Source of the DNA: Gammaproteobacteria bacterium
GTDB lineage: Bacteria > Pseudomonadota > Gammaproteobacteria > DSM-19610
Direction of reading: 5' to 3'
Length of the DNA stretch: 64,000 bases
NCBI GenBank assembly: GCA_011321775.1
Contig: DROT01000127.1
Span: forward strand, 1,144-65,143
Part shown: piece after piece, positions 1 through 64,000 of the stretch
Numbering within the stretch: the first letter of the stretch is position 1
How the letters are laid out: every line of letters begins with the position of its first letter
Program-made: the position numbers and the translations under genes
The notes under the pieces: model-generated
The model's database searches: none
What the model was told of the DNA's origin: nothing
Seen by the model: the letters and a program-made list of their open reading frames with translations, nothing else

Positions 1-701
1 CCGGCTTTCCATCCATGGCGGTGGAAATAGTTGGCGACGCTGCCGATGATGTCGTCCAGGCTGTCCCACAGGTCCCTCTTGCCGTCCTTGTTGAAGTCGA
101 TGGCGTAGTTGCGATAGCTGGAAGGGATGAACTGGCCGTACCCCATGGCGCCCGCATAGGAGCCGGTGGCCTTGCTGGCATCGATGCCTTCCTCCTGTGC
201 CAGTACCAGGAATTCCTCCAGTTCGGAACGGAAGAACTTGCTGCGCGGCGGATAGGCGAAGGCCAGGGTGGAGAGTGCATCGATGACCCGGTAGGAGCCG
301 GTATTGGCGCCGAAGCGGGTCTCCACACCGATGATGGCGACGACCACGGCGGGGTCGACCCCGAAGGCCTTGCGGGCCCGTTCCAGGATATCGGCATTCC
401 TGCGCCAGAAGCGGACACCGCCCTCGATGCGGTCGGGGGTGAGGAAGATCTTGCGGTATTCGTACCAGGGCTTGGTCTTCTCCGCCGGCCGCGAGATGGC
501 TTCGAGGATGTCTTCGCGCTTCCTGGCGCCGGCGAACAGTTTCTGCAGCGCCGCGCGATCGAAGTGGTGACGTTGCACCATTTCATCGATGAAGGCTTCC
601 ACCTGCGGATCGTTCTGGAAGTTTCCCGCGCAGCCGGGGCCGGTCGCCAGTATCCCCAGCAGACTCAGGAGCCACGTTGCCAGCCTGTTGCGTCTTCGCA
701 C
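1..701 (-). CDS. mltB: Lytic murein transglycosylase B (runs off the window start, 3' partial)
   Basis: Manual minus-strand translation from GTG 701 gives ...VAIIGVETRFG...GSYAGAMGYGQFIPSSYRNYAIDFNKDGKRDLW, the MltB motifs. Lies downstream of rodA. Absent from the ORF track because it is truncated. Confidence 0.93.
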   Translation of the reverse strand, partial: MRRRNRLATWLLSLLGILATGPGCAGNFQNDPQVEAFIDEMVQRHHFDRAALQKLFAGARKREDILEAISRPAEKTKPWYEYRKIFLTPDRIEGGVRFWRRNADILERARKAFGVDPAVVVAIIGVETRFGANTGSYRVIDALSTLAFAYPPRSKFFRSELEEFLVLAQEEGIDASKATGSYAGAMGYGQFIPSSYRNYAIDFNKDGKRDLWDSLDDIIGSVANYFHRHGWKA

Positions 702-710
702 GCCAATTCC

Positions 711-1835
711 CTATGTCGGTAACAGTTTTCTGTGAGTGTGTATGGACATGAGCATACCGAAACCGGCCATCAGGGTCACCATCGACGTGCCGCCGTAACT
801 GACCAGCGGCAGCGGCAGGCCCACCACCGGAAGCAGACCGGTGACCATGCCGGTGTTGACGATGATGTAGATGAAGAAAGTCATCGCCAGGCTGCCGCCG
901 AGGAGGCGGCCGTAGGTGTCCTGCGCCTGGGTGGCGATCTGGATGCTGCGGATGATGATGAAGCTGTAGACCAGCAGCAGCACGACGATGCCGAACAGTC
1001 CGAACTCCTCTCCCAGTACCGCGAAGATGAAATCGGTGGAACGTTCGGGAAGGAACTCCAGGTGCGCCTGGGTGCCGTGCATCCAGCCCTTGCCGAACAG
1101 GCCGCCGGAGCCGATGGCAATCTTGGACTGGATGATGTGGTAGCCGGCGCCCAGCGGGTCCTGTTCCGGATCGAGGAAGGTGATGACGCGCTGGCGCTGG
1201 TAGTCATGCATGAAATGCCACAGGATCGGCGCGCCGCCGGCGGCCAGCAGGGCCAGCCCGCCCAGCAGTTTCCACGACAGACCCGCGAGGAACAGCACGA
1301 AGAAGCCGGCGCTGCCGATCAGCAGTGAGGTGCCCAGGTCCGGCTGCTTGGCGATCAGCAATACCGGCACCACGATCAGTGCGCCGGCGATGAGCAGTTT
1401 CAGACCGGTGGGAGGCAGTCGCTTGTCGGCCAGGTACCAGGCCACCATCATGGGTACCGCCAGTTTCATCATTTCCGAGGGCTGGAAGCGCACGAAACCG
1501 AAATCGAGCCAGCGCTGGGCTCCCTTGCCGACATCGCCCACCAGCAGTACCGCCACCAGCAGGGCCAGCCCCACGCCGTAGATCCAGGGCGTCCAGTGTT
1601 CCAGCCACTGTGGCCGGATCTGGGCCACGAAGAACAGGGTGCCGAAGGCGATGCCCAGTCGCACCAGCTGGCGCAGCAGCAGCTGGCTGTCACCACCGGC
1701 GGAGCTGTAGAGCACGAACAGTCCGAGCGTCGACAGGGTCACCAGTCCCAGCAGCAGCAGGGCGTCGAGGTGCAGGGTATGTTGCCAGTCCCGGCGGCTG
1801 GCGTCTTCGCGGCTGCTGTCCAGCAGGGTGCTCAT
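711..1835 (-). CDS. rodA: Rod shape-determining SEDS protein RodA
   Basis: GAQRWLDFGFVRFQPSE, QPDLGT, GYHIIQSKIAIGSGG and LPFVSYGG-like motifs. Start set at MSTLLDS, where the ATG overlaps the mrdA stop. Confidence 0.96.
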   Translation of the reverse strand: MSTLLDSSREDASRRDWQHTLHLDALLLLGLVTLSTLGLFVLYSSAGGDSQLLLRQLVRLGIAFGTLFFVAQIRPQWLEHWTPWIYGVGLALLVAVLLVGDVGKGAQRWLDFGFVRFQPSEMMKLAVPMMVAWYLADKRLPPTGLKLLIAGALIVVPVLLIAKQPDLGTSLLIGSAGFFVLFLAGLSWKLLGGLALLAAGGAPILWHFMHDYQRQRVITFLDPEQDPLGAGYHIIQSKIAIGSGGLFGKGWMHGTQAHLEFLPERSTDFIFAVLGEEFGLFGIVVLLLVYSFIIIRSIQIATQAQDTYGRLLGGSLAMTFFIYIIVNTGMVTGLLPVVGLPLPLVSYGGTSMVTLMAGFGMLMSIHTHRKLLPT

Positions 1836-3682
1836 GGGGACGGCTTCTTCAGGTAGTGGTCCATGATCTTGCGGGCGATGGGCGCGGCCACGGCGCTGCC
1901 GCTGCCGCCGTGTTCGACCACCACGGCTACCGCGACCCTGGGCTTGTCGACCGGCGCGAAAGCGATGAACAGCGAGTGATCGTGCAGTTCCTTCGACAGC
2001 TTGCTGGCATCGTATTTCTCCTCCTTCTTGAGCCCGAACACCTGCGCCGTGCCGGTCTTGCCGGCGATCTCGTACCAGGCCCCCTTGCTGATCTTGCGGG
2101 CGGTGCCGTGCCTGCCCTGGACCACCTCGCGCATGGCGTGGATGACCGTGGTCCAGTGCTGGCGGTCCTCGACCGGAATGTCGAGTATGGTCTCTACCGG
2201 CCTGGGTGTCAGCTCCCCGTCCTCGTGCGTCTGGGTGGCGGCCACGATGCGCGGTCGCAGGCGGCGGCCATATTGCGACAGGGTGGCGGTGGCGCTGGCG
2301 AGCTGGATCGGTGTCGACAGCACGAAGCCCTGGCCGATGCCGGCGATGAGGGTCTCGCCGGGGAACCATGGCTGGTTGTGGGTGGCGCGTTTCCATTCGC
2401 GCGAGGGCAACAAACCCGGAAGTTCTCCCTTGATGTCGATGCCGGTGCGCTGCCCGAAGCCGAACAGGGACAGGAATTCGTGCAGCCGGTCGATGCCCAT
2501 GGACAGGGCCAGGTCATAGAAATAGACGTCACAGGACTGGGCGATGGCGCTGACGAGGTCGACGGTGCCGTGTCCCCAGCGTTTCCAGTCGCGGTACTTG
2601 CGCGCCTTGCCCGGAAGCTGGTAGAAGCCCGGGCAGTAGGTATGGGCGTGTGCCGTGGTGATCCCCTGTTCCAGCCCGCCGAGTGCGACGAACGGCTTCA
2701 GGGTCGATCCCGGGGGGTACTGGCCGCGCAGCGCCCGGTTGAACAGCGGCCGTTGGGGATCGTCGCGCAATGCCTTGTAGCTGTCGACATCGATACCGTT
2801 GACGAACAGGTTGGGGTCGTAGCTCGGCAGGCTGACGAAGGCGAGCACGTCGCCGTTGGCGGGATCGATGACGATGGCGGCACCGGCCTTGCCCTCGAAG
2901 GCCTGTTCGGCCGCGCTCTGCAGTTCGGCATCCAGGGTGAGATACAGGTTCTCGCCGGGTACCGGCGGTATGCGCGTCAGGGTCCGCAGGATCCGCCCCT
3001 CGGCGTTGGTCTCTACCTGGCGGTAGCCGACACTGCCGTGGAGGAGATCTTCGTAGGTCTTTTCGATGCCGACCTTGCCGATGTGGGTGGTGCCGCTGTA
3101 ATTGGAGCCGTCGACGTTCTGCAGATCGCGCTCGTCGATGCGGCCGACATAGCCAATGGCGTGCGCGGCCAGCGGGCCGTGCGGATAGTGCCGCGACAGG
3201 CCGGCGACGATATCCACTCCCGGAAAGCGGTGGCGGTTGATGGCAAAGCGCGCCACCTCCTCGTCGCTCAGGTGGAAGCGCAGCGGTACCGGTTTGAAGG
3301 AAGGCGTGCGCTGGCGCAGCCTGCGGAAACGCTTGAGGTCGACGTCGCGGATGTCGATCAGCTTGCCCAGTTCCGCCAGGGTGGCATCGAGATCGTGGAT
3401 CTGCTCGCGGGTGATCTCGAGGCGGTAGGAAGGCAGGTTGTCCGCAAGGATGAGGCCGTTGCGGTCGAAGATCAGGCCGCGATTGGGCGGCAGTGGCAGG
3501 ATCTTGATGCGGTTGTCGTCGGACAGGGTGATGAAATGCTCGTGCGCGACCACCTGCAGGTATACCAGGCGTCCCACCAGCACGGCGAACAGCAGGCCGG
3601 CGATGATCAGCGCCTGTATGGCGCGCTGCATGAACAGGTGACTCTCGTAGAGGTAGTCCTTGATCGTGACCGGTCTTGCCAT
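1832..3682 (-). CDS. mrdA: Penicillin-binding protein 2
   Basis: PNRGLIFDRNG, YPPGSTLKP (SxxK), SCD (SxD) and KTGTAQ motifs. Operon context. Confidence 0.97.
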   Translation of the reverse strand: MARPVTIKDYLYESHLFMQRAIQALIIAGLLFAVLVGRLVYLQVVAHEHFITLSDDNRIKILPLPPNRGLIFDRNGLILADNLPSYRLEITREQIHDLDATLAELGKLIDIRDVDLKRFRRLRQRTPSFKPVPLRFHLSDEEVARFAINRHRFPGVDIVAGLSRHYPHGPLAAHAIGYVGRIDERDLQNVDGSNYSGTTHIGKVGIEKTYEDLLHGSVGYRQVETNAEGRILRTLTRIPPVPGENLYLTLDAELQSAAEQAFEGKAGAAIVIDPANGDVLAFVSLPSYDPNLFVNGIDVDSYKALRDDPQRPLFNRALRGQYPPGSTLKPFVALGGLEQGITTAHAHTYCPGFYQLPGKARKYRDWKRWGHGTVDLVSAIAQSCDVYFYDLALSMGIDRLHEFLSLFGFGQRTGIDIKGELPGLLPSREWKRATHNQPWFPGETLIAGIGQGFVLSTPIQLASATATLSQYGRRLRPRIVAATQTHEDGELTPRPVETILDIPVEDRQHWTTVIHAMREVVQGRHGTARKISKGAWYEIAGKTGTAQVFGLKKEEKYDASKLSKELHDHSLFIAFAPVDKPRVAVAVVVEHGGSGSAVAAPIARKIMDHYLKKPSP

Positions 3683-3685
3683 ACC

Positions 3686-4174
3686 TCAGGAAACCGAGAA
3701 GTTGATTCGCAGAGCGGTAAGGATCCGGTAGACGAGCGGCCACAGCACCATGCCGACCAGCGAAGGCAGCCAGTAGCTGAAGGGGTGCGGCGGACGACCG
3801 ATGAGGCTGTCGATCCACAGCACCACCAGCTGTTGCAGCACCAGCAGTACCAGTACCGTCAGGGACTGCTGCCACATGGGGTAGGCGCGGATGCGCAGGT
3901 GCAGGCGAACGCACAGGTAGGCGACCAGACTCAGCGCCAGGGCATGCTGACCCAGCAGGGTGCCGGTAAGCACGTCCAGCAGCAGTCCGGCCAGGAAGCC
4001 CGAGCCGACACTGACACGGTAGGGCAGTACCAGCGACCAGAAGATCAGGGTCAGTGCCACCCAGTCGGGACGGAAGCTGCGTACCCCGTCCGACAGCGGG
4101 ACGATGGTCAGCAACATGGCCGTGCCGAAGCTCAGCAGGATGACGAAGCCGCCGTGGTGCCTGGCCAGACTCAT
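3686..4174 (-). CDS. mreD: Rod shape-determining protein MreD
   Basis: Hydrophobic protein with RPDWVALTLIFW and GLLLDVLTGTLLGQHALA. ATGA overlap with mreC. Confidence 0.95.
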   Translation of the reverse strand: MSLARHHGGFVILLSFGTAMLLTIVPLSDGVRSFRPDWVALTLIFWSLVLPYRVSVGSGFLAGLLLDVLTGTLLGQHALALSLVAYLCVRLHLRIRAYPMWQQSLTVLVLLVLQQLVVLWIDSLIGRPPHPFSYWLPSLVGMVLWPLVYRILTALRINFSVS

Positions 4175-5076
4175 GGGCTCTCTGGCGGTCCGTCTTCGGT
4201 CGTCTTCGGCGTCCCGGCAGGCGCGGTCATTTCCGCCGGCGCCGGCTGCGGCAGTTCCTCCGGCCACACCAGCAACACCTCGCGGCTGCGGTCCAGCATG
4301 GCTCGCGGGCGCGCGAGCACGTGGGAGAAGGCGCGCCCGGGATCCTGCTCCACCAGCGTCACCTCGGCCACCGGGTAGCCGGGCGGGAAGCGACCGCCGA
4401 GGCCGGAGGTGACCAGCAGGTCACCGACGCGGATGTCGGCGTTGTTGGGAATGTGCGGCAGCTCCAGCCGGTCGATGGCGCCGGTGCCCAGCGCAATGGT
4501 GCGCAGGCCGTTGCGGTTGACCTGTACCGGGATGGCGTGCGCGGCGTCGGTGATCAGCATGGCCGTGGAGGTGAAGGGGCCGACGTGGATCAGCTGGCCC
4601 ATGACCCCCTGGCTGTCCAGTACCGGCTGGCCTTCGAACAGGTGGTCCAGGGAGCCCTTGTTGATCTCCACCTGGTGGCGGTAGGGGTCCATGTCGACCG
4701 ACAGCAGTTCGGCGATCAGCATCGGGCGCTTGCCGACCTGGAAGGACGAATCCAGCAGTGCGCGCAGGCGGCGGTTCTCGGCCTCCAGGGATTCCAGTTT
4801 CTGCAACTCGCTGTTGAGCATCAGCAACTGGGTGTGGAGGGCGGCGTTGTCCTCCTGCAGTTCACGCCGCGTCGCCAGCGACTCCCGGAACCACTCGCTG
4901 GTCGAACCGGGCAGGTCCACCAGCCACTGCAGGGGATAGACCACCACCGACAACGCGCCCCGCAGGCTCTCGAGATGGTGCTGCCGGTGGTCGACAGTCA
5001 TCAGTACGATGGAGAGTAGTACCAGTCCGAGCAGGCGTGCCAGCAGCGGCGGACCCGCTGTAAAGATCTGCTTGAT
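4171..5076 (-). CDS. mreC: Rod shape-determining protein MreC (start probably ATC 5076; ATG 5001 would cut off the TM helix)
   Basis: ENRRLRALL, GDLLVTSGLGGRFPPGYPV. The frame is open upstream of ATG 5001 as IKQIFTAGPPLLARLLGLVLLSIVLM, matching the MreC N-terminus. Confidence 0.9.
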   Translation of the reverse strand: MKQIFTAGPPLLARLLGLVLLSIVLMTVDHRQHHLESLRGALSVVVYPLQWLVDLPGSTSEWFRESLATRRELQEDNAALHTQLLMLNSELQKLESLEAENRRLRALLDSSFQVGKRPMLIAELLSVDMDPYRHQVEINKGSLDHLFEGQPVLDSQGVMGQLIHVGPFTSTAMLITDAAHAIPVQVNRNGLRTIALGTGAIDRLELPHIPNNADIRVGDLLVTSGLGGRFPPGYPVAEVTLVEQDPGRAFSHVLARPRAMLDRSREVLLVWPEELPQPAPAEMTAPAGTPKTTEDGPPESP

Positions 5077-5098
5077 GGTTCAGCCCCGCGTCATGGTC

Positions 5099-6268
<1,170 letters not shown>

Positions 6269-6311
6269 CTACCTTGTGCGTTTTGGCAGATCCATCACCG
6301 GAAGCGGAAAA

Positions 6312-6599
6312 ATGTCGCTGGATATCGAAGAAGTCATCAGGATCGCCCACCTCGCGCGCCTCGGTGTGGACGAGAGCGAATACCCGGCCTACGCTCGCAA
6401 CCTGTCCGACATCCTGTCGTTCGTGGAGCAGCTGAACGCCGTGGACACGGACGGCGTGGAGCCCATGGCGCACCCGCTGGAGGCGAAGCAGAGAATGCGT
6501 CCCGATCGGGTCACCGAGGGTGACCAGCGCGAACGGTTCCAGCGCATTGCGCCGAAGGTGGAAAACGGCCTCTACCTGGTGCCGAAAGTCATCGAATAA
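6312..6599 (+). CDS. gatC: Asp/Glu-tRNA amidotransferase subunit C
   Basis: [30 protein letters not shown]. Confidence 0.96.
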
Positions 6600-6618
6600 C
6601 CGCCCGCAGATCCCAGAC

Positions 6619-8073
6619 ATGCATCAAAAGAAACTTGCCGAACTGGCCGCCGCCCTGCGCGCCGGGGACTTCACCAGCGAGGAGCTGACGCGCGCCTTTC
6701 TCGAACGCATCGAACGCTACGACGGGCAGTTGAACAGCGTCATCACGCTGACGGCCGAGCAGGCATTGCAGCAGGCGCGCGCGGCCGATGCCCGCATCGC
6801 TGCCGGCGAAGGCGGTCCGCTGACCGGTATCCCCTTTCTGCACAAGGATATTTTCTGCACCCTGGGGGTGCGCACCAGTTGCGGTTCGCGCATGCTGGAC
6901 AATTTCGAGGCGCCCTACGATGCCACCGTCAGCGCCCGCCTCAGGGAAGCCGGTGCGGTGATGCTCGGCAAGACCAACATGGACGAGTTTGCCATGGGCT
7001 CTTCCAACGAGACCAGCTTCTACGGCCCGGTGCGCAATCCCTGGGACCTGGAGCGCGTGCCCGGCGGTTCCTCCGGGGGTTCCGCCGCCGCGGTGGCGGC
7101 GCGGCTGGCGCCCCTGGCGACCGGTACCGACACCGGTGGCTCCATCCGCCAGCCGGCGGCCCTGTGCGGCATCACCGGCATCAAGCCGACCTATGGCCGG
7201 GTATCGCGCTATGGCATGATTGCCTTCGCCTCCAGCCTCGACCAGGGTGGTCCGCTGGCGTCCTCGGCCGAGGACGCGGCCTGGCTGTTGCAGGCCATGT
7301 CCGGATTCGACGAACGCGATTCCACCAGCATGGAGCGACCCGTCGACCCCTACCCGGAGATGCTGGATATGGATCTGTCCGGTCTGCGTATCGGACTGCC
7401 GCGGGAGTACTTCGGCGAGGGCCTGGATGCCGGTGTGGCCGCGGCGGTGGAGGCGGCTGTCGAGGCGTTCCGGGGACTGGGTGCCGAGGTGCGGGACATC
7501 AGTCTGCCCAACGCGGCGCTGGCGGTGCCGGCCTATTATGTGGTGGCGCCCGCCGAGTGTTCCTCCAACCTGTCGCGCATGGATGGCGTTCGCTTCGGCT
7601 ATCGTTGCGAGAATCCGCGCGACCTCGAGGACCTGTATGTGCGTTCCCGCGGCGAGGGTTTCGGCGCCGAGGTCAAGCGCCGTATTCTCATCGGCACCTA
7701 CGCCCTGTCGGCCGGCTACTACGATGCCTACTATCTCAAGGCGCAACAGGTGCGGCGCCTGATCCGCGACGATTTCACCCGCGCCTTCGGTGAGGTCGAC
7801 CTCATCATGGGACCCACCTCGCCGACCACGGCCTTCCGGCTGGGCGAAAAGGCCGACGACCCGGTGACCATGTATCTCTCGGATATCTATACCATTGCCG
7901 TCAATCTCGCCGGCCTGCCCGGCATGTCGATACCGGCGGGGATGGTGGACGGTCTGCCGGTCGGCCTGCAGATCATCGGCAACTATTTCGACGAGGCTCG
8001 CATGCTGGCCGCGGCGCACCGCTACCAGCAGGTGACCGACTGGCACCGGCGCCGGCCGCCGGGCTTCGAGTGA
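6619..8073 (+). CDS. gatA: Asp/Glu-tRNA amidotransferase subunit A
   Basis: Amidase signature [13 protein letters not shown]...[12 protein letters not shown]...[12 protein letters not shown]. Confidence 0.97.
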
Positions 8074-8089
8074 AGACGGGGTAGGGAAC

Positions 8090-9526
8090 ATGGAGTGGGA
8101 AGTCGTCATCGGGCTGGAAATCCATGCCCAGCTCGCCACACGGAGCAAGATCTTTTCCGGGGCCTCCACCGCCTACGGTGCGCCGCCCAATACCCAGGCC
8201 TGCGCGGTGGACCTGGGGTTGCCGGGCGTGTTGCCGGTGCTCAACGGCGAGGTGGTGCGCATGGCGGCGAAGTTCGGCCTGGCGACGCACTCGACGGTGG
8301 CGCGGCGCTCGGTGTTCGCGCGCAAGAACTACTTCTATCCCGATCTGCCCAAGGGTTACCAGATCAGTCAGTACGAGCTGCCCATCGTCCACGACGGCTA
8401 CCTCGACATCGACCTCGATGACGGCAGCAGCAAGCGCATCGGCATCACCCGCGCCCACCTGGAGGAGGACGCCGGCAAGTCGCTGCACGAGGACTTCCAC
8501 GGCCAGACCGGCATCGACCTCAACCGCGCCGGCACGCCCCTGCTGGAGATCGTCTCGGAGCCGGACATCCGCTCGGCGCGCGAGGCAGTCGCCTACATGA
8601 AGAAGATCCATGCGCTGGTGCGCTACCTGGAGATCTGCGACGGCAACATGCAGGAGGGCTCCTTCCGCTGTGATGCCAACGTGTCGCTGCGTCCGCGCGG
8701 GCAGGAAGCCTTCGGTACCCGCACGGAGATCAAGAACATCAATTCCTTCCGCTTCGTCGAGCGGGCCATCAACTACGAGATCGAGCGCCAGATGGACGTG
8801 CTCGAGGGCGGTGGCCAGGTGGTGCAGGAGACGCGCCTGTACGATGCCGACCGCGACGAGACCCGCTCCATGCGCACCAAGGAAGAGGCCAACGACTACC
8901 GCTATTTTCCCGATCCCGACCTGTTGCCGGTGGAACTCGACCAGGCGTTCCTCGATGAGGTGGCGGCCAGCCTGCCGGAACTCCCGGACGCCAGGCGCGC
9001 GCGTTTCGTGGAACAGTATGGCCTGTCGCACCACGATGCCGGCGTGCTCACCGCGAGTCGTGAAGTGGCCGCCTACTTCGAGGCCACGGTCGAGGCTGCA
9101 GGCGGTGAGGGCAAGCTGTCGGCCAACTGGGTGACGGGGGAGCTGAGCGGCGTGCTCAACAAGGAAGGGATGGACATCGGCGACAGTCCGGTGACGCCGC
9201 AGATGCTCGGCGGGCTGCTGCTGCGCATCGCCGACGGTACCATCTCCGGCAAGATCGCCAAGCAGGTGTTCGAGGCCATGTGGAAGGGCGAGGGGGAAGC
9301 CGACAGCATCATCGAACAGCGCGGCCTCAAGCAGATCACCGATAGCGGCGCCATCGAGAAGATCGTCCGCGAAGTGCTGGAAGCCAATCCCAAACAGGTG
9401 GAGCAGTACAAGGGCGGGCAGGAGAAGCTGCTCGGCTTCTTCGTCGGCCAGGTGATGAAAGCCACCCAGGGCAAGGCCAACCCCGGCGAGGTCAACAGGA
9501 TCATCAAGCGTCTGCTGGCGGACTGA
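8090..9526 (+). CDS. gatB: Asp/Glu-tRNA amidotransferase subunit B
   Basis: [37 protein letters not shown]. Confidence 0.98.
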
Positions 9527-9589
9527 GCCCCCGTCCGGCAGTGCCTGCAGCGAACCGCAGCTGCCGTCATCGGGAATTGCACGAGGAGC

Positions 9590-9616
9590 CACGAAGGGCC
9601 GGGCCTGAGCCCGAAC
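9590..9616. repeat. Partial, degenerate copy of the left part of the 10905-11053 element
   Basis: cacgaagggccgggcctgagcccgaac versus cacgaagggttcgggcctgagcccgaac at 10920-10947. Confidence 0.75.
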
Positions 9617-10021
9617 CTAGATCTCCAGCTGAACCGGTTCCGCCTTGCCGTCGCGCAGGCGGAAGCCGCGCATTTCCAGTACGCCCTTGGTATTGAGCGA
9701 CACGATGAGATAGAGCGCGTCGGGATAGCCTGCCTGCTTCAGGTCTTCGTCCGAGGGTTCCGCCGGGGCGTGGGGATGGGAGTGGTAGATACCGAACAGT
9801 TCCTCGCCCTGTTCGCGCATCCGGCGCAGGGCGTCGATCTGTCCCTTGGGGTCCATCTGGAACAGCCGCTGTGGCTGGCTGGCGACGTTGGCCACGGCAA
9901 TGGCACGGCGCGGACGGCCGTTCTTCGCCGCGATCAGACCGCATACTTCGGTCTCGGGCGAAGACTGGGCCTGGTGCAGGATCTGGTTGACCAGCTGGCG
10001 TGGAAGGAAGACCGTTTCCAT
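9617..10021 (-). CDS. JAMM/MPN+ (Mov34, M67) metallopeptidase
   Basis: EVCGL...FQMDP...IYHSHPHAPAEPSDED, the E-HxH-x7-S-x2-D JAMM motif. Confidence 0.92.
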   Translation of the reverse strand: METVFLPRQLVNQILHQAQSSPETEVCGLIAAKNGRPRRAIAVANVASQPQRLFQMDPKGQIDALRRMREQGEELFGIYHSHPHAPAEPSDEDLKQAGYPDALYLIVSLNTKGVLEMRGFRLRDGKAEPVQLEI

Positions 10022-10070
10022 GGAGGAACTATAACCGGCTTTGCCGCCGCTGCAACTGTCCCTCTCTTCT

Positions 10071-10823
10071 TCAGTCGCTGCCATCACCGCACACCGGGCA
10101 GGCGGGATCGCGCCGCAGTTTCAGGCTGCGCCACTCCAGATGGCGTGCGTCGAACAGCAACAACTCGCCGCACAGGATATCCTCCTGGCCCAGCAGTATC
10201 TTGATCGCCTCCAGTGCCTGCAGGCTGCCGATGACACCCACCACCGGCGCCAGAACGCCGTTGTCGGCACAGGTCTGCGCGGGATCCTCGCCCTCGCTGT
10301 AGAGGCAGCGGTAGCACGGGCTGTCGCTGCGTTGCGGCAGGAACACCGACAGCTGTCCCTCCATGCGCACCGCGGCGCCGGACACCAGCGGCGTCCCGCT
10401 GCGCACGCAGGCTTCGTTGATGGCGAAGCGGGTGGCGAAGTTGTCGCTGGCATCGATGACGAGGTCCACGTCGGTGGCGAGTCTGTCGAGCGCGGCGGCA
10501 TCCAGACGCGCCTGCAGCGGCGTGACCCGGACGTCGGGGTTCAGCTCCCGCAGGGTGTCGCGGGCCGACTCGACCTTCGCTCGCCCGAGGTCATCGTGAC
10601 GATGCAGGATCTGACGCTGAAGATTGGACAGTTCCACCTCGTCGTCGTCGGCGATGGTGAGCCGGCCGACGCCGGCCGCGGCCAGGTAGAGGGCCGCCGG
10701 CGAGCCCAGGCCGCCGGCGCCGACGACCAGCACGTGGGCGTCGAGTAGCCTCTGCTGTCCTTCCACACCGATATCGGGCAACAGGATCTGTCGGCTGTAG
10801 CGCAGTAGCTGGTCGTCGTTCAT
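10071..10823 (-). CDS. moeB: MoeB/ThiF-family E1-like adenylyltransferase
   Basis: RYSRQILL, VGAGGLGSP, SNLQRQ, CYRC...C and CPVC zinc motifs. Confidence 0.9.
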   Translation of the reverse strand: MNDDQLLRYSRQILLPDIGVEGQQRLLDAHVLVVGAGGLGSPAALYLAAAGVGRLTIADDDEVELSNLQRQILHRHDDLGRAKVESARDTLRELNPDVRVTPLQARLDAAALDRLATDVDLVIDASDNFATRFAINEACVRSGTPLVSGAAVRMEGQLSVFLPQRSDSPCYRCLYSEGEDPAQTCADNGVLAPVVGVIGSLQALEAIKILLGQEDILCGELLLFDARHLEWRSLKLRRDPACPVCGDGSD

Positions 10824-10904
10824 CAAGCGAACATACCCGGGGTGCAGTGAAAAGAACAGGGTGTGCGGTGCCAGGGATACGGTCGCCGCAGCATATCGGT
10901 GACC

Positions 10905-11053
10905 TTAACCCCTATATTGCACGAAGGGTTCGGGCCTGAGCCCGAACAGGTACAAACGGTAACCTGGCAATACGCGTAAGAAATTCAATTATAGCCTTGT
11001 ATTGCAGCATAAGGTCGGATTGCCGTGCCGCCTTCGTTCAATATAGGGGTTAA
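10905..11053. mobile_element. MITE-like element, 149 bp, 23-bp terminal inverted repeats
   Basis: TTAACCCCTATATTGCACGAAGG (10905-10927) and CCTTCGTTCAATATAGGGGTTAA (11031-11053), one mismatch. Non-coding, self-complementary interior. Confidence 0.75.
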
Positions 11054-11466
11054 AGATACTTGCGCCAGTACTCCGGTCGTTCGTCGCGGCAGCCATGGGT
11101 CTTGCAACGGTAGCAGCGCATGAAGATGTCGCGCGTGTTCTGCTCGCGCCCGTGGCTGGAGGCCAGCGATTCCAGTTCGTTTTCTTCGGTGTAGTAGTAC
11201 AGGGCGCGCTTGAGCTTGGAAAGCAGGCTGTTGTCGAGGTGGAAGCCGAGTTCGAACAGCAGCGCTTCGATGACCCGCAGGCAGATGTGGCGCAGGTCGT
11301 AGCGGACGTGCACGCTGTTGCGCGACAGGTCGGGAATGGCGGCGCTGAGGATACCTTCCACATCGGACAGCAGCAGCATGGCGCTCCTGGCCTGTTGCGG
11401 GTCCGGGTGCGGATCGCGAAAGGCGATTTCCCGTTGCTTGATCGGGTCCGGCTGGAGTCGTTCCAT
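11050..11466 (-). CDS. Hypothetical protein (138 aa), possible HMA-like fold, C-terminal HGCRDERPEYWRKYL
   Basis: Clean ORF in the prmC operon direction with protein-like composition. The stop codon lies in the MITE terminal repeat. Confidence 0.75.
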   Translation of the reverse strand: MERLQPDPIKQREIAFRDPHPDPQQARSAMLLLSDVEGILSAAIPDLSRNSVHVRYDLRHICLRVIEALLFELGFHLDNSLLSKLKRALYYYTEENELESLASSHGREQNTRDIFMRCYRCKTHGCRDERPEYWRKYL

Positions 11467-11509
11467 GACCAAATCCTATACGAAAATCAGGGGTGCGGCG
11501 AGCCGTGCC

Positions 11510-12373
11510 TCAGAGGGCGGCTCGTGCTCGCGTCACGCGCTCCAGTCCGGCCAGGTCCCGGATGGTGGAGATTTCCGTAAAAGCACCATCCTTCATGAGG
11601 TTGCGAACAGCTTCCCCCTGATCCAGTCCGTGTTCGAGGAGTATCCAGGCGCCTGGTTTCAGTACCCGCGGCGCCGTCGCCACGAGGGTGCGGATGGCGT
11701 CGAGACCGTCGTCGCCGGCGCTCAGTGCGGCGCGGGGTTCGCGAGCCACGTCCCCTTGGCGCAGGTGGGGATCCTGACAGGGAATGTAAGGGGGATTGGA
11801 AACCAGGGCATCGAGCGAATCGTCGGCCAGTGGCTCACACCAGTCTCCCCGGACCAGCAGCAGGTTGGGCAGGGCGAACCGGCTGCGGTTGGCGGCAGCC
11901 ACGGCCAGGCAGTCGGCGGAACGATCGCTTGCGATCAGCTGCCAGCCCGGCCGTTCGTGCGCCAGCGCCAGGGCGATGGCGCCGCTGCCGGTGCCGAGGT
12001 CGGCGATCACCGACCTCGCGCCGGCGGGCACCAGGGCCAGCGTCTGTTCCACCAGCAGTTCCGTCTCCGGACGCGGGATCAGGGTGGCCGCCGTGACTTC
12101 GAGATCCAGCGACCAGAACTCGCGCCGGCCGGTCAGATAGGCGACCGGCTGCCCCTGCACCCGCTGGTCGACCAGGCGGTCAAAGCGCCGGTATTGGTCT
12201 GCATCCAGAAGGGACTCCGGCCAGGCATGCAGGTGGCTACGCGCTTTGCCGAGTACGTGTGCCAGCAGCACTTCCGCTTCCAGGCGTGGCTGCATCTGGT
12301 CTCGCAGCCGCCGGCTGGCCTGTTCCAGCGCCTGCGCAATGGTGAGCTGCGTCCGCACGGGATCCTGGCGCAT
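11510..12373 (-). CDS. prmC: Release factor glutamine methyltransferase
   Basis: TLIPRPETE, DLGTGSGAIA, SNPPY. Follows prfA. Confidence 0.96.
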   Translation of the reverse strand: MRQDPVRTQLTIAQALEQASRRLRDQMQPRLEAEVLLAHVLGKARSHLHAWPESLLDADQYRRFDRLVDQRVQGQPVAYLTGRREFWSLDLEVTAATLIPRPETELLVEQTLALVPAGARSVIADLGTGSGAIALALAHERPGWQLIASDRSADCLAVAAANRSRFALPNLLLVRGDWCEPLADDSLDALVSNPPYIPCQDPHLRQGDVAREPRAALSAGDDGLDAIRTLVATAPRVLKPGAWILLEHGLDQGEAVRNLMKDGAFTEISTIRDLAGLERVTRARAAL

Positions 12374-12389
12374 CGCAGGGTGCCTGTCC

Positions 12390-13481
12390 TCAGGCCTCCG
12401 CGCCTCCCAGAGAGGCCAGCCGTTCCGCCTGGTCCTCGGCGAGCAGCGGTTCGATGACCGCGTCCAGCCCCCCCTGCATGATTTCATCGAGCTTGTACAG
12501 GGTCAGATTGATGCGGTGATCGGTGAGGCGACCCTGGGGGAAGTTGTAGGTGCGGATGCGCTCGGAACGGTCACCGCTGCCGACCAGCCTGCGGCGGGTC
12601 TCCGACTCTTCACTGTGGCGTCTTTCTTCCTCGATGGCCTGCAGGCGCGATGCCAGTAGCGACAGGGCGCGGGCGCGGTTCTTGTGTTGCGAGCGTTCGT
12701 CCTGGCATTCCACCACGATGCCGCTGGGAAGGTGGGTGATGCGCACCGCCGAGTCGGTCTTGTTGACGTGCTGGCCGCCGGCGCCGGAGGCGCGGTAGGT
12801 GTCGATCTTGAGATCCGCCGGGTTGATGTCCACTGCATCCTGCTCATCGGCCTCGGGCAACACGGCAACCGTGGCCGCCGAGGTGTGGATGCGTCCCTGG
12901 GACTCGGTCTCCGGCACCCGCTGGACGCGGTGCACCCCGGATTCGAACTTGAGCCGGGCGTAGACGTCGCGTCCGCTGATGCGGGCGATGATCTCCTTGT
13001 AGCCGCCGTGTTCGCCTTCGCTGGCGCTGAGGATCTCGACGTTCCAGCCACGGTTCTCGGCATAGCGCGAATACATGCGAAACAGGTCGCCGGCGAAGAT
13101 GGCCGCCTCGTCACCGCCGGTGCCGGCGCGGATTTCGAGATAGACGTTCTTGTCGTCGTCGGGATCGCGCGGCAACAGGTGTTTCTGCAGCTGCAGTTCC
13201 AGTTGTCTGCGGCGTTCACGGATCTGTTCCAGTTCCTCGGCGGCCATGGACCGGAGTTCCGGGTCCGGATCCTGCAGCAGTTCCTCGGCGGCCTGCTCCT
13301 CCTCCCGGGCCCGCTGCAGCGCCTCGAAACATTCCACCACCGGGTGCAGCTGGGCGTATTCCACCGACAGCTGGCGGAAGCGATCGCTGTCGGCAATCAC
13401 GTCCGCATCGGACAGCAGGGCGCTGACCTCGAGCGCACGCTCGACGATACCTTCCAGCTTGCGTTCCACGGAGGGGTTCAC
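12390..13481 (-). CDS. prfA: Peptide chain release factor 1
   Basis: [13 protein letters not shown] (PxT), [24 protein letters not shown]. Confidence 0.98.
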
Positions 13482-13482
13482 C

Positions 13483-14742
13483 TCAGTCCCCCCGGTTCAG
13501 GTTGAACAGTTCCTGCGCCGCCAGCAGCAGTTCGGTGTTGCCGCATTCCGCCGCCTGGCGTATCTGCACGCTGGGATCGTGGATCAGCTTGTTGGTGAGC
13601 GTATGCGCGAGGAACTCGATCACCTGCTGCGGCTCCTTGCCGCCGGCCAGCATCTGCCGGGCCTTGGCCAGCACCTCCTGGCGCCGGTGCTCGGCCTGCC
13701 TGCGCAGTTCGCGTATGGTCGCCACGCCGTCCTGGGCCCGCAGCCAGGCCATGAAGCGCTCCACCTGGACATCGATGATCTCCTCGGCCTGACGGGCCGC
13801 CTGCTCACGGGATTTCAGATTTTCCTGGATGACTTCCTGCAGGTCGTCCACCGTATAGAGGTAGATGTCCTCCAGTTCGCCGACCGCGGCGTCGATATCG
13901 CGGGGCACGGCGATGTCGACCATGAACACCGGCCGGTGCTTGCGTCCCCTGAGTGCCTTCTCCACCATCGGCTTGTCGAGCAACGGTTCGATGGCACCGG
14001 TGGCGGAGATGACGATGTCGGCCTCGGCCAGGTGCGCCGGGATCTCGTCGAGCCCGATGCCATAGCCGTTGAAACCTGCGGCCAGGCAGTGGGCGCGCTC
14101 CAGGGTGCGGTTGGCGACCACCAGTCGCCCCAGGCCCTGTTCGCTCAGGTGGCGCGCCGTCAGCTCGATGGTCTCGCCGGCACCGATCAGCAGCGCGGTC
14201 TGTCGTTTGAACTCGCCGAAGATCTGCTTGGCGAGACTGACCGCGGCGAAGGCCACCGATACCGGGCTTTCGCCGATGGCCGTGTCGGTGCGAATCCGCT
14301 TGGCCGTCGAAAAGGTGTGCTGGAACAGGCGCCCCAGGCGTGCATTGATGGTTCCCGCATCGCTGGCGGCCTGGTAGGCCCCTTTCATCTGCCCCAGGAT
14401 CTGGGGTTCCCCCAGGATCATCGAGTCCAGTCCGCCGGCGACGCGCAGCAGGTGACGCACGGCTTCTTCGTCCGGGTAACGGTACAGGTGGGGATGAATC
14501 AGTTCCGGTTCCAGCTGATGAAAGCGCGCCAGCCAGCGGCTGACGGTGTGCGGTTCGCTGTCCTGCAGGTCGCAGTAGACCTCGGTACGGTTGCAGGTCG
14601 AGAGGATGGCCGCCTCGCTCACGCCCGGCAGGGAGGCGAGGTCGCGCAGCGCCTCGGCCATGCGCTCGCTGCTGATAGCCACCCGTTCCCGCAGTTCGAC
14701 GGGCGCGGTGCGGTGATTGATGCCGAGCGCGATCAGGGACAT
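13483..14742 (-). CDS. hemA: Glutamyl-tRNA reductase
   Basis: [41 protein letters not shown]. Confidence 0.98.
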
Positions 14743-14911
14743 AAACAGGCGTTTATAATGCGGAAACAGGAAATTCTGAGGTATGGACGCAGGGAATACA
14801 AGCAACCGTGGCAGCGCTACTGTAGCTTGCGAAAAGTTTGCCGTATAGTGACGCGATCATTTAACGGTGGACTCAATACCGCACAATATGATTGGTTTTA
14901 GACGCAATGCC

Positions 14912-16672
14912 GTGAAACTTCGTGTTTCACTGGGGGTGGTGGTCGTACTCGGGCTGGCTGCCTGCAGCCGCCCCGTCACCCGACCCCAGCCGCCGCAGGA
15001 GCCCGCGGCCGTCGTCCAGCCGGCGCGACCGGAAGCTCCGTTGACCGGCAAGGCGGTGCCGCCCGCGCCGGAGGCCAAAAAGGATCAGCTCACCGCGCCC
15101 CTGCTCTATGACGTGTTGCTGGGCGAGATTGCCGGCCAGCGCGGCAAGCTGGGCGTTTCCGGTGCCGCCTACCTGGAGGCCGCCAGGATGAGCGACGATC
15201 CCCGCGTCGCCGAGCGTGCGCTCAAGATCGCCATCTATGGCAACCAGTTGCAGACGGCCTTGCAGGCGGCCCGCCGCTGGGTTGAACTGGCACCGGAGAA
15301 TCTGGAAGCCCGCCAGACGCTGGCCATCCTGGCATTGCGGAACGGCCAGCGCGACGAAGCGCTGAAAAATTTCCGCTACCTGTTGAAGCAAAGCCAGGGT
15401 ACGGGAAAGAGCAGTCCCTATACCGGCATCCTGGTGATGCTGGCGCGCGAGCCCGACAAGCAGGCGGCACTGGAAGTGATGGATCAGCTGGCCGCCCTGC
15501 GCCCCGAGGACCCCGAGGCGCATTTCGCCTATGCCCGCCTGGCCGTGCATGCGAGCAAGTGGTCGCTGGCGCAGCGCGAAGTCGACCGTGCCCTGCAGTT
15601 GCATCCGGGCTGGACCGAGGCCCTGATCCTGCGTGCCCAGATTGCACTCAAGCAGGGCAACGGCCAGCTCGCCCGGCGACAACTGGAAGAGGCACTGAAA
15701 AAACGTCCGGACGACGCCGATCTGCGGCTCGCCTACGCGCGCCTGCTGGTGGACCTGGAGGATTTCGATGCAGCCCGTACCCAGTATCGCAAGCTGGAAA
15801 GGCTGCAGCCGCGCAACGGTCAGGTGATCTATTCGCTGGCACTGCTGGCGCTGGAAGCCGGCCAGCTGGACGAGGCGCGCAAGTTTTTCGAGAAGCTGGT
15901 CAAGCTGGATTACCAGACGCAGCAGGCCTATTACTACCTCGGCGCCATTGCGGAGGAACAGAAGAAGGACCGGCGTGCCATGGAGTGGTATGGCAAGGTC
16001 GGCGAAGGGGATCACTGGCTCGAGGTGCAGATACGCCTGGCGGTGCTCGAAGCCAGGGCGGGTGATCTGGCTGTCGCGCGCGAGCGTCTGCACAAGCTGC
16101 GCCTGAGCCATCCGGAACAGGCGCAGCGGCTGTTCCTGGTGGAGGGAGACATCCTGGCCCAGAACGGTCACGAACAGGAAGCCTTCGACCTCTACACCCA
16201 CTATCTCGAGATGCACCCGGACGACATCGAGGTGTTGTATGCCCGCGCCCTCATTGCCGAGCGTCTCGACCGCCTGGCGGTCGCGGAGAGCGATTTTCGC
16301 AGGATCCTGAAGATCGATCCCGGTAATGTGCGCACGCTGAATGCCCTGGGCTATACCCTCGCAGACCGTACCGATCGTTACCGGGAGGCGCTGGGCTATA
16401 TCGAGAAGGCGTTTGCGAAGACGCCGGACGATCCGGCGGTCATCGACAGCATGGGCTGGGTACTGTACCGCCTCGGGCGTCTGCAGGAAGCCCGGGAGCT
16501 GTTGCAGAGCGCCTACGAAATGACCGGCGACGGCGAGATCGCCGCTCACCTCATCCAGGTGATGTGGGCCATGGGGGACAAGGATGCCGCACGCGCGCTG
16601 TGGAAGGAGGCCAGCAAGAAGCAGCCGGGCCACAAGGTACTCGAGGAGACGGCCCGGCGCCTGTCGCTCTGA
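14912..16672 (+). CDS. TPR-repeat lipoprotein (Pseudomonas PA4667/LbcA-like)
   Basis: Lipobox LAAC after GTG 14912, many TPRs, LNALGYTLADRT...DSMGWV. Sits between hemA and lolB. ATG 14888 is an alternative start. Confidence 0.88.
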   Translation: MKLRVSLGVVVVLGLAACSRPVTRPQPPQEPAAVVQPARPEAPLTGKAVPPAPEAKKDQLTAPLLYDVLLGEIAGQRGKLGVSGAAYLEAARMSDDPRVAERALKIAIYGNQLQTALQAARRWVELAPENLEARQTLAILALRNGQRDEALKNFRYLLKQSQGTGKSSPYTGILVMLAREPDKQAALEVMDQLAALRPEDPEAHFAYARLAVHASKWSLAQREVDRALQLHPGWTEALILRAQIALKQGNGQLARRQLEEALKKRPDDADLRLAYARLLVDLEDFDAARTQYRKLERLQPRNGQVIYSLALLALEAGQLDEARKFFEKLVKLDYQTQQAYYYLGAIAEEQKKDRRAMEWYGKVGEGDHWLEVQIRLAVLEARAGDLAVARERLHKLRLSHPEQAQRLFLVEGDILAQNGHEQEAFDLYTHYLEMHPDDIEVLYARALIAERLDRLAVAESDFRRILKIDPGNVRTLNALGYTLADRTDRYREALGYIEKAFAKTPDDPAVIDSMGWVLYRLGRLQEARELLQSAYEMTGDGEIAAHLIQVMWAMGDKDAARALWKEASKKQPGHKVLEETARRLSL

Positions 16673-17280
16673 TGAGAGGCCGGAGCGGTGCTGGGCTTGT
16701 CGGGTGCCTGCTGCTGGGTGCCCTGCTCGGTGGTTGCGCCACTGCCCCGACGACGGTGCCACCGGCTCCCGAAGCAACATGGCAGGCGCACCGCGCAGCC
16801 GTCGCCGCGCTGCAGCACTGGCAGGCGCGGGGGCGGATCGCGGTTCGCGCCGGCGAGGAAGGCTGGAATGCCGCCTTCGACTGGCAGCAGCGGGGCGATA
16901 GTTACCTTGTCCGCCTGCGCGGCCCCTTTGGCCAGGGGGGGGTGGAACTGCGCGGTGATCCGAGAGGTGTGTGGCTGCGGCGTAACGGGCATCCCCCCGT
17001 GTTCGCGACCGACCCCGAAACCCTGCTCGTGCAACAGACCGGCTGGCGTCTGCCGCTTTCCGGTCTGGGCGCCTGGCTGAAGGGGATGCCGGAAAGAGGG
17101 CAGGATCGCGAGCTGCAGTGGGACTCCGGGGGGCGCCTTCTGCGCCTGCAGCAGCGCGGCTGGCACATCGACTATCAAGGCTACGGTCGCATCGACGGCG
17201 TCGACCTGCCGCGCAAGCTGAAGTTGAAGCGGGACAGCCTCGAGGTACGGCTGGTCATCGACCGCTGGCAGGTTTCGTGA
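16672..17280 (+). CDS. lolB: Outer-membrane lipoprotein insertase LolB
   Basis: Lipobox LLGGC, WQARGRIAV, LRGPFGQG, GWRLPLSGLGAWLKG, LP.KL.L. Confidence 0.93.
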   Translation: MRGRSGAGLVGCLLLGALLGGCATAPTTVPPAPEATWQAHRAAVAALQHWQARGRIAVRAGEEGWNAAFDWQQRGDSYLVRLRGPFGQGGVELRGDPRGVWLRRNGHPPVFATDPETLLVQQTGWRLPLSGLGAWLKGMPERGQDRELQWDSGGRLLRLQQRGWHIDYQGYGRIDGVDLPRKLKLKRDSLEVRLVIDRWQVS

Positions 17281-18128
17281 ACAGCAGCACCGCCACCGCC
17301 TGGCCGGCACCGGCCAAGCTCAATCTCTTCCTGCAGGTGACCGGTCGCCGCGCGGACGGTTACCATGAACTGCAGACGGCGTTCCAGTTCCTCGACTACG
17401 GAGATCAGCTGTGGTTCGCGGAGGCACCGGCGGACAGCATCCATCTGGAAGGCGGTTTGCCGGGGCTGGCGCCGGAGCAGGATCTCATCGTGCGTGCGGC
17501 CAGACTGCTGGCGGCGGCGGCGGGGGTGCGCCGCGGCGCCCGTATCCGGGTGCGAAAGCGGATACCCGCCGGCGGCGGGCTCGGCGGCGGCAGCTCCGAT
17601 GCGGCCACCACGCTGGTGGCGTTGAATGCGTTGTGGAAGCTCGGTCTGGACAGGGCGGACCTGGCCCGCCTGGGATTGCAGCTGGGCGCGGACGTGCCGG
17701 TGTTCGTGCACGGGCGGGCGGCCTGGGCGGAAGGAATCGGCGAGCAGCTGATCCCGCTGGAGCAGCTGGAGGAACCCTGGTACCTCGTCATACATCCCGC
17801 GGTAAGCGTTTCAACCGCAGAGATTTTTTCCGCCCCCGAATTGACACGTAACGCCCCGCCCCTCAAAATACCCGCTTTTCTCTCGGGTGCGGGTGACAAC
17901 AGTCTCGAGGCCGTGGTCGTCGGCCGCTATCCGGAGGTGGGCAAGGCGCTGAACTGGCTGGGAAAACATCGACCGGCGCGGATGACGGGGAGCGGTGCCT
18001 GCGTGTTTGCCGCCTGCGAGGATCGGCGCCAGGCCGAAGTCCTGTTGCAACAGCTGCCTCCGCCCTGGAGCGGTTTCGTGGCGCGGGGCCGCAACCGCTC
18101 GCCGTTGCTGGAGCGGAAGGACATCTAG
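17277..18128 (+). CDS. ispE: 4-diphosphocytidyl-2-C-methyl-D-erythritol kinase
   Basis: PAPAKLNLFL, GYHELQT, KRIPAGGGLGGGSSDAA, LGADVP, MTGSGACVF. Confidence 0.97.
   Translation: MNSSTATAWPAPAKLNLFLQVTGRRADGYHELQTAFQFLDYGDQLWFAEAPADSIHLEGGLPGLAPEQDLIVRAARLLAAAAGVRRGARIRVRKRIPAGGGLGGGSSDAATTLVALNALWKLGLDRADLARLGLQLGADVPVFVHGRAAWAEGIGEQLIPLEQLEEPWYLVIHPAVSVSTAEIFSAPELTRNAPPLKIPAFLSGAGDNSLEAVVVGRYPEVGKALNWLGKHRPARMTGSGACVFAACEDRRQAEVLLQQLPPPWSGFVARGRNRSPLLERKDI
17841..17869 (+). promoter_or_regulatory. Candidate sigma70 promoter inside ispE for tRNA-Gln-prs-rplY
   Basis: TTGACA-N17-CAAAAT followed by a GC-rich discriminator-like sequence. Confidence 0.4.
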
Positions 18129-18133
18129 TTTTC

Positions 18134-18208
18134 TGGGGCGTCGCCAAGCGGTAAGGCACTGGGTTTTGATCTCAGCATACGCAGGTTCGAATCCTGCCGC
18201 CCCAGCCA
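18134..18208 (+). tRNA. tRNA-Gln (TTG)
   Basis: TGGGGCG/CGCCCCA acceptor stem, anticodon arm CTGGG-TTTTGAT-CTCAG, GGTTCGAATCC, encoded CCA. Confidence 0.97.
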
Positions 18209-18407
18209 GAGTGAAAAGGGTGCTGGAGACACCGGTGTAGAGAAATCCACCGGGCGTTGTTCCGGGGCGGCAGGGTTCGAACCCCAAGGTTCGACAAATC
18301 CGCGTAGCGGATTTGAACGGCGAAGCCGGCCCCGAAGGGGCAAGGGGCGCAGCCCCGCAGTAATCCTGCCGCCCCCGCCAGAGTGGAAAAGGGTTCTGGA
18401 GACGCCG
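18190..18407 (+). repeat. tRNA-linked duplication: 46-bp direct repeat (tRNA 3' end plus trailer), period 172, enclosing a hairpin cassette
   Basis: 18190-18235 versus 18362-18407 differ by 2 substitutions and 2 single-base indels. Confidence 0.9.
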
Positions 18408-18442
18408 GGGCGGCTGGTCTGATCATATACGGGTAACAGAGC

Positions 18443-19417
18443 ATGCAACGCATTCCTCCATCGGATGCAGACAGTCGCCTCATGGTGTTCTCGGGCAACG
18501 CCAACCCGCCGTTGGCGCAGTCCATCGCCAACTATCTGCGCATGAATCTCGGCAAGGCCGTGATCAGCGAATTCAGCGATGGCGAGATCATGGTGGAGAT
18601 CATGGAGAACGTCCGCGGCCGGGACGTCTTCGTGGTGCAGCCGACCTGTGCGCCGACCAACAACAACCTCATGGAGTTGCTGGTCATGGTGGATGCGCTG
18701 AGGCGCGCTTCGGCCGGGCGTATCACCACTGTCATACCCTATTTCGGGTATGCGCGTCAGGACCGGCGACCGCGTTCCGCACGCGTGCCGATCACCGCCA
18801 AGGTGGTAGCCAAGATGATCAGTGACGTCGGTGCCGATCGCGCGCTGACGGTCGATCTGCACTCGGAGCAGATCCAGGGTTTCTTCGATGTGCCGGTGGA
18901 CAACGTGTATGCCTCGCCGATCCTGCTGGGCGACGTGTGGCGCCAGAAGTATCCGGATCTGATGGTGGTGTCGCCCGATGTGGGTGGCGTGGTTCGGGCA
19001 CGGGCGCTGGCGAAACGACTCGATGATGCCGACCTGGCCATCATCGACAAACGCCGTCCCAAGGCCAACGTCGCCAAGGTGATGCACATCATCGGCGAGG
19101 TGGAAGGACGCAGTTGTGTGCTGGTGGACGACCTGGTCGACACGGCCGGTACCCTGTGCCAGGCAGCGGCCGCGCTCAAGGAACACGGTGCGCGACGGGT
19201 GGTGGCCTATTGCACCCACCCGGTGCTGTCGGGCAATGCCATCAACAACATCAGTGATTCCGAGCTGGATGAACTGGTGGTGACGGATACCATCCCCTTG
19301 CGACCGGACGCGCAGGCCTGTACCCGCATCCGGCAGCTGAGTATTGCGGAGATGCTTGCGGAGGCGATTCGTCGCATCAGCAACGAGGAATCCGTCAGTT
19401 CGATGTTCATGGACTAG
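18443..19417 (+). CDS. prs: Ribose-phosphate pyrophosphokinase
   Basis: [49 protein letters not shown]. Confidence 0.98.
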
Positions 19418-19439
19418 GATCGCTCAGCCGGTCCGGTCG

Positions 19440-19554
19440 AAAGGGAGGCGGATCAGCGTCTCCCCCGCTTTTGCGGACCCGCCGTTTCAGGCGGGTCCGC
19501 CTGGTCTCCCTTGGTCGCGAGGGAGTTTTTTGTGCAACACTGGAGTAGTACGTC
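19440..19554 (+). promoter_or_regulatory. Probable rplY (L25) structured leader
   Basis: Stacked hairpins gcggacccgcc/ggcgggtccgc and ctccct-tggtcgcg-agggag directly before rplY. L25 is known to autoregulate through its 5' UTR in gammaproteobacteria. Confidence 0.55.
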
Positions 19555-20190
19555 ATGTCTATATTTGAACTCGAAGCCGAGTCGCGTTCCGACACGGGGA
19601 AAGGTGCGAGCCGCCGCCTGCGTCGGACCGGCAAGATACCCGCCATCGTTTATGGCGGCGAGCAGGACCCGGAGGCGATCAGCCTCTCCCACAGCGAGAT
19701 CCTCAAGCGTCTGGACCACGAGGCCTTCTATTCGCATATCCTCACGCTGAGCGTGGACGGCAAGCAGACCAAGGCCGTGTTGCGCGACATGCAGCGCCAT
19801 CCGGCGAAGCCGATCATCATGCACATGGATTTCATGCGCGTGGACGAGAGCAAGCCGATCCGCGTGCACGTGCCACTGCATTTCGTCGGCGAGGACAAGG
19901 CGCCCGGTGCCAAGGCCGGTGGTCTGGTAACCCACGAGATGATCGAAGTGGAGCTGGACGTGCTGCCGAAGCATCTGCCGGAATACATCGAGGTGGATCT
20001 TTCCGGTCTGAATGTCGGCGAATCGCTGCACCTGAGTGACCTCAAGCTGCCGGAGAGCGGCGTCCTGGTGGAACTGGCGCGCGGCGAGGGGCACGATGCC
20101 GCGGTCGTTTCCATCCACGCACGTCGGGGCGCTGCCGCCACCGAAGGCGAGGAAGCCGAGGGCGGTGAGGAAGCCGCCGCCGAAGACTGA
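19555..20190 (+). CDS. rplY: 50S ribosomal protein L25/Ctc (long form)
   Basis: [38 protein letters not shown]. Confidence 0.97.
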
Positions 20191-20201
20191 CGTCGCGGCG
20201 G

Positions 20202-20777
20202 GTGCCGTCGATCGAGCTCATTGTCGGCCTGGGCAATCCCGGACCGGAGTATGAACCAACCCGGCACAACGCCGGGTTTTGGTTTGTAGACCGGCTGGCG
20301 GAACATTGCCGGCAGACCTTCCGCAGCGAATCGCGATTCCGGAGCGAAGTGGCGCGATGCCGGCTGGATGACAGCGAATGCCGGCTGCAGAAGCCACAGA
20401 CTTTCATGAACCGCAGTGGCCAGGCGGTAGCGGCGCTGGCGCGTTTCTTCCGCATCGAAACGCCCCGGATCCTGGTGGTCCACGACGAGCTGGACCTGCC
20501 GCCGGGCACCATTCGCCTGAAGACGGGCGGTGGTCACGGGGGGCACAACGGTCTGCGCGATCTGATTGCCCACCTGGGGCGCGATTTCCATCGCCTGCGG
20601 ATCGGCATCGGGCACCCGGGGCATCGTGACGAGGTGGTGGACTATGTCCTGCACCGGCCGTCGAGACAGGATCGCAGCCTGATAGAGGCCTCGATCGAGG
20701 ATGCGCTGACGGTGATGCCCGAGGTGGTGGCCGGCCATTTCGAGCGCGCGATGAACCGCTTGCACGTTCGCAAGTAG
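20202..20777 (+). CDS. pth: Peptidyl-tRNA hydrolase
   Basis: LIVGLGNPG..Y..TRHNAGF, KPQTFMNRSG, HDELDL, GGHGGHNGL. Confidence 0.97.
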   Translation: MPSIELIVGLGNPGPEYEPTRHNAGFWFVDRLAEHCRQTFRSESRFRSEVARCRLDDSECRLQKPQTFMNRSGQAVAALARFFRIETPRILVVHDELDLPPGTIRLKTGGGHGGHNGLRDLIAHLGRDFHRLRIGIGHPGHRDEVVDYVLHRPSRQDRSLIEASIEDALTVMPEVVAGHFERAMNRLHVRK

Positions 20778-20818
20778 GAGTTGCCCCGCGGCACCATTTA
20801 TCTTGAAGGACTACCAGC

Positions 20819-21910
20819 ATGGGATTCAAATGTGGAATCGTGGGCCTGCCGAACGTCGGCAAGTCGACCCTGTTCAACGCCCTGACGCGGGCCGGCATCC
20901 AGGCCGAGAACTACCCGTTCTGTACCATCGACCCCAATGTCGGCGTGGTGCCGGTGCCGGATCCGCGTCTCGATCGCCTGGCGGAAATCGTCAAGCCGCA
21001 ACGCGTGCTGCCCACCACCATGGAGTTCGTCGATATCGCCGGCCTGGTGGCCGGTGCCTCGCGCGGCGAGGGCCTGGGTAACAAGTTTCTCGCCAATATC
21101 CGCGAGACCGATGCCATCGTGCACGTGGTGCGCTGTTTCGAGAACGAGAACGTGGTGCACGTGGAAGGACGCATCGATCCCCTGTCGGACATCGAGGTGA
21201 TCGATACCGAACTGGCGCTGGCGGATCTGGAGACGGTCGAAAAGGCGCTGCTGCGGGTGAGCAAGGTGGCCAAGAGCGGAGACAAGGAGGCACGCGCCAG
21301 GTTGGCCGTGCTGGAGCCGCTGCAGGCGCACCTGGCTGCGGGGCACATGGCACGTACCCTGGAGCTGGATGAGGAGGCGCGGCTGCTGCTGCGCGAGCTG
21401 CACCTGCTGACCCTCAAGCCGACCATGTACATCGCCAATGTGGCGGAGGACGGATTCGAAAACAATCCCAATCTCGACGCCGTGCGCGAACTGGCGCGGA
21501 AAGAGGGGGCCGAGGTGGTGCCGGTCTGTGCCGCCATCGAGGCCGAGCTGCTGGAACTCGACGAGGAAGAGCAGCAGGCCTTCCTGGAGGAACTGGGACT
21601 CGATGAACCCGGTCTCAACCGCGTGATCCGGGCCGGCTACCGGCTGCTGGGTCTGCAGACCTATTTCACCGCCGGCGTCAAGGAAGTCCGTGCCTGGACC
21701 GTGCCGGTCGGTGCCACCGCCCCCCAGGCAGCCGGCGTCATCCATACCGATTTCGAAAAGGGGTTCATCCGCGCCGAGGTGACTTCCTACGAGGACTTCA
21801 TCGCCTGCGGTGGCGAACAGGGTGCCCGCGAGGCCGGCAAGCTGCGGCTCGAAGGCAAGGATTACCTCGTCCGCGACGGCGACGTCATGCACTTCCGCTT
21901 CAATGTGTGA
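20819..21910 (+). CDS. ychF: Redox-regulated ATPase YchF
   Basis: [44 protein letters not shown]. Confidence 0.98.
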
Positions 21911-21911
21911 C

Positions 21912-21940
21912 TGGACAGGAGGAGCCCGAATCCCTACAAT
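21912..21940 (+). promoter_or_regulatory. Sigma70 promoter for tRNA-Met
   Basis: TGGACA-N17-TACAAT plus a GC-rich discriminator, about 45 nt before the tRNA. Confidence 0.65.
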
Positions 21941-21986
21941 CTCGCCTCTTTCCGCAACCGCCACGCGGCGCGGAACACCGAATAAT

Positions 21987-22063
21987 GGCAAGGTAGCTCA
22001 GTTGGTTAGAGCACAGCACTCATAATGCTGGGGTCGGCGGTTCGAATCCGCCCCTTGCTACCA
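21987..22063 (+). tRNA. tRNA-Met (CAT), elongator type
   Basis: GGCAAGGTAGCTCAGTTGGTTAGAGCA...CAGCA-CTCATAA-TGCTG...GGTTCGAATCC...CCTTGCTACCA. No fMet GGG/CCC anticodon stem. Confidence 0.95.
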
Positions 22064-22319
22064 GGCATGAAAAAGCCCGCACAAGCGGGCTTTTTCATGC
22101 CTGGTAGCAAGGGGTGTTACGGAGAATCGGCTCCGGTTCGAGCGCTTGCGCAGCAAGCACAGACGAAGCCGCGCAGCGGCGGAGCCCGGAGGGGCGCGAC
22201 GGCCGCGAGGCCGTCGCGATCAATCCGCCCCTCGCCGTTGCAGCGTAACAGCCCGCACAAGCGGGCTTTTTCATGCCTGGTAGCAAGGGGTGTTACGGAG
22301 AATCGGCTCCGGTTCGAGC
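22045..22319 (+). repeat. tRNA-linked duplication: perfect 30-bp hairpin that includes the tRNA 3' end, plus a 70-bp identical direct repeat (period 176)
   Basis: 22051-22080 pairs with 22085-22114. 22074-22143 is identical to 22250-22319. AATCCGCCCCT occurs at 22045 and 22222. Confidence 0.92.
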
Positions 22320-22365
22320 CGGCGAACGCCCCGGCCATCCGGTCGTCGTTTCCGGCTGCGCGGGG

Positions 22366-22388
22366 TTCGCGGGCAAGCCCGCTCCTAC
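22366..22388 (-). repeat. GTAG-family REP palindrome
   Basis: Minus strand reads GTAGGAGCGGGCTTGCCCGCGAA: a GTAG tetranucleotide followed by a GC-rich palindrome. Confidence 0.7.
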
Positions 22389-22440
22389 AGGGGGAAGGGG
22401 TGGGGCGGGTTGGGCTGGACTGTTGCGCTGCGATTCAGGT

Positions 22441-23577
22441 CTACGCGAGGTTCTTCTTCCAGGCCATGCCGAACAGACCGGCCGCGCCGCTGGCGAACAG
22501 CCAGACCGCGGCCGGCAGCGGGACAGCGGCCACCGACAGGGGCGCGCCCAGATCGATCCAGAATGCCTCTCCCGGATTGTTCCACGCGGCCAGCTGGCCT
22601 GCCACGAGATAGCGGCCGTCGGTGGACACGGCACTCGCCACCTCCAGCCTGGCCAGCGCGTCACCGGCGAAACCGGCGGCCAGCAACAAGTCTTCCAGCG
22701 TGCGCCAGCCGTTGGCGGCATCCCAGATCGCCGCTTTCGATGCATTGCCGGTCAACAGCGGATCGTTGATGCTTCCCACGGCGAAGAATCCGTCCGCGGT
22801 GGTATCCCATACCTGGGAATTCGCGACGCTGCCGCCGATGTCCTGAATCCCGAGTCCCTGCTCCCAGCGGAAGCTCGTGCCACCCGCCACCTGTCCGAAC
22901 ACGATGCGACCGTCGCTTGAGACAGCGCGAGCCTCCTCGGCACCGAGGCCGGTGGAGTCCAGCACCGCACGTACCCTGGTACCCGGAACAGTGCCGGCAG
23001 TCCAGACAACGGCCTGGTTGATGCCGTTTATCCTGCTGCGACCGACCACCACCGAGCCGTCACCCGAGACATCCAGCGCGGCGCCCTGCGATAGGACGGA
23101 AGGATTGCCTGCCGCGTCCCACGCCACGGCCGATTCACCCGTGCTGAAACCGTCCTGCGGCTGCTTGCCCACCACGGTGGAGCCATCGTCGGTCAACGCC
23201 GAGGGGCCGAGGCCGATGATATCGGTGCGTCCGGAGGTCGCCGGGAGATCAATGAAACCCGATGCCGCCGAGTACTTGAAATTGTCGGTCGCCAGACCGG
23301 TGCCCGCGAGGGTCGAGCCGTCGCGGGATATGGAGTTGAATGCGCCCCGTCTTCCCGGCACGGTCACCACACCCTGGGTCGTCGTCCAGTACTGGGGAAC
23401 CGACGTCTGTATGGGGGCGAAGGAACCCACCACGGTCTGGCCATCGCCCGATATGCCGAACCCGTTGCAACAACCATAGACTTGGCCGAGGGAAACCACT
23501 TGCGCGCTTCTGGCAAGCGGCATGGCGCCCAGGCAAAGGATCAACAAGCCGGTCAGCGTCGGAAGTCGGAATCTCAT
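22441..23577 (-). CDS. Secreted HAF-repeat-like protein with VPLPA-CTERM (PEP-CTERM type) sorting signal
   Basis: N-terminal signal peptide, repeated (G/A)(I/V)SxDGx(V/T)VVG units, C-terminal VPLPAAVWLFASGAAGLFGMAWKK. Confidence 0.88.
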   Translation of the reverse strand: MRFRLPTLTGLLILCLGAMPLARSAQVVSLGQVYGCCNGFGISGDGQTVVGSFAPIQTSVPQYWTTTQGVVTVPGRRGAFNSISRDGSTLAGTGLATDNFKYSAASGFIDLPATSGRTDIIGLGPSALTDDGSTVVGKQPQDGFSTGESAVAWDAAGNPSVLSQGAALDVSGDGSVVVGRSRINGINQAVVWTAGTVPGTRVRAVLDSTGLGAEEARAVSSDGRIVFGQVAGGTSFRWEQGLGIQDIGGSVANSQVWDTTADGFFAVGSINDPLLTGNASKAAIWDAANGWRTLEDLLLAAGFAGDALARLEVASAVSTDGRYLVAGQLAAWNNPGEAFWIDLGAPLSVAAVPLPAAVWLFASGAAGLFGMAWKKNLA

Positions 23578-23666
23578 GGCATCACCTCGTTTGCCAAGTG
23601 GGGCTGTCTGTCATACCCCCCCGAAGCTGGCATGGTAGATTGGAGCATGAACGGTCTTCCACGGCA

Positions 23667-23797
23667 TGCAATATCCATGCGATGGACGCGAATATTAAAA
23701 TACCCGATACAGAACAGTAGGTTGTAATATCGTTTGGAGAACAAACGAAGCAGGATTTGTAAGGTCTTCCTTACATCGGGTTCGGAATTCCTTACAC
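23667..23797 (-). promoter_or_regulatory. Degenerate sigma54-like element plus upstream TGTAAGG-N4-CCTTACA palindrome (PEP-CTERM-type enhancer candidate)
   Basis: Minus strand TCGCATGGATATTGCA at 23682-23667 (conserved -25 G is C). Palindrome at 23758-23775 and an extra CCTTACA half-site at 23790-23796. Confidence 0.45.
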
Positions 23798-23874
23798 CCC
23801 GTTCGGTGATAGTGGAGTGGCTGAGCGCCCGGGCGCGTGCCTGACCGGTCGAGAAAACGGTTCAGACCAGCCCA

Positions 23875-24000
23875 TCAGCCATCCCCGTCCCATGCTCGCA
23901 CCAGCTTGTTGCGGTTGTGATCGACGCCCGGGCTGTCGGCGCCGCACTGGAACAGGATGAACGCCGGCCTACCGACCTGAAGTTCACCACGCCGGAACAG
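23875..24000 (-). pseudogene. Remnant resembling the C-terminal part of a histone-deacetylase/AcuC-family gene
   Basis: Start-less frame LFRR...PAFILFQCGADSPGVDHNRNKLVRAW recalls the HDAC motif PEFILxQCGADSLxGD and the YN...LAR.W segment. In-frame TAG immediately upstream. Confidence 0.4.
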
Positions 24001-24006
24001 CCTGAG

Positions 24007-24042
24007 CTATTATTAACCCGACATATCAGGTTGCCTGGTTAA
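24007..24042. repeat. AT-rich palindromic repeat, copy 1
   Basis: ctattattaacccgacatatcaggttgcctggttaa matches 37571-37606 at 33 of 36 positions. Confidence 0.85.
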
Positions 24043-24071
24043 CAGGAGCGGAACCGGCCCCGGGAACAATC

Positions 24072-24269
24072 ATGACGAAGTTTGTGGATCTGCTCAGGCT
24101 GGCGGAGCGCGCCAAGGAAGACGTGTATTTCGCCCGTCTGGATCGCAAGTTGATTGCCGCACTGCACAGGCGGGCAGGGGCTGCGGGCGCGGATCAGACT
24201 GACCGTGCTCCTCTACCGCAGCCGGATTCTTCCGGGAACAGCCGCACCGACAAAAACCGAAGCTCCTGA
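24072..24269 (+). CDS. Small protein (65 aa) with an IF1/ATPase-inhibitor-like helix
   Basis: GGGA ribosome-binding site before ATG. ERAKEDVYFARLDRKLIAALH. Confidence 0.6.
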   Translation: MTKFVDLLRLAERAKEDVYFARLDRKLIAALHRRAGAAGADQTDRAPLPQPDSSGNSRTDKNRSS

Positions 24270-24285
24270 CGCCGGCGCACTTCGT

Positions 24286-25968
24286 CTAGACGTTTTCCTT
24301 CTGTAATTCCTTCGGCAATGCCGTCCGGGCTATCCGTTTGGCCAGGGTATAGATGCGTTTCACGTTCTCCGTCAGTTCCATTTCCACGCGGAACAGTTCC
24401 AGTCGCGGGCCGGTGGTGACAGCCAGTTTTCGTGCCTGGTGTTCGAGTACGGCATGGATCTTCCCGTCGAGCACCCGCTTCAGTGAGAGTACGTCGCGGG
24501 CTGCATGCTCGTCACGCTTTTCCACGGCGAGGATGGCCTTGTCGACGGCCTGTCGAGTGGTGCTCATCATGTCGTTGAGGGCGGCCTGCATGGTTTCGCT
24601 GACGGGAAGCTCTTCCTCCTGCACCCGGTAACCCAGTTTCAGAATATCGCTCTCGATGACGTCGCCAATGCTCTCCAGGTTGTCCGTGGCACTCATGAGA
24701 TCGAGAAACTCGTCGCTCTCCGCCTCACTCAAGGGCTGCTTGTGGATGTTGCCGAGGTACTCGATGATATGGGCATAGAGGATGTCCACCTGGTCGTCCA
24801 TCCTCGCAATGGCTTCCAGATGGTTGCGGCCCTTTTTCAGGAAGCCCGGCTTTATCCGGGCCAGCATGTTCTTCACCAGTTCGCCCAGGTGCCCGAATTC
24901 CAGCCGTACGCGGTCGAGTGCCAGTGCCGGCGTTTCGACCAGTACCTCGTCGAGGTATCTCGGCTCGACGAGAAGCCGTTCCTCTCCCTTTTCCTTGTCG
25001 GGCACCAGCCAGCAGGCCAGCCGTGCAAAGCCGTCGGTGAAACCGATGAACAGCAGGGTGTTGACTACGTTGAAGGCCGTGTTGGCGTTGGCGATCTGGC
25101 GCGGTGTCTCGGCAGCCATCCGGGCGACGCCCTGAAGTTCCGGGTGGGTCGGTGACAGCCAGGTGGCAAAGGCCGCCAGTTCGGGTATGAAGCCCACCCA
25201 CAGTACCACGCCGAAGACGTTGAACAGCACGTGAACCACGGATGCGCGGATGGCGTCCCTGGGTTTGCCGATGGAAGCCAGCAATGCGGTGACGCAGGTG
25301 CCGATGTTGGCGCCGAGTGCGAGGGCGATGCCGCTGGAGAGTGTCACGAAGCCCTGACTGGCGAGTACGATGATGATGCCGGTGGTGGCCGACGAAGACT
25401 GGATCAGCGCCGTGAACACGGCGGCGACCAGGATGGCCATGGCCGGATTCTCCATGCGTGCCATGGCATCCAGGAAGGGCTGGTAATTGCGCAGCGGCTC
25501 CATGCTCTCGCTCATGATGCTCATGCCGAAAAAGATGAGTCCCAGTCCCATGACGATGTTGCCGTAGTAGCGGGTCTTTTCCCGTTCGGAAAAGAACTGC
25601 ATGGCGAAGCCTGCCGCGATCAGCAGCAGGGCGATCCTGGTGATCTTGAAGGCCACGATCTGGGCGGTAACCGTGGTACCGATATTGGCACCCATGATGA
25701 TGCCGACCGACTGGCTGAGCGATAGCAGGTTGGCCGAAATGAAACCGACGACCAGCACCGTGGTGATCGACGAGGACTGGATGATGGCGGTAACGAAGGC
25801 GCCGGTGGCCGCGGCGAGGAAACGGTTGCCGGTGACGCGCTTCAGTATGGCCTTCATCTGGCCGCCGGCGGCCGCCTTCAGCGCGTCGGACATCTTGTCC
25901 ATGCCATAGAGGAACAGGGCCAGTCCCCCGGTCAGTCCCATCCCCATCTGTGCCCAGTCCATCGTCAT
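24286..25968 (-). CDS. Na/Pi cotransporter (PNaS, YjbB/NptA-like) with PhoU-like C-terminal domain
   Basis: IIQSSSITT and LIQSSSATT repeats, GANIGTT / GANIGTC, helical C-terminal domain. Confidence 0.93.
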   Translation of the reverse strand: MTMDWAQMGMGLTGGLALFLYGMDKMSDALKAAAGGQMKAILKRVTGNRFLAAATGAFVTAIIQSSSITTVLVVGFISANLLSLSQSVGIIMGANIGTTVTAQIVAFKITRIALLLIAAGFAMQFFSEREKTRYYGNIVMGLGLIFFGMSIMSESMEPLRNYQPFLDAMARMENPAMAILVAAVFTALIQSSSATTGIIIVLASQGFVTLSSGIALALGANIGTCVTALLASIGKPRDAIRASVVHVLFNVFGVVLWVGFIPELAAFATWLSPTHPELQGVARMAAETPRQIANANTAFNVVNTLLFIGFTDGFARLACWLVPDKEKGEERLLVEPRYLDEVLVETPALALDRVRLEFGHLGELVKNMLARIKPGFLKKGRNHLEAIARMDDQVDILYAHIIEYLGNIHKQPLSEAESDEFLDLMSATDNLESIGDVIESDILKLGYRVQEEELPVSETMQAALNDMMSTTRQAVDKAILAVEKRDEHAARDVLSLKRVLDGKIHAVLEHQARKLAVTTGPRLELFRVEMELTENVKRIYTLAKRIARTALPKELQKENV

Positions 25969-25996
25969 GCGCAGCCGGCGGTGTTTCGTGCGCCGT

Positions 25997-26308
25997 TCAG
26001 CGGAGCGGGCGCCAGCCGCCGTCGAAGGCGGCCAAATCGTCAGCGGCGAGGCGTCCCTTGACGTACAGCCGGTCCAGGGTTTGGCGGTCGAGAGCCTGAG
26101 CCTTGCCCGACGCGTCCAGATACTCCCACTGCCCGTGGATGACCAGCAGGAACATGGTTTCCATGATGTCGTCGAGCCGGATACGGTATTCCGACGCGAG
26201 CCGGCCGAAATCCTCCAGCGTCAGCGGGGTCGTCTTGCGACGCTGTTCATCGAGCGCGAGGGACGCAAGGGCGACGTCCCATTTCGGGTGATCTTCGCTT
26301 GTGGGCAT
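25997..26308 (-). CDS. Hypothetical protein (~103 aa)
   Basis: ORF 28 nt upstream of the Na/Pi gene on the same strand, GGAG ribosome-binding site. Confidence 0.7.
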   Translation of the reverse strand: MPTSEDHPKWDVALASLALDEQRRKTTPLTLEDFGRLASEYRIRLDDIMETMFLLVIHGQWEYLDASGKAQALDRQTLDRLYVKGRLAADDLAAFDGGWRPLR

Positions 26309-26714
26309 GTACGGGCTCCTCACTGGCTGCGGTGTTCATTGTACCGGGAATCCGCTTTTTGCTCGCGATTTGCGACACTTGCGCTGCCATTGGCGTGCTT
26401 CGCCGGATGATGAGAGGGTGACGTGCAGGCCGCCAACCGCCTCATTTGGTTATTTGACCTACTTCATGCTGATTCTATTTTTCCGATGCTCGGAAGCGCG
26501 GCTCAGGTTGTTGCCCATGGACGTCTGTTTACCCGTTTTCGTCTCGTCTGTCGTCGATTGGAGACGCTGCGATGTATTGCAAAACAAGTGCTTGGACTTC
26601 CTCTGGAGGCGTCTGTCTTCGGTTGGGGACGCTTTTGGTGTCGCACCTGCGGCGACGGCCTCTGCAGATGAGCGGATGCTGAAAAACCATTTATAAAATA
26701 GTGCGTTGCGTGGT

Positions 26715-26730
26715 TGGCATGAGCGTTGCT
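26715..26730 (+). promoter_or_regulatory. Sigma54 (-24/-12) promoter
   Basis: TGGCATGAGCGTTGCT is GG-N10-GC with near-consensus flanks, ~105 nt before the Fn3 lipoprotein ATG, with an AT-rich tract upstream. Confidence 0.75.
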
Positions 26731-26836
26731 AGTAGGGGGCAGGCCGGTGGTTATCGATTTGCCCCGTTCAGGTACAAGTTTGGTCTGCCGTTACGGTGAC
26801 TGGTTGCTGGAAATTCCAGCAGGGAAGTTTGATGTC

Positions 26837-27289
26837 ATGGAACGTTGTCTTAAAGTAATTCGCAAGATCCGCATCCTGCTGATAGTCATGCCACTGCTAT
26901 TGACCGGTTGCGGCGGGGGTGGTGGTGGCGAAACCGTTGCCGGGAGTGATGTCGGGACCGGTACGACAACCGGCGGTGGTTCGACAAGCGGCAACACCAC
27001 GGTGGCCGCCCAGCAGGTCGGCGCCGCCCGACTCAGTTGGCAGCCGCCCAGCCAGCGGGTCGATGGAGAGAGCCTCTCCCTGAGCGAAATCGGTTCCTAC
27101 CGGATCTATTACGGTACCCGCTCCGGACGATACGACTACAGAATCGAGATTTCCGACCCCAGCACCACATCCTACGTTATCACCGACCTGCCCGTGGACA
27201 CCTATTATTTCGTGCTCACGACCGTGGACGTGGACGGGCGCGAAAGTGGCTATTCCACCGAGGCGGTGAAGCGGGTCACCTCGTCCTGA
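26837..27289 (+). CDS. Lipoprotein with Gly/Thr linker and fibronectin type III domain
   Basis: Lipobox LTGC. ARLSWQPP...YRIYYG...YYFVLTTVD..GRES is an Fn3 pattern. Confidence 0.85.
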   Translation: MERCLKVIRKIRILLIVMPLLLTGCGGGGGGETVAGSDVGTGTTTGGGSTSGNTTVAAQQVGAARLSWQPPSQRVDGESLSLSEIGSYRIYYGTRSGRYDYRIEISDPSTTSYVITDLPVDTYYFVLTTVDVDGRESGYSTEAVKRVTSS

Positions 27290-27373
27290 ATATCCAGGGA
27301 ACAGCTATCCACTTTCCCCTGCATGCTTTCGTCATCGCAGGAGGAACCCTTCGTTACGGTCGGGGTTTCAACC

Positions 27374-27598
27374 TCACTGGGCCACGGATCGACAGCGGCA
27401 TAGCTGGGACTGGATAAGTCTCATGAGTTCGGCCAGGTCCATGTGTGCCGGTACTTCCCGTATGTCCGAGAACCAGATATCCTCGATCTGACCGTCTTCC
27501 TCGGCGACGTGTTCGCCAACCAGCGGCAGGCCGACGAAAATGCCCTGCCGGCCGTTTTCCAGGCAGACCGTCACCAGTTGTAGCGGGATGGGTTTCAC
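27374..27598 (-). CDS. Small hypothetical protein (74 aa)
   Basis: GTG start 6 nt after AAGGAG, own sigma54-type promoter. Confidence 0.7.
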   Translation of the reverse strand: MKPIPLQLVTVCLENGRQGIFVGLPLVGEHVAEEDGQIEDIWFSDIREVPAHMDLAELMRLIQSQLCRCRSVAQ

Positions 27599-27653
27599 TG
27601 TGCACTCCTTCGGTTCCGGCTATCGGAACCACTAATGTGCCCATAGATATTTT

Positions 27654-27669
27654 TGCATAACTTGTGCCA
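27654..27669 (-). promoter_or_regulatory. Sigma54 (-24/-12) promoter
   Basis: Minus strand TGGCACAAGTTATGCA, GG-N10-GC. Confidence 0.7.
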
Positions 27670-27687
27670 ACTATGGGTTGCCACGCC

Positions 27688-28194
27688 ATGATCGAGGTCG
27701 TCGAGGGCGATATTACGCGGCTGGATGTCGATGCCATCGTCAATGCAGCCAACAGCAGCCTGCTGGGCGGTGGCGGCGTCGATGGCGCGATTCATCGTGC
27801 CGCCGGCCCCGAACTGCTGGAATATTGTCGCGGCCTTGGCGGTTGCCCGGTCGGAGAGGCGCGTATCACGCCCGGCTTCCGCTTGCCGGCGAAGTGGATC
27901 ATCCACACCGTTGGTCCCGTATGGCACGGCGGCAATCGCGGTGAGGCGGAACTGCTGGAGCGGTGCTACCGTAACAGCCTGGAGCTGGCGCTGGAGCACG
28001 CCATTCGCAGTATCGCCTTTCCATCCATCAGTACCGGTGCCTACGGCTATCCACCCGATCAGGCGGCAGGCATCGCGGTTACCGTGATGCGGGAATTCGA
28101 GCCCCGTTTCGAGCGCATTATCGCCTGCTGTTTTTCCGCCCGGGACGCCGATCGTTATCGGGCGCTGCTGGAAGTTCCGTCTTCGTCACGGTGA
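27688..28194 (+). CDS. Macrodomain O-acetyl-ADP-ribose deacetylase (YmdB-like)
   Basis: [53 protein letters not shown]. Confidence 0.95.
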
Positions 28195-28357
28195 TCCTTG
28201 CCGCGAGGGGCTGTGCCAGGGAACGCCGCGACGGGAACCGGCTGCCCCCTGCAGGTCGCACAGGAAGGCGGGCGGGTCGGTTCCGCCGGCTCTTCAATCA
28301 TGCGACAGGCGAGTTGGCACTGGTTTTACCTGCGCCCGAAAATCCAGGGTATCCCGC

Positions 28358-28939
28358 CTACAGTTGCTGAAAATAGGCGGTTTCTTCCGCACTGAGTGGT
28401 GGCAAGGCACTTTCTCCCGACTCTTCGGGCGCGAGCTCGGCGGCCGGGGGCGCCTCGTCGACGGCGGTGGGCAGGCTGGTATCGGTGATCTGTTCCCGTC
28501 CCGGGTTCATCCGTTCCAGCCACAGGCCGGTTTCGCCATTGACCTGCAGTGCCCGGTAACGGAACAGCTTCAGCGAGGGGCAGGAGGCCAGCACTTCCCT
28601 GGCCCCCGGGGGGAAGTCCTCGCTGACCACGACCAGTCGCGGAGGCCGCTGTTTCTGCTGCAGCGCATCGTGAACCTGGTTGATCCAGGGGAGGGCGGCC
28701 GACAACTGCTCCAGCAATTGCAGGCCGTTGAGCAGCGCCATTCTCGCCTGTTCCGCATCGAAGCTGACGACGACCGGTTGCTGGTCCGCGTCGGCCAACA
28801 GCATGGCCTGGGCTTCCCACGGCAGGCGCGGTTCCAGCACGACACTGCCCTTACCACCCAGGTTCTCCGCGGCGTCCAGCAACAGCGAGCGCAATCGTTC
28901 CGGGTCGCGTAGCTGCGTGTTTTCGATGTGCAACGTCAC
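28358..28939 (-). CDS. Hypothetical protein (193 aa)
   Basis: GTG overlaps the upstream stop (GTGA). Alternating beta/alpha pattern, PRLVVVS and FRYRALQVNGETGLWLE, acidic Pro-rich tail. Confidence 0.75.
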   Translation of the reverse strand: MTLHIENTQLRDPERLRSLLLDAAENLGGKGSVVLEPRLPWEAQAMLLADADQQPVVVSFDAEQARMALLNGLQLLEQLSAALPWINQVHDALQQKQRPPRLVVVSEDFPPGAREVLASCPSLKLFRYRALQVNGETGLWLERMNPGREQITDTSLPTAVDEAPPAAELAPEESGESALPPLSAEETAYFQQL

Positions 28940-29631
28940 GGCTTTTCCCGGTCCTCTTCTCCCGCCTGCAGCGGCGTACAGAATTCGCTGCCCACCAGGC
29001 GCTCGCTGATGCGGGTCATGAAGTTGTGGCGGTAGGAATCATCGGTGCTGTGATCAGAGTCGGCCTGCTGCGGCAGGAAACCGAGGTTCAGCAGCGGCAC
29101 ATCGAGATAACGCAGGGTACCGACCGCCAGCTTGCGGAAATAGCGCCAGGCCGCGTGCTGGTCACGTGGGCCGATCATGACGATGCCGATATCCGGCGGC
29201 CTGGTACATGACAGCAGCTTGATGCGCCGGTAGGCGAGCAGCACGGCGTCGAGTTCCGCAGGGACCAGCAGGACCACGTGATCCAGCGGCCATCGTTGCA
29301 GCGCATGCGGGGAAAGGAAAGGAAGCAGACAGAACTCCGTTTTTCCGTGCTCCAGTCCTGCCTGCGCCGCCAGTTCTTCTGCAGAGCAGGCGTGAGGATG
29401 CTGTTCCGGCGGATACAGGCTCGCGCTATGGCCTCGCTGGTTCAGTACCTCGGCCAGTTGCCGGACGATCCGGTTCTGACCGGCATTGTCAAGAAGAAAA
29501 GGAATCGCCCGGCAGGGCGCCTGGTCGCGGGTGTTTTCCGGCGTCCCGTCCGGAATTTGCCCGTGTGCCCGTGCCGGGCGACCGGAGGAAGCCGGTCGGC
29601 GTTGCCATGCGGGACTGAGCTGGCTCACCAT
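28936..29631 (-). CDS. MinD/FlhG-like protein with degenerate P-loop (231 aa)
   Basis: VVLLVPAELDAVLLAYRRIKLL...YFRKLAVGTLRYLDVPLLNLGFLP parallels the FlhG/FleN C-terminal half. ATG overlaps the CBM48 stop. Confidence 0.6.
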   Translation of the reverse strand: MVSQLSPAWQRRPASSGRPARAHGQIPDGTPENTRDQAPCRAIPFLLDNAGQNRIVRQLAEVLNQRGHSASLYPPEQHPHACSAEELAAQAGLEHGKTEFCLLPFLSPHALQRWPLDHVVLLVPAELDAVLLAYRRIKLLSCTRPPDIGIVMIGPRDQHAAWRYFRKLAVGTLRYLDVPLLNLGFLPQQADSDHSTDDSYRHNFMTRISERLVGSEFCTPLQAGEEDREKP

Positions 29632-29924
29632 CAGTGGTGTACCGGAACCTGGAGCAGCGAGTTGATGCCGCCAAACTCGTTGGGGATCTCCGCCGGATTG
29701 GTGGGATCCTGTTGCCATTTTCCATCGATGATCAGGCGGTATTCGTACACCCCCGGCTCGGCGGTGAACACCTTCTGGACGTGTCCGTTTACAATGCGTG
29801 TCTCCACGTTGTGATCGGGCACCCAGTCGTTGAAATCGCCGGCGAGTTGCAGTCGCCGGCAGTCGATGCAGTCATAGGTGAGTACTACCATCTGTCGCTG
29901 GACCTTGGCGCGGGCCTGGCTCAT
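29631..29924 (-). CDS. Stand-alone CBM48 / AMPK-beta-type glycogen-binding domain protein
   Basis: LAGDFNDW, PGVYEYRLIIDGKWQQDP.NP....NEFGGINS. Confidence 0.9.
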   Translation of the reverse strand: MSQARAKVQRQMVVLTYDCIDCRRLQLAGDFNDWVPDHNVETRIVNGHVQKVFTAEPGVYEYRLIIDGKWQQDPTNPAEIPNEFGGINSLLQVPVHH

Positions 29925-29989
29925 AGCCTTTCTCCTCGTGTGCGGTTCAGGGATCGTTCCACCCCGATGCCGTAGTTGCCTTTGTCGGC

Positions 29990-30445
29990 TCAGGCGTATT
30001 TCTCCTCGTTGTCATCCGCAGCGGAAAACAGCTCCCCCTGCTCGGGGAGTTTGCGCTGCAGTTTCTCCACTTCGGCCACCAGTTCGGCGACCGGGAAGAC
30101 CCATTCCTGGCCGGTAAGCGCATCGAAAGCGCGCTCACCGTGGAAAACCAGTACCACATCGCCGGTAACCACCAGTGACAGTTCCGCCAGAGGCTGATCC
30201 ACGGTCGGCAGGAAGCCGGTCAGCGAACGCAGACAGCTGCGCACGCGCTGCAGCGACACGCCGGCGTCGAGCAGGCGTCGCGCCGTACGCAGGGCAATGA
30301 GATCGGTAAAGGAGTAGCGGGCATGGCCGCCGGCTGTACGACTGCTGGGAACAACGAGGCCGGTCTTGCGCCAGTATCCCAGCTGACGTGCGCTGAGACC
30401 GGTGATGGCGGCAACCTGTTGTCGGCTGAAGGAGCCTTGTGTCAC
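29990..30445 (-). CDS. MerR-family HTH regulator (Rv1830-like C-terminus)
   Basis: VAAITGLSARQLGYWRKTGLVVPS...YSFTDLIALRTARRLLDAGVSLQRVR. Confidence 0.9.
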   Translation of the reverse strand: MTQGSFSRQQVAAITGLSARQLGYWRKTGLVVPSSRTAGGHARYSFTDLIALRTARRLLDAGVSLQRVRSCLRSLTGFLPTVDQPLAELSLVVTGDVVLVFHGERAFDALTGQEWVFPVAELVAEVEKLQRKLPEQGELFSAADDNEEKYA

Positions 30446-30554
30446 GGCCAGCCCCCCGATGGGCGATTCGTGATGGCCACAAGTCTCGCAGGCTTTTTGC
30501 GAATGTCAAGGGAAAAAGTACAAAAGTCCCGTTTTTTGTCTCTTTCCGGTCGGG

Positions 30555-31031
30555 CTACCAGCTGATGTAGCTGTAACCCTGCTCCTGCAGCCGCATCAGA
30601 TCGTCGGCGCCGACGTCAACCACCTGCGCGAAATCCAGCATGTCGGCCGCGTTCCAGTTGAGTGCTTTCATGGTGTTGCCGCAGGCGTGGAAGGAGACTC
30701 CATAGGCGGCCAGGCTGGCCACGCGCTGACGGATGAGTTCGGGGATGGGGCGCAGCGGGCGACGCGCAAGGATGTGGATGCCGGGGCCGATCGCGGTCAC
30801 CACCAGGTGAATGTTGTCACCATGCTTGCGCAGCATGGCGCCAACGGAGAACAGGACGTGCTCCATGTATACGGGATCGTCCTTGTTGAACTGGTAGACC
30901 AGCTTGTGCTCGGCCTCGCCCAGCAGATCCCGGTCGGGGCCCTCGGTTGCGCCGCTACGGGAGGCGAGTGACAGGCCGCTGGCGGCGGACAGCCAGCAGA
31001 GGAGTCGACGGCGGTTCAGACGTGTTTTCAT
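30555..31031 (-). CDS. Tat-exported DsrE/DsrF-like protein
   Basis: NRRRLL twin-arginine signal, VTAIGPGI, FHACGNTM, LQEQGYSYI. Forms the 3' end of the long 30555-33470 track ORF. Confidence 0.85.
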   Translation of the reverse strand: MKTRLNRRRLLCWLSAASGLSLASRSGATEGPDRDLLGEAEHKLVYQFNKDDPVYMEHVLFSVGAMLRKHGDNIHLVVTAIGPGIHILARRPLRPIPELIRQRVASLAAYGVSFHACGNTMKALNWNAADMLDFAQVVDVGADDLMRLQEQGYSYISW

Positions 31032-31151
31032 GGGTATCTCGGTTGTTGCAGGGGCTGACAGGGCGGTCGGCAGGCCGGCACCGATGCTGAAGTGTCCGCG
31101 CCCGGCGTCCTTTCGGGTGTACAATAGCGCTTTTGGGTGCGGCGGTGTTAA

Positions 31152-34100
31152 TTGGCGGCCTGCGACCATAGCAATCATGAGGTTCCTCGCAACGAGGAGC
31201 GCTTGCAGGACCTGGTCCGTAGTCTGGACGACTGCAGGGCCCGGGATATTCCCGCGTTGCGCAAGCGGCAGCAGGAAGTGCGGAGGCGCATGCGCCGCGG
31301 TCGACCGGTGAGCCGGGATCTGGCCGCCCTGGAGGGCGCGGTGGAGGCTTCCCTGGCGCGGGTCGAGGCCCGTCGCAGCTCGCTGCCGGAGCTGCGTTAT
31401 CCTGCCGCGTTGCCGGTGGTCGCAAAACGCGCCGTCATCCTCGAGGCCCTGGCCCGCAGCCAGGTCGTGGTGCTCTGTGGCGCCACCGGTTCCGGCAAGA
31501 CCACCCAGCTGCCCAAGATCTGTCTGGAAGCCGGACGCGGCGTGCGCGGCCGGATCGGTCACACCCAGCCGCGTCGTCTGGCCGCGCGCACGCTGGCAGC
31601 ACGCATTGCCGAGGAGCTGGATTGCCCGCTCGGCGCTCAGGTGGGCTACAAGGTGCGTTTCCACGACCGGGTCGGTGACGGTAGCCATATCAAGGTCATG
31701 ACCGACGGTATCCTGCTGGCCGAGATCCAGTCCGATCCCGAACTGCGAGAATACGACACCCTCATCATCGACGAGGCTCACGAGCGCAGCCTCAATATCG
31801 ATTTTCTGCTCGGCTACCTGCGACGCCTGTTGCCGCGACGCCCCGACCTGAAGCTGGTCATCACCTCCGCGACCATCGACCCGGAGCGTTTTTCGCGCCA
31901 CTTCGACGACGCGCCGATCATCGAGGTATCGGGACGCACCTGGCCGGTGGAAGTGCGTTACCGGCCATTGCGGGGCACCGACGAAGAGGCACGCGAGCGT
32001 GACCGCAGCCAGGCAATCCTTGATGCCATCGACGAACTGGCCTGTGAGGGACCCGGTGACGTGCTCGTTTTCCTGCCGGGTGAGCGGGCGATACGCGAGA
32101 CTGCCGAACAGCTGCGCAAGCACCATCCCGCGGGAACCGAGATCCTGCCGCTGTATGCACGGCTGTCGGCGGCGCAGCAGAGCCGCGTGTTCCGTGAGCA
32201 CCGCGGTCGCCGCATCGTGCTGGCCACCAACGTGGCGGAGACCTCGCTCACCGTCCCCGGAATCCGCTACGTGGTCGATACCGGTCTGGCACGCATCAGC
32301 CGTTACAGCTACCGCAGCAAGGTACAGCGTCTGCCTGTCGAGCCGGTTTCGCGCGCCTCCGCGGACCAGCGCGCCGGCCGCTGTGGTCGGGTGGCGGCGG
32401 GCATCTGTATCCGGCTGTACTCGGAAGAGGAGTATCTGGCACGGCCGGCGTTCACAGAGGCCGAGATTCGGCGGACCAGCTTGGCTGCGGTCATCCTGCA
32501 GATGGCGCTGCTGGGGCTCGGCGAGATCGAGGATTTTCCCTTTGTCGATGCGCCGGACAGTCGCTTCGTACGTGACGGCTACAAGCTGCTGCAGGAGCTG
32601 GATGCGGTCGACGGGCGGCACAAGCTGACGGCGCTCGGCCGACAGCTGGCGCGGCTGCCGGTCGACCCCCGTCTGGGGCGCATGATCCTGAGCGCCTCGG
32701 AAAGGCATTGTCTCACCGAGGTGATGGTCATCGTCGCGGCGCTGGAGACGGCGGATCCGCGCGAACGACCGCTGGACAAGGCGGCGGCTGCGGACGCCAG
32801 GCATGCCCTGTTCAGTGATCCGCGATCCGACTTCATGACCTTTCTCAAGCTGTGGAGGCTGTTCCACGAGCAGGCTCGGCAGTTGTCCCAGAACCGGTTG
32901 CGCAAATGGTGTCGCGAGCATTTTCTCTCCTGGATACGCATGCGCGAATGGATCGATGTTCACCGCCAGCTGCGCGAGCGGGTGGCGAGCATGGGCATGG
33001 AGTGCAACAGTGGTGAAGCCGACTACCGTTCGATCCACTGTGCGCTGCTGAGCGGACTCCCGGGCAACGTGGCACAGCGGATCGAGGGTTGCGAATACAG
33101 AGGTGCGCGCAACCTGAAGTTCAGGCTGTTTCCGGGTTCGGTGCTGGCAGGAAAGCCGCCGCGCTGGCTGGTGGCGGCCGAACTGGTGGAGACCGGCCGG
33201 CGTTACCTGCGCACCGCTGCCGCCATCGAGCCGCAGTGGGTGGAGGCGGTCGCGCCACATCTCCTGAAACGCAGCCATGCCGATCCGCACTGGGAGAAGA
33301 AGCGTGCCTGCGTGATCGCCACCGAACGCGTCACCCTCTATGGCCTGCCCGTGGTCAGCGGCCGCAAGGTCGACTACAGCCGTATCGACCCGCGCCTGTC
33401 GCGGGAACTGTTTATCCGTCACGCCCTGGTGCGCGGCGAGTGGCGCGGCCCGGCAGCCTTCCTGGAGCACAACCGGCGCCTGCTGGAGGAGCTGGACCTG
33501 CTGGAGTCCAAGAGTCGACGTCGCGACCTGCTGGTGGACGAGGAGGTACTGTATCGCTTTTTCGACGAGCGCATTCCGGAAGAGGTATGCGATGCGCGCC
33601 GTTTCCGGCGCTGGTGGAAGAAGACCGCGGAGCAGCAGTCGGAGCTGTTGAAGCTTTCACGCGCCTTGCTCATGCAGCACGACGCGAAACAGCTGATCAC
33701 CGAGCGCTTCCCTGATTTCATGGATGTCCGGGGGATGCGCCTGGCGCTGGCCTACCGCTTCGCGCCGGGTGATCCGGAAGACGGTCTGCACGTCAGGCTG
33801 CCGCTGGCCGCGCTGAACCAGGTGCGGGCGGAGGACTTCGAATGGCTGGTGCCGGGGTTGTTGCGGGAGAAGTTCATCCATCTCATCAAGTCCCTGCCCA
33901 AGCCGTTGCGGCGGCACTTCGTGCCGGCTCCCGACTATGCAGACGCCTGCCTGCAGGCGCTGGAAGAACGCAAGGGCCCGCTGACGGAAACCCTTGCCGG
34001 CATGTTGCAGCACATGACCGGGATTTCCGTGCCGGGAGACGCCTGGCGTCGTGAACGCCTGCCGGCACACCTGGAGCCCTTCTTCGAACTGATCGACAGT

Positions 34101-35060
34101 GACGGCCGGCGACTGGGGGCCGGACGCGAGCTGCGCCGCCTGCAGGCGGATTTCGGCCACCGTGCGCGCGACGGTTTTGTTCGCAGCGTGGCGGCCGGCT
34201 TCGAACGTGAGGGCATTCGGGAATGGGACTTTGGTACCTTGCCGGAGCGCGTGGAAGTGGAGAGCGACGGGGTCGCCCTGGGTGCCTATCCGGCACTCGT
34301 AGGCACGGGTGATGAAGTCGCCTTGCGGATGTTCGACGATCCCGGCCAGGCGAGGGAGGCACATCGTGCCGGCGTGCTGGCACTGTTCCGCCGCCGCTGT
34401 GGCCGCCTGTTGCGCGATGTTCCGCGCACGGTGCCGGAGTTCGACCGGCAGTTGCTGTGGTTCAGCCCGGTGGCGGACGCGGAGGCATTGCGTTCCGACC
34501 TGGAACAGGCCGCCTTGCAGGCAGCCTTTCCGGGCGACGCCGGGGAAGTGCGCGATGCGCAGACCTTCGAGCGCAGGCTGGAGGAGGGGCGTCGCTGCCT
34601 CATGGAGCGGGCGCTGCATATCGGGCGTTGCAGTTTCGAGGCCCTGCAGGCCTTCCACGAACTCGGTCGGTGCCTGCGGGGAGCTGTCACGCCGCAGATG
34701 CTGGCGGCGACGGCGGAAGTGCGTGCCCAGGCGGAAGCGCTGATCTATCCCGGTTTTCTCGCTGCCACGCCACCGCAGTGGCTGCCGCACCTGGGTCGTT
34801 ACCTGCGCGCCGCCGCCAGGCGGCTGGACAAGCTCCCGGGCAGACTGCAACGCGAGCGCGAGTCAGCGGCCACGGTAAGGCGTTACCGCTCGCTCTATGA
34901 AGAGGCGCTGGCGCGCGGCGGATCGTCACCGGAGCTGGACGAGTACCGCTGGCTGATCGAGGAGTTGCGGGTGTCGCTGTTCGCCCAGGAACTGGGGACG
35001 GCGGTCAAGGTGTCGCCACAGCGTCTGGACCGTCTGTGGCAGAAACTGCGGGCGGCCTGA
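31152..35060 (+). CDS. hrpA: ATP-dependent RNA helicase HrpA (start uncertain)
   Basis: GATGSGKTTQLP, IIDEAHERS, TSAT, ATNVAETSLT, QRAGRCGR, IEELRVSLFAQELGT. Confidence 0.96.
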   Translation: MAACDHSNHEVPRNEERLQDLVRSLDDCRARDIPALRKRQQEVRRRMRRGRPVSRDLAALEGAVEASLARVEARRSSLPELRYPAALPVVAKRAVILEALARSQVVVLCGATGSGKTTQLPKICLEAGRGVRGRIGHTQPRRLAARTLAARIAEELDCPLGAQVGYKVRFHDRVGDGSHIKVMTDGILLAEIQSDPELREYDTLIIDEAHERSLNIDFLLGYLRRLLPRRPDLKLVITSATIDPERFSRHFDDAPIIEVSGRTWPVEVRYRPLRGTDEEARERDRSQAILDAIDELACEGPGDVLVFLPGERAIRETAEQLRKHHPAGTEILPLYARLSAAQQSRVFREHRGRRIVLATNVAETSLTVPGIRYVVDTGLARISRYSYRSKVQRLPVEPVSRASADQRAGRCGRVAAGICIRLYSEEEYLARPAFTEAEIRRTSLAAVILQMALLGLGEIEDFPFVDAPDSRFVRDGYKLLQELDAVDGRHKLTALGRQLARLPVDPRLGRMILSASERHCLTEVMVIVAALETADPRERPLDKAAAADARHALFSDPRSDFMTFLKLWRLFHEQARQLSQNRLRKWCREHFLSWIRMREWIDVHRQLRERVASMGMECNSGEADYRSIHCALLSGLPGNVAQRIEGCEYRGARNLKFRLFPGSVLAGKPPRWLVAAELVETGRRYLRTAAAIEPQWVEAVAPHLLKRSHADPHWEKKRACVIATERVTLYGLPVVSGRKVDYSRIDPRLSRELFIRHALVRGEWRGPAAFLEHNRRLLEELDLLESKSRRRDLLVDEEVLYRFFDERIPEEVCDARRFRRWWKKTAEQQSELLKLSRALLMQHDAKQLITERFPDFMDVRGMRLALAYRFAPGDPEDGLHVRLPLAALNQVRAEDFEWLVPGLLREKFIHLIKSLPKPLRRHFVPAPDYADACLQALEERKGPLTETLAGMLQHMTGISVPGDAWRRERLPAHLEPFFELIDSDGRRLGAGRELRRLQADFGHRARDGFVRSVAAGFEREGIREWDFGTLPERVEVESDGVALGAYPALVGTGDEVALRMFDDPGQAREAHRAGVLALFRRRCGRLLRDVPRTVPEFDRQLLWFSPVADAEALRSDLEQAALQAAFPGDAGEVRDAQTFERRLEEGRRCLMERALHIGRCSFEALQAFHELGRCLRGAVTPQMLAATAEVRAQAEALIYPGFLAATPPQWLPHLGRYLRAAARRLDKLPGRLQRERESAATVRRYRSLYEEALARGGSSPELDEYRWLIEELRVSLFAQELGTAVKVSPQRLDRLWQKLRAA

Positions 35061-35079
35061 GTGACGCGCCGCTTTCCCC

Positions 35080-36297
35080 TCAGTCCTCGAAACGCCGGAA
35101 TACCAGCGAGGCGTTGGTGCCACCGAAGCCGAAGCTGTTGGACATGACGGTGCGCAGCCCGGCGTTGTCCCTGCGTTCGGTCTGGATGGGCATGCCCTCG
35201 GCCGCCGGGTCCAGGTACTGGATGTTTGCGGAGGCGCTGATGAAGTCGTGCTGCAGCATCAGCAGGGAGTAGATGGCCTCCTGCACCCCCGCAGCCCCCA
35301 GCGAGTGGCCGGTCAGCGACTTGGTGGAGCTGATGGGGGGGATATGATCGCCGAACACTTCGCGGATGGCTTCCAGTTCGCGCATGTCGCCGACCGGTGT
35401 GCTGGTGCCGTGGGCGTTGATGTAGTCGACCGGCCCGTCGACGCCCTCGAGCGCCTGGCGCATGCAGCGTACCGCGCCCTCTCCGGAGGGCTGGACCATG
35501 TCATAGCCGTCGGAGGTGGCCCCGTAACCAACCAGTTCGGCATAGATCCTGGCGCCACGTGCGCGCGCGTGTTCCAGTTCTTCCAGCACCAGCATGCCAC
35601 CACCGCCGGCAATGACGAAGCCGTCGCGGGTCTCGTCGTAGGGGCGCGAGGCGGTCTCCGGGGTGTCGTTGTACTTGGAGGACAGGGCTCCCATGGCATC
35701 GAACAGCAGCGTGAGGCTCCAGTGCAGTTCCTCGCCGCCCCCGGCGAACACCATGTCCTGCTTGCCCCACTGGATCAGTTCCGCCGCGTTGCCGATGCAG
35801 TGCGCGCTGGTGGAGCAGGCCGAGCTGATGGAATAGTTGACGCCCTTGATCTTGTAGGCGGTGCACAGGCAGGCGGAGTTGGTACTGCCCATGGTGCGCG
35901 GCACCATGAAGGGCCCCACCTTCCTGGCCCCCTTTTCGCGCAGCAGGTCGACCGCCAGCGACACGTTCTGGGTGGAGGTGCCGCCGGAGCCGGCGATGAG
36001 GCCGGTGCGGGGGTTGGAGATCTGCTCTTCCTCCAGGCCGGCATCCTCGATGGCCTCCTTCATGGCCAGATAGTTGTAGGCGGCGCTGTCGCCCATGAAA
36101 CGGCGCAGCTTGCGGTCGATCAGGCTGTTCAGATCCAGATCGACGGAGCCATGGATGTGACTGCGAAATCCCAGTTCCTGGTATTCAGGACAGAATACGA
36201 TCCCGGATTTGCCCTGTTGCAGGGATTCGAGGACCTCTTGCTTGCTGGTACCTATGCTGGAGGTGATGCCCAGTCCGGTGACTACTACGCGGCGCAT
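35080..36297 (-). CDS. fabB: 3-oxoacyl-ACP synthase I
   Basis: [41 protein letters not shown]. Confidence 0.97.
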
Positions 36298-36306
36298 ATG
36301 CGATCC

Positions 36307-36846
36307 CTAGAATTCTTCAGTGGATGTGAACAGGCCGACCCGCAGGCTCCTGGCCTGGTAGATTTCCCTACCGTCGACCTCAAGGGATGCGTCGGCGATT
36401 CCCATGTAGAGCTTGCGCTGGATGACGCGCTTGAGGTCGACGCGGTAGGTCACCATCCGGCAATCGGGGGTGACCTGCCCGGAGAATTTTACGTCACCGG
36501 CACCCAGCGCGCGACCGCGGCCGGGACCTCCCAGCCAGCCGAGATAGAAGCCGATGAGTTGCCACATGGCGTCCAGACCCAGGCATCCGGGCATGACCGG
36601 ATCGGACTCGAAATGGCAGCCGAAGAACCACAGGTCCGGGTGGACATCCAGCTCGGCGATGATCTCGCCCTTGCCGTTGCTGCCTCCGTCGGCGCTGATG
36701 TGGGTGATGCGATCGAACATCAGCATGGGGGGGAGGGGCAAGCGCGCGTTGCCGGGGCCGAAGAGTTCGCCATGGCCGCATTTCAGCAGTTCTTCGTAGG
36801 TGTAGCTGGTCTGGGTATGGCGGGGGAGAACCTGTGCAGTCGTCAT
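36307..36846 (-). CDS. fabA: 3-hydroxydecanoyl-ACP dehydratase/isomerase
   Basis: [38 protein letters not shown]. Confidence 0.97.
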
Positions 36847-36974
36847 GTTCGTGGCCGGAGCTTGTGGGCGGATGGTCGAAGGCGCGTATTCTAGCGTCTT
36901 AGCGCCCGATTTGCATGGAAACACCGTCGTGCGGGGGGCGCCGGTGGTCAAAGGATTGACGGGTGGGGCGGGAC

Positions 36975-37457
36975 TCAGTCGCGGAAATTGACAAATTGCA
37001 GCGGCAGGTCGATCGGCGCTTCCTTCAGCTGTGCGATGACCTTCTGCAGATCGTCGCGTTTCTTGCCCGATACGCGTACCTTGTCGCCCTGGATGCTGAC
37101 CTGAACCTTGATCTTCGAGTCTTTCACCAGCTTGACGATCTGGCGCGCGACGTCCTTGGGAATGCCCTGGCGTACGGTCAGGATCTGGCGCGCCTGGTGG
37201 CTGCTGCTCTCGAGCTTGCCTTCTTCCAGCGAGCCCAGGTCGATGCCGCGTTTTGCCAGTTTCTTGTGCAGGATATCCTTGACCTGCTCCAGCTGAAACT
37301 CGTTGTCCGCCAGCAGCGTCAACTGGTCTTCGGACGGTTCCACGCGGGCGCAGGAGCCCTTGAAGTCATAGCGGTTGCCGATCTCCCGGTTGGCCTGGTC
37401 GACGGCGTTGGTGATTTCCTGGAGATCGACTTCCGATACGGTATCGAATGAGGGCAT
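36975..37457 (-). CDS. yajQ: YajQ family c-di-GMP/nucleotide-binding protein
   Basis: [35 protein letters not shown]. Confidence 0.97.
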
Positions 37458-37558
37458 GGTGTCCGCCTCCGGCCGTGTTCCGCCGTGCCCGTCGTCCCGT
37501 GGCGGAAGTGGCTTTTCCGCGACAGCAAGGGACCGGATGGTTTAAAGAAAGGGTACTA

Positions 37559-37623
37559 TATTAACCCGACCTATTATTAACCCGACATAGTAGGTTGCCG
37601 GGTTAATAGCTTGCCGGGTCAAT
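37559..37623. repeat. AT-rich palindromic repeat, copy 2, nested inside a second copy
   Basis: Outer tattaacccgac (37559) ... ttgccgggtcaat (37623). Inner tattaacccgac-atagtaggtt-gccgggttaata (37575-37608). Confidence 0.8.
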
Positions 37624-37653
37624 GATACTGCAACATCCGGACGACGATCCAGA

Positions 37654-38145
37654 ATGGCCGCCAACATACTGAAACTGTTACGTCGTGCGCGCTTCCTGTC
37701 CGCGCGCCGCCGGCTCGAGTGGTACCCCCCGTTTCTGCTGATGGGGGTAAAGGTCATCGAGCTCGAGGAGGACTGGAGTCATGTCCGTCTCAGGCTGCCG
37801 TTGACCGCATTCTCGCGCAACATGGGCGATACCATGTTCGGGGGCTACCAGGCGGCGACAGCCGACCCGATCGCCGCAGTCGCCTGCGCGCGGCAGTTTC
37901 CCGGCTACTCGGTTTGGACGCGCACGCTGTTCCTGGACTTCGAACATCCGGGAGACAGCGATCTCGAACTTCGTTTCGATTTCGATCCGGAAATCAGGGA
38001 AAGGATCTGCACAGAGCTGGCGGCGAAAGGTCGCAGTTCACCGGAATTCGACTATGGACTCTATCGTGGTGACGGCGTGCGCTGTACCCGGGTGCGCTGC
38101 CGAGTCGCGATCCGCCCGCCTGGTTACGGGCGGGCTGGCGGCTGA
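37654..38145 (+). CDS. Hot-dog fold thioesterase-like protein (DUF4442/PaaI type)
   Basis: WYPPFLLMG.KV, FSRNMGDTMFGG...ADP. Confidence 0.8.
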   Translation: MAANILKLLRRARFLSARRRLEWYPPFLLMGVKVIELEEDWSHVRLRLPLTAFSRNMGDTMFGGYQAATADPIAAVACARQFPGYSVWTRTLFLDFEHPGDSDLELRFDFDPEIRERICTELAAKGRSSPEFDYGLYRGDGVRCTRVRCRVAIRPPGYGRAGG

Positions 38146-38147
38146 AT

Positions 38148-39377
38148 TCAGGAGCGCGACGGTGGGTGTGATACGGCGGTGCGCCTTTCCTGCTGGTCGA
38201 GCGCGAGCTGCAGCGCTTCGATGAGGGTGGTGTGCCTGTCGTTGCGCTGGTGGTTCCAGGCGGTCAGGACGGGCATCACCGCGCGCACCAGTCCATCGAG
38301 GGGTTGATCGGGTTCCTTTCCGGCCGCCAGTGCTTCCAGCGCCGCCTGGACCTCCGCGGCGCCGACGGCGGCCGCCGGCATCCTGCTGTCCGCCGTGCGT
38401 GTGGCGGACAGGGGGGCGGTCGTCGTGCCGTCCTCGACCAGCAGGATGCGATTGCCACCTGCCATCCGGGCCTCTGTCAGCCGCTCCCTGACGTCGGTGA
38501 GCAGGCCTTCGGCGGTCGAGTCGGTGTGCAGGGTCGGACTGTGTATTGCAATGCTGGCCGTGACCGTTATTGCCTTGCCCTCGACCTCGAGTGGCGCTTC
38601 CGCGAGCGAGCGTGCCAGCTGTTCGGCGACCCGTCTTGCGCCCACGGGGTTCGCGGCCGGCAGCAGCAGGCCAAAGGTGTCGATGGTAATGCGCGCCACC
38701 GTGTCTTCACGGCGTCTGTCGGTGGTGAGCCGCTGTGAGAACTGCGTCAGCAGGGACTCCGCCTGCTTCTTGCCGTGGCGCAGGAACAGCACCTTGTAGC
38801 GGTCGAGCTGTACCAGCAGGATGGCAAGATCGGTCCGGTAGCGGATGGCATAGGCCAGCTTCTGTTCCAGCTGCTCGTTGAATGCCTGCTGGTTCGGCAG
38901 GCCGGTGACGAGGTCGATGGTACTGGTCGCCTCCAGCTGCTGCTTGCTGTTCTCGCTTGCCCTGAGTGCCAGGCGCGTGTGCTGCTGGCGGACGTGCGTC
39001 TTGGCACGCGCAAGCAGTTGTACCGATTCGAAGGGCTTGGTGATGAAATCGCTCGCGCCCGCTTCCAGGGCACGGGTCTTGGTGCCGTCATCGTCTTCAG
39101 CGCCGGTAACCACGATGACCGGCAGTTCGCTCAGCCGCTGGTCGTCCGAGCCGCGGATTCTCGCCAGCAGTCCCAGGCCGTCGAGATTGGGCATGGACAG
39201 GTCGGACATCACAAGCATGACGTCTTTCTGCACCTGGAGCATTTCCCAGGCATCCTCGCCGTCCTGCGCTTCGAGGATGTCAAAATCATTCTTCAGGATC
39301 TTGCGTGCGGCAACCCGCATCAGACGCGAATCATCCACGACGAGTATGGTTGGCTTGTGTTCTGCAGCTTTGATCAT
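38148..39377 (-). CDS. Response regulator with degenerate GGDEF domain
   Basis: REC domain ILVVDDS...SDLSMPNLDG...DFITKP. DLVTGLPN present, but the A-site reads TIDTF. Confidence 0.88.
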   Translation of the reverse strand: MIKAAEHKPTILVVDDSRLMRVAARKILKNDFDILEAQDGEDAWEMLQVQKDVMLVMSDLSMPNLDGLGLLARIRGSDDQRLSELPVIVVTGAEDDDGTKTRALEAGASDFITKPFESVQLLARAKTHVRQQHTRLALRASENSKQQLEATSTIDLVTGLPNQQAFNEQLEQKLAYAIRYRTDLAILLVQLDRYKVLFLRHGKKQAESLLTQFSQRLTTDRRREDTVARITIDTFGLLLPAANPVGARRVAEQLARSLAEAPLEVEGKAITVTASIAIHSPTLHTDSTAEGLLTDVRERLTEARMAGGNRILLVEDGTTTAPLSATRTADSRMPAAAVGAAEVQAALEALAAGKEPDQPLDGLVRAVMPVLTAWNHQRNDRHTTLIEALQLALDQQERRTAVSHPPSRS

Positions 39378-39539
39378 GATGCACCGGTCCATTCCTTATA
39401 ATAAAGGGATGTCGGCGTGCCCTGTTCCATCTTTAACCCCCGTGTCGCATCGAGGCGGCAGGGCAGGGACCGGCGTCCGCAGGGCGCGGCTTCCGAATAA
39501 TTCTTGAATAACAGCGTGTTGTGGTTTTTTCGCCGAATG

Positions 39540-39568
39540 AAAAAAGGCCTGCGTATGCAGGCCTTTTT
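39540..39568. terminator. Bidirectional intrinsic terminator downstream of the H1-like gene
   Basis: A6-GGCCTGC-gtat-GCAGGCC-T5. Confidence 0.85.
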
Positions 39569-39586
39569 GCGGCAGCGAGGCAGCGC

Positions 39587-39928
39587 CTAGCGACGTGCTT
39601 TCTTCTTCGCAGCGCGCTTCTTGGCCGCCTTTTTCTTCGCGGCCTTCTTCTTGGCTACCTTTTTCTTCGCGACCTTTTTCTTGGCCGCCTTTTTCTTCGC
39701 TACTTTCTTTTTCGCTGCCTTCTTTCTGGTGGCTTTCTTCTTGGCGGCCTTTTTCTTGGCTACCTTTTTCTTCGCGGCCTTTTTCTTGGAAGCCTTTTTC
39801 TTCGCTACTTTCTTTTTCGCGACCTTCTTCCTGGCTACCTTCTTTTTCGAAACAGCCTTCTTCTTCGCGACCACCTTCTTCTTCTTGGCGGTTGCTTTCC
39901 GTTTGCTTGCTTTCTTCCGTACTGCCAT
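39587..39928 (-). CDS. Histone H1-like Lys/Ala-rich protein (113 aa)
   Basis: About 18 (V/A)AKKK-type pentamers, GGAGGT ribosome-binding site before ATG, terminator after the stop. Confidence 0.85.
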   Translation of the reverse strand: MAVRKKASKRKATAKKKKVVAKKKAVSKKKVARKKVAKKKVAKKKASKKKAAKKKVAKKKAAKKKATRKKAAKKKVAKKKAAKKKVAKKKVAKKKAAKKKAAKKRAAKKKARR

Positions 39929-40338
39929 GAGGATAACCTCCTTCAGATACATGGTTCGCGTAACGTTACGGCGCTTGCATTTAAAACTTTAATGGAAAAA
40001 GAATAAATTACAACACCTAAGTAACATTTGGCTCTATGATTGCAGTGTAAGCTCGATATGGCTTCCGGTGCACAAGCGGTTCTTCCATGGCATCGAGTCA
40101 CGGGTACCGGCAATGGTCATAGCGATTTCGCAAGTAAATAACAGTATGAAACGGATGCGGCGTATCGCGCTGTAAAGCGTTCCGGAATGCGGTGCACGGT
40201 ACCTGATCGTCGTCTCCCGATGTCCGGGTGGATGAAAAAAATTTTCCTTCGATGAGGAAGGAACGTAAACAGTTGCTGTATTCAGCGAATGTCCGTTGTA
40301 TAACTGCAACAGCAGGTAAGCAGGGAAAGAGAACCGTT

Positions 40339-41676
40339 ATGGGTAACCGGATAAGGCAGTGGTACGAACATTCGATGGCACAGTTATGGGATGAAGATCT
40401 GCGCACGCTGCAGGGTGCGCGGCGCTGGTTGATCATCCCGCTGCGTCTGTTGTTCGTGGTGACGAGGCATCTGCTGAAAGGTCAGCTGAGTCTGCGAGCG
40501 ATGAGCCTGGTCTATACGACCTTGCTGTCGGTCGTTCCCTTGCTGGCAGTCAGCTTTTCCGTCCTCAAGGGCTTTGGTGTTCACAACCAGATCGAGCCGC
40601 TGCTGGCCAATTTCCTCGCGCCGCTCGGTCCCCAGGGCGCGGAACTGACCGAACGCATCATCAGCTTCGTGGAGAATGTGAAGGTTGGTGTGCTGGGTGC
40701 GCTCGGACTGGCTCTTCTTCTGTATACCGTTGTTTCTCTTATACAAAAAATCGAGTCCTCGTTTAACTACGTGTGGCAGGTGGAGCGGCTGCGCACGCTC
40801 GGACAGCGGTTCTCGAACTATCTCAGCGTCATACTGATCGGGCCGGTACTGGTGTTCAGCGCGCTGGGACTGACGGCCACCATCATGGACTATTCGCTGG
40901 TACACCGGCTCATGGCGATCGAGCCTTTCGGTTCCCTCATCGTTCTTGTCGGCAAACTGGTGCCCTACCTGCTGGTGATTGCGGCCTTCACCTTCGTCTA
41001 CATCTTCATCCCCAATACGCGGGTGCGTTTTGCACCGGCACTGGTCGGCGGTGTGGTTGCCGGCGTGCTGTGGCAATCCAGCGGCTGGGTATTCGCCGCC
41101 TTCATCGCCTCCTCGTCGAAATACGCCGCGATCTATTCCAGTTTCGCCATCCTGATCCTGCTGCTCATCTGGCTCTACCTGAACTGGTTGATCCTGTTGC
41201 TGGGAGCGCAGGTTGCCTTCTATGTGCAGTATCCCCAGTACCTGACGCGCGAACCGATCGATCTGCACCTCAGCAACCGGCTGCGAGAGCGGCTGGCGCT
41301 GCAGATCATGTTCGTGATCGCAGACCGCCATCTGAACGGAAAGCCACCCTGGACCGGCGAGGAACTGGTCGAATGGCTCGGCCTTCCGGTCTATCCGGTC
41401 CAGCGAACCTTGCGCTTGCTGCAGGATGCCGGCTTCCTGTCGGAAACCGGCAACGATCATGCTCCTGCCTATCTTCCGACACACGATATAGGGACAGTGA
41501 GGCTCACCGATCTGTATGAGACGGTACGAAGTGCGGGAGAGAACCGCCTGCTGGCGCTGCGGCGCATGCCGCGGGAAGAAGTGGTCGAATCGCTGATGGG
41601 CTCACTGCGGGAAGCGGTCAAGTCCCGCCTCGGAGACACCACGCTCAGGGATCTGGTGAGCGAGAGGAAAGTCTGA
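40339..41676 (+). CDS. YihY/BrkB-family membrane protein with C-terminal wHTH (Rrf2-like) domain
   Basis: LRAMSLVYTTLLSVVPLLA, IESSFNYVW, YAAIYSSFA.LILLLIWLYLNW.ILLLGA. Confidence 0.9.
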   Translation: MGNRIRQWYEHSMAQLWDEDLRTLQGARRWLIIPLRLLFVVTRHLLKGQLSLRAMSLVYTTLLSVVPLLAVSFSVLKGFGVHNQIEPLLANFLAPLGPQGAELTERIISFVENVKVGVLGALGLALLLYTVVSLIQKIESSFNYVWQVERLRTLGQRFSNYLSVILIGPVLVFSALGLTATIMDYSLVHRLMAIEPFGSLIVLVGKLVPYLLVIAAFTFVYIFIPNTRVRFAPALVGGVVAGVLWQSSGWVFAAFIASSSKYAAIYSSFAILILLLIWLYLNWLILLLGAQVAFYVQYPQYLTREPIDLHLSNRLRERLALQIMFVIADRHLNGKPPWTGEELVEWLGLPVYPVQRTLRLLQDAGFLSETGNDHAPAYLPTHDIGTVRLTDLYETVRSAGENRLLALRRMPREEVVESLMGSLREAVKSRLGDTTLRDLVSERKV

Positions 41677-42223
41677 AGCCGGTGGTGCCGGCTTGTCGCG
41701 GAAGAACAGGAAGTACGGTATCGCCGTGACTGAAGGCGGTGAGTTGTCCCGCGGGCCGCAGACGGATCCAGTCGGGCAGATAGCGACTCATTTCCATGAA
41801 GAATTGTGCGCGGCTGCTGCCATTGCAGGCAAGGGGACGTGCTTCGCGCAAGGTCTGCAGGTACCAGTGAGACTTCCCGCTCATCGTTGTCGGCTGTTTT
41901 GGCCGGCGGGGGCCGTCCTGTCGCCGCACCGGCCCGCTCGGTGACCAGCGTCCGGCGCACAGTTGCTGCTGCGCGCGCCGTCTGGCCTCGTGCAGTGCAA
42001 CATTGACCACCGCCAGGGCGGCACCTGCAGTGGCGGCACGGGCGAGGGGGATTTCCGCGACCACCTGGTCGTAGGCATACTCGTCTTGAGGGGGCGTGCT
42101 GGAGGGAGTCGCGTCGAGGGAGCCAGGCGGCGGGGTGGCGTATGCGTGGAGGCAGGCACAGCTGGCGGCCATCAGTGCAGCCAGCATGCGGTGGATCCGG
42201 CGCCCCCTGGCAAATGACATCAT
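41645..42223 (-). CDS. Hypothetical secreted protein
   Basis: Signal-peptide-like N-terminus MMSFARGRRIHRMLAALMAASCACLHAYA. Convergent 3' overlap with the yihY-like gene. Confidence 0.5.
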   Translation of the reverse strand: MMSFARGRRIHRMLAALMAASCACLHAYATPPPGSLDATPSSTPPQDEYAYDQVVAEIPLARAATAGAALAVVNVALHEARRRAQQQLCAGRWSPSGPVRRQDGPRRPKQPTTMSGKSHWYLQTLREARPLACNGSSRAQFFMEMSRYLPDWIRLRPAGQLTAFSHGDTVLPVLPRQAGTTGFRLSSRSPDP

Positions 42224-42359
42224 GTTCCTGTCCCCCGTTCTGTGTGTCACACTAGTCGAGGAGGATGGAAAAAACTGTGAACCAGTACCCGGATCTGGCC
42301 CCTGTATTCCCGGCGGCGTTCCCGCCTGTCCGGCGACGCGATCGGTGGCGGGGCGGCCT

Positions 42360-42554
42360 GTGAGCGCCCTGGAGCCGGAAGTCGAGCAGGCCGTGGACCG
42401 CATCTGCGCGCTCGGTTGCAGCGTGGTGAATACCTATATACAGGCACTCGAGCGTGGCGAGACACGCCCCGAGTACCGCGAACTGACTGATGAGCGACGG
42501 GCTTCACTGCTGCGCGAGCTGCAGTCGATCATGGCGGTCTACCGTCTTCGATAG
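42360..42554 (+). CDS. Small hypothetical protein (64 aa)
   Basis: GTG start, helical sequence AVDRICALGC...LLRELQSIMAVY, fills the gap before the typA end. Confidence 0.65.
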   Translation: MSALEPEVEQAVDRICALGCSVVNTYIQALERGETRPEYRELTDERRASLLRELQSIMAVYRLR

Positions 42555-42607
42555 CCTGAGCCCCGTACTGCCTTCGTCCCGCCTGGCGGCGCTGCCCGGG
42601 TGCGGCT

Positions 42608-44422
<1,815 letters not shown>

Positions 44423-44502
44423 AACACTTTCTCGCGGTAAAAAGAACGGGGATTATACCCTATTCAGGCTCGCGGAAGGTTTCGGGAAGAGGCAAGGGAA
44501 CT

Positions 44503-44919
44503 ATGGTCTACCAGTCGTCGTTCGAGGTCGTCACACGCGGGCGGGGCAGTTATTCGATTCGCCGGGAGGTGGATGCGCGGGTGGGGGAAGCGGCGATCCA
44601 TACCGGTATCTGCCTGATTTTCGTGCACCATACCAGTGCGTCGCTGATGTTGTGCGAGAACGCCGATCCGGAGGTGCGCGCCGACCTGGAACGATTCATG
44701 GAACGGCTGGTGCCCGACGGTGATCCGCTGTTCCGTCATGTCGATGAAGGGCCGGACGATATGCCGGCGCACGTGCGCAGTATCCTGACCTCCAGTTCGC
44801 TCAGTGTGCCGCTGGCACAGGGACGCTGCGATCTCGGTGTCTGGCAGGGGATCTATCTGTGGGAACACCGCCGGGCAGGGCACCGGCGGCGGGTCACGGT
44901 GACGGTTTGCGGGGAGTAG
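44503..44919 (+). CDS. YjbQ/UPF0047 family protein
   Basis: HHTSASL...ENADP.V, H..EGPDDMPAHVRS, LGVWQGIYLWEHR. Confidence 0.93.
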   Translation: MVYQSSFEVVTRGRGSYSIRREVDARVGEAAIHTGICLIFVHHTSASLMLCENADPEVRADLERFMERLVPDGDPLFRHVDEGPDDMPAHVRSILTSSSLSVPLAQGRCDLGVWQGIYLWEHRRAGHRRRVTVTVCGE

Positions 44920-45394
44920 CGGAGGTATCCTGCATCTCGTCGTCGAGGGTCGGGACGCGCGGGGCATCCCCCAGACAGGCATCGGCCTCGTCGGCGTCCT
45001 CCTTGCTTTCGGTTCTGGTCTGCGCCGGGCTGTCATGCTGCGGTTCCGTGGTCGCGGCCGCCTCGAGCGAGGGCTGCCCGGGGATATCGAGTTTCGGCGT
45101 GTCGACCATGCCTTCACACAGCGCCTGTGATCCGCTTGCCAGGTGTTCGTAGACCTCACGGTAACTGTCGGTCATCTTCTGCACCAGTTCCGAGGTCTTC
45201 AGGAAATGCTGACCCACCTGTTCGCGGTAGTCGTCGAGTTCCTTTTGCAGGGCATCCAGCCGTTGCTGCATTTCCCTGACGCGTCTGTTGCCGCCCTGCA
45301 GCAGCTGGCCGACAGCGATCCCGGCGAGCACGCCGCAAGCAAAGGCAATCAGGCCGATTGCCCAGGCCCACCCCAAACTGATCCCACTGGTCAT
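44894..45394 (-). CDS. YhcB/ZapG (DUF1043) family membrane protein
   Basis: N-terminal TM helix, coiled coil, V..HF.KTSELVQKMTDSYREVYEHLA.G. Confidence 0.85.
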   Translation of the reverse strand: MTSGISLGWAWAIGLIAFACGVLAGIAVGQLLQGGNRRVREMQQRLDALQKELDDYREQVGQHFLKTSELVQKMTDSYREVYEHLASGSQALCEGMVDTPKLDIPGQPSLEAAATTEPQHDSPAQTRTESKEDADEADACLGDAPRVPTLDDEMQDTSATPRKPSP

Positions 45395-45563
45395 TGCCGA
45401 ATACTCCTTCCCCAGCAGTAACGAGTATACCGGGGATGACAGGGCACTGAACAGGTGTCTGCACTTCAATGCGAACCACCCTGGGCTATACTTTTGACTG
45501 CGTGCTACCACGCAACAGGAATAACAAGCTGTAGCAGCGTGCCAAAAGGAGGTTGGAACAAGA

Positions 45564-45836
45564 ATGAAATCGATCTATGTGGGAAATCTGTCTTTCGACA
45601 CCACGCCCGAACAGCTGCGCGAGCTGTTTTCGGCGCACGGGGAGGTCAGGTCAGTGAAGCTGGTGAACGATCGTTACACCGGCAAGCCGCGTGGTTTTGC
45701 CTTCGTCGAAATGGACGACGAGGAGGCGGAGTCGGCAATCAGTGCCACCGATGGTATCGAATTCGAGGGAAGGCATCTCAAGGTGAATCTGGCCAAGCCG
45801 CGCGGCGTCTGGCGCATGCGCCGGCCAAGGCACTGA
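45564..45836 (+). CDS. Single RRM-domain RNA-binding protein
   Basis: RNP2 IYVGNL, RNP1 RGFAFVEM. AGGAGG ribosome-binding site upstream. Confidence 0.95.
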   Translation: MKSIYVGNLSFDTTPEQLRELFSAHGEVRSVKLVNDRYTGKPRGFAFVEMDDEEAESAISATDGIEFEGRHLKVNLAKPRGVWRMRRPRH

Positions 45837-45846
45837 GCGCGGCTGT

Positions 45847-46800
45847 TCATACCACCTGATTGCGTGGCTCTCCCTTCAGAAAGGCGTCGATATTGGCGGC
45901 GATCTGGTCGACCAGCCGTTGACGGGAGGCGACGCTGGCCCAGGCGGCGTGCGGTGTCACGATCAGGCGTTCGGAACGGTATTCGAGCAAGGGGGACGGG
46001 CGGCGCGGGGGTTCCTGCGCCAGGACGTCGACTGCCGCTGCGGCAATCCAGCCTTCCTGCAACGCCCTGACCAGGTCTTCCTCGACGACCAGGCCGCCGC
46101 GGGCGGTGTTGACGAGAATGGCGCTGTCTTTCATGCACTGCAGTTCCGGGGCACCGATGAGGCCGCGCGTCTGCGCGGTCAGGGGACAGTGCAGGCTGAG
46201 GACATCGGCTTCGCGCAACAGCTGTTTCAGGGGCACACGCACCTCCCGGGAGGCGCCGATCAGGCTTTCCGCGACCAGGACTTTCATGCCCAGGGCGCGA
46301 GCGACCTCAGCCACGGCCCGGCCCAGCACGCCGTAGCCGACGATGCCCAGGGTCCTGCCTGCGAGTTCACCGATGGGCTCTCCGAAGTAACAGAATTCCG
46401 GGCTGTGCGACCAGGCACCGCTGCTCGCCGCCCTGCGGTAACTGTCCAGGTGGCGCGTGAGGGTCAGCAGCAGGGCGAATACGTGTTCCACCACCGACGC
46501 GGTGGCGTAGCCGCGCGCGTTGCAGACCGTGATGCCGGCTTCACGGGCAGCCTGCAGGTCGATGATGTCGGTGCCGGTCGCGGCGACACAGATGAGGCGC
46601 AGTTCCGACGCCGATACGATAGCCGGGCGATCGAGCGGAACCTTGTTGGTGACGACCACCGTGGCACCCTGAAGACGTTCCCGCAGTTCCCTGTTTTCGG
46701 TGTGACCGTACAGCTCCCAGGCGGGGAGGCTGTCACGAAGTGGCTGCAGGTCGATGTCGTCGGGGTGCAGGCTGTCGAGGTCGAGGACCACGCCATGCAT
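45847..46800 (-). CDS. D-2-hydroxyacid dehydrogenase (glycerate dehydrogenase/HprA-like)
   Basis: LGIVGYGVLG, SLHCPLT, LVNTARGGLV, DVL.QEPP, TPHAAWAS. Confidence 0.92.
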   Translation of the reverse strand: MHGVVLDLDSLHPDDIDLQPLRDSLPAWELYGHTENRELRERLQGATVVVTNKVPLDRPAIVSASELRLICVAATGTDIIDLQAAREAGITVCNARGYATASVVEHVFALLLTLTRHLDSYRRAASSGAWSHSPEFCYFGEPIGELAGRTLGIVGYGVLGRAVAEVARALGMKVLVAESLIGASREVRVPLKQLLREADVLSLHCPLTAQTRGLIGAPELQCMKDSAILVNTARGGLVVEEDLVRALQEGWIAAAAVDVLAQEPPRRPSPLLEYRSERLIVTPHAAWASVASRQRLVDQIAANIDAFLKGEPRNQVV

Positions 46801-46804
46801 GGGG

Positions 46805-47383
46805 TCAGCCTCCCAGCAGCCCCCGCTTCAGATCATCGTCTGCGGGGTGTTCTCCGATCCAGACCCGCAGCAGGGCCAGGGCAAAATCCCTGCCGGGCAC
46901 GGTACCCCGGGGCTGGCCGTTGATACGGATGCTGGTGCCTTTTCCCGGCGCGTAGTCCATGCGCACCACGTCACCTTTCTTCAGGTCCGTGAACAGCCGG
47001 TTGAACTGCCGCAGCCTGTCCTCGAGGGCCGCAAAACCGTCCCCGTCGACATTGGCCCGGAAGCCCTCGGTCCAGCCGTTCCGGATCTTGTCGGCGTCGA
47101 CCCGCTTGTACAGCATGTACATCTGCATGCTGTACGGGCCGGGGGCGGCCAGGATCGAAGCCGCGGATTTCGAAGTCTCGGGCAGGTAGAGCGCGCCCAC
47201 GTAGATGTGGATGAAGAACTTGCTGCGGATACCGGCACCATTGAGCACAAGGGACGTTCCGTCGACGCTGTAGTGGTCGGCCAGGGGCACACCGGCGACG
47301 TCGGTGGCGGCGGCACGGGCGCCGAGGGGCAGGAGCAGCACGAGGCACAGCAGTACAGGGTACAGGTGGTTGCGGGATGTCAC
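46805..47383 (-). CDS. Chalcone isomerase-like periplasmic protein
   Basis: Signal peptide, LVLNGAGIRSKFFIHIYVGALYL, IWIG.HP.D..LK..LLG. Confidence 0.9.
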   Translation of the reverse strand: MTSRNHLYPVLLCLVLLLPLGARAAATDVAGVPLADHYSVDGTSLVLNGAGIRSKFFIHIYVGALYLPETSKSAASILAAPGPYSMQMYMLYKRVDADKIRNGWTEGFRANVDGDGFAALEDRLRQFNRLFTDLKKGDVVRMDYAPGKGTSIRINGQPRGTVPGRDFALALLRVWIGEHPADDDLKRGLLGG

Positions 47384-47446
47384 GGGGCGGAGTGCTCCTG
47401 TAGTGGTTGCGGGGGTGGGGTGCAGGTCTTGTTCACGGGGCCGCGC

Positions 47447-48001
47447 TCAGTCTTGCTCGCGTGGCGGATGACGGACGATCTTGCCACGTTGCAGCGGGTA
47501 ACCGTTGCCGCGGCGTCGGTCGCGGTAGTAGCGTTGCAGGGTCTCTTCCACCACCGGGAAGGCCAGTTGTTCCCACGGGATCTCGTCTTCGGCGAACAGC
47601 CGGCATTCGAGGCTCTCGCAGCCGGCCCGGAAGCGGCCATCCGTCAGCCGGCCGCGGTAGAACATGTAGACCTGGCTGATATGGGGGATGCTGAACAGGC
47701 TGTAGAGGGCACGGATCTCCACCCGTGCGCCAGCTTCCTCCAGGGTCTCCCGCATGGCGGCTTCCTCGGTGGTCTCGCCGTTCTCCATGAAGCCTGCAGG
47801 AAGTGTCCAGAGCCCGTGGCGTGGTTCGATGGCGCGCCTGCAGAGCAGGATGCGCTCCCCGTACTCGGGAATGCAGCCGGCCACGATCTTGGGGTTCTGG
47901 TAGTGAATGGTCTGACAGTGATCGCAAACGAAACGTTCGCGGTTGTCTCCGTCGGGGATGCGCAGCGTCACGCCGGCGCCGCAGTTGCTGCAGAATTTCA
48001 T
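47447..48001 (-). CDS. Nudix hydrolase with N-terminal zinc ribbon
   Basis: CSNCG...CDHC, Nudix box [22 protein letters not shown]. Confidence 0.92.
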
Positions 48002-48049
48002 CGTCACCCCGCGGATGCTATCACAACTGTCCCCGCCATCGGCTGCGGT

Positions 48050-48562
48050 TCAGATGCCGCGTTGCTGTGCCAGCAGCAGGCCGAGCATGGTCTTGCCGTC
48101 GACGATCTCGCCGTTGCACACCTGTTCCAGTGCACGCGGGAATTCCAGCCAGTGGACCTCGATGACCTCGTGCCGTTCGCGGGCGCTGGCGGTGTTTCCG
48201 AGTCGTCGCGCGAGATAGAGGTGGATGCGCTCGTCGCAAAAACCGGGGGTACTGAGAAAGTGTCCGAGCGGGTACCAGTCGGCGGCCGTCAGGCCGGCCT
48301 CTTCCTGCAGTTCGCGGCGTGCCGTCTCCTCGGGGGGTTCCGGCGGGTCGATCTTGCCCGCGGGCAGCTCCCACAGCCAGCCGCCGGCCGCGTGACGGTA
48401 CTGGCGCAGCAGACACACGCGGCCGTGCTCGTCGACGGCGACGACCGCGGCCCCGCCGGGGTGTCGTACCACTTCCAGCTCGAGGGTCTCTCCGTTGGGC
48501 AGGGTCACGGGCTCGATGCCGAGGTCCACGACGCTACCCCGGTAGATCGTGCGCCGGCTCAC
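48050..48562 (-). CDS. Nudix hydrolase (ADP-ribose pyrophosphatase-like)
   Basis: EVVRHPGGAAV, LRQYRH, WELPAGK...ARRELQEEAG, DGKT. Confidence 0.9.
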   Translation of the reverse strand: MSRRTIYRGSVVDLGIEPVTLPNGETLELEVVRHPGGAAVVAVDEHGRVCLLRQYRHAAGGWLWELPAGKIDPPEPPEETARRELQEEAGLTAADWYPLGHFLSTPGFCDERIHLYLARRLGNTASARERHEVIEVHWLEFPRALEQVCNGEIVDGKTMLGLLLAQQRGI

Positions 48563-49401
48563 CGGCTCGCCTCGTTGCCGTATACCGCCAGTGTCTGACC
48601 GGCGCCGCGGGGCGCGGCACGATCCAGATACATGGCCTGCAAGGGCAGGCAGCGGGCCGGTTGCAGTTCCCGGCCGGATACGAAGGTGTCGAATCGCTCA
48701 CCACCGAGCAGGCAGTGCGCCGTGGTGTGGTACAGCCGGTCGAGGGCGTCGCCCTCCAGCAGGCTGTGGAGTACGGCCGGCCCGGCGATGGCGTAGACGA
48801 GCCGGTAGCCCAGGGCGCGCAGCGTGTCCCGCAGTTGTGAACCATCCACCCGCCGACCCTCGCCACAGCGAACCACGCGGGCGTGCGAGTTGTTCTCGAT
48901 GGCTTCGATCCGGCGTGCATCGGCGGTCGCACCACTGAGGATGATGATCCTGCGGTCCGGATAGCGTCTCAGTGCCTCCGGTGGAATGTCGAGGCTGGCG
49001 CTGAAAACGGCGATATCGGGCTGCGGGGGAAGTCCGCGGTCGCTGCGCCACTGGCGCAGATCGTCGAATTCTGCCGAGCTGCCGAGCGGCAGCTCGGCCT
49101 GCGCCTCGTCGTCTTCCGCCTGGCGGAAATAGCGCGCGCTGCTGATCAGCAGGTCGGCCTGGGCTGCGAGTTCCTGGAACAGGCGCCAGTCGCGGGGGTT
49201 GGCGATCGCCGGTGGGACGCGGTGGCTGTTGCGCCCGGGAGCGGGCAGGGCGATACGCCCGTCGAGACTGGAAATGAAGTTGCTGTAGATGAACGGCCCC
49301 TCGCCCGCCGGACGGGCGCCGGCCAGCTGCTCCAGGTAGAGACCTTTCAGCTCGTGGTGTCGTCCGGGCGAAGGGTAGAGTTCGAGAATGCGCTCATCCA
49401 T
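48559..49401 (-). CDS. RibD C-terminal (pyrimidine reductase/DHFR-like) domain protein
   Basis: PFIYSNFISSLDGRIA, DWRLFQEL, AIAGP.VLHSLL, DRLY.T. Confidence 0.8.
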   Translation of the reverse strand: MDERILELYPSPGRHHELKGLYLEQLAGARPAGEGPFIYSNFISSLDGRIALPAPGRNSHRVPPAIANPRDWRLFQELAAQADLLISSARYFRQAEDDEAQAELPLGSSAEFDDLRQWRSDRGLPPQPDIAVFSASLDIPPEALRRYPDRRIIILSGATADARRIEAIENNSHARVVRCGEGRRVDGSQLRDTLRALGYRLVYAIAGPAVLHSLLEGDALDRLYHTTAHCLLGGERFDTFVSGRELQPARCLPLQAMYLDRAAPRGAGQTLAVYGNEASR

Positions 49402-49431
49402 GGTGGCGATCGTAGTTTTTTCCGGCCCAGC

Positions 49432-49463
49432 AAAAAAGGCCGCCGGCATACCGGCAGCCCTTT
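49432..49463 (-). terminator. Intrinsic terminator after iscU
   Basis: Minus strand aagggctgccgg-tat-gccggcggcc followed by T6. Confidence 0.65.
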
Positions 49464-49485
49464 GCCTGCGCCACCGAGGGCGCGT

Positions 49486-49881
49486 TCAGGCGACTTCGTC
49501 GCGCTCGTTCTTCTGCTTGAAATCGGAAATGGCGGCCTTGATGGCGTCTTCTGCCAGCACCGAGCAATGGATCTTGACCGGCGGCAGCGCCAGTTCCTCG
49601 GCGATCTCGCTGTTCTTGATCTCACTGGCTTCTTCCAGCGTCTTGCCCTTCACCCATTCCGTCAGCAGCGAGCTGGAGGCAATGGCGGAGCCGCAACCAT
49701 AGGTCTTGAAACGGGCATCCTCGATGACGCCATGGTCGTTGACCTTGATCTGCAGTTTCATGACGTCCCCGCAGGCCGGTGCGCCGACCATGCCGGTTCC
49801 CACACTGGTATCCGCCTTGTCGAAGGAACCGACGTTACGCGGGTTTTCGTAGTGGTCCAGGACCTTTTCGCTGTATGCCAT
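49486..49881 (-). CDS. iscU: Fe-S cluster scaffold IscU
   Basis: MAYSEKVLDHYENPRNVG, APACGDVM, FKTYGCGSAIASS, LPPVKIHCSVLAE. Confidence 0.98.
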   Translation of the reverse strand: MAYSEKVLDHYENPRNVGSFDKADTSVGTGMVGAPACGDVMKLQIKVNDHGVIEDARFKTYGCGSAIASSSLLTEWVKGKTLEEASEIKNSEIAEELALPPVKIHCSVLAEDAIKAAISDFKQKNERDEVA

Positions 49882-49915
49882 GACTCTCTACTCCGAATGC
49901 TGTGTACGTGCTGTA

Positions 49916-50377
49916 TCAGGCAGCCGACTGCTGGTAGCCGGGTCCGAAACCGACCTCGCCGCTTTCCTTCTTCGGCTCGCCGGCCTCGCCGTGCTGGTTC
50001 ACCGCTTCCGCCAGGGTGAGATCGTTCAGGTAGTCGTAGATCCGCGTGCTCAGCTGATTCCACATGATCACGCTCTGCGGCCATTCCTCGCCCGGGATCC
50101 GTTCCCGGCGCGCCGGCATGGCGTCGTCGACCGCACTGAGAATCTCGGCAATGGTGATCTCGCTCGGGGGGCGCCGCAGGCAGTAACCGCCACCCGGACC
50201 GCGCATGCCGGTTACCAGGCCGTGATTGCGCAGGCGGGCGAACAGCTGCTCCAGGTAGGAGACCGATATGGACTGCTCCACCGAGATGTCCGCCAGCGTG
50301 ACCGGACCTTTTTCATAACGTAACGCCAGTTCCATCATCGCAGTGATGGCATGACGACCTTTGGTTGATAATTTCAT
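49916..50377 (-). CDS. IscR-like Rrf2 regulator lacking the Fe-S ligands
   Basis: MKLSTKGRHAITAM...SISVSYLEQLFARLR..GLV.G.RGPGGGY. No Cys in the cluster-binding region. Confidence 0.88.
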   Translation of the reverse strand: MKLSTKGRHAITAMMELALRYEKGPVTLADISVEQSISVSYLEQLFARLRNHGLVTGMRGPGGGYCLRRPPSEITIAEILSAVDDAMPARRERIPGEEWPQSVIMWNQLSTRIYDYLNDLTLAEAVNQHGEAGEPKKESGEVGFGPGYQQSAA

Positions 50378-50451
50378 GATTCGCCTCATTTGACTCCCAG
50401 GCGCAGCACCGATGTGCGCGTCTCCGTTTTCATGAACATGGCTAATGATAG

Positions 50452-50480
50452 TAATTCTTGAGTCTTTTAGTCAAGAATTA
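50452..50480. promoter_or_regulatory. IscR-type palindromic operator
   Basis: TAATTCTTGA-gtcttttag-TCAAGAATTA. Minus strand TTGACTAAAAGACTCAAG resembles type-1 IscR sites. Confidence 0.7.
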
Positions 50481-50585
50481 TTTTTGCGGGGACAGACAGA
50501 GGCGGCCGCCGGCCCCGTCCGGGGCCGGGCAACCGTATAAAACTACAGATAGTTCGGGGTATTAAGCCAGCTGGCGTTATTTTCG

Positions 50586-51983
50586 TCAAGCGGCGAGGCG
50601 TTGTGCGAGATCCTCCAGGTCGTCGCTGGAGTCGAAGAGTTTCTCTGTTATTTCAAATACCTGGCCTTCATCCAGGCCCAGCATCCCGAGTGAGAATGCG
50701 GGCAGGCCGGCGGGGTCGTGTTCGCCGAGGCCGTGCAGCGCGAGCGCGCGGTTGGCGACCAGCACCAGCTGTGGGTAGGTCGCGTGACGTTCCCAGTAGT
50801 CCTCGTCGTGATGGTGGCGGACGGCGGTCACCAGCTCCTGCGGCAGGCCCCAGGCCTCCATCAGCCAGGCGCCGATGCGGTCGTGGGTGACGCCGAGTAC
50901 GTGACGTTCGAGCTCGCAGGTCGGCATGTCGGGATTGGCCTGCGCGAACCGGTTGAGGATGAAAAACTCCGGCTGGAAGGTGTGGCCGAGTACCAGGCGG
51001 CCCAGGTTCTGCAGCAGACCGGCGAGATAGGCGGTGCCACCCGGTGGTCGCTGGCGTTTCGGCAGGCAGCGTGCCAGCTGTTCCACCAGGCGTGCAGCGT
51101 ACACCGAATGTTTCCAGAAGGCGTCCAGACCGAAAGGTCCCTCGCGCGGAATGCGCAGTGATTTGCCGATGGAGAATCCCAGTGCCAGGTTGAGGACATA
51201 GTCGAAGCCGAGCACCCGGGCAATGGCTGTCTGCAGGTTGCCGATGCTGCCGGCGTAGCCGTACAGGGAGGAATTGGCATAGCGCAGGATCTGTGCCGAC
51301 AGCGCCGGATCCTGTTCTATGATCTCCGCCAGCTGGCGGGCGTTGGAATGGGGGTCAGCGGCCAGTTGCAGGATACGGGCGGCGGTGGCGGGCAGCGGCG
51401 GCAGTTCGTGAAATTCATCGACGTCAGGCTTGACCCGTGCCGGTGTCAGGCGTTCCACCACGTTGGAGACCCGTCCCTCGCCGGTGCTGCCCTCGACTTC
51501 TGCGCGCAGGCTGGCGGCGGGGCGCGAGAAGCGTCCGCCAGTGGCATGGCCCAGCAGGCGCAGGTACTGTTCACGCGGCATCTGCACCAGAGTGGTGTGG
51601 CTTCCGGGTTCGAAGACGATGTGCTCGTGTTCCTCCAGGGCCGTATCGACGATGACGTCGAGGCCGTAGGCGGGTGCCAGCGGCGGACAGGAGCGAGCCT
51701 CGCAGTCGCTGAACAGGGTGTCCAGGCGGTTGCCGGGAAGCAGTTCCATGTCACGTTGCAGCAGGGTACACAGTGCCTCGAAGTCGAGCACGTGATCGGC
51801 GGGCAATACGGCCATCAGCGGTCCCTGCCCGTCCACCAGCACCACGGCGCGGACCAGCTGGTTCACCGGCAGTTCGCAGGCTTCGGCCGCCTGTGTCAGC
51901 GTGGTGGTACGGTGGTGGAACAGCAGTTCATAGTCGGCGTGTTCACGCTCGAGGAATTCTCGGATCGTTGCGGGTAATCCCAT
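50586..51983 (-). CDS. YbaK-like + HDOD domain protein (SadB-like architecture)
   Basis: N-terminal YbaK/ProX fold (LVRAVVLVD, DCE..SCPPL). HDOD LPPLP...DPALSAQILRYANS. GLLQNLG replaces the usual GLLHxxG. Confidence 0.85.
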   Translation of the reverse strand: MGLPATIREFLEREHADYELLFHHRTTTLTQAAEACELPVNQLVRAVVLVDGQGPLMAVLPADHVLDFEALCTLLQRDMELLPGNRLDTLFSDCEARSCPPLAPAYGLDVIVDTALEEHEHIVFEPGSHTTLVQMPREQYLRLLGHATGGRFSRPAASLRAEVEGSTGEGRVSNVVERLTPARVKPDVDEFHELPPLPATAARILQLAADPHSNARQLAEIIEQDPALSAQILRYANSSLYGYAGSIGNLQTAIARVLGFDYVLNLALGFSIGKSLRIPREGPFGLDAFWKHSVYAARLVEQLARCLPKRQRPPGGTAYLAGLLQNLGRLVLGHTFQPEFFILNRFAQANPDMPTCELERHVLGVTHDRIGAWLMEAWGLPQELVTAVRHHHDEDYWERHATYPQLVLVANRALALHGLGEHDPAGLPAFSLGMLGLDEGQVFEITEKLFDSSDDLEDLAQRLAA

Positions 51984-52291
51984 CCCTAGGTACTCCAGAA
52001 AAGGTTGGCTTCTCCATGGCAATAGCAAGAACTGCACCATCGTTGAAAAAAATCAATTATTTCAGTATGGTGAAATTTTCATGCAGGTGGTGGTGGCAGG
52101 CAGGCGACAACAGGCCGACGCTTTTCCTGCGTTCCCGCCGGCAGCCGGCCGGCGGGATAACGGGAGGAAGGAGGCGTGAGGACGCGATCTCTGCCGAGAG
52201 CCGGGAAGTACAATCCGGACTGTGCTTTCTCGTATCCGTGATGACGGGATACCGTCGCACAGGTTTCCGGGAGGACATTGGAGTTGATTTC

Positions 52292-52759
52292 ATGACGAGC
52301 CAGTACGATGCCAGCAACGACCGCCGTAGCCGGTCGCGGGAAAAACTGACGACGCTGGTGAAGACCCGCACCGAAACACTGTCGCTCTATGCCGAACTGG
52401 CCAATCAGCGGCCGTTCGAGGCGGACGAAGTGACCAACGAGGCGCTGCGGGACTTCTGCCAGGCGCTGATCGACTATGCGGCGAGTGCCCATTTCCAGTT
52501 GTACCGCTATATCGCCGACCGGCTGGAGCGGCGGGCACCGGTGCTGGAACTGGCTGACAGTGTCTATCCCCGTATCGTTCGCACCACCGACATGATCCTG
52601 CGCTTCAACGACAAGTATGAAGATGCCGATCTGCTGAACGGCGACGGATCGATTCTGGAACTGCTGGACAAGGACCTCTCGGAACTGGGAGAAGCGCTGG
52701 CCGAGCGTATCCACCTGGAGGATCAGGTTATCGGCGCCATGACCGGGCAGTTGCACTAG
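52292..52759 (+). CDS. Regulator of sigma70, Rsd/AlgQ family
   Basis: FCQALIDYAASAHFQLY, YPRI..TTD.IL.FNDKY, LS.LGEALAERIHLEDQ. Confidence 0.9.
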   Translation: MTSQYDASNDRRSRSREKLTTLVKTRTETLSLYAELANQRPFEADEVTNEALRDFCQALIDYAASAHFQLYRYIADRLERRAPVLELADSVYPRIVRTTDMILRFNDKYEDADLLNGDGSILELLDKDLSELGEALAERIHLEDQVIGAMTGQLH

Positions 52760-52923
52760 GAGCCTGTCCGAGTACTGGGGGCCGTAGCGAGAGCGTGGCA
52801 CAGCGAGGCGATTTTTGCGATCGTTTGAGGAGCCTAGTGGGGACTATGCGACGAAAAGGATCGCGAAAAGCGGCCGCTGTGGTGCGCTCGCAGCAGGTCC
52901 ATCATTACTCGGACAGGCTCCCA
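52757..52923. mobile_element. MITE-like element, 163 bp, 16-bp perfect terminal inverted repeats, TA/CA flanks
   Basis: GGAGCCTGTCCGAGTA (52759-52774) and TACTCGGACAGGCTCC (52906-52921). Interior folds as a long imperfect hairpin. Confidence 0.8.
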
Positions 52924-53582
52924 GGGCACGTGCCGCTACGATCCATTGCCAGCAGTTCCTGCGCCTGTTCGCGGCTGAGATGGCGCCACGGCAGTGGCAC
53001 CAGGCCGGGAACCCGTCGGCGGTAGCGCCGGTACGGTTCGCCATAGCAGATCAGCAACTTCCTTTCCTCCAGGCGCGAGCCAACCCACAGGTAGAGGGTC
53101 AGTACCACCGCGCTCAGCAGGAAGGCGGCGTTCATCTCGCGCGTCCACAGGATTACCAGGCCGAGGAAATACCAGGGATGGCGCACGAAGCGGTGGGCCG
53201 GCGAGATGCTCATGGGGGCCTGATCGTCGATGGGAAGATCCCGGCGCGAGAGCTGGCTGAGACCCAGGAACTCGCGGGTGTCATAGCCGCGGGCGCTCCA
53301 CAGGAAACCGACGGCGGCCGCCAGCGCCAGCGCATCGGCCGCCCAGCGAACCGGCTCCGGCCAGTGCCACAGGATTTTTCCCGGGTAGCTGTACAGCAGC
53401 CACAGTGGTGGCAGCAGTAACACGGTGGCCAGCAGATTGTAGGCCAGGCGGTAGCCGCGAAACGCGGATGGAAAACGTCGCCTGAACGCTGCCTTGACGG
53501 CGTGCGAGGCGAGCAGCGAATGGATGGTGCCATAGAGTATCCAGCTGACGGCCAGGATCAGCAATCGGGTGGTCTCGTCCAT
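52905..53582 (-). CDS. NnrU / isoprenylcysteine methyltransferase-like membrane protein
   Basis: YRLAYN, FLGLSQL, HRFVRHPWYF, EERKL...YGEPY..YR.RVP. Confidence 0.8.
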   Translation of the reverse strand: MDETTRLLILAVSWILYGTIHSLLASHAVKAAFRRRFPSAFRGYRLAYNLLATVLLLPPLWLLYSYPGKILWHWPEPVRWAADALALAAAVGFLWSARGYDTREFLGLSQLSRRDLPIDDQAPMSISPAHRFVRHPWYFLGLVILWTREMNAAFLLSAVVLTLYLWVGSRLEERKLLICYGEPYRRYRRRVPGLVPLPWRHLSREQAQELLAMDRSGTCPGSLSE

Positions 53583-53673
53583 GGGTACCAGTGTAGTGTT
53601 TCCGCGCGGTCCTGTATCCATACACCCTGGCCGGAATCCGGACGACCAGCGGCCCGAGATGGGGGATAGACAC

Positions 53674-54492
53674 ATGGTGGAAAAGGGCGACGGAACAGGG
53701 CGGGCCGGTGCCATCGAGGAACTGCTCCGGATCATGGAGCGGCTGCGCGATCCGCAGAAGGGTTGCCCCTGGGATCTGGAACAGGACTTTTCCAGCATTG
53801 CCCCCTATACCCTGGAAGAAGCCTACGAGGTTGCCGACGCAATCCAGCGCAACGAGCCGCGGGAGTTGTGCGAGGAACTCGGTGACCTGTTGTTCCAGGT
53901 CGTCTTTCACGCCCGCATGGCGGCCGAGGAAGGGCTGTTCGATTTCGCCGACGTGGTTGCCGCGATCAACGCCAAGATGATCCGCCGGCATCCACACGTG
54001 TTTGCAGGCGAGGTGGTGAAGGACGCGCGTGCCCAGAGCGAAGCGTGGGAGAGCCTCAAGGCCGGCGAACGTCACGCCCGGGGACTCGTGGGCGGTGGGG
54101 CACTCGCCGGTGTTCCGGTCGCACTGCCGGCGCTGGTGCGGGCACAGAAGATCCAGCGTCGGGCGGCGCGCGAGGGCTTCGACTGGAACAGGATCGACGA
54201 GGTGGTGGCCAAGCTGGAGGAAGAGCTGGAGGAGCTGAAGCAGGCGCTGGCGGATGCCGAGCCGCTCGAGCGCGCGCGCGAGGAACTCGGTGACCTGCTG
54301 TTCAGCTGCGTCAATCTGGCGCGTTTTCTCGACGCCGATGCCGAAACCCTGCTGCGGGACGCCAACCACAAGTTCGAGCACCGCTTCCGGGTGGTCGAGG
54401 AGCTGGCGCGCGAACAGGGGCGTGAACTGCGCGACTGTACACCAGCGGAACTGGAATCCTGGTGGCAGCAGGCCAAGCGTCGTGGCCCCTGA
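53674..54492 (+). CDS. mazG: Nucleoside triphosphate pyrophosphohydrolase MazG
   Basis: LRDPQKGCPWD.EQ, EEAYEVADAI, ELGDLLFQVVFH, KMIRRHPHVF, second EELGDLLF domain. Confidence 0.97.
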   Translation: MVEKGDGTGRAGAIEELLRIMERLRDPQKGCPWDLEQDFSSIAPYTLEEAYEVADAIQRNEPRELCEELGDLLFQVVFHARMAAEEGLFDFADVVAAINAKMIRRHPHVFAGEVVKDARAQSEAWESLKAGERHARGLVGGGALAGVPVALPALVRAQKIQRRAAREGFDWNRIDEVVAKLEEELEELKQALADAEPLERAREELGDLLFSCVNLARFLDADAETLLRDANHKFEHRFRVVEELAREQGRELRDCTPAELESWWQQAKRRGP

Positions 54493-54622
54493 AAGTCTGC
54501 CCTGAAACGGGGCGACAGCGGTCGGCGACGGGGCGAGTTTGATAAATGCCCGCAAATCATTAAGGTATAGCCCCCGAAACGGGGCAATGGTGCACCACGA
54601 GCGAACCGCGGGGGACTCCGGA

Positions 54623-55819
54623 ATGGACGATTATCAGGCTGGCAGTAACGTACTCTTCATTCTGCTGGGCGCCGTCATGGTGCTGGCGATGCACGCGGGC
54701 TTTGCCTTCCTCGAGGTCGGGACGGTGCGGGCAAAGAACCAGGTCAATGCGCTGGTCAAGATCATCTCGGACTTCGCCATGTCGACCATCGCCTATTTCT
54801 TCATCGGCTACAGCGTGGCCTATGGCATCGATTTCTTCTCGGGAGCCGAGGTGCTGGCCCAGAAGCATGGATACGAGCTGGTCAAGTTCTTCTTCCTGTT
54901 GACCTTTGCCGCCGCAATACCGGCCATCATCTCCGGCGGCATCGCCGAGCGCGCGCGTTTCAATCCGCAGCTGCTGGCGACTTTCGTGCTGGTGGCGGCG
55001 GTGTACCCGTTCTACGAGGGCATCGTCTGGAACGGCAACTTCGGTATCCAGGAGTGGATCGAAAACAGTTTCGGCGCCGCCTTCCATGATTTTGCCGGTT
55101 CGGTGGTGGTGCACGCCATGGGTGGCTGGATCGCGCTGGCGGCGGTGCTGCTGCTGGGACACCGCCACGGCCGTTATACCAAGTCGGGCGAGGTCATGGC
55201 TCATCCGCCGTCGAGTATCCCCTTCCTGGCGCTCGGAGCCTGGGTACTGTCGGTGGGCTGGTTCGGCTTCAACGTCATGTCGGCCCAGACCATCGACGCC
55301 GTCAGTGGCCTGGTGGCGGCGAATTCCCTCATGGCGATGGTCGGGGGTATCCTGGCGGCGCTGTTCGTCGGCCGCAACGACCCCGGTTTCGTGCACAACG
55401 GTCCGCTGGCCGGCCTGGTCGCCGTGTGTGCCGGCTCCGACCTCATGCACCCGCTGGGCGCGCTGGTGACCGGCGCCATCGCCGGTGCCATGTTCGTGTG
55501 GCTGTTCACCCTCACCCAGAATCGCTGGAAGATCGACGACGTGCTCGGCGTGTGGCCGCTGCACGGCCTGTGCGGTGCCTGGGGCGGCATCGCCTGCGGT
55601 ATCTTTGGCAGCAAGGCCCTCGGCGGTCTCGGCGGCGTCAGCCTGATGGCGCAGACGGTCGGCACGCTGCTCGGCATCGTCATTGCCCTGGTGGGCGGTT
55701 TCGTCGTCTACGGCGCCATCAAGGCGGTCATCGGTCTGCGCCTGGATCAGGAGCAGGAATACCAGGGCGCAGACCTCAGTATCCATCATATCGCCGCCCA
55801 GCCGGAATTCGATCGCTGA
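54623..55819 (+). CDS. Ammonium transporter (Amt family)
   Basis: FAFLEVGTVR.KNQVNAL, ISGGIAER, DFAGSVVVH, GWFGFN, WPLHG. Both conserved His residues present. Confidence 0.95.
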   Translation: MDDYQAGSNVLFILLGAVMVLAMHAGFAFLEVGTVRAKNQVNALVKIISDFAMSTIAYFFIGYSVAYGIDFFSGAEVLAQKHGYELVKFFFLLTFAAAIPAIISGGIAERARFNPQLLATFVLVAAVYPFYEGIVWNGNFGIQEWIENSFGAAFHDFAGSVVVHAMGGWIALAAVLLLGHRHGRYTKSGEVMAHPPSSIPFLALGAWVLSVGWFGFNVMSAQTIDAVSGLVAANSLMAMVGGILAALFVGRNDPGFVHNGPLAGLVAVCAGSDLMHPLGALVTGAIAGAMFVWLFTLTQNRWKIDDVLGVWPLHGLCGAWGGIACGIFGSKALGGLGGVSLMAQTVGTLLGIVIALVGGFVVYGAIKAVIGLRLDQEQEYQGADLSIHHIAAQPEFDR

Positions 55820-55889
55820 GGCCGGTCCGTGGACGCCGCCTCGTTGCGGCGTCCACCGTTTGACTGTCTTCCCCCTTCTCGTATACAGT

Positions 55890-56090
55890 CCTGCGCCGTT
55901 CACCCGGTGCTTCCTGCCCTCTGGAGGGCGGAAGTGAAACGGGAAGCCGGTGCGCTGCAACCCAGCAAGGCCGGCGCTGCCCCCGCAACGGTAGGTGAGA
56001 AGAGACGGAACGACAGGCCACTGCGCAGCTGCGCGGGAAGGTGTATCCGTCCGGCTTTCAGCCACTCACGAGCCCGGAGACCGGCCTGGT
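55890..56090 (+). promoter_or_regulatory. Cobalamin (AdoCbl) riboswitch
   Basis: GGTGC...AAACGGGAAGCCGGTG...GCCGGCGCTGCCCCCGCAACGGT...GCCACTG...GGGAAG...AGCCCGGAGACCGGCC (B12 box), directly upstream of a TonB-dependent receptor. Confidence 0.95.
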
Positions 56091-56231
56091 GACGACAACC
56101 TGTCGCGTGGGGCGGCTCCGGTGTCGGTCACATCTGTCAGCCGATATTGTCCGGCTCGGGTTTCCGGTCGAACTCCACGCATTTTTCGCCTCTATGCCGC
56201 ACGGGTGGTGTGGCCTGCAGTGGAGTATGCC

Positions 56232-58202
56232 GTGAATTCCGACAACAAGCCTTCCCTCATCCCTTTCCTGGTGCGCAGCCTGGTTCCGATGTGCCTCCTG
56301 TCCAGTGCCCTGGCGGAAAACCTGCCCACGGCCGAGGAGGTCGTCGTTACCGCCACCCGCATCGCCACACCGCTGTCGCAGGTCGGCAGCTCGGTCACCG
56401 TCATTACCGCCGACGAGATCCGTCGTCGGCAGTACCGCAGTCTCGCCCAGGCGTTGCGCATGGTGCCCGGGGTCGATGTGGTCCAGTCCGGCGGTCCGGG
56501 ACAGCAGACCTCGGTGTTCATGCGCGGTGCCAGTTCCTCGCATACGCTGGTGCTGATGGACGGTATCAATATCTCCGATCCAAGCAGCCCCAACGGGGCC
56601 GTCGATTTTTCCAGCCTGATGCTGGACAACGTCGAGCGCATCGAGATCGTGCGTGGCCCGCAGAGCACCCTGTATGGCGCCAATGCCATCGGCGGTGTGA
56701 TCAACATCATCACCCGCAAGGGCAAGGGGCCCACCCGCGCCACGCTGACGATGCAACTGGGCAACAACACCAGTAATCGCCAACAGGCGGCGGTGCGGGG
56801 ATCGAAGGATCGTTTCGATTATTCGCTGGGTGGCACCCACTACAAGACCCACGCCAATTCCGTGACCCCCGCCGACCTCAGGAACGGCATCGCTGCCGAG
56901 GCGGACCATTATCGTAACAACAGCCTGTCCACCCGCCTGGGTTATCATTTCAGTGATGATCTGGGCTTCGAGTTCTTCGGACGCTATATCGATGCCAAGG
57001 CGCAGACCGATCCGGAGGTGGGTTTCGGCACCATCGAAGATCCCGATGCCCGCGTCAAGGACCGCGAGTATTTCCTGCGTGGCTCGGGTGACGCCGTTCT
57101 GCTGGACGGGGTCTGGAACGCCAATCTGTCGGTGGCCTACACCGATTACTCGCGGCGCAACGACAATGAGCAGCAGAGTCCCTTCGAGACCTTGCAGAAG
57201 ACACAGTTCAACGGCGACACGCTCGAGATCAGTACCAAGAACGACTTCTACCTGGTGGAGGACCATGTCCTGACCCTGGGCGCCGGCACCAAGAAAGAGA
57301 ACATGGACAACAGCGGTTTTTCCATCTTCGGCGGGGCGTTCCGGATCGACGAGTTGTCGAAGGCAGACGCTCGTACCAACTATGCCTATGCCCAGGACCA
57401 GTTCAGTTTCGGCGAGAGGCTGTTCGGTACCGCCGGTCTGCGGGTCGATGACCGTGACGACTTCGGCAGCGAGCTTACCTACCGTATCACCGGCACCTAC
57501 CAGCTCCAGGAGACGGGTACGCGCCTGAACGGCAGTGTGGGGACCGGTTTTCGGGCGCCGTCGCTGTTCGAGTTGCACGGCTTTTCACCCAACAATTTCG
57601 GCACCGCCTATCGCGGCAACCCTGATCTCGATGCGGAAAAGAGTTTCGGCTGGGAGCTGGGTTTCGACCAGTCGTTGCTGTCCCGGAGGCTGGAGGTCGG
57701 TGCCACCTATTTCAAGAATGATATCAAGAACCTGATCGAGACCGTGTTCGACCCCCTGTTCAACAGCACTTCCGACAATATCAACAAGGTCCATATCAAC
57801 GGCATCGAGACCTTCGTCAGCGCCCGGCTGCACAGGACGCTGTCGGCGCGGGTCGACTATACCTTCACCGATATCGATTCCAGCGACGACAGCGACCGTC
57901 CCCTGTTGCGCCGCCCGCGCAAGAAAGCCAGTGCAACGCTCAACTACCAGCCGCTGGAACCGGTCGATCTCTACCTGGGCGTGGACTATGTCGGCAAGCG
58001 CAAGGACGTGGACCGCCTCACCGGCAGTACCATCAAGGCGCAGGACTATACTGTGTTCAATACGTCGCTTTCCTGGCAGCTGCACCGCCAGTTCAGCCTG
58101 GATCTGCGTGTGGACAACCTGCTGGACAAGCACTATGAGCCGGCCGATGGTTTCGAGGCGGTCGGGCGTCAGTACATGGCAGGGTTTACGGCGACCATGT
58201 GA
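56232..58202 (+). CDS. btuB: TonB-dependent vitamin B12 receptor (BtuB-like)
   Basis: GTG start after GGAG, EVVVTATR TonB box, VERIEIVRGPQSTLYG..AIGGVINIIT, controlled by the B12 riboswitch. Confidence 0.85.
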   Translation: MNSDNKPSLIPFLVRSLVPMCLLSSALAENLPTAEEVVVTATRIATPLSQVGSSVTVITADEIRRRQYRSLAQALRMVPGVDVVQSGGPGQQTSVFMRGASSSHTLVLMDGINISDPSSPNGAVDFSSLMLDNVERIEIVRGPQSTLYGANAIGGVINIITRKGKGPTRATLTMQLGNNTSNRQQAAVRGSKDRFDYSLGGTHYKTHANSVTPADLRNGIAAEADHYRNNSLSTRLGYHFSDDLGFEFFGRYIDAKAQTDPEVGFGTIEDPDARVKDREYFLRGSGDAVLLDGVWNANLSVAYTDYSRRNDNEQQSPFETLQKTQFNGDTLEISTKNDFYLVEDHVLTLGAGTKKENMDNSGFSIFGGAFRIDELSKADARTNYAYAQDQFSFGERLFGTAGLRVDDRDDFGSELTYRITGTYQLQETGTRLNGSVGTGFRAPSLFELHGFSPNNFGTAYRGNPDLDAEKSFGWELGFDQSLLSRRLEVGATYFKNDIKNLIETVFDPLFNSTSDNINKVHINGIETFVSARLHRTLSARVDYTFTDIDSSDDSDRPLLRRPRKKASATLNYQPLEPVDLYLGVDYVGKRKDVDRLTGSTIKAQDYTVFNTSLSWQLHRQFSLDLRVDNLLDKHYEPADGFEAVGRQYMAGFTATM

Positions 58203-58283
58203 GGGGCTTGATGTCGTGATGAGCGGGTTCGGCCGGAAGGCTCCGGATTGCCTGTACAGGGTGGCCCCGGGCGGGTGTCGTCG

Positions 58284-58967
58284 ATGACGGCCGTCGAGTG
58301 GCTGCGTCACGCGAATGCCGACGAGGTGGCCGAACGGGCCGTCGAGGCGATCCTGGAGCTGGCGGATTCCGCCATCGCGGCGCGCGGTCGTTTTCGGCTG
58401 GTACTGGCCGGCGGCAGCACGCCCGAGAGGGCCTATCGTCGGTTGGCAGAGCGCCGGACCGATTACACCGGCTGGCAGTTCTACCTCGGTGACGAGCGCT
58501 GTCTGCCCGCGGATCATCCCGAGCGCAACAGCACAATGATCCAGCGCAGCTGGCTGGATCGGGTCGCCGTTGCCGGGCAGGCCGTTCACTGGATCCCTGC
58601 GGAACTGGGACCGGAGCGGGCGGCGTCAGTCTACGAGGAAACCGTGCGGGACGCGTTGCCGTTTGATGTGGTGCTGCTGGGCATGGGGGAGGACGGGCAT
58701 ACGGCGAGTCTGTTCCCCGGCCAGTCGCACGATCCCGGGCGACTGGTGGTACCCGTCACCGCAGCGCCCAAGCCGCCGCCGGAACGGGTCAGTCTCAACT
58801 ACGGCGCCCTGTGTGCCGCGCGCGCCGTGCTGGTGCTGGTCACCGGTGAGGGGAAGCGGGAGGCCGTGCGCCGCTGGCGTGCCGGCGAAGCCTTGCCGGT
58901 CGCGCAGTTGCGCTGCCGCAGCGGCCTGCGGGTATTGCTGGACGAGGCCGCCTGGCCGGATTCATGA
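58284..58967 (+). CDS. pgl: 6-phosphogluconolactonase
   Basis: LAGGSTP, GDERCLP..HPERN, LGMGEDGHTASLFP, KPPPERVSL. Confidence 0.95.
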   Translation: MTAVEWLRHANADEVAERAVEAILELADSAIAARGRFRLVLAGGSTPERAYRRLAERRTDYTGWQFYLGDERCLPADHPERNSTMIQRSWLDRVAVAGQAVHWIPAELGPERAASVYEETVRDALPFDVVLLGMGEDGHTASLFPGQSHDPGRLVVPVTAAPKPPPERVSLNYGALCAARAVLVLVTGEGKREAVRRWRAGEALPVAQLRCRSGLRVLLDEAAWPDS

Positions 58968-58999
58968 TCCGGCCGGACGTCGTGTACGGATATCGCCGC

Positions 59000-59197
59000 T
59001 CACGCCACTTCTTCGCGGGCAATGACCAGGGAATCCGGCGCCACGATGCCGAGACGAGCCTGGTTGCCGGTGACGCGGGTCAGGGTCACCTGGATGGGAC
59101 CGTCCTTGAACAGCTCCGATACCGGCATGTCCGGCGGCAGTTCGTCGGATGGAAAAATGAAAACGGATTCGCCAACTCGGCGTGTAAGTACAAGCAT
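59000..59197 (-). CDS. CsrA/RsmA-family protein, RsmN/RsmF-like with internal insertion
   Basis: MLVLTRRVGES...GNQARLGIVAP....IAREEV with a ~17-aa insert. CAGGAGG ribosome-binding site. Confidence 0.85.
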   Translation of the reverse strand: MLVLTRRVGESVFIFPSDELPPDMPVSELFKDGPIQVTLTRVTGNQARLGIVAPDSLVIAREEVA

Positions 59198-59499
59198 GAT
59201 TGCCTCCTGAATCTGCTGGCTTGGCCGGCTAACCGCGGTCACTACATGGCGTCTAGCCGGGGGCAGAAGATAGGACCAATCACGTGTCGGCGTTAATCCT
59301 TCCCCGCCAAACAGTTGTCTGTATCAGCACGGTTTCCGGTGTGGATGTCCCCCGAGATGGGGGGTTCCAGAGGGGTTTTCAAGTCGCCGGCACCCATGCC
59401 CGCCGGTGCCTGCGGGAGGCCCCGCAGAGCCATGCCGGTCGTCGCCGGCGTTTCCAAGAGCCATGGTCGGGATACTCTTGACTGCTGCGGAGACCGTGG

Positions 59500-59578
<79 letters not shown>

Positions 59579-59580
59579 AG

Positions 59581-60582
59581 TCAATAACTTCGGCTGACCG
59601 AAAACTCGGCCAGGCCATACAAGGCCTCCCTGTAACTGCTGGCCGGGAGTGTCGCCAGCGAGCGGATGGCCAGGTCCGCTTCCTGTTGCGCGGATTGCGC
59701 AGTGTACGCGATGGCCCCCGTCGATTCAATTGCGTCCAGTACCGGTTCGATGTCCTCGAGTCCGCCGTGCTCGATCGCCTTGCGGATGAGCTTCACCTGG
59801 GCCGGTGTGCCGTTGCGCATGGCGTAGATGAGCGGCAGGGTGGGTTTGCCCTCGGCCAGGTCGTCGCCGATGTTCTTGCCGATGTCCTCGCCGGAAAGGC
59901 CATAGTCCAGGGCGTCGTCGATGAGCTGGAAGGCGATGCCGAGGTGCATGCCGTAGTCGGCCAGGGCCTTTTCCACCGCCTGCGGTTGTGCACCCAGCAC
60001 GGCGCCGAGCTGTGAGGAGGCTTCGAACAGCTTGGCGGTCTTGTAGCGGATGACGTTGCGGTACAGGGTCTCGGTAGTGTCCGGGTCGTGGCAGTTGAGC
60101 AGCTGCAACACCTCGCCCTCGGCGATGGTGTTGGTGGTGGTGGAGAGAATCTCCATGACGCGCATGCTGCCCACGCTCACCATCATTTCGAAGGCGCGCG
60201 AATAGAGAAAGTCCCCGACCAGCACGGCGGCCTCGTTACCCCAGATGGCGTTGGCCGTCCGGTTGCCGCGGCGCAGATCGGATGCGTCTACCACGTCGTC
60301 GTGAAGCAGAGTCGCCGTATGAATGAATTCGATGACCGCCGCCAGCTCGATATGGTGCTCACCCTGGTAGTCGCAGGCGCGGGCCGCCAGCAACACCAGC
60401 AGCGGTCGCAGTCGCTTGCCGCCGCTGTGGATGATGTAGCCACCCAGTTCGTTGATCAGGGCGACCTCGGAACGCAGGCGTCGGAGTATGAGCCGGTCGA
60501 CGGCCTCGGTCTCGCGGCGGACCAGCGCCCGGATGTCGTCGATATCCGGGGTGACTCCATGATTTTCAAGAACTTCCTGCAT
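59581..60582 (-). CDS. ispB: Octaprenyl-diphosphate synthase
   Basis: [49 protein letters not shown]. Confidence 0.96.
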
Positions 60583-60674
60583 AGGTCCGGGTGCGCTGAA
60601 TCTGTCTCGGTGGGATTCCGGTAAGCGACCGTAGTCTAACTGTGAACCGCGCATGGTACCAGAATACGGCTGGT

Positions 60675-60703
60675 TTGACCCAAACCCGGAGAATCTATAG
60701 AAT
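60675..60703 (+). promoter_or_regulatory. Sigma70 promoter of rplU-rpmA
   Basis: TTGACC-N17-TAGAAT. Confidence 0.75.
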
Positions 60704-60742
60704 TGCGCGTCTTTCGGGTGCTGCAAGTTTGGAGAATCAGCC

Positions 60743-61054
60743 ATGTACGCAGTTATTGTAACTGGCGGAAAACAATATCGCGTGAGTCAGGGCGACAAGC
60801 TCCGCGTGGAGAAACTGGACGCCGACGAGGGCGCCAGTATCGAACTGGACCAGGTTCTGATGGTCGTGGACGGTGACGATGTGAAGATCGGCACGCCGCT
60901 GCTCGACGGAAGCAAGGTCACGGCCGAGGTCCGGGCCCACGGCCGCGGCAAGAAGGTGGAGATCATCAAGTTCAACCGTCGCAAGCACCACATGAAGCGC
61001 CAGGGCCATCGCCAGGCGTATACGGAACTGGAAATTACGGGCATCAGCGCCTGA
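60743..61054 (+). CDS. rplU: 50S ribosomal protein L21
   Basis: [29 protein letters not shown]. Confidence 0.99.
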
Positions 61055-61069
61055 CAGGGGTAAGCAGCA

Positions 61070-61327
61070 ATGGCACACAAGAAAGCCGGTGGCAGTACCA
61101 GAAACGGACGTGATTCGGAATCCAAGCGCCTGGGCGTGAAACGCTATGGCGGCCAGCAGGTGCTGGCGGGTAACATTATCGTGCGTCAGCGGGGCACCCG
61201 TTTCCACCCCGGCGTCAACGTCGGTTGCGGCAAGGACCACACCCTGTTCGCCAAGGCCGATGGAGTGGTGAAGTTCGTGACCCGGGGACCGAAGAACCGC
61301 AAGTTCGTGGACGTGGTCTCCTCCTGA
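61070..61327 (+). CDS. rpmA: 50S ribosomal protein L27
   Basis: [22 protein letters not shown]. Confidence 0.99.
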
Positions 61328-63570
<2,243 letters not shown>

Positions 63571-63615
63571 GTCCGGCGGACGTCGCGGGCGATTCCGGCA
63601 ACCCGAGGGGGGAAA

Positions 63616-63646
63616 CGAATGAGCCGGTCGATGACCGGCTCATTCG
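63616..63646. terminator. Perfect 14-bp hairpin between convergent proB and rpsT
   Basis: CGAATGAGCCGGTC-gat-GACCGGCTCATTCG. Confidence 0.7.
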
Positions 63647-63668
63647 GGAATCCGGCGGGCGGCGGCTG

Positions 63669-63935
63669 TCAGCCCTGCAGGGCGCGCACGTGACGGCCGA
63701 GACGGCTCTTGTGGCGGGCCGCCTTGTTCTTGTGGATCAGACCCTTGCCGACCGACTTGTCGATCACCGGTACGGCCTTGTCGTAGGCGGCACGGGCGGC
63801 CTCGGCGTCGCCCGAGGCGACGGCCTTGACGACATTCTTGATATAGGTGCGCAGCATGGAGCGCTGGCTGGCGTTGCGCTGGCGGCGGCGTTCCGCCTGA
63901 CGTGCGCGCTTACGCGCCTGAGCCGAGTTTGCCAA
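63669..63935 (-). CDS. rpsT: 30S ribosomal protein S20 (TTG start)
   Basis: [12 protein letters not shown]...SMLRTYIK...[15 protein letters not shown]. Confidence 0.97.
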
Positions 63936-63969
63936 GATCTTTCTCCTGTTCCGGATTCCAAAGAGCCGC

Positions 63970-64000
63970 ATACTATGCGTATTTTCGGCCTTTTTGTCAA
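63970..64000 (-). promoter_or_regulatory. Sigma70 promoter of rpsT
   Basis: Minus strand TTGACA-N17-CATAGT (or N19-TAGTAT). Confidence 0.6.

Follow-up and report, generated by a model that had tools for sequence, protein, structure and literature searches.

What is the hairpin-rich, tRNA-like element that separates the tRNA-Gln(UUG) gene from prs in an uncultured gammaproteobacterium? The element lies in a 64,000-nt stretch of contig DROT01000127.1 (assembly GCA_011321775.1), referred to here as the window. A preliminary description had read it as a "top-half" tRNA mimic with a hairpin cassette in its T-loop, either the product of an insertion at the T-loop or a processed tRNA-like RNA in the prs leader. 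That description is accurate; the described family, RtT RNA or tRNA-linked repeats (TLRs), went unrecognized in it. The feature is real, and it is a member of this known repeat family, not a new class of tRNA mimic. Very probably, the element behind tRNA-Gln represents one-and-a-bit units of the TLR family modelled as RtT RNA, and is excised by tRNA 3' processing.

TLRs were first described in 1978, and ten loci of E. coli K-12 contain 22 of them. [quoted passage not shown] RtT members are found beside tRNA genes in Pasteurellaceae as well (PMC4986893). The TLRs of tRNA operons have no known function; a claim made in 1991, that one of them acts in the recovery from amino-acid starvation, was withdrawn in 1994 (PMC8144298), and a stringent-response role was dropped from consideration here for that reason.

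Anatomy of the locus and assignment to the TLR family

The tRNA-Gln gene, the repeat unit and the two flanking genes, ispE and prs, are all on the + strand. The features of the locus, in window coordinates, are:

17118-18128, + strand: ispE, the upstream gene (TIGR00154, 268.8 bits)
17841-17869: sigma-70-like site inside ispE (promoter prediction by sequence)
18134-18208, + strand: tRNA-Gln(UUG) gene, host of the repeat (ARAGORN; Rfam tRNA, 61.4 bits)
18190-18208, + strand: direct repeat 1, the last 19 nt of tRNA-Gln from T-loop A58 to the CCA end (repeat search; 14-mer count against shuffles)
18209-18263, + strand: trailer of unit 1, 55 nt, with a small hairpin of its own (repeat search; fold)
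18254-18380, + strand: Rfam RtT RNA (RF00391) alignment, model positions 1-130 of 130 (39.5 bits, E 2.8e-6)
18264-18276, + strand: 5' arm, complementary to the 3' strands of the tRNA T-stem and acceptor stem (inverted repeats, 95% and 93%)
18277-18294, + strand: hairpin TCGAACC/GGTTCGA, an inverted T-loop remnant and a direct T-loop start (fold; alignment)
18295-18361, + strand: cassette, 67 nt, with four C(GNA)G hairpins (fold; alignment; covariation)
18295-18315, + strand: cassette hairpin 1, loop GTA, C-G closed (fold)
18318-18328, + strand: cassette hairpin 2, loop GAA, C-G closed (fold)
18329-18341, + strand: cassette hairpin 3, loop GAA, C-G closed (fold)
18344-18356, + strand: cassette hairpin 4, loop GCA, C-G closed (fold)
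18362-18380, + strand: 3' arm and direct repeat 2, the last 19 nt of tRNA-Gln with one change (A72 to C) and a CCA end (repeats; 14-mer count)
18381-18417, + strand: shortened second unit, in which the opening 27-28 nt of the trailer recur and a new 5' arm starts (repeat search)
18405-18417, + strand: second 5' arm start, CCGGGGCGGCTGG, in the shortened unit (direct and inverted repeats)
18443-19417, + strand: prs (ribose-phosphate diphosphokinase), the downstream gene (NF003428, 580.7 bits)

The 172-nt unit at 18209-18380 directly abuts the 3' end of tRNA-Gln(UUG) on the same strand, and is made up, in order, of the trailer, the tRNA 3' part in inverted form, a GAACC/GGTTC hairpin, the cassette and a direct copy of the tRNA tail. 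From A58 on, the tail copy at 18362-18380 matches 18190-18208 at 18 of 19 positions. The duplication of the tRNA 3' end with 27 nt of trailer, already noted in the preliminary description, was confirmed by repeat search: the first 27 nt of the trailer recur after unit 1, and the direct repeat 18190-18235/18362-18408 has a period of 172-173 and about 90% identity. The locus thus described amounts to about 1.2 units, one full and one shortened. A sequence check likewise upheld the inverted pair reported earlier, in which GGGGCGGCAGG (18264-18274) and CCTGCCGCCCC (18365-18375) are perfectly reverse-complementary. The GCCA that was said to follow this 3' arm is indeed present, at 18377-18380, with one extra C (18376) standing between. 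Three features go beyond what had been described: a 20-nt inverted copy (18264-18283 against 18184-18203, 95% complementary and including the T-loop), the restarted 5' arm at 18405-18417 and a fold on the opposite strand.

The 14-mer AATCCTGCCGCCCC occurs at three sites in the window at ≤1 mismatch (18190 and 18362 on the + strand, 18264 on the - strand), compared to a mean of 0.04 in shuffled sequences. A chance origin of the tRNA-tail repeats was rejected from this count (three against 0.04 expected) and from fold z-scores of -5.7 to -6.2. A search of the + strand between tRNA-Gln and prs gave no terminator-like site, and the 153 nt between the direct repeats do not wholly contain any + strand reading frame of ≥25 aa.

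With permissive settings, an Rfam scan over 18050-18500 returned a full-length match to RtT (RF00391) at 39.5 bits, against a gathering cut-off of 45; apart from this the scan contained only tRNA and noise, with no ribozyme, riboswitch or leader family in that interval. The shortfall from 45 to 39.5 bits is one of degree, since tRNA-Tyr arms are prominent in the top-scoring E. coli copies and the window copy has different ones. In its organization, the window copy has several of the properties by which TLRs are recognized: a tRNA lies just upstream on the same strand, the last 18-19 nt repeat the 3' end of that tRNA (18/19), an outer helix formed by the 5' arm and the tail copy encloses the conserved hairpins, and the units are in tandem with a fractional last one (one full unit plus the shortened unit at 18381-18417).

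The closest comparison is to the TLRs of E. coli itself (the 178-bp tyrT-distal repeats, also known as RtT RNA, rttR and RF00391), which share with the window element the position directly behind a same-strand tRNA, a unit of 172-178 nt, and a tandem arrangement with a partial last unit. At E. coli tyrT there are 3.14 units of the repeat, and an rtT RNA of 171 nt is released from the primary transcript. Both units end in the last 19 nt of the tRNA and have a 5' arm that pairs with this tail, the GAUGAGAACC-type, GGUUCGA, CCCGNAGGG and AGUAAUCC motifs and the C(GNA)G hairpins are kept, and the covariance model aligns along its full length. The window copy differs from the E. coli TLRs in that it scores under the curated cut-off, in its host tRNA, a tRNA-Gln(UUG) in an ispE-tRNA-prs unit instead of a tRNA operon, in its first cassette hairpin, which is long with an A/U-rich base, in the replacement of the GUUGC/GCAAC hairpin of E. 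coli, and in the host organism, an uncultured gammaproteobacterium.

The 5S rRNA-linked TLRs of E. coli, RrA, RrB and RrF, belong to the same repeat family. Their 3' ends copy the 3' end of the upstream stable RNA, they are transcribed by read-through and then processed, and RNase E cleavage is proposed to be directed by the 3' copy (PMC8144298). They differ from the window copy in following 5S rRNA, in having GGA motifs in their loops and in binding CsrA and Hfq; the loops of the window copy are GUA, GAA, GAA and GCA, none of them containing GGA. tRNA-like minihelix mimics, such as the tRNA-like domain of tmRNA, resemble the element in their acceptor-plus-T-stem-like helix and 3' NCCA, and the window helix gave a partial match to tmRNA_permuted (17.5 bits, E 0.15) that was far under the cut-off (47 bits). 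Unlike tmRNA, the window copy has no intact T-loop, tag reading frame or pseudoknots.

Fold, compensatory changes and constraint

The predicted fold is very stable, with an energy of -75.5 kcal/mol for a 131-nt stretch (z = -6.2 against shuffles) and of -92.5 kcal/mol for the whole 172-nt unit (z = -5.7). The outer helix has 13 predicted base pairs, 11 of which form a perfect inverted repeat, and is followed by NCCA. The four small hairpins listed in the preliminary description are all present in this fold, and the energy-based and covariation-supported folds agree on the acceptor-plus-T-stem-like helix, its NCCA end and the location of the cassette at the place of the T-loop. The opposite strand of the element folds nearly equally well (z = -5.5).

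We then considered an alignment (A1) of 23 copies of the RtT-like element. The RNAalifold consensus contained 28 pairs, 17 of them with compensatory double changes. When the fold derived from the window was imposed, 84.2% of cells could pair, compared to 73.5% in shuffles and 33-46% with slid partners, and 21 pairs had changed on both sides, a number reached by 0/500 shuffles; in reading these values, the aligned sequences are related and the tested structure was derived from one of them. The signal sits in the outer helix, where 8/10 pairs had double-sided changes, and in the first and last cassette hairpins (8/9 and 4/5 pairs, respectively). Compensatory changes in the stems, the absence of which had been proposed as grounds for refuting the preliminary description, are thus present among the copies, and the outer helix co-varies with the identity of the local tRNA. 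The GAACC/GGTTC core of the hairpin at 18277-18294 (columns 35-39/60-64) is invariant or almost so across the 23 copies. The cassette loops, at 18304-18351 in the window, are nearly always of the form C(GNA)G, and such triloops, with the middle base free, occur 55 times in the 23 copies compared to 0.44 in shuffles. CCA was lost in 3/23 aligned copies, which shows that the tRNA-like 3' end is not strictly kept.

G-U pairs and A-C mismatches, counted over 43 pairs, were present at a ratio of 43:36 (p = 0.5). Given this lack of a G-U excess and the nearly equal antisense fold, the conserved structure could act in DNA, not RNA. At the tRNA-Gln-prs locus, the cassette is 84-89% identical in five of six congener comparisons, while the prs coding sequence is 83-87% and the trailer 54-71% identical. 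On these identities, the cassette at this locus is either under constraint or homogenized; its conservation could stem partly from copying between repeats instead of from selection.

Other copies in the genome, the genus and public databases

The genome that contains the window (3.08 Mb in 267 contigs) yielded three RtT matches in an Rfam search besides the window copy. The first follows tRNA-Tyr in a tyr-gly-thr-tufB operon and scores 65.6 bits, above the cut-off. Another is found inside copies of tRNA-Ser(CGA), arranged in an array with a period of 211 (C209 40170-40515, equivalent to L003 1440-1781, and C128 1-130). The copies in this array are near-complete tRNAs with the cassette placed exactly in the T-loop, i.e., GTGGGTTCGA, cassette, AATCCCAC; the assembly breaks at the array, and an intact tRNA-Ser(CGA) lies downstream of it on the next contig. 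ARAGORN miscalls the cassette-interrupted copies as 89-nt tRNAs. The array could be an insertion intermediate, and could equally have arisen from an ordinary unit that underwent deletion between its two GGTTCGA motifs. The remaining match is at a contig end (C130 7792-7940, L004), where no tRNA was called in the short flanking stretch; pairing between its 5' arm and its tail, AATCCTCCCGAGCGTGCCA, is poor, and small reverse-strand frames adjoin the copy.

A further TLR-like unit was identified in the window itself, at 22064-22319, after tRNA-Met(CAU) (21987-22063). This unit begins with a terminator hairpin, whose outer arms pair the tRNA 3' end with TGGTAGCAAGGGG, followed by GGTTCGAGC, GC-rich C(GNA)G hairpins and ATCAATCCGCCCCT, and there is a partial second unit at 22250-22319. 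It aligns with the Ser-type cassettes, and Rfam gave it no RtT score even at E ≤ 10. An nhmmer search of the same genome with a cassette profile recovered only the four Rfam matches and missed the tRNA-Met unit. The genome also contains, at about 16150-16994 of C148 on the - strand, a 770-bp islet between direct repeats of the tRNA-Glu(UUC) 3' end. Two small reverse-strand frames, recognized by eye, could constitute a toxin-antitoxin pair, and the islet, in contrast to the TLRs, has the look of a standard att-type insertion.

Among the other congeners, 10/24 had RtT matches, located after tRNA-Tyr, Gln(CUG), Gln(UUG) and Arg(UCU), and three other genera of the class had matches after tRNA-Ser(GGA/GCU). 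Every one of these copies starts with the complement of the upstream tRNA tail and ends in that tail. The sister species G009 and G001 have the element at the identical tRNA-Gln(UUG)-to-prs site, with scores of 47.3 and 46.5 bits, both above the cut-off. The nearest named relatives of the window in the public set, Thiogranum MAGs with 74-76% nucleotide identity over a syntenic 2-3.5 kb, also bear the element at this site. In 12 of the 25 congeners with the locus assembled, the spacer between tRNA-Gln and prs is short (28-64 nt) and the module is absent; these include the fairly close relatives G004 and G006, and the spacer of G014 retains a fragment of the tRNA tail. In about 11/25, the spacer contains a partial unit, a single unit or two units, and the last two genomes have an intermediate form. 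Two to three units are present at the site in G007 and a Thiogranum MAG, there being three copies in one such MAG, so that the copy number at the site spans 0 to 3. This variety of spacer forms and copy numbers fits gain and loss through recombination between direct repeats; by itself, it is no proof of transposition.

Beyond the genus, E. coli K-12 had 17 RtT matches by Rfam search, all of which end in the local tRNA tail. Four are located around tyrT-tyrV, including the annotated rttR (1287066-1287236), and the rest follow tRNA-Pro(CGG), Lys(UUU), Ser(GGA) and Arg(ACG). A scan of public sequences with an exact cassette-motif pattern, using one genome per species, matched at least 119 stretches. 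Named among the matches listed are Thiogranum, Halofilum, Rhodanobacter, Steroidobacteraceae, Lysobacterales, Shewanella, Rheinheimera and Methylophagaceae, along with Zetaproteobacteria such as Mariprofundus. A same-strand tRNA was present ≤900 nt upstream of 84 of the 133 cassette copies among the matches listed, representing 18 tRNA species, and 70 of these 84 copies end in the tail of that tRNA. The uninterrupted identity to the tRNA was exactly 19 nt in 45/54 copies among the matches listed, and longer in none. When 150 further families of the class were sampled evenly, with a single genome per family, RF00391 matched (E ≤ 1e-4) in 23/150 and scored above the cut-off in 7/150. Mean cassette identity was 0.66 for the same taxon and a different tRNA, 0.64 for a different taxon and the same tRNA, and 0.65 when both differed, with the extraction of the core being imperfect in a few copies.

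Taken together, the copies show a TLR unit that is built from the 3' part of the host tRNA, inverted once and direct once, clamping a GC-rich C(GNA)G cassette. The module stands behind many tRNAs, in the same genome, the genus, other Gammaproteobacteria, Zetaproteobacteria and E. coli, and its arms appear in each case to be those of the local tRNA. Homologous cassettes at other tRNAs, whose absence would have told against the preliminary description, are therefore present in all of these settings. Contigs from two metatranscriptome studies contained cassette-like sequence from relatives over 18265-18392, with 8-18 differences; such contigs cannot show transcription, ends or level. Of the sampled words, a quarter were present in the best DNA sequencing run, and about a twentieth in the RNA runs.

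Proposed processing of the unit and competing explanations

If the element is a TLR, a promoter within or upstream of ispE would drive transcription of the repeat unit together with tRNA-Gln and prs, and the RNA of the unit would fold into a 13-bp helix resembling stacked acceptor and T stems with an NCCA end. The enzymes that process tRNA 3' ends (RNase E-type cleavage followed by exonucleolytic trimming) would then cut a second time after the tail copy, because the unit repeats the tRNA 3' end and, in this case, also 27 nt of the trailer. Judging from the anatomy of the locus and the reports on E. coli TLRs, an RNA of about 172 nt (18209-18380) would be released, and the prs mRNA would keep the same 5' leader as in relatives lacking the unit. 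Unequal recombination between the direct repeats would alter the copy number.

The insertion reading of the preliminary description is a rival to this account, and has some support in the A58 boundary and the tRNA-Ser(CGA) copies. It can be formulated as a cassette that is, or was, a small non-autonomous mobile element that lodges at A58 in the T-loop, whether of a tRNA gene or of a spare copy, with the near-universal GGTTCGA...AATCC as the target or the recombination homology and the tRNA-specific arms as target DNA; we consider this possible rather than probable. A cassette of one type beside 18 tRNA species and a sharp boundary with tRNA sequence at A58 (45/54 copies), both among the matches listed, are what such an element might leave behind, as is a cassette exactly within the T-loop of otherwise complete tRNA-Ser(CGA) copies. 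However, the tRNA-Ser case can be derived from an ordinary unit by deletion between its two GGTTCGA motifs, and most copies lie only between the inverted and direct 3' parts, not in a whole tRNA, an arrangement that a simple insertion does not yield. The tRNA-Gln-prs site is occupied or empty depending on the congener, with the fairly close G004 and G006 empty and copy numbers from 0 to 3, but recombination between direct repeats explains the empty sites equally well, and the copies at the same locus look vertically inherited across the genus. Cassette similarity groups neither by genome nor by tRNA type. There is no transposase or integrase alongside, the neighbours being ispE and prs, and neither constant terminal repeats nor a target duplication were seen.

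The direct repeats of the tRNA tail also bring to mind genomic islets at tRNA 3' ends, in which an insert is flanked by attL and attR. A T-loop-specific integrase leaves direct repeats of the tRNA 3' end that start inside the T-loop, and the 770-bp islet between tRNA-Glu(UUC) tail repeats shows that the genome has at least one insertion of this general form. It is nevertheless very unlikely that the element is such an integration scar, with att repeats surrounding a degenerate mini-island. There is no integrase, the neighbours being ispE and prs, and the 153 nt between the repeats are without a gene. In contrast to an islet, the interior is a conserved, folded and covarying cassette, common to E. 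coli, with an inverted arm fitted to the local tRNA in every case, a fit not expected of an imported attP; furthermore, tandem arrays with trailer repeats indicate unequal recombination. The other reading in the preliminary description, if taken to mean a cis-regulatory leader specific to prs (an attenuator or sensor), fell away and is extremely unlikely. The element does separate the tRNA from the prs start codon, and no terminator-like site intervenes, but the module also follows tRNAs in operons without prs, 12/25 congeners have a spacer of 28-64 nt and no module, and, the trailer being duplicated, prs is immediately preceded by the same sequence whether the unit is present or absent. The interval 18050-18500 matched no riboswitch or leader family.

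A function in trans for the released RNA, as a top-half tRNA mimic (an uncharged minihelix with a CCA end) acting on the processing enzymes, the CCA-adding enzyme, RelA or tRNA-directed toxins, seems doubtful. The 13-bp outer helix (11 bp of perfect inverted repeat) followed by NCCA has the appropriate shape, compensatory changes keep this helix whenever the tRNA differs, and the cassette is conserved as a coding gene is; moreover, E. coli processes its 5S-linked TLRs, which bind Hfq and CsrA (PMC8144298). Against this, the arm match follows from the way in which the unit is built, with selection not needed, the CCA is missing in 3/23 copies, many congeners lack a copy at the tRNA-Gln-prs locus, and there is no strand bias favouring RNA. 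The sole functional claim for a TLR in a tRNA operon has been withdrawn (PMC8144298).

A more speculative proposal, which we consider improbable, is that the TLR/RtT cassettes are an ancient self-propagating parasite of tRNA genes, tolerated through clean excision and acting as single-stranded DNA. The cassette of about 67 nt may enter at T-loop A58 of spare tRNA 3' copies by means of the universal GGTTCGA/AATCC homology, and would be tolerated because the unit rebuilds the 3' processing site of the tRNA and is cut out cleanly. The C(GNA)G loops resemble the very stable DNA mini-hairpins of the d(GCGAAGC) type; this likeness and the lack of an RNA-strand bias are the reasons for placing the activity of the structure in single-stranded DNA under this proposal.

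Read as a TLR, the window copy by itself matters little, since it adds one copy to a repeat family on record since 1978. The comparative data describe the family: arms taken from the local tRNA, the boundary at A58, GNA triloops with a free middle base, and compensatory stem changes that span from E. coli through relatives of the sulfur-oxidizing Thiogranum to Zetaproteobacteria, with an RtT match in about one in six of the sampled gammaproteobacterial families (23/150). For annotation, the Rfam cut-off misses many true members, such as the window copy and the tRNA-Met copy, tRNA finders can miscall cassette-bearing tRNA copies, as in the tRNA-Ser(CGA) array, and TLR repeats break assemblies at tRNA loci. 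Elsewhere in the window, a Cobalamin riboswitch (RF00174, 98.9 bits) was identified at 55888-56103 on the + strand.

Follow-up and report, generated by a model that had tools for sequence, protein, structure and literature searches.

The closest described relatives of the repeats reported here are the RtT repeats of Escherichia coli, for which we know of no target. T-loops of tRNA genes are known crossover sites for integrases, and integration leaves partial copies of the tRNA 3' end. REPs, which depend on a RAYT, are dispersed sequences without linkage to tRNAs and without arms matched to a host. The 3'ETS of leuZ in E. coli is said, in work attributed to Lalaouna et al. in 2015, to be a regulatory RNA derived from a tRNA spacer. 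That an RNA, rttR, arises from a tyrT repeat unit has been shown experimentally (PMC3318445, PMC7542023).

Sequence comparison places the repeats downstream of tRNA-Gln and tRNA-Met in the window (the whole 64,000-nucleotide stretch of gammaproteobacterial DNA analysed) in the RtT family, in the broad sense of RF00391, to which the E. coli tyrT/rttR repeats belong. This family is already known, and the two units add a member to it and are not a novel mobile element. RF00391 matches the Gln unit over the full length of the model (positions 1-130, window positions 18254-18380) with 39.5 bits (E=4e-5), below the gathering cut-off of 45 bits, an operational and not a biological limit that was derived from an enterobacterial seed. 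It gave no match to the Met unit. The cut-off is exceeded at the tRNA-Tyr of this genome (65.6 bits) and at the orthologous Gln-UUG units of two other genomes (47.3 bits in G009 and 46.5 bits in G001). Our structural model R1 was built from 23 units, 21 of them from this genus (three from this genome, G000) and two from other families of the class, with none from E. coli; in E. coli it matches each of the four tyrT units, with scores of 66-73 bits, and also the lysQ unit, with 36 bits. Since RF00391 matches this genus and R1 matches E. coli tyrT, the tyrT repeats of ~178 bp, which the preliminary description had cited as an analogy, prove to be homologous to the units studied here. In RefSeq, the unit behind E. 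coli tRNA-Lys is labeled 'RtT sRNA'. Among 300 genomes of the class, 117 have R1 matches, and these are often arranged in tandem.

Within the window, the pattern GGTTCGA-N60-90-AATCC is confined to the Gln and Met loci, with three overlapping matches against 0.26 expected; none of 100 shuffles reached three. Repeat search and pattern scan confirm the layout that had been claimed for both tRNAs, with its periods of 172 bp (172-173 bp in our search) and 176-177 bp. Neither locus was reported by Tandem Repeats Finder, as each holds only ~1.3-1.5 copies. The features are collected in Table 1.

Table 1. Features of the arrays behind tRNA-Gln and tRNA-Met, numbered from the first letter of the window
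Feature	Position	Strand	Basis
Host tRNA-Gln(UUG), T-loop GGTTCGAATCC	18134..18208	+	ARAGORN; Rfam tRNA, 61.4 bits
Gln X1: tRNA 3' segment (AATCC...CCA) and 27 nt trailer, copy 1 of the direct repeat	18190..18235	+	Repeat search, spacing 172-173
Gln 5' arm: reverse complement of tRNA-Gln T-arm and acceptor 3' strand	18264..18283	+	Inverted repeat I1; predicted fold
Gln GGTTCGA: 3' strand of hairpin P2, 5' edge of core	18288..18294	+	Invariant in alignments A1 and A3; pattern scan
Gln conserved core, hairpins H1-H4	18295..18361	+	Minimum-energy fold; covariation of H1 and H4
Direct copy of tRNA-Gln 3' end (AATCCTGCCGCCCCCGCCA; starts AATCC), P1 3' strand	18362..18380	+	Repeat search
Gln second trailer copy (repeat 18381-18408), then first 11-13 nt of truncated second arm	18381..18417	+	Repeat families D2, D3
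Host tRNA-Met(CAU), elongator type, T-loop GGTTCGAATCC	21987..22063	+	ARAGORN; Rfam
Met perfect 30-bp palindrome	22051..22114	+	Inverted repeat I2, 30 nt, 100%
Met GGTTCGA, 5' edge of core	22135..22141	+	Pattern scan; R1 alignment
Met divergent core, hairpin order as in Gln	22142..22221	+	Full-length R1 match
Degenerate direct copy of tRNA-Met 3' end (AATCCGCCCCTCGC; starts AATCC)	22222..22235	+	Repeat family D2, 93%
Met second copy of terminator, arm and GGTTCGAGC; array end	22247..22319	+	Repeat family D1, 73 nt, 99% identical

A unit is ~120-135 nt long, and in the predicted fold a closing helix, P1, encloses the hairpin P2 (GAACC/GGTTC) and four further hairpins, H1-H4. In P1, two copies of the last 15-20 nt of the host tRNA, one inverted and one direct, pair with each other. 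The 5' arm is a genuine reverse complement of its host; it extends as far as the T-loop and, at the Met locus, the CCA, and is thus more than the 5' strands of the tRNA itself. The Gln unit (18263-18380 as a whole) begins 55 nt past the end of its tRNA on the same strand, and the scan for terminator and promoter sites found no terminator between the two. R1, whose training set includes the Gln unit, scores it at 121.4 bits. The Gln arm is the inverted counterpart of 18184-18203 (20 nt, 95% complementary in the repeat search); it is predicted to provide the 5' strand of P1 and, with its terminal bases GAACC, that of P2. The minimum-energy fold of the core contains H1 (CAAATCCGC/GCGGATTTG), H2 (GGC/GCC), H3 (CCCC-GAA-GGGG) and H4 (GGGGC/GCCCC). 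The direct copy comprises 19 nt with one mismatch and ends in CCA. Since the second arm is truncated after the second trailer copy, the Gln array amounts to ~1.3 units.

The Met unit begins 42 nt past the end of its tRNA, also on the same strand. A promoter-like site is predicted upstream of the tRNA (21912-21940), and a predicted hairpin resembling an intrinsic terminator stands before the unit. In the Met palindrome, the first half (22051-22080) consists of the last 13 nt of the tRNA and the 5' part of the terminator; it pairs with the second half (22085-22114), which consists of the 3' part of the terminator and the arm, TGGTAGCAAGGGG (22102-22114). A hairpin GGAG...CTCC (22121-22134) precedes GGTTCGA and replaces P2. 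The core hairpins are H1 GCTTGC/GCAAGC, H2 GCCGC/GCGGC, H3 CCC-GGA-GGG and H4 GCGACGGCC/GGCCGTCGC; 14 nt of the direct 3' copy remain and its CCA is gone. The array extends over ~1.5 units, and its second copy contains another predicted terminator-like site (22250-22267). A separate REP-like sequence, unrelated to the unit, adjoins the array at 22358-22400. R1 matches the Met unit, which was absent from its training set, over its full length (22105-22240) with 26.8 bits (E=6.6e-5), the second-best R1 match within the window.

The helices of the unit covary strongly. In alignment A3, 92.8% of cells pair, and double-change cells number 101 compared with 29.6 +/- 4.5 in shuffles; in A7, with 51 units, 94.7% pair and the corresponding counts are 241 and 73. 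The ratio of G.U to A.C in the helices, counted on a model-fitted alignment and ignoring kinship, is 58:13, and this excess points to selection on the sense-strand RNA.

These data also bear on an assembly artefact, conceivable in a draft genome of 267 contigs. Within the genus the Met unit occurs in this genome alone, as an artefact would. However, the Gln unit is orthologous across many independent assemblies, the independent structural model scores the Met unit, and relatives of the latter, linked to tRNA-Met and of like layout, exist in two other genera (a Marinobacteraceae genome, 54.2 bits, and Zhongshania, 41.5 bits). We regard an artefact as extremely improbable.

The pattern also extends beyond the two loci. 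Only five of the 48 tRNAs of this genome (Gln-UUG, Gln-CUG, Met, Tyr and Ser-CGA) are followed by copies of their own 3' end, inverted or direct, that exceed background. Inverted copies, where distinct, are found at +38 to +57 and direct ones at +153 to +183; this survey found no direct copy at Gln-CUG and no inverted copy at Ser-CGA. Homologous cores are found behind Gln, Tyr, Ser, Arg and Met tRNAs, and behind Lys in E. coli, with both arms matched to the host each time. The view is supported that the two loci belong to a single family linked to tRNAs, alike in layout, with flanks specific to the host and GGTTCGA...AATCC as a conserved frame.

Such host-matched arms would fit a mobile or self-copying element, non-autonomous and targeting the T-loop at GGTTCGA^ATCC, whose two arms are rewritten from the host tRNA in a templated step such as copying of the tRNA 3' end or fold-back replication (template switching). 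In line with this reading, the 5' arm complements its host into the T-loop or CCA; the T-loop GGTTCGAATCC is invariant in all 29 hosts checked, and the five hosts here fall within the 12 of 48 tRNAs of this genome that have it, although this sharing is partly built into the search model. Independent lineages repeat the X-Y-X layout, in which X is the 3' end with its trailer and Y the arm with the core. In one case, on contig C209, the core sits exactly in the T-loop of a full tRNA-Ser copy, but this split can be explained by a deletion between the two GGTTCGA repeats of a normal unit such as that of G003. Array ends are inconsistently placed relative to GGTTCGA, and no recombinase or other gene linked to the units was found.

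Comparison of the cores weighs further against such an element. Cores behind the same host in different genomes have an identity of 0.82, compared with 0.60 on average (0.47-0.81) for different hosts within one genome and a background of 0.59; the cores thus cluster by host tRNA and not by genome, and there is no sign of recent movement. By this sequence evidence, inheritance is vertical, and the orthologous unit of each host tRNA has persisted for a long time. Neither near-identical copies at separate sites of one genome nor insertion polymorphisms with defined ends were found, only tandem gain, loss and decay at resident loci. The active T-loop-targeting element advanced in the preliminary description finds no support in these results, while the family, its shared frame and the variation in copy number stand. 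We consider a T-loop-targeting element unlikely, though T-loop targeting may have had a part in the origin of the family. A more elaborate version holds that RtT repeats are present or past tRNA-programmed non-autonomous elements, whose conserved four-hairpin core enters GGTTCGA^ATCC in the T-loop region of a tRNA, whose arms are templated by fold-back replication across the terminator palindrome or by copying of the tRNA 3' end, and which form X-Y-X arrays able to leave and re-enter as circles of ~170 bp; this we hold to be quite unlikely.

Gain, multiplication and loss of units are local: loci carry from none to at least three, and arrays end in fractions of a unit. Variation in copy number is seen among assemblies at the orthologous Gln locus, ispE-tRNA-Gln-prs: units are absent from 12 of 28 genomes, about one copy is present in ~9, and G042 and G046 contain at least three tandem copies, G046 being a close relative of G001, which has one. 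In G014, a 13-nt remnant is left.

We therefore favor as the likely explanation that the repeats are vertically inherited, tRNA-linked structured RNA modules of the RtT family that expand and shrink by unequal recombination. Units would be amplified and lost by unequal recombination or slippage between the tRNA 3' end with its trailer and the downstream copy, and decay would follow. By analogy with E. coli rttR, the unit would be made by transcription reading on from the tRNA and cut out by the nucleases of tRNA maturation, an excision that we propose because the 3' end of every unit resembles that of a tRNA. As no terminator precedes it, the Gln unit is probably expressed; the Met unit, with a terminator in front and its CCA lost, is probably a decaying copy expressed by read-through only. 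Several Gln-CUG units and the lysQ unit of E. coli also follow a terminator-like hairpin. Transcription of many copies may therefore be poor, and this would fit a phenomenon at the level of DNA as well as one at the level of RNA. Vertical inheritance leaves unexplained how homologous cores arrived behind different tRNAs with host-matched arms.

A role in cis, the second proposal of the preliminary description, would be compatible with vertically inherited RNA modules. In read-through transcripts the arm may pair with the 3' half of the tRNA (a duplex of 20-30 bp) or with the downstream copy (P1), and this alternative would act as a switch or mark for precursor processing, for example by RNase III, E or P, controlling tRNA 3' maturation or termination. 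In the minimum-energy fold predicted for the read-through transcript of tRNA and unit, the inverted arm is base-paired to the 3' half of the tRNA at both loci. The Met arm extends the terminator hairpin to its perfect palindrome, which is present without the core in two genomes (G010 and G012), and the G.U bias argues for selection at the RNA level. On the other hand, the unit is missing from the Gln locus of the 12 genomes mentioned and from most tRNAs and is thus dispensable, the tRNA should fold ahead of the synthesis of the arm, and the conserved four-hairpin core is left unexplained. A cis-acting device of this kind is, in our judgement, rather improbable.

The units might instead be attL/attR remnants, scars that integrases acting at the tRNA T-loop left when genomic islands, since lost, were inserted and excised. 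Known crossover in T-loops and the partial 3'-end copies that integration leaves would fit, as would the DNA downstream of tRNA-Met, which differs between all genomes of the genus, and an attR-like arrangement in G003, where a second tRNA-Ser 3' end with terminator and unit follows unrelated DNA. However, none of the nine tyrosine recombinases of the genome (PF00589) lies on a contig that bears units (C127, C241, C130, C209, C128, C184), and the tRNAs that do adjoin an integrase (Phe, Arg-CCU and Asn) lack a unit; the statement that the window contains no integrase holds, its contig being free of all nine. Moreover, the genes downstream of tRNA-Met are of housekeeping types (a Na/Pi cotransporter, a Macro-domain protein, a MerR regulator and the like), and a class-wide conserved, covarying core is unlike random island remnants. 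Scars of this kind are largely refuted by these findings and very improbable.

Compared with attL/attR duplications, then, the units share a partial direct copy of the tRNA 3' end downstream and a breakpoint region in the T-loop; they differ in lacking an integrase or island and in having an inverted copy, a structured core, a length of ~170 bp and a tandem arrangement. Like REP/BIME sequences with their RAYT, they are small GC-rich intergenic repeats that form hairpins and vary in copy number, but they are linked to tRNAs and their arms match the host. The leuZ 3'ETS type would be similar in that a stable RNA is, as we propose by analogy, freed from a tRNA precursor by processing nucleases; it differs as a sponge acting through short base-pairing, without tRNA-matched arms, tandem repeats or a conserved multi-hairpin core. 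The E. coli RtT/rttR repeats differ in their hosts, which here are Gln-UUG and Met in a GC-rich non-enteric genus, and in the sequence and length of H1 and H2; the Rfam structure for RtT pairs GGTTCGA with CGAA of H3, for which the local helix P2 is an alternative here. In other respects the correspondence is close: the repeats lie directly downstream of the tRNA on the same strand, and their units end in a copy of the last ~19 nt of the tRNA, with a 5' arm complementary to that copy, an ending with CCA that the Gln unit has and the Met unit has in part. Both show the motifs GGATGAGAACC...GGTTCGA...CCCGAAGGG...AATCC, a period of ~170-180 bp (178 bp in tyrT) and copy numbers that are not whole; a second trailer or terminator follows the unit, as in lysQ, and the models match reciprocally.

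The repeat architecture that the preliminary description reported behind tRNA-Gln and tRNA-Met is real, as the sequence, a repeat search and a pattern scan agree. Each unit consists of a 5' arm (an inverted copy of the 3' end of the preceding, host tRNA), GGTTCGA, a hairpin core and AATCC with a direct copy of the 3' end; the trailer, the sequence after the tRNA, is repeated after the unit. The repeat period is 172-173 bp at the Gln locus and 176-177 bp at the Met locus. Within the window the pattern GGTTCGA-N60-90-AATCC is confined to these two loci, with 0.26 matches expected. Among the 48 tRNAs of the genome of the window (G000), downstream copies of the tRNA's own 3' end, above background and at consistent distances, occur only for Gln-UUG, Gln-CUG, Met, Tyr and Ser-CGA. 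With two loci in the window and five tRNAs genome-wide, the observation is correct and chance does not account for it. Tandem Repeats Finder reported no repeat at either locus because each holds fewer than two copies. Right behind the Met array lies a REP-like sequence (22358-22400; GCGCGGGGTTCGCGGGCAAGCCCGCTCCTACAGGGGG), which is multicopy in several genomes of the genus (G013 and G024, for example).

tRNA genes (ARAGORN) in the window and repeat features at the Gln and Met loci
Locus	Feature	Position	Remarks
Gln	tRNA-Gln(UUG)	18134-18208	
Gln	Inverted copy of tRNA T-arm and acceptor 3' strand	18264-18283	20 nt, 95% complementary; repeat search
Gln	GGTTCGA	18288-18294	
Gln	Core rich in hairpins		67 nt, after GGTTCGA
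Gln	AATCC and tRNA 3'-end copy	18362-18380	19 nt
Gln	Trailer repeat	to 18408	followed by opening bases of a second arm
Met	tRNA-Met(CAU)	21987-22063	
Met	Perfect 30-bp palindrome	22051-22080 / 22085-22114	unites the tRNA's last 13 nt, terminator hairpin and inverted copy
Met	GGTTCGA	22135-22141	
Met	Core		80 nt
Met	AATCC and degenerate 14-nt 3' copy	22222-22235	CCA lost
Met	73-nt repeat (terminator, arm, GGTTCGAGC)	22247-22319	99% identical
Pro	tRNA-Pro(CGG)	59502-59578	

Comparison with Rfam provides the identity of the family. RtT has been an annotated RNA family since 1991, and the Gln unit matches its model, RF00391, over the full length (39.5 bits, E=4e-5), below the gathering cut-off of 45 bits that the orthologous Gln-UUG units of two relatives (G009 and G001) pass. 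Elsewhere in G000 the model matches above cut-off behind tRNA-Tyr of the tyr-gly-thr-tuf cluster (65.6 bits) and more weakly behind tRNA-Ser(CGA) and at one contig end; 13 of 40 relatives have matches, with Tyr, Gln-CUG, Gln-UUG, Ser and Arg-UCU as hosts. The Met unit is undetected by RF00391 even with a permissive threshold, and its palindrome draws only chance microRNA and leader matches. An alignment of 30 loci (A1) displays the same order throughout: host 3' end and trailer, arm, GGTTCGA, core, host 3'-end copy. The arm, the reverse complement of the host 3' end, reads GG..GGAT-GAGAACC or GGATTCGAACC, and the core consensus is CAAAnCCGC..GCGGnTTTG-AACG-(H2)-GGCCCCGnAGGGG-TGAGG..CG-AATAATCC.

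We trained a covariance model (R1) on 23 aligned units (A3), 21 of the genus and two from other families of the class; the window's Gln unit and the Tyr and C130 units of G000 were included and the Met unit was left out. R1 ranks the Met unit second in the window, as a full-length match (22105-22240; 26.8 bits, E=6.6e-5). In E. coli it scores all four tyrT units at 66-73 bits and the lysQ-linked unit at 36 bits, so that recognition is reciprocal, with RF00391 matching the genus and R1 matching E. coli. The 178-bp tyrT repeats, cited in the preliminary description as mere analogy, thus belong to the same family. In addition, a search for GGTTCGA-N60-90-AATCCGCCCCTYGC in a single genome of each species, with R1 and ARAGORN applied afterwards, found tRNA-Met-linked units at 54.2 bits in a Marinobacteraceae genome and at 41.5 bits in Zhongshania aliphaticivorans; their layout is that of the window's Met unit, duplicated terminator included. 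tRNA-Met is thus a genuine RtT host, and the window's Met unit is a member that has diverged and partly decayed. On the minus strand R1 also matches 4829-4931 weakly over its full length (13.8 bits, E=0.11; ending in CCACACCCA), probably by chance. Aligning the cassettes, building a covariance model and scanning tRNA loci of this and related genomes, all proposed at the outset, revealed shared structure (A1, A3 and R1) and the pattern at other tRNAs and in other genomes. The window repeats are RtT in the broad sense and no new element. The window adds two new hosts to the family, Gln-UUG and Met, both from a genus outside the enterics.

Minimum-energy folds of single units agree with one another. 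P1, the helix of arm and 3' copy, closes a multiloop with P2 (GAACC/GGTTC), H1, H2, H3 (CCCC-GNA-GGGG) and H4. In A3, 92.8% of cells are paired and 101 show double changes, compared with 29.6 +/- 4.5 in shuffles; sliding the partners drops paired cells to 33-51%. Across the class, 51 units in a model-fitted alignment (A7) give 94.7% paired cells and 241 double changes versus 73. P1 changes in step with the host tRNA, covariation is free in H1 and H4, and P2 and H3 are invariant. For GGTTCGA, the local P2 pairing (96.5% paired) and the long-range pairing of Rfam (85.9%) are both compatible with columns that lack variation. We regard the conservation of this fold, five hairpins within a host-matched closing helix, as shown. 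The cells that are not Watson-Crick pairs hold 58 G.U and 13 A.C (16 and 8 on A3), in counts that ignore kinship; this asymmetry is expected if a tRNA-sense transcript folds, rather than double-stranded DNA, and points to selection on the sense strand. The arm pairs with AT of AATCC and at the Met locus also contains the ACCA complement; it is therefore a true reverse complement. This excludes a minihelix, a tRNA duplicate reduced in size whose arm would be made up of the 5' strands of acceptor and T-stem. Nor does H3 hold a conserved GGA site of the CsrA type, as its loop is GAA, GCA, GGA or GTA.

Two further loci of G000 lie outside the window. At tRNA-Gln(CUG) of contig C184 (74774-75000) the terminator and a perfect inverted arm are kept and P2 is mutated; the core and 3' copy are absent from the whole G000 assembly, and an unrelated ~40-bp palindrome (GCCACGGAACACACGGATGAACACGG...) follows. 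The tRNA-Gln(CUG) of sister genomes has a complete RtT unit. C130 carries a unit (7792-7932, minus strand) that R1 scores at 69.7 bits; its 3' copy, AATCCTCCCGAGCGTGCCA, corresponds to no tRNA among the 48 called, and the host tRNA must be located beyond the contig end.

Measured from GGTTCGA to AATCC, cores behind one host tRNA have an identity of 0.82 across genomes, compared with 0.60 for different hosts within a genome and 0.59 for background; the cores of both tRNA-Gln isoacceptors are alike (0.80). As identity tracks the host tRNA and within-genome values equal background, the units are old residents of particular tRNA genes, and core identities give no sign of recent within-genome movement. 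Of 28 genomes compared at the orthologous ispE-tRNA-Gln-prs locus (A4), 12 have an empty site, about nine hold one unit, G007 nearly two, G042 and G046 at least three in tandem, and four decayed remnants; G001 has one copy compared with at least three in the closely similar G046. At an empty site in G014 (L083, contig C9), 13 nt of the tRNA end (GCCGCCCCAGCCA) are directly repeated 5 nt past the tRNA and are followed by a second trailer, as in the relative G045. This remnant is the footprint of a deleted unit. Copy number changes fast through tandem gain and loss. The region 3' of tRNA-Met is not conserved in the genus and holds a unit in G000 only; G010 and G012 have no core there, only the palindrome that joins the tRNA end to the terminator and arm. 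Class-wide, R1 matches 117 of 300 sampled genomes (~40%; 111 of 270 genera), often in tandem and mostly behind Gln-UUG, Gln-CUG, Tyr, Ser and Arg. All 29 hosts checked have the invariant T-loop GGTTCGAATCC, a sharing that the search model partly builds in; in G000 this loop is found in 12 of 48 tRNAs, which include all five hosts. A host restriction to this T-loop is suggestive, with the same partial dependence on the model.

The most suggestive case for insertion into the T-loop is a full tRNA-Ser(CGA) copy whose T-loop is split by the core precisely at the junction of GGTTCGA and ATCC (C209:40204-40515 joined to C128:1-129; period 211 bp). It lies upstream of the intact tRNA-Ser(CGA), the contig break falls inside the repeat, and the split copies are called tRNAs by ARAGORN. 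However, tandem duplication and then deletion between the GGTTCGA of the tRNA and that of the unit can also explain it: G003 has a normal Ser unit with a core 82-84% identical to that of C209, from which such a deletion would give the split copy. Nor do array ends fall consistently at GGTTCGA; a target-site duplication ending there holds for the Met array only and fails at Gln, E. coli tyrT and sister genomes. None of the nine tyrosine recombinases of G000, whose association had been proposed as a check, is on a unit-carrying contig, and the integrase-adjacent tRNAs (Phe, Arg-CCU and Asn) are without an RtT unit. We reject an integrase scar, given this absence of recombinases and the ordinary genes downstream of the window's tRNA-Met. 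The active T-loop-targeting mobility initially proposed is not supported, as cores group by host and not by genome and no linked recombinase was found, and it is less favoured than a processed RNA.

Several copies lie away from tRNAs. In G003, L017 (C82:7910-8051) and L023 (C171:13703-13839) are near-identical stretches made up of an RtT unit and, before it, the 3' end of tRNA-Ser and its terminator; L023 follows a real tRNA-Ser, and the tRNA-less, attR-like L017 has no more than 16 nt of a tRNA end before it, next to unrelated DNA. In G007, L024 (C6:3925-4071) and L027 (C14:368671-368817) are identical RtT-like units with flanks shared for several hundred bases, no tRNA called nearby and a 3' copy resembling a tRNA-Ser/Sec-type end; they are probably part of a larger duplicated segment. 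No recombinase was found within +/-1.5 kb of L017, L024 or L027, where there are only small ORFs without Pfam matches and a glycoside hydrolase. Vertical inheritance leaves the origin unaccounted for, since different tRNAs are followed by homologous cores whose two arms have been rewritten. A plausible source of the inverted arm would be a template switch, with fold-back copying across the palindrome of the terminator.

By extension from E. coli rttR, a processed RtT RNA would be transcribed by read-on from the tRNA and set free by tRNA-processing nucleases, because the unit ends like a tRNA. There is no terminator-like site between tRNA-Gln and its unit or prs, and there is one before the Met unit, so the Gln unit would be expected to be expressed and the Met unit, a partly decayed copy, to be made solely by read-through. 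A sigma-70-like promoter match (21912-21940; TGGACA-17-TACAAT, 10/12), 47 nt upstream of tRNA-Met, suggests that this tRNA is served by a promoter of its own behind ychF. When read-through transcripts (18134-18380 and 21987-22240) are folded for minimum energy, the prediction is a 20-30-bp duplex of the tRNA 3' half with the inverted arm, while the distal 3' copy takes up the 5' acceptor strand of the tRNA; this conformation excludes the cloverleaf and P1. The predicted pairing makes a cis effect on tRNA maturation possible.

Any model of RtT is now constrained by its ~40% presence, per-host orthology, compensatory helices with G.U bias, a true reverse-complement arm, the common T-loop and fast copy change. 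These constraints speak for a processed RNA that ends like a tRNA, rather than for an active transposon or an integrase scar; they reveal no new kind of system. No paper explaining the family or describing its host-matched arms turned up in the literature searches. In E. coli, rttR is an experimentally shown RNA from one tyrT repeat unit, and changes in copy between strains have been noted (PMC3318445, PMC7542023, bioRxiv 10.1101/2024.07.17.603846). RF00391 matches E. coli K-12 above cut-off at four places (tyrT-tyrV, near proK, the lys/val cluster and behind serX) and more weakly in the arg/ser cluster. Like the window units, the E. coli lysQ unit presents the 3' end and terminator, arm and core, and then the 3' end and terminator repeated; a unit of this type adjoining tRNA-Lys in E. 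coli genomes is annotated as 'RtT sRNA' in RefSeq. The family as a whole presents a testable puzzle, and the RtT comparison defines clean experiments in E. coli.

Follow-up and report, generated by a model that had tools for sequence, protein, structure and literature searches.

The operon studied here is very probably a derived, ParA-less form of a module that encodes, in this order, a MerR-family regulator, a ParA ATPase fused to a CBM48 carbohydrate-binding domain (ParA::CBM48) and two further proteins, here called X and Y. It lies in the window, as we call the whole stretch of 64,000 nucleotides of gammaproteobacterial DNA that was analysed. We found that the ancestor of the genus, Thiogranum, carried the CBM48 fused to an intact deviant-Walker-A ParA, and that the ATPase-coding part of this gene was deleted in the lineage of the window and, independently, in at least five other lineages of the genus. 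In this sense, the operon is not a new stand-alone system; it is a natural motor-less version of a predicted module.

Organization of the operon

An earlier note on this DNA described four co-oriented open reading frames, and all of them are found on the minus strand (Table 1). Both gene overlaps can be read directly in the sequence: the stop codon of the CBM48 gene and the start codon of X form a TGATG in which base 29631 is common to both genes, and the stop of X and the start of Y form a GTGA at 28936-28939. The four domain assignments of that note were right, including the two made by eye, namely a P-loop-dead MinD/FlhG fold, as predicted by the structure model, and an inactivated, weakly NucS-like fold. 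Its expectation that the four genes are co-conserved was borne out as well: we found this gene order again in 32 of the 34 Thiogranum genomes and in at least seven further gammaproteobacterial genera, so the four-gene arrangement is far from chance.

Table 1. Features of the operon, with positions given in the window.
Feature	Position	Strand	Description
merR	29990-30445	minus	151 aa, GTG start
CBM48 gene	29631-29924	minus	97 aa, stand-alone CBM48 / AMPK-beta-type carbohydrate-binding module
X	28936-29631	minus	231 aa, predicted MinD/FlhG/ParA-like pseudo-ATPase
Y	28358-28939	minus	193 aa, acidic, predicted inactive PD-(D/E)XK-like (NucS-like) domain
merR-cbm48 spacer	29925-29989	minus	65 nt, degraded 5' part of the ancestral merR-parA leader and ex-linker SD
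Putative operon promoter	30482-30509	minus	-35 and extended -10
Palindrome, candidate MerR operator	30520-30539	minus	just upstream of -35

Loss of a fused ParA ATPase in the genus

In 19 of the 34 congeneric genomes, this chromosomal locus encodes an intact ParA ATPase with the CBM48 as its C-terminal domain, and these fusion loci share a dsrE...hrpA synteny. The CBM48 of the window is orthologous to the C-terminal domain of these relatives' ParA::CBM48 proteins, which are 366-408 aa long. The fusion is also present in outgroup loci (L019, L021, L023, L070-L072, L077, L078, L081-L083), where it adjoins X and Y and is preceded by merR in every locus that extends far enough upstream; each outgroup lineage whose context could be read is fused and shows the order MerR, ParA::CBM48, X, Y. 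ParA-CBM48 fusions, which the earlier note had thought worth seeking elsewhere, were thus found at the orthologous locus of the relatives. Their ParA is Soj-like, matches AAA_31 at 1e-49, carries the deviant Walker A motif KGGCGKTT and is about 37% identical to the other ParAs of the genome. No orthologous ParA is encoded elsewhere in the genome of the window, where the best match, with 37% identity, is a paralogue present in all congeners.

The outgroups are fused and the first codons of parA survive as remnants in L030 (Thiogranum longum) and L031, which sets the direction of change as a loss, from fused to stand-alone. A count of state changes on the genus tree needs nine, of which at least six are forced by well-supported branches; the ATPase domain was deleted independently at least six times, with a best estimate of about nine. 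The end points of the deletions differ between ParA-less lineages, and the lineage of the window is the longest branch of the genus tree. The stand-alone CBM48 gene reported earlier is therefore real, but it represents a secondary state, what is left after deletion of a fused ParA ATPase domain. Where the window has the merR-cbm48 spacer, its fusion-bearing relatives have a leader of ~106 nt, ~265 codons of parA and a linker. Folding of the aligned merR-parA leaders (alifold) gave weak covariation, and an Rfam search of one fusion locus for a conserved leader returned nothing relevant.

All 19 fusion genes and all 14 stand-alone genes of the genus have a conserved ATG that is preceded, at a distance of exactly 7 nt, by a GAGGA-type SD sequence, which in the window is GAGGAG and derives from the former linker. 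Every deletion has retained this in-frame SD and ATG, which were already inside every fusion gene of the genus. It is conceivable, though rather doubtful, that the fusion gene of the genus yields two products in one frame, the full ParA::CBM48 and a free CBM48, in an arrangement of a trio core plus a ParA add-on. Along the same lines, and just as tentatively, CBM48, pseudo-ParA and dead nuclease under MerR may form the core of a glycogen-particle organiser to which ParA would be an optional addition made through a dual-product fusion. If so, free CBM48 would compete for or cap glucan sites and would tune the coupling of glycogen to the nucleoid, and the built-in second start would account for the six or more clean deletions of the motor.

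A conserved glucan-binding domain

The CBM48 protein matches AMPK1_CBM (PF16561) in Pfam (E 3e-08, 34.2 bits, cut-off 26.8) and aligns to the AMPK beta1 CBM 1z0n at 6e-7, the AMPK beta1 and beta2 CBM structures together falling between 6e-7 and 9e-5. Among the equivalents of the AMPK beta1 glucan contacts in the 1z0n alignment, W100, W133 and N150 are kept and K126 is replaced by R, and the sugar-contact positions are invariant among fusion proteins whose identity to each other is no more than 41-75%. In an exhaustive search of representative sequences with the 97-aa protein, multi-CBM repeat proteins dominated the matches. The domain is predicted to be a small beta-sandwich with the same Trp/Trp/Asn glucan-binding positions as the CBM of AMPK beta. 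CBM48 domains such as that of AMPK beta, and the plant PTST scaffold proteins, have non-catalytic targeting and scaffolding roles, and PTST sends its partners to starch. In contrast to these, the CBM48 of the window is a bacterial single-domain protein with no kinase or coiled-coil partner. A glycogen-related reading of the operon is plausible on the basis of these sequence features. The window does contain the CxxC (CIDC) to which the earlier note drew attention, but the genus conserves only the second cysteine of it and the outgroups conserve neither; a conserved metal or redox site was rejected for this reason.

X and Y after the loss of ParA

X has no match in Pfam or NCBIfam. Its AlphaFold model (pLDDT 75.7) predicts the MinD-like fold that had been proposed for this protein, with Foldseek matches to FlhG (4rz3/4rz2), FleN (5j1j/8pb9), MinD (4v03) and ParF (4e07) at E 1e-7 to 1e-5 and TM 0.5-0.6. 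Neither Walker A nor Walker B nor a GK[ST] is found in X, in which the strand-loop-helix reads 'IPFLLDNAGQ'. Homology of X with ParA rests on the predicted fold, since sequence profiles were not significant: hhalign of the X family against ParA::CBM48 gave a probability of 1.5%, and the Pfam profiles yielded no more than faint AAA_26 matches among 35 members of the X family.

After the loss of ParA, the conserved N-terminal peptide of X decays. The motif RLAKISARFLSD keeps 9-12 of its 12 positions in all 19 fusion-bearing loci of the genus, and in the window it has decayed to 3 of 12 (RPARAHGQIPDG). Fewer than 9 of 12 positions are kept in 7 of 13 ParA-less loci versus none of 19 fusion loci (Mann-Whitney p = 7.5e-4); paired by phylogeny, the difference is not significant in an underpowered comparison (5 pairs, 2-3 concordant, 0 discordant). 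X has also diverged more quickly where ParA is missing (0.49-0.50 in the window versus 0.38-0.41), an acceleration that MerR, CBM48 and the flanking dsrE do not show, and its terminal divergence in the window is the longest in the genus, unlike that of MerR and CBM48.

Y has no match in Pfam or NCBIfam either. Its AlphaFold model (pLDDT 80) comprises a weakly NucS-like domain (residues 1-148), which a disordered linker joins to the invariant C-terminal peptide LSxEExAYFQQL. The sole near-significant Foldseek matches are NucS/EndoMS structures (2vld, 5gke), which are weak (E 3e-3 to 5e-3, TM 0.37-0.44), and other PD-(D/E)XK nucleases stand lower in the list. The conserved columns of Y hold no catalytic (D/E)xK and no conserved Lys: of the catalytic motif D50 alone is nearly invariant, and the next strand reads VVSF, with S59 and F60 conserved. 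The C-terminal peptide of NucS binds the sliding clamp. In both Y and NucS, a flexible linker leads to a short docking peptide at the C-terminus; however, Y lacks the N-terminal DNA-binding domain of NucS, and with a pI of 4.5 and a net charge of -13 it is too acidic to make a good DNA sensor, so that a role as DNA sensor or tether is unlikely. Y always adjoins X in 8 genera.

In those ParA-less clades, other than the lineage of the window, that are old enough to be measured, X has a dN/dS of 0.28-0.35 and Y one of 0.19-0.27. X, together with Y, remains under purifying selection in these clades, and MerR and CBM48 are strongly constrained, with dN/dS of 0.02-0.14 for merR and 0.01-0.17 for CBM48. 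These values bear on the idea that MerR and CBM48 alone are functional in the window, X and Y being idle relics close to pseudogenisation. The destroyed N-terminal motif and the long terminal divergence of X would fit with it, and so would the losses seen elsewhere: Y is missing in two ParA-less species (L031, L033), and one further ParA-less contig (L036) has a truncated X and no Y, which indicates that the ParA-less remnant can go on decaying. Nevertheless, both reading frames of the window are full length and keep their translational coupling and their most conserved blocks ('GPRDQHAAWRYFRKLAVGTLRYLDVPLLNLGFLP' in X and 'AYFQQL' in Y), the measured dN/dS values are well below 1, and both genes are intact in 10 of the 13 ParA-less loci in which X could be scored. 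We regard this idea as improbable.

The MerR regulator and its candidate operator

The merR product matches MerR_1 (E 1.4e-15, 57.6 bits, cut-off 21.6) and the MerR profile (33.5 bits, cut-off 28.2) of Pfam. Its N-terminal MerR-type winged HTH (about residues 7-75) is followed by a C-terminal domain that is rich in beta structure and highly conserved, and a Q(G)ELF motif is conserved in the tail; the block 'PLxELSLVVTGDVVLVFHG..FDALTGQEWVFP' and the QGELF motif are nearly invariant. The best solved relative, for the HTH only, is CvkR/Alr3614 (7xn2), followed by GlnR/TnrA and CarH. Identity is 69-86% across the genus and 53-64% to the outgroups.

The putative promoter has a -35 TTGACA (30504-30509), a spacer of 16 nt and an extended -10, TGcGAGACT, with its hexamer at 30482-30487; the elements CTTGACAT and CCTGCGAnACT are kept across about 34 loci. 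Owing to its weak -10, this promoter was missed by a generic consensus scan. The palindrome ACAAAAAACGGGACTTTTGT (ACAAAA-N8-TTTTGT), as GGACAAAAA-N6-TTTTTGTCC, keeps its position and sequence upstream of merR in all loci of the genus and is recognisable in the outgroup loci L019, L021 and L023 despite different upstream genes. MerR may bind to this palindrome as its candidate operator, to judge from these sequences. Classical MerR activators have their operator inside a -35/-10 spacer of 19-20 bp, whereas here the spacer has an ordinary length of 16 nt and the palindrome lies upstream of the -35. The pattern has a single match in the whole 3.08-Mb genome (a control pattern had none), and a wider MerR regulon was rejected for this palindrome on account of its uniqueness.

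A transcription switch that responds to glycogen might also be considered, in which glucan-free CBM48, with X and Y, would bind the C-terminal domain of MerR or its QGELF tail, so that expression of the operon would report the state of carbon storage, by analogy with GlnR/TnrA under glutamine synthetase. MerR and CBM48 evolve more slowly than the other parts and have never been lost, the HTH resembles those of GlnR and TnrA, small MerR-type regulators under the control of partner proteins, and the non-canonical C-terminal domain of MerR with its tail motif is almost invariant. However, the genome has a single copy of the candidate operator, the one beside the promoter of this operon; such a switch would thus regulate only itself and its output function would be left unexplained, and we find it quite improbable.

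Distribution and a possible glycogen scaffold

The module is sporadic, being found in 8 of the 320 sampled genera of the class. In the genus it occupies one chromosomal site in 32 of 34 species, with vertical inheritance, and its neighbours are dsrE and hrpA; elsewhere they are FBPase, pho regulon genes and phosphoglucomutase. All 34 genomes of the genus and all 8 other module-bearing genomes have the glycogen gene glgA, versus 149 of 308 genera in the class sample, these being raw counts uncorrected for phylogeny. A literature search on ParA and glycogen granules gave no match. Given the conserved sugar-binding residues, the vertical inheritance and the co-occurrence with glgA, we would favour a glycogen-linked scaffold over an arms-race immune sensor.

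The mechanism that we propose for such a scaffold is a real possibility rather than a probable one. MerR, as an autoregulated repressor or activator, would act on the genome-unique palindrome beside its own promoter, from which a single transcript would be made. CBM48 would be translated from the SD and ATG inherited from within the fusion genes and would bind alpha-glucan (glycogen) through its conserved Trp/Trp/Asn/Arg site. X would serve as a MinD-like scaffold free of nucleotide, Y, with its docking peptide at the C-terminus, would be an acidic adaptor, and the three proteins together may form a static, ATP-independent complex associated with glycogen. In the intact form, the ParA domain would add ATP-dependent binding to the nucleoid, and the N-terminal peptide of X would be the partner or activator peptide of ParA, like the ParB or MinE peptides, so that glycogen particles would be linked dynamically to the nucleoid. 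The window would thus retain the half that binds cargo and provides the scaffold, the motor half being gone. Joined to the identity and evolutionary state of the operon, this mechanism gives what we take to be the best explanation overall, and one that is slightly on the probable side.

Comparison with known systems

The earlier note had seen in the operon a candidate for an undescribed system, which no longer holds, as the intact form matches the gene set of the ParA-CBM (ConB5) system, a computational description with a predicted immune role; one variant of that system adds an inactive REase and a second, inactive ParA (bioRxiv 10.64898/2026.10.19.760177, 22 Oct 2026). Its components and their order are those of the relatives' locus (ParA::AMPK1_CBM, dead ParA-like protein, dead REase-fold protein). 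The system requires a ParA fused to a C-terminal AMPK1_CBM, which is absent in the window, where the CBM48 starts 65 nt after merR; the second inactive ParA-like neighbour is present as X, by predicted fold, and the inactive REase neighbour would be Y, with its weak match to NucS/EndoMS (E 3e-3, TM about 0.4) and no (D/E)xK. The preprint makes no mention of a MerR gene (bioRxiv 10.64898/2026.10.19.760177), whereas a MerR-family gene is present in every gammaproteobacterial locus that reaches upstream.

Carried over to our operon, an immune ("conflict") role would mean that the CBM acts as a lectin sensing infection-related carbohydrates or the depletion of polysaccharide, that ParA multimerises to contain the invader, and that the inactive ParA and inactive REase are extra sensors; the copy of the window would then be a disarmed or re-purposed defence locus. 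The exact gene set, with a rapidly evolving second inactive ParA, is that of the preprint, X and Y have diverged at roughly double the rate of MerR and CBM48 (about 50% versus 75-80% identity), and both the sporadic occurrence of the module and the repeated loss of its parts, which is common for defence genes, are consistent with such a role. On the other hand, the CBM evolves slowly here, not rapidly, and its contact residues are invariant even between proteins that are 41-50% identical. Inheritance is housekeeping-like, at one site among housekeeping neighbours and with no defence islands, and the ParA proposed as effector is dispensable in nature, having been discarded repeatedly with the rest kept under purifying selection. 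The strong acidity of Y also fits a DNA sensor poorly. PADLOC-DB 2.0 (2023, which predates the preprint) gave no match for CBM48, X, Y or a neighbouring macro-domain protein, and for MerR gave only a generic HTH match to mad1. We therefore consider an immune role unlikely.

With the ParA/MinD systems that position cargo (ParABS/Soj-Spo0J, McdAB of carboxysomes, ParC-ParP/PpfA of chemoreceptor arrays, PomXYZ, FlhG/FleN), the intact relatives share a Soj-like ParA and, encoded next to it, a dedicated partner whose N-terminus carries a short conserved peptide, and the predicted fold of X is common to FlhG, FleN and MinD. They differ in that the cargo receptor, CBM48, is built into the ATPase and not into a partner, and in that the partner X itself has a nucleotide-free ParA-like fold. 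The peptide RLAKISARFLSD, kept with ParA and decayed in the window, is the candidate for the ATPase-stimulating peptide of those systems. They need an active deviant-Walker-A ATPase; the operon of the window has no ATPase at all, X being without a P-loop, and hence can form no ATP-driven gradient or ratchet. For this reason the positioning module suggested earlier does not apply to the window, whose genome is without the ParA motor that it would need.

ParA/MinD ATPases are a general bacterial means of placing large objects without a cytoskeleton, and we know of no ParA/MinD positioning system for a storage polysaccharide. The genus constitutes a natural deletion series that runs from the intact module through at least six clean deletions of the ATPase and the loss of the X peptide to the later loss of Y and X, and its only cultured species, Thiogranum longum, carries the ParA-less form. 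This series marks the N-terminal peptide of X as the motor-dependent part, points to a motor-independent function under selection in the remaining proteins and argues against ParA as the sole effector. Furthermore, the in-frame internal start in every fusion gene of the genus may represent a case of one gene with two products.

Results

Features of the operon and its surroundings, by window position
Feature	Position	Strand	Product and matches
merR	29990-30445	minus	151 aa; Pfam MerR_1 1.4e-15
CBM48 gene	29631-29924	minus	97 aa; Pfam AMPK1_CBM 3e-08, exceeds cut-off
X	28936-29631	minus	231 aa; no match in Pfam or NCBIfam
Y	28358-28939	minus	193 aa; no match in Pfam or NCBIfam
macro-domain gene (flank)	27664-28194	plus	Pfam Macro 6.6e-50
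DsrE-like gene (flank)	~30555-30980	minus	70-80% identity across the genus
hrpA (flank)	31152-35060	plus	
small gene nearby	25997-26323	minus	108 aa; no Pfam match
palindrome	30520-30539		
spacer remnant	29925-29989		

The earlier note described the sequence accurately, and its coordinates were confirmed: four co-oriented genes span 28358-30445, the stop codon of the CBM48 gene and the start codon of X have one base in common (TGATG), and the X stop overlaps the Y start in GTGA. Its MerR regulator and CBM48 agree with the Pfam matches in the table. The macro-domain gene is convergent with the operon, a position kept in many congeners; its product gave no match in a PADLOC search and has no known link to the module. 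A 971-aa ORF (30555-33470, minus strand) was rejected as a spurious gene, its last ~140 codons being the real DsrE-like gene and the rest antisense to hrpA. Congeners, such as those with L031 and L033, also encode the 108-aa protein (..PKWDVALASLA...LDRLYVKGRLAADDLAAFDGGWRP) close to the locus.

X was modelled with AlphaFold2 from 35 homologues (pLDDT 75.7, residues 1-35 and the tail disordered). Foldseek matched the model to FlhG, FleN, MinD and ParF in the PDB (E 1e-7 to 1e-5, TM 0.5-0.6), and the expected P-loop site holds a strand-loop-helix, IPFLLD-NAG-Q, where GK[ST] is absent, in keeping with the P-loop-dead MinD/FlhG protein proposed before. Since sequence profiles fail to join X to ParA (hhalign 1.5%, faint Pfam matches only), the assignment of X as a dead MinD-type protein comes from the predicted fold. 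In the model of Y (pLDDT 80), a disordered linker joins a globular domain (1-148) to a short helix at the C-terminus. Its best PDB match is NucS/EndoMS, only at E 3e-3, with other PD-(D/E)XK nucleases ranking next, and neither (D/E)xK nor any lysine is conserved in the family, which partly upholds the suggestion of an inactivated NucS-like protein. Y is strongly acidic (pI 4.5) and ends in LSxEExAYFQQL, a sequence without variation in the genus and still discernible in distant members.

Relatives carry, between merR and X, a gene of ~370 codons that encodes an intact ParA (KGGCGKTT present; AAA_31 at 1.2e-49) with a C-terminal CBM48. The ParA-CBM48 fusions that had been anticipated elsewhere thus exist, in outgroups and in 19 of 34 Thiogranum genomes; the CBM48 stands alone in the window, as had been described, and in 13 of the 34. 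All genus copies share the dsrE...hrpA neighbourhood, and T. longum belongs here, protein P0078 being identical to X of its locus L030 (genome G019). An orthologue of the fusion's ParA domain was sought in the window's genome and none was found; the best match (37% identity) is a paralogue present in every congener. Beyond Thiogranum, members of the Y family were found in 8 of the 320 genera sampled across Gammaproteobacteria. In every readable context there, Y adjoins X and X adjoins the fusion, bearing out the expected co-occurrence, with MerR upstream wherever the locus extends that far, while the other flanking genes are unrelated from lineage to lineage. Therefore, the ancestral unit is MerR, ParA::CBM48, X and Y, and the stand-alone CBM48 of the window is a secondary state. 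A more distant ParA::CBM48 locus without MerR (L022, a JGI metagenome contig; protein P0235) possibly represents a further version of the system: a 243-aa neighbour keeps only the N-terminal motif '..LHHFIPE', the gene in third place has no relation to Y, and phosphoglucomutase adjoins.

On a maximum-likelihood tree built from MerR, CBM48, DsrE and the X core, the fused or stand-alone state requires 9 changes, at least 6 of them forced by strongly supported branches. The end points of the ParA deletions vary, and the first parA codons survive some of them (L031, MNAIAIARQ...; the T. longum locus, with two remnants), but every deletion keeps the same methionine. This methionine and the GAGGA-type Shine-Dalgarno that precedes it by exactly 7 nt are present, in frame, in 19/19 genus fusion genes; the pair was sought in the outgroup fusions and is absent from them. 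We infer that the genus fusion genes may also yield free CBM48 through internal initiation, which would account for the clean removal of the motor. In one MAG (G014) the locus occurs twice, once with an intact fusion (L002, contig C200) and once without ParA, in the dsrE...hrpA context, with X truncated and Y absent (L036, contig C44); either two strains were binned together or the locus is duplicated.

The N-terminal motif of X (RLAKISARFLSD; ISHHFLSE in the outgroup form) scores 9-12 of 12 in 19/19 fusion-bearing genus loci and below 9 in 7 of the 13 ParA-less ones (Mann-Whitney p = 7.5e-4; not significant in a phylogenetically paired test with only 5 pairs); the X of the window scores 3 of 12 (RPARAHGQIPDG). 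By relative rates, ParA-less lineages show faster divergence of X and, less clearly, of Y, but no such acceleration in MerR, CBM48 or the flanking dsrE. Purifying selection nevertheless still acts on X and Y, given dN/dS values inside ParA-less clades of 0.28-0.35 and 0.19-0.27, respectively; for MerR and CBM48, never lost, the ratio is <0.17 everywhere. Y is gone from two ParA-less species, and one contig has a broken X and no Y. The picture is of an ordered reduction, motor first, then the X peptide, sometimes X and Y, and this peptide presumably addresses the motor. In four relatives the module is bordered, downstream of X, by an oppositely oriented 222-254-aa gene (product ending ...VDWFEQVGA..QQLC.VL..R.DEL..ELAA), which occupies the site of the missing Y in L031, L033 and L036, and lies just past Y in L035.

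Upstream of merR we found a conserved promoter (CTTGACAT, 16-nt spacer, TGcGAnACT), with the palindrome GGACAAAAA-N6-TTTTTGTCC directly before the -35, which accompanies the module even at loci with another upstream gene. Its single occurrence in the window's genome suggests that the MerR-type protein is dedicated and autoregulatory and not a global regulator; because the spacer length is normal, this is not a classical MerR activator. The nearest relatives of its HTH are CvkR, GlnR/TnrA and CarH, and there is almost no variation in its C-terminal domain and QGELF tail. In the fusion-bearing loci L037-L054, the ~106 nt from the merR stop to the parA ATG are a non-coding stretch (every frame has stops, and the frame varies) whose nucleotide sequence is conserved. 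They contain the hairpins GATGAAGCGGC...GCCCTTCATC and TGCAG...CTGCA, with some compensatory changes, then the SD GGAGAC; without a match in Rfam, this spacer may be an attenuator or processing site setting the MerR:ParA ratio. The window keeps a degraded remnant of it.

Discussion

CBM48 retains the AMPK-beta glucan-contact residues W100, W133 and N150, with K126 changed to R, and the contact positions are invariant across fusion proteins of only 41-75% identity. Glycogen synthase is encoded in 34/34 genus genomes and 8/8 other module-bearing genomes, the class sample having it in 149 of 308 genera (~p = 0.003, uncorrected for phylogeny). Because of the retained residues and this co-occurrence, we favour a module that would form a glycogen-associated complex. 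The intact form would use ParA to link the complex to the nucleoid in an ATP-dependent manner, the X peptide being a partner signal of the ParB or MinE kind; in the window, the static CBM48-X-Y part alone would be left.

ParA-CBM (ConB5) systems were described in a preprint of 22 October 2026, whose authors propose a role in immunity, with ParA multimerisation triggered by carbohydrate (bioRxiv 10.64898/2026.10.19.760177). Their variant is the intact form of the window's module, although MerR, which belongs to the module here, goes unmentioned there. An immune system of that kind, a less likely reading, fits our data poorly for this clade: the CBM evolves slowly, the locus is inherited vertically among housekeeping genes, a PADLOC search gave no matches for CBM48, X or Y, and the part repeatedly discarded is the proposed effector itself, ParA.

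The observation of the earlier note is confirmed and its interpretation partly supported; the system can no longer be called undescribed, its intact variant having been reported computationally in that preprint. The locus is a motor-less form, which is new, of a parent kind just described. What makes it most useful is the series of natural deletions in Thiogranum, which reveals what in the module depends on the ATPase and indicates a function of their own for the glucan-binding domain, the pseudo-ATPase and the dead nuclease-fold protein.
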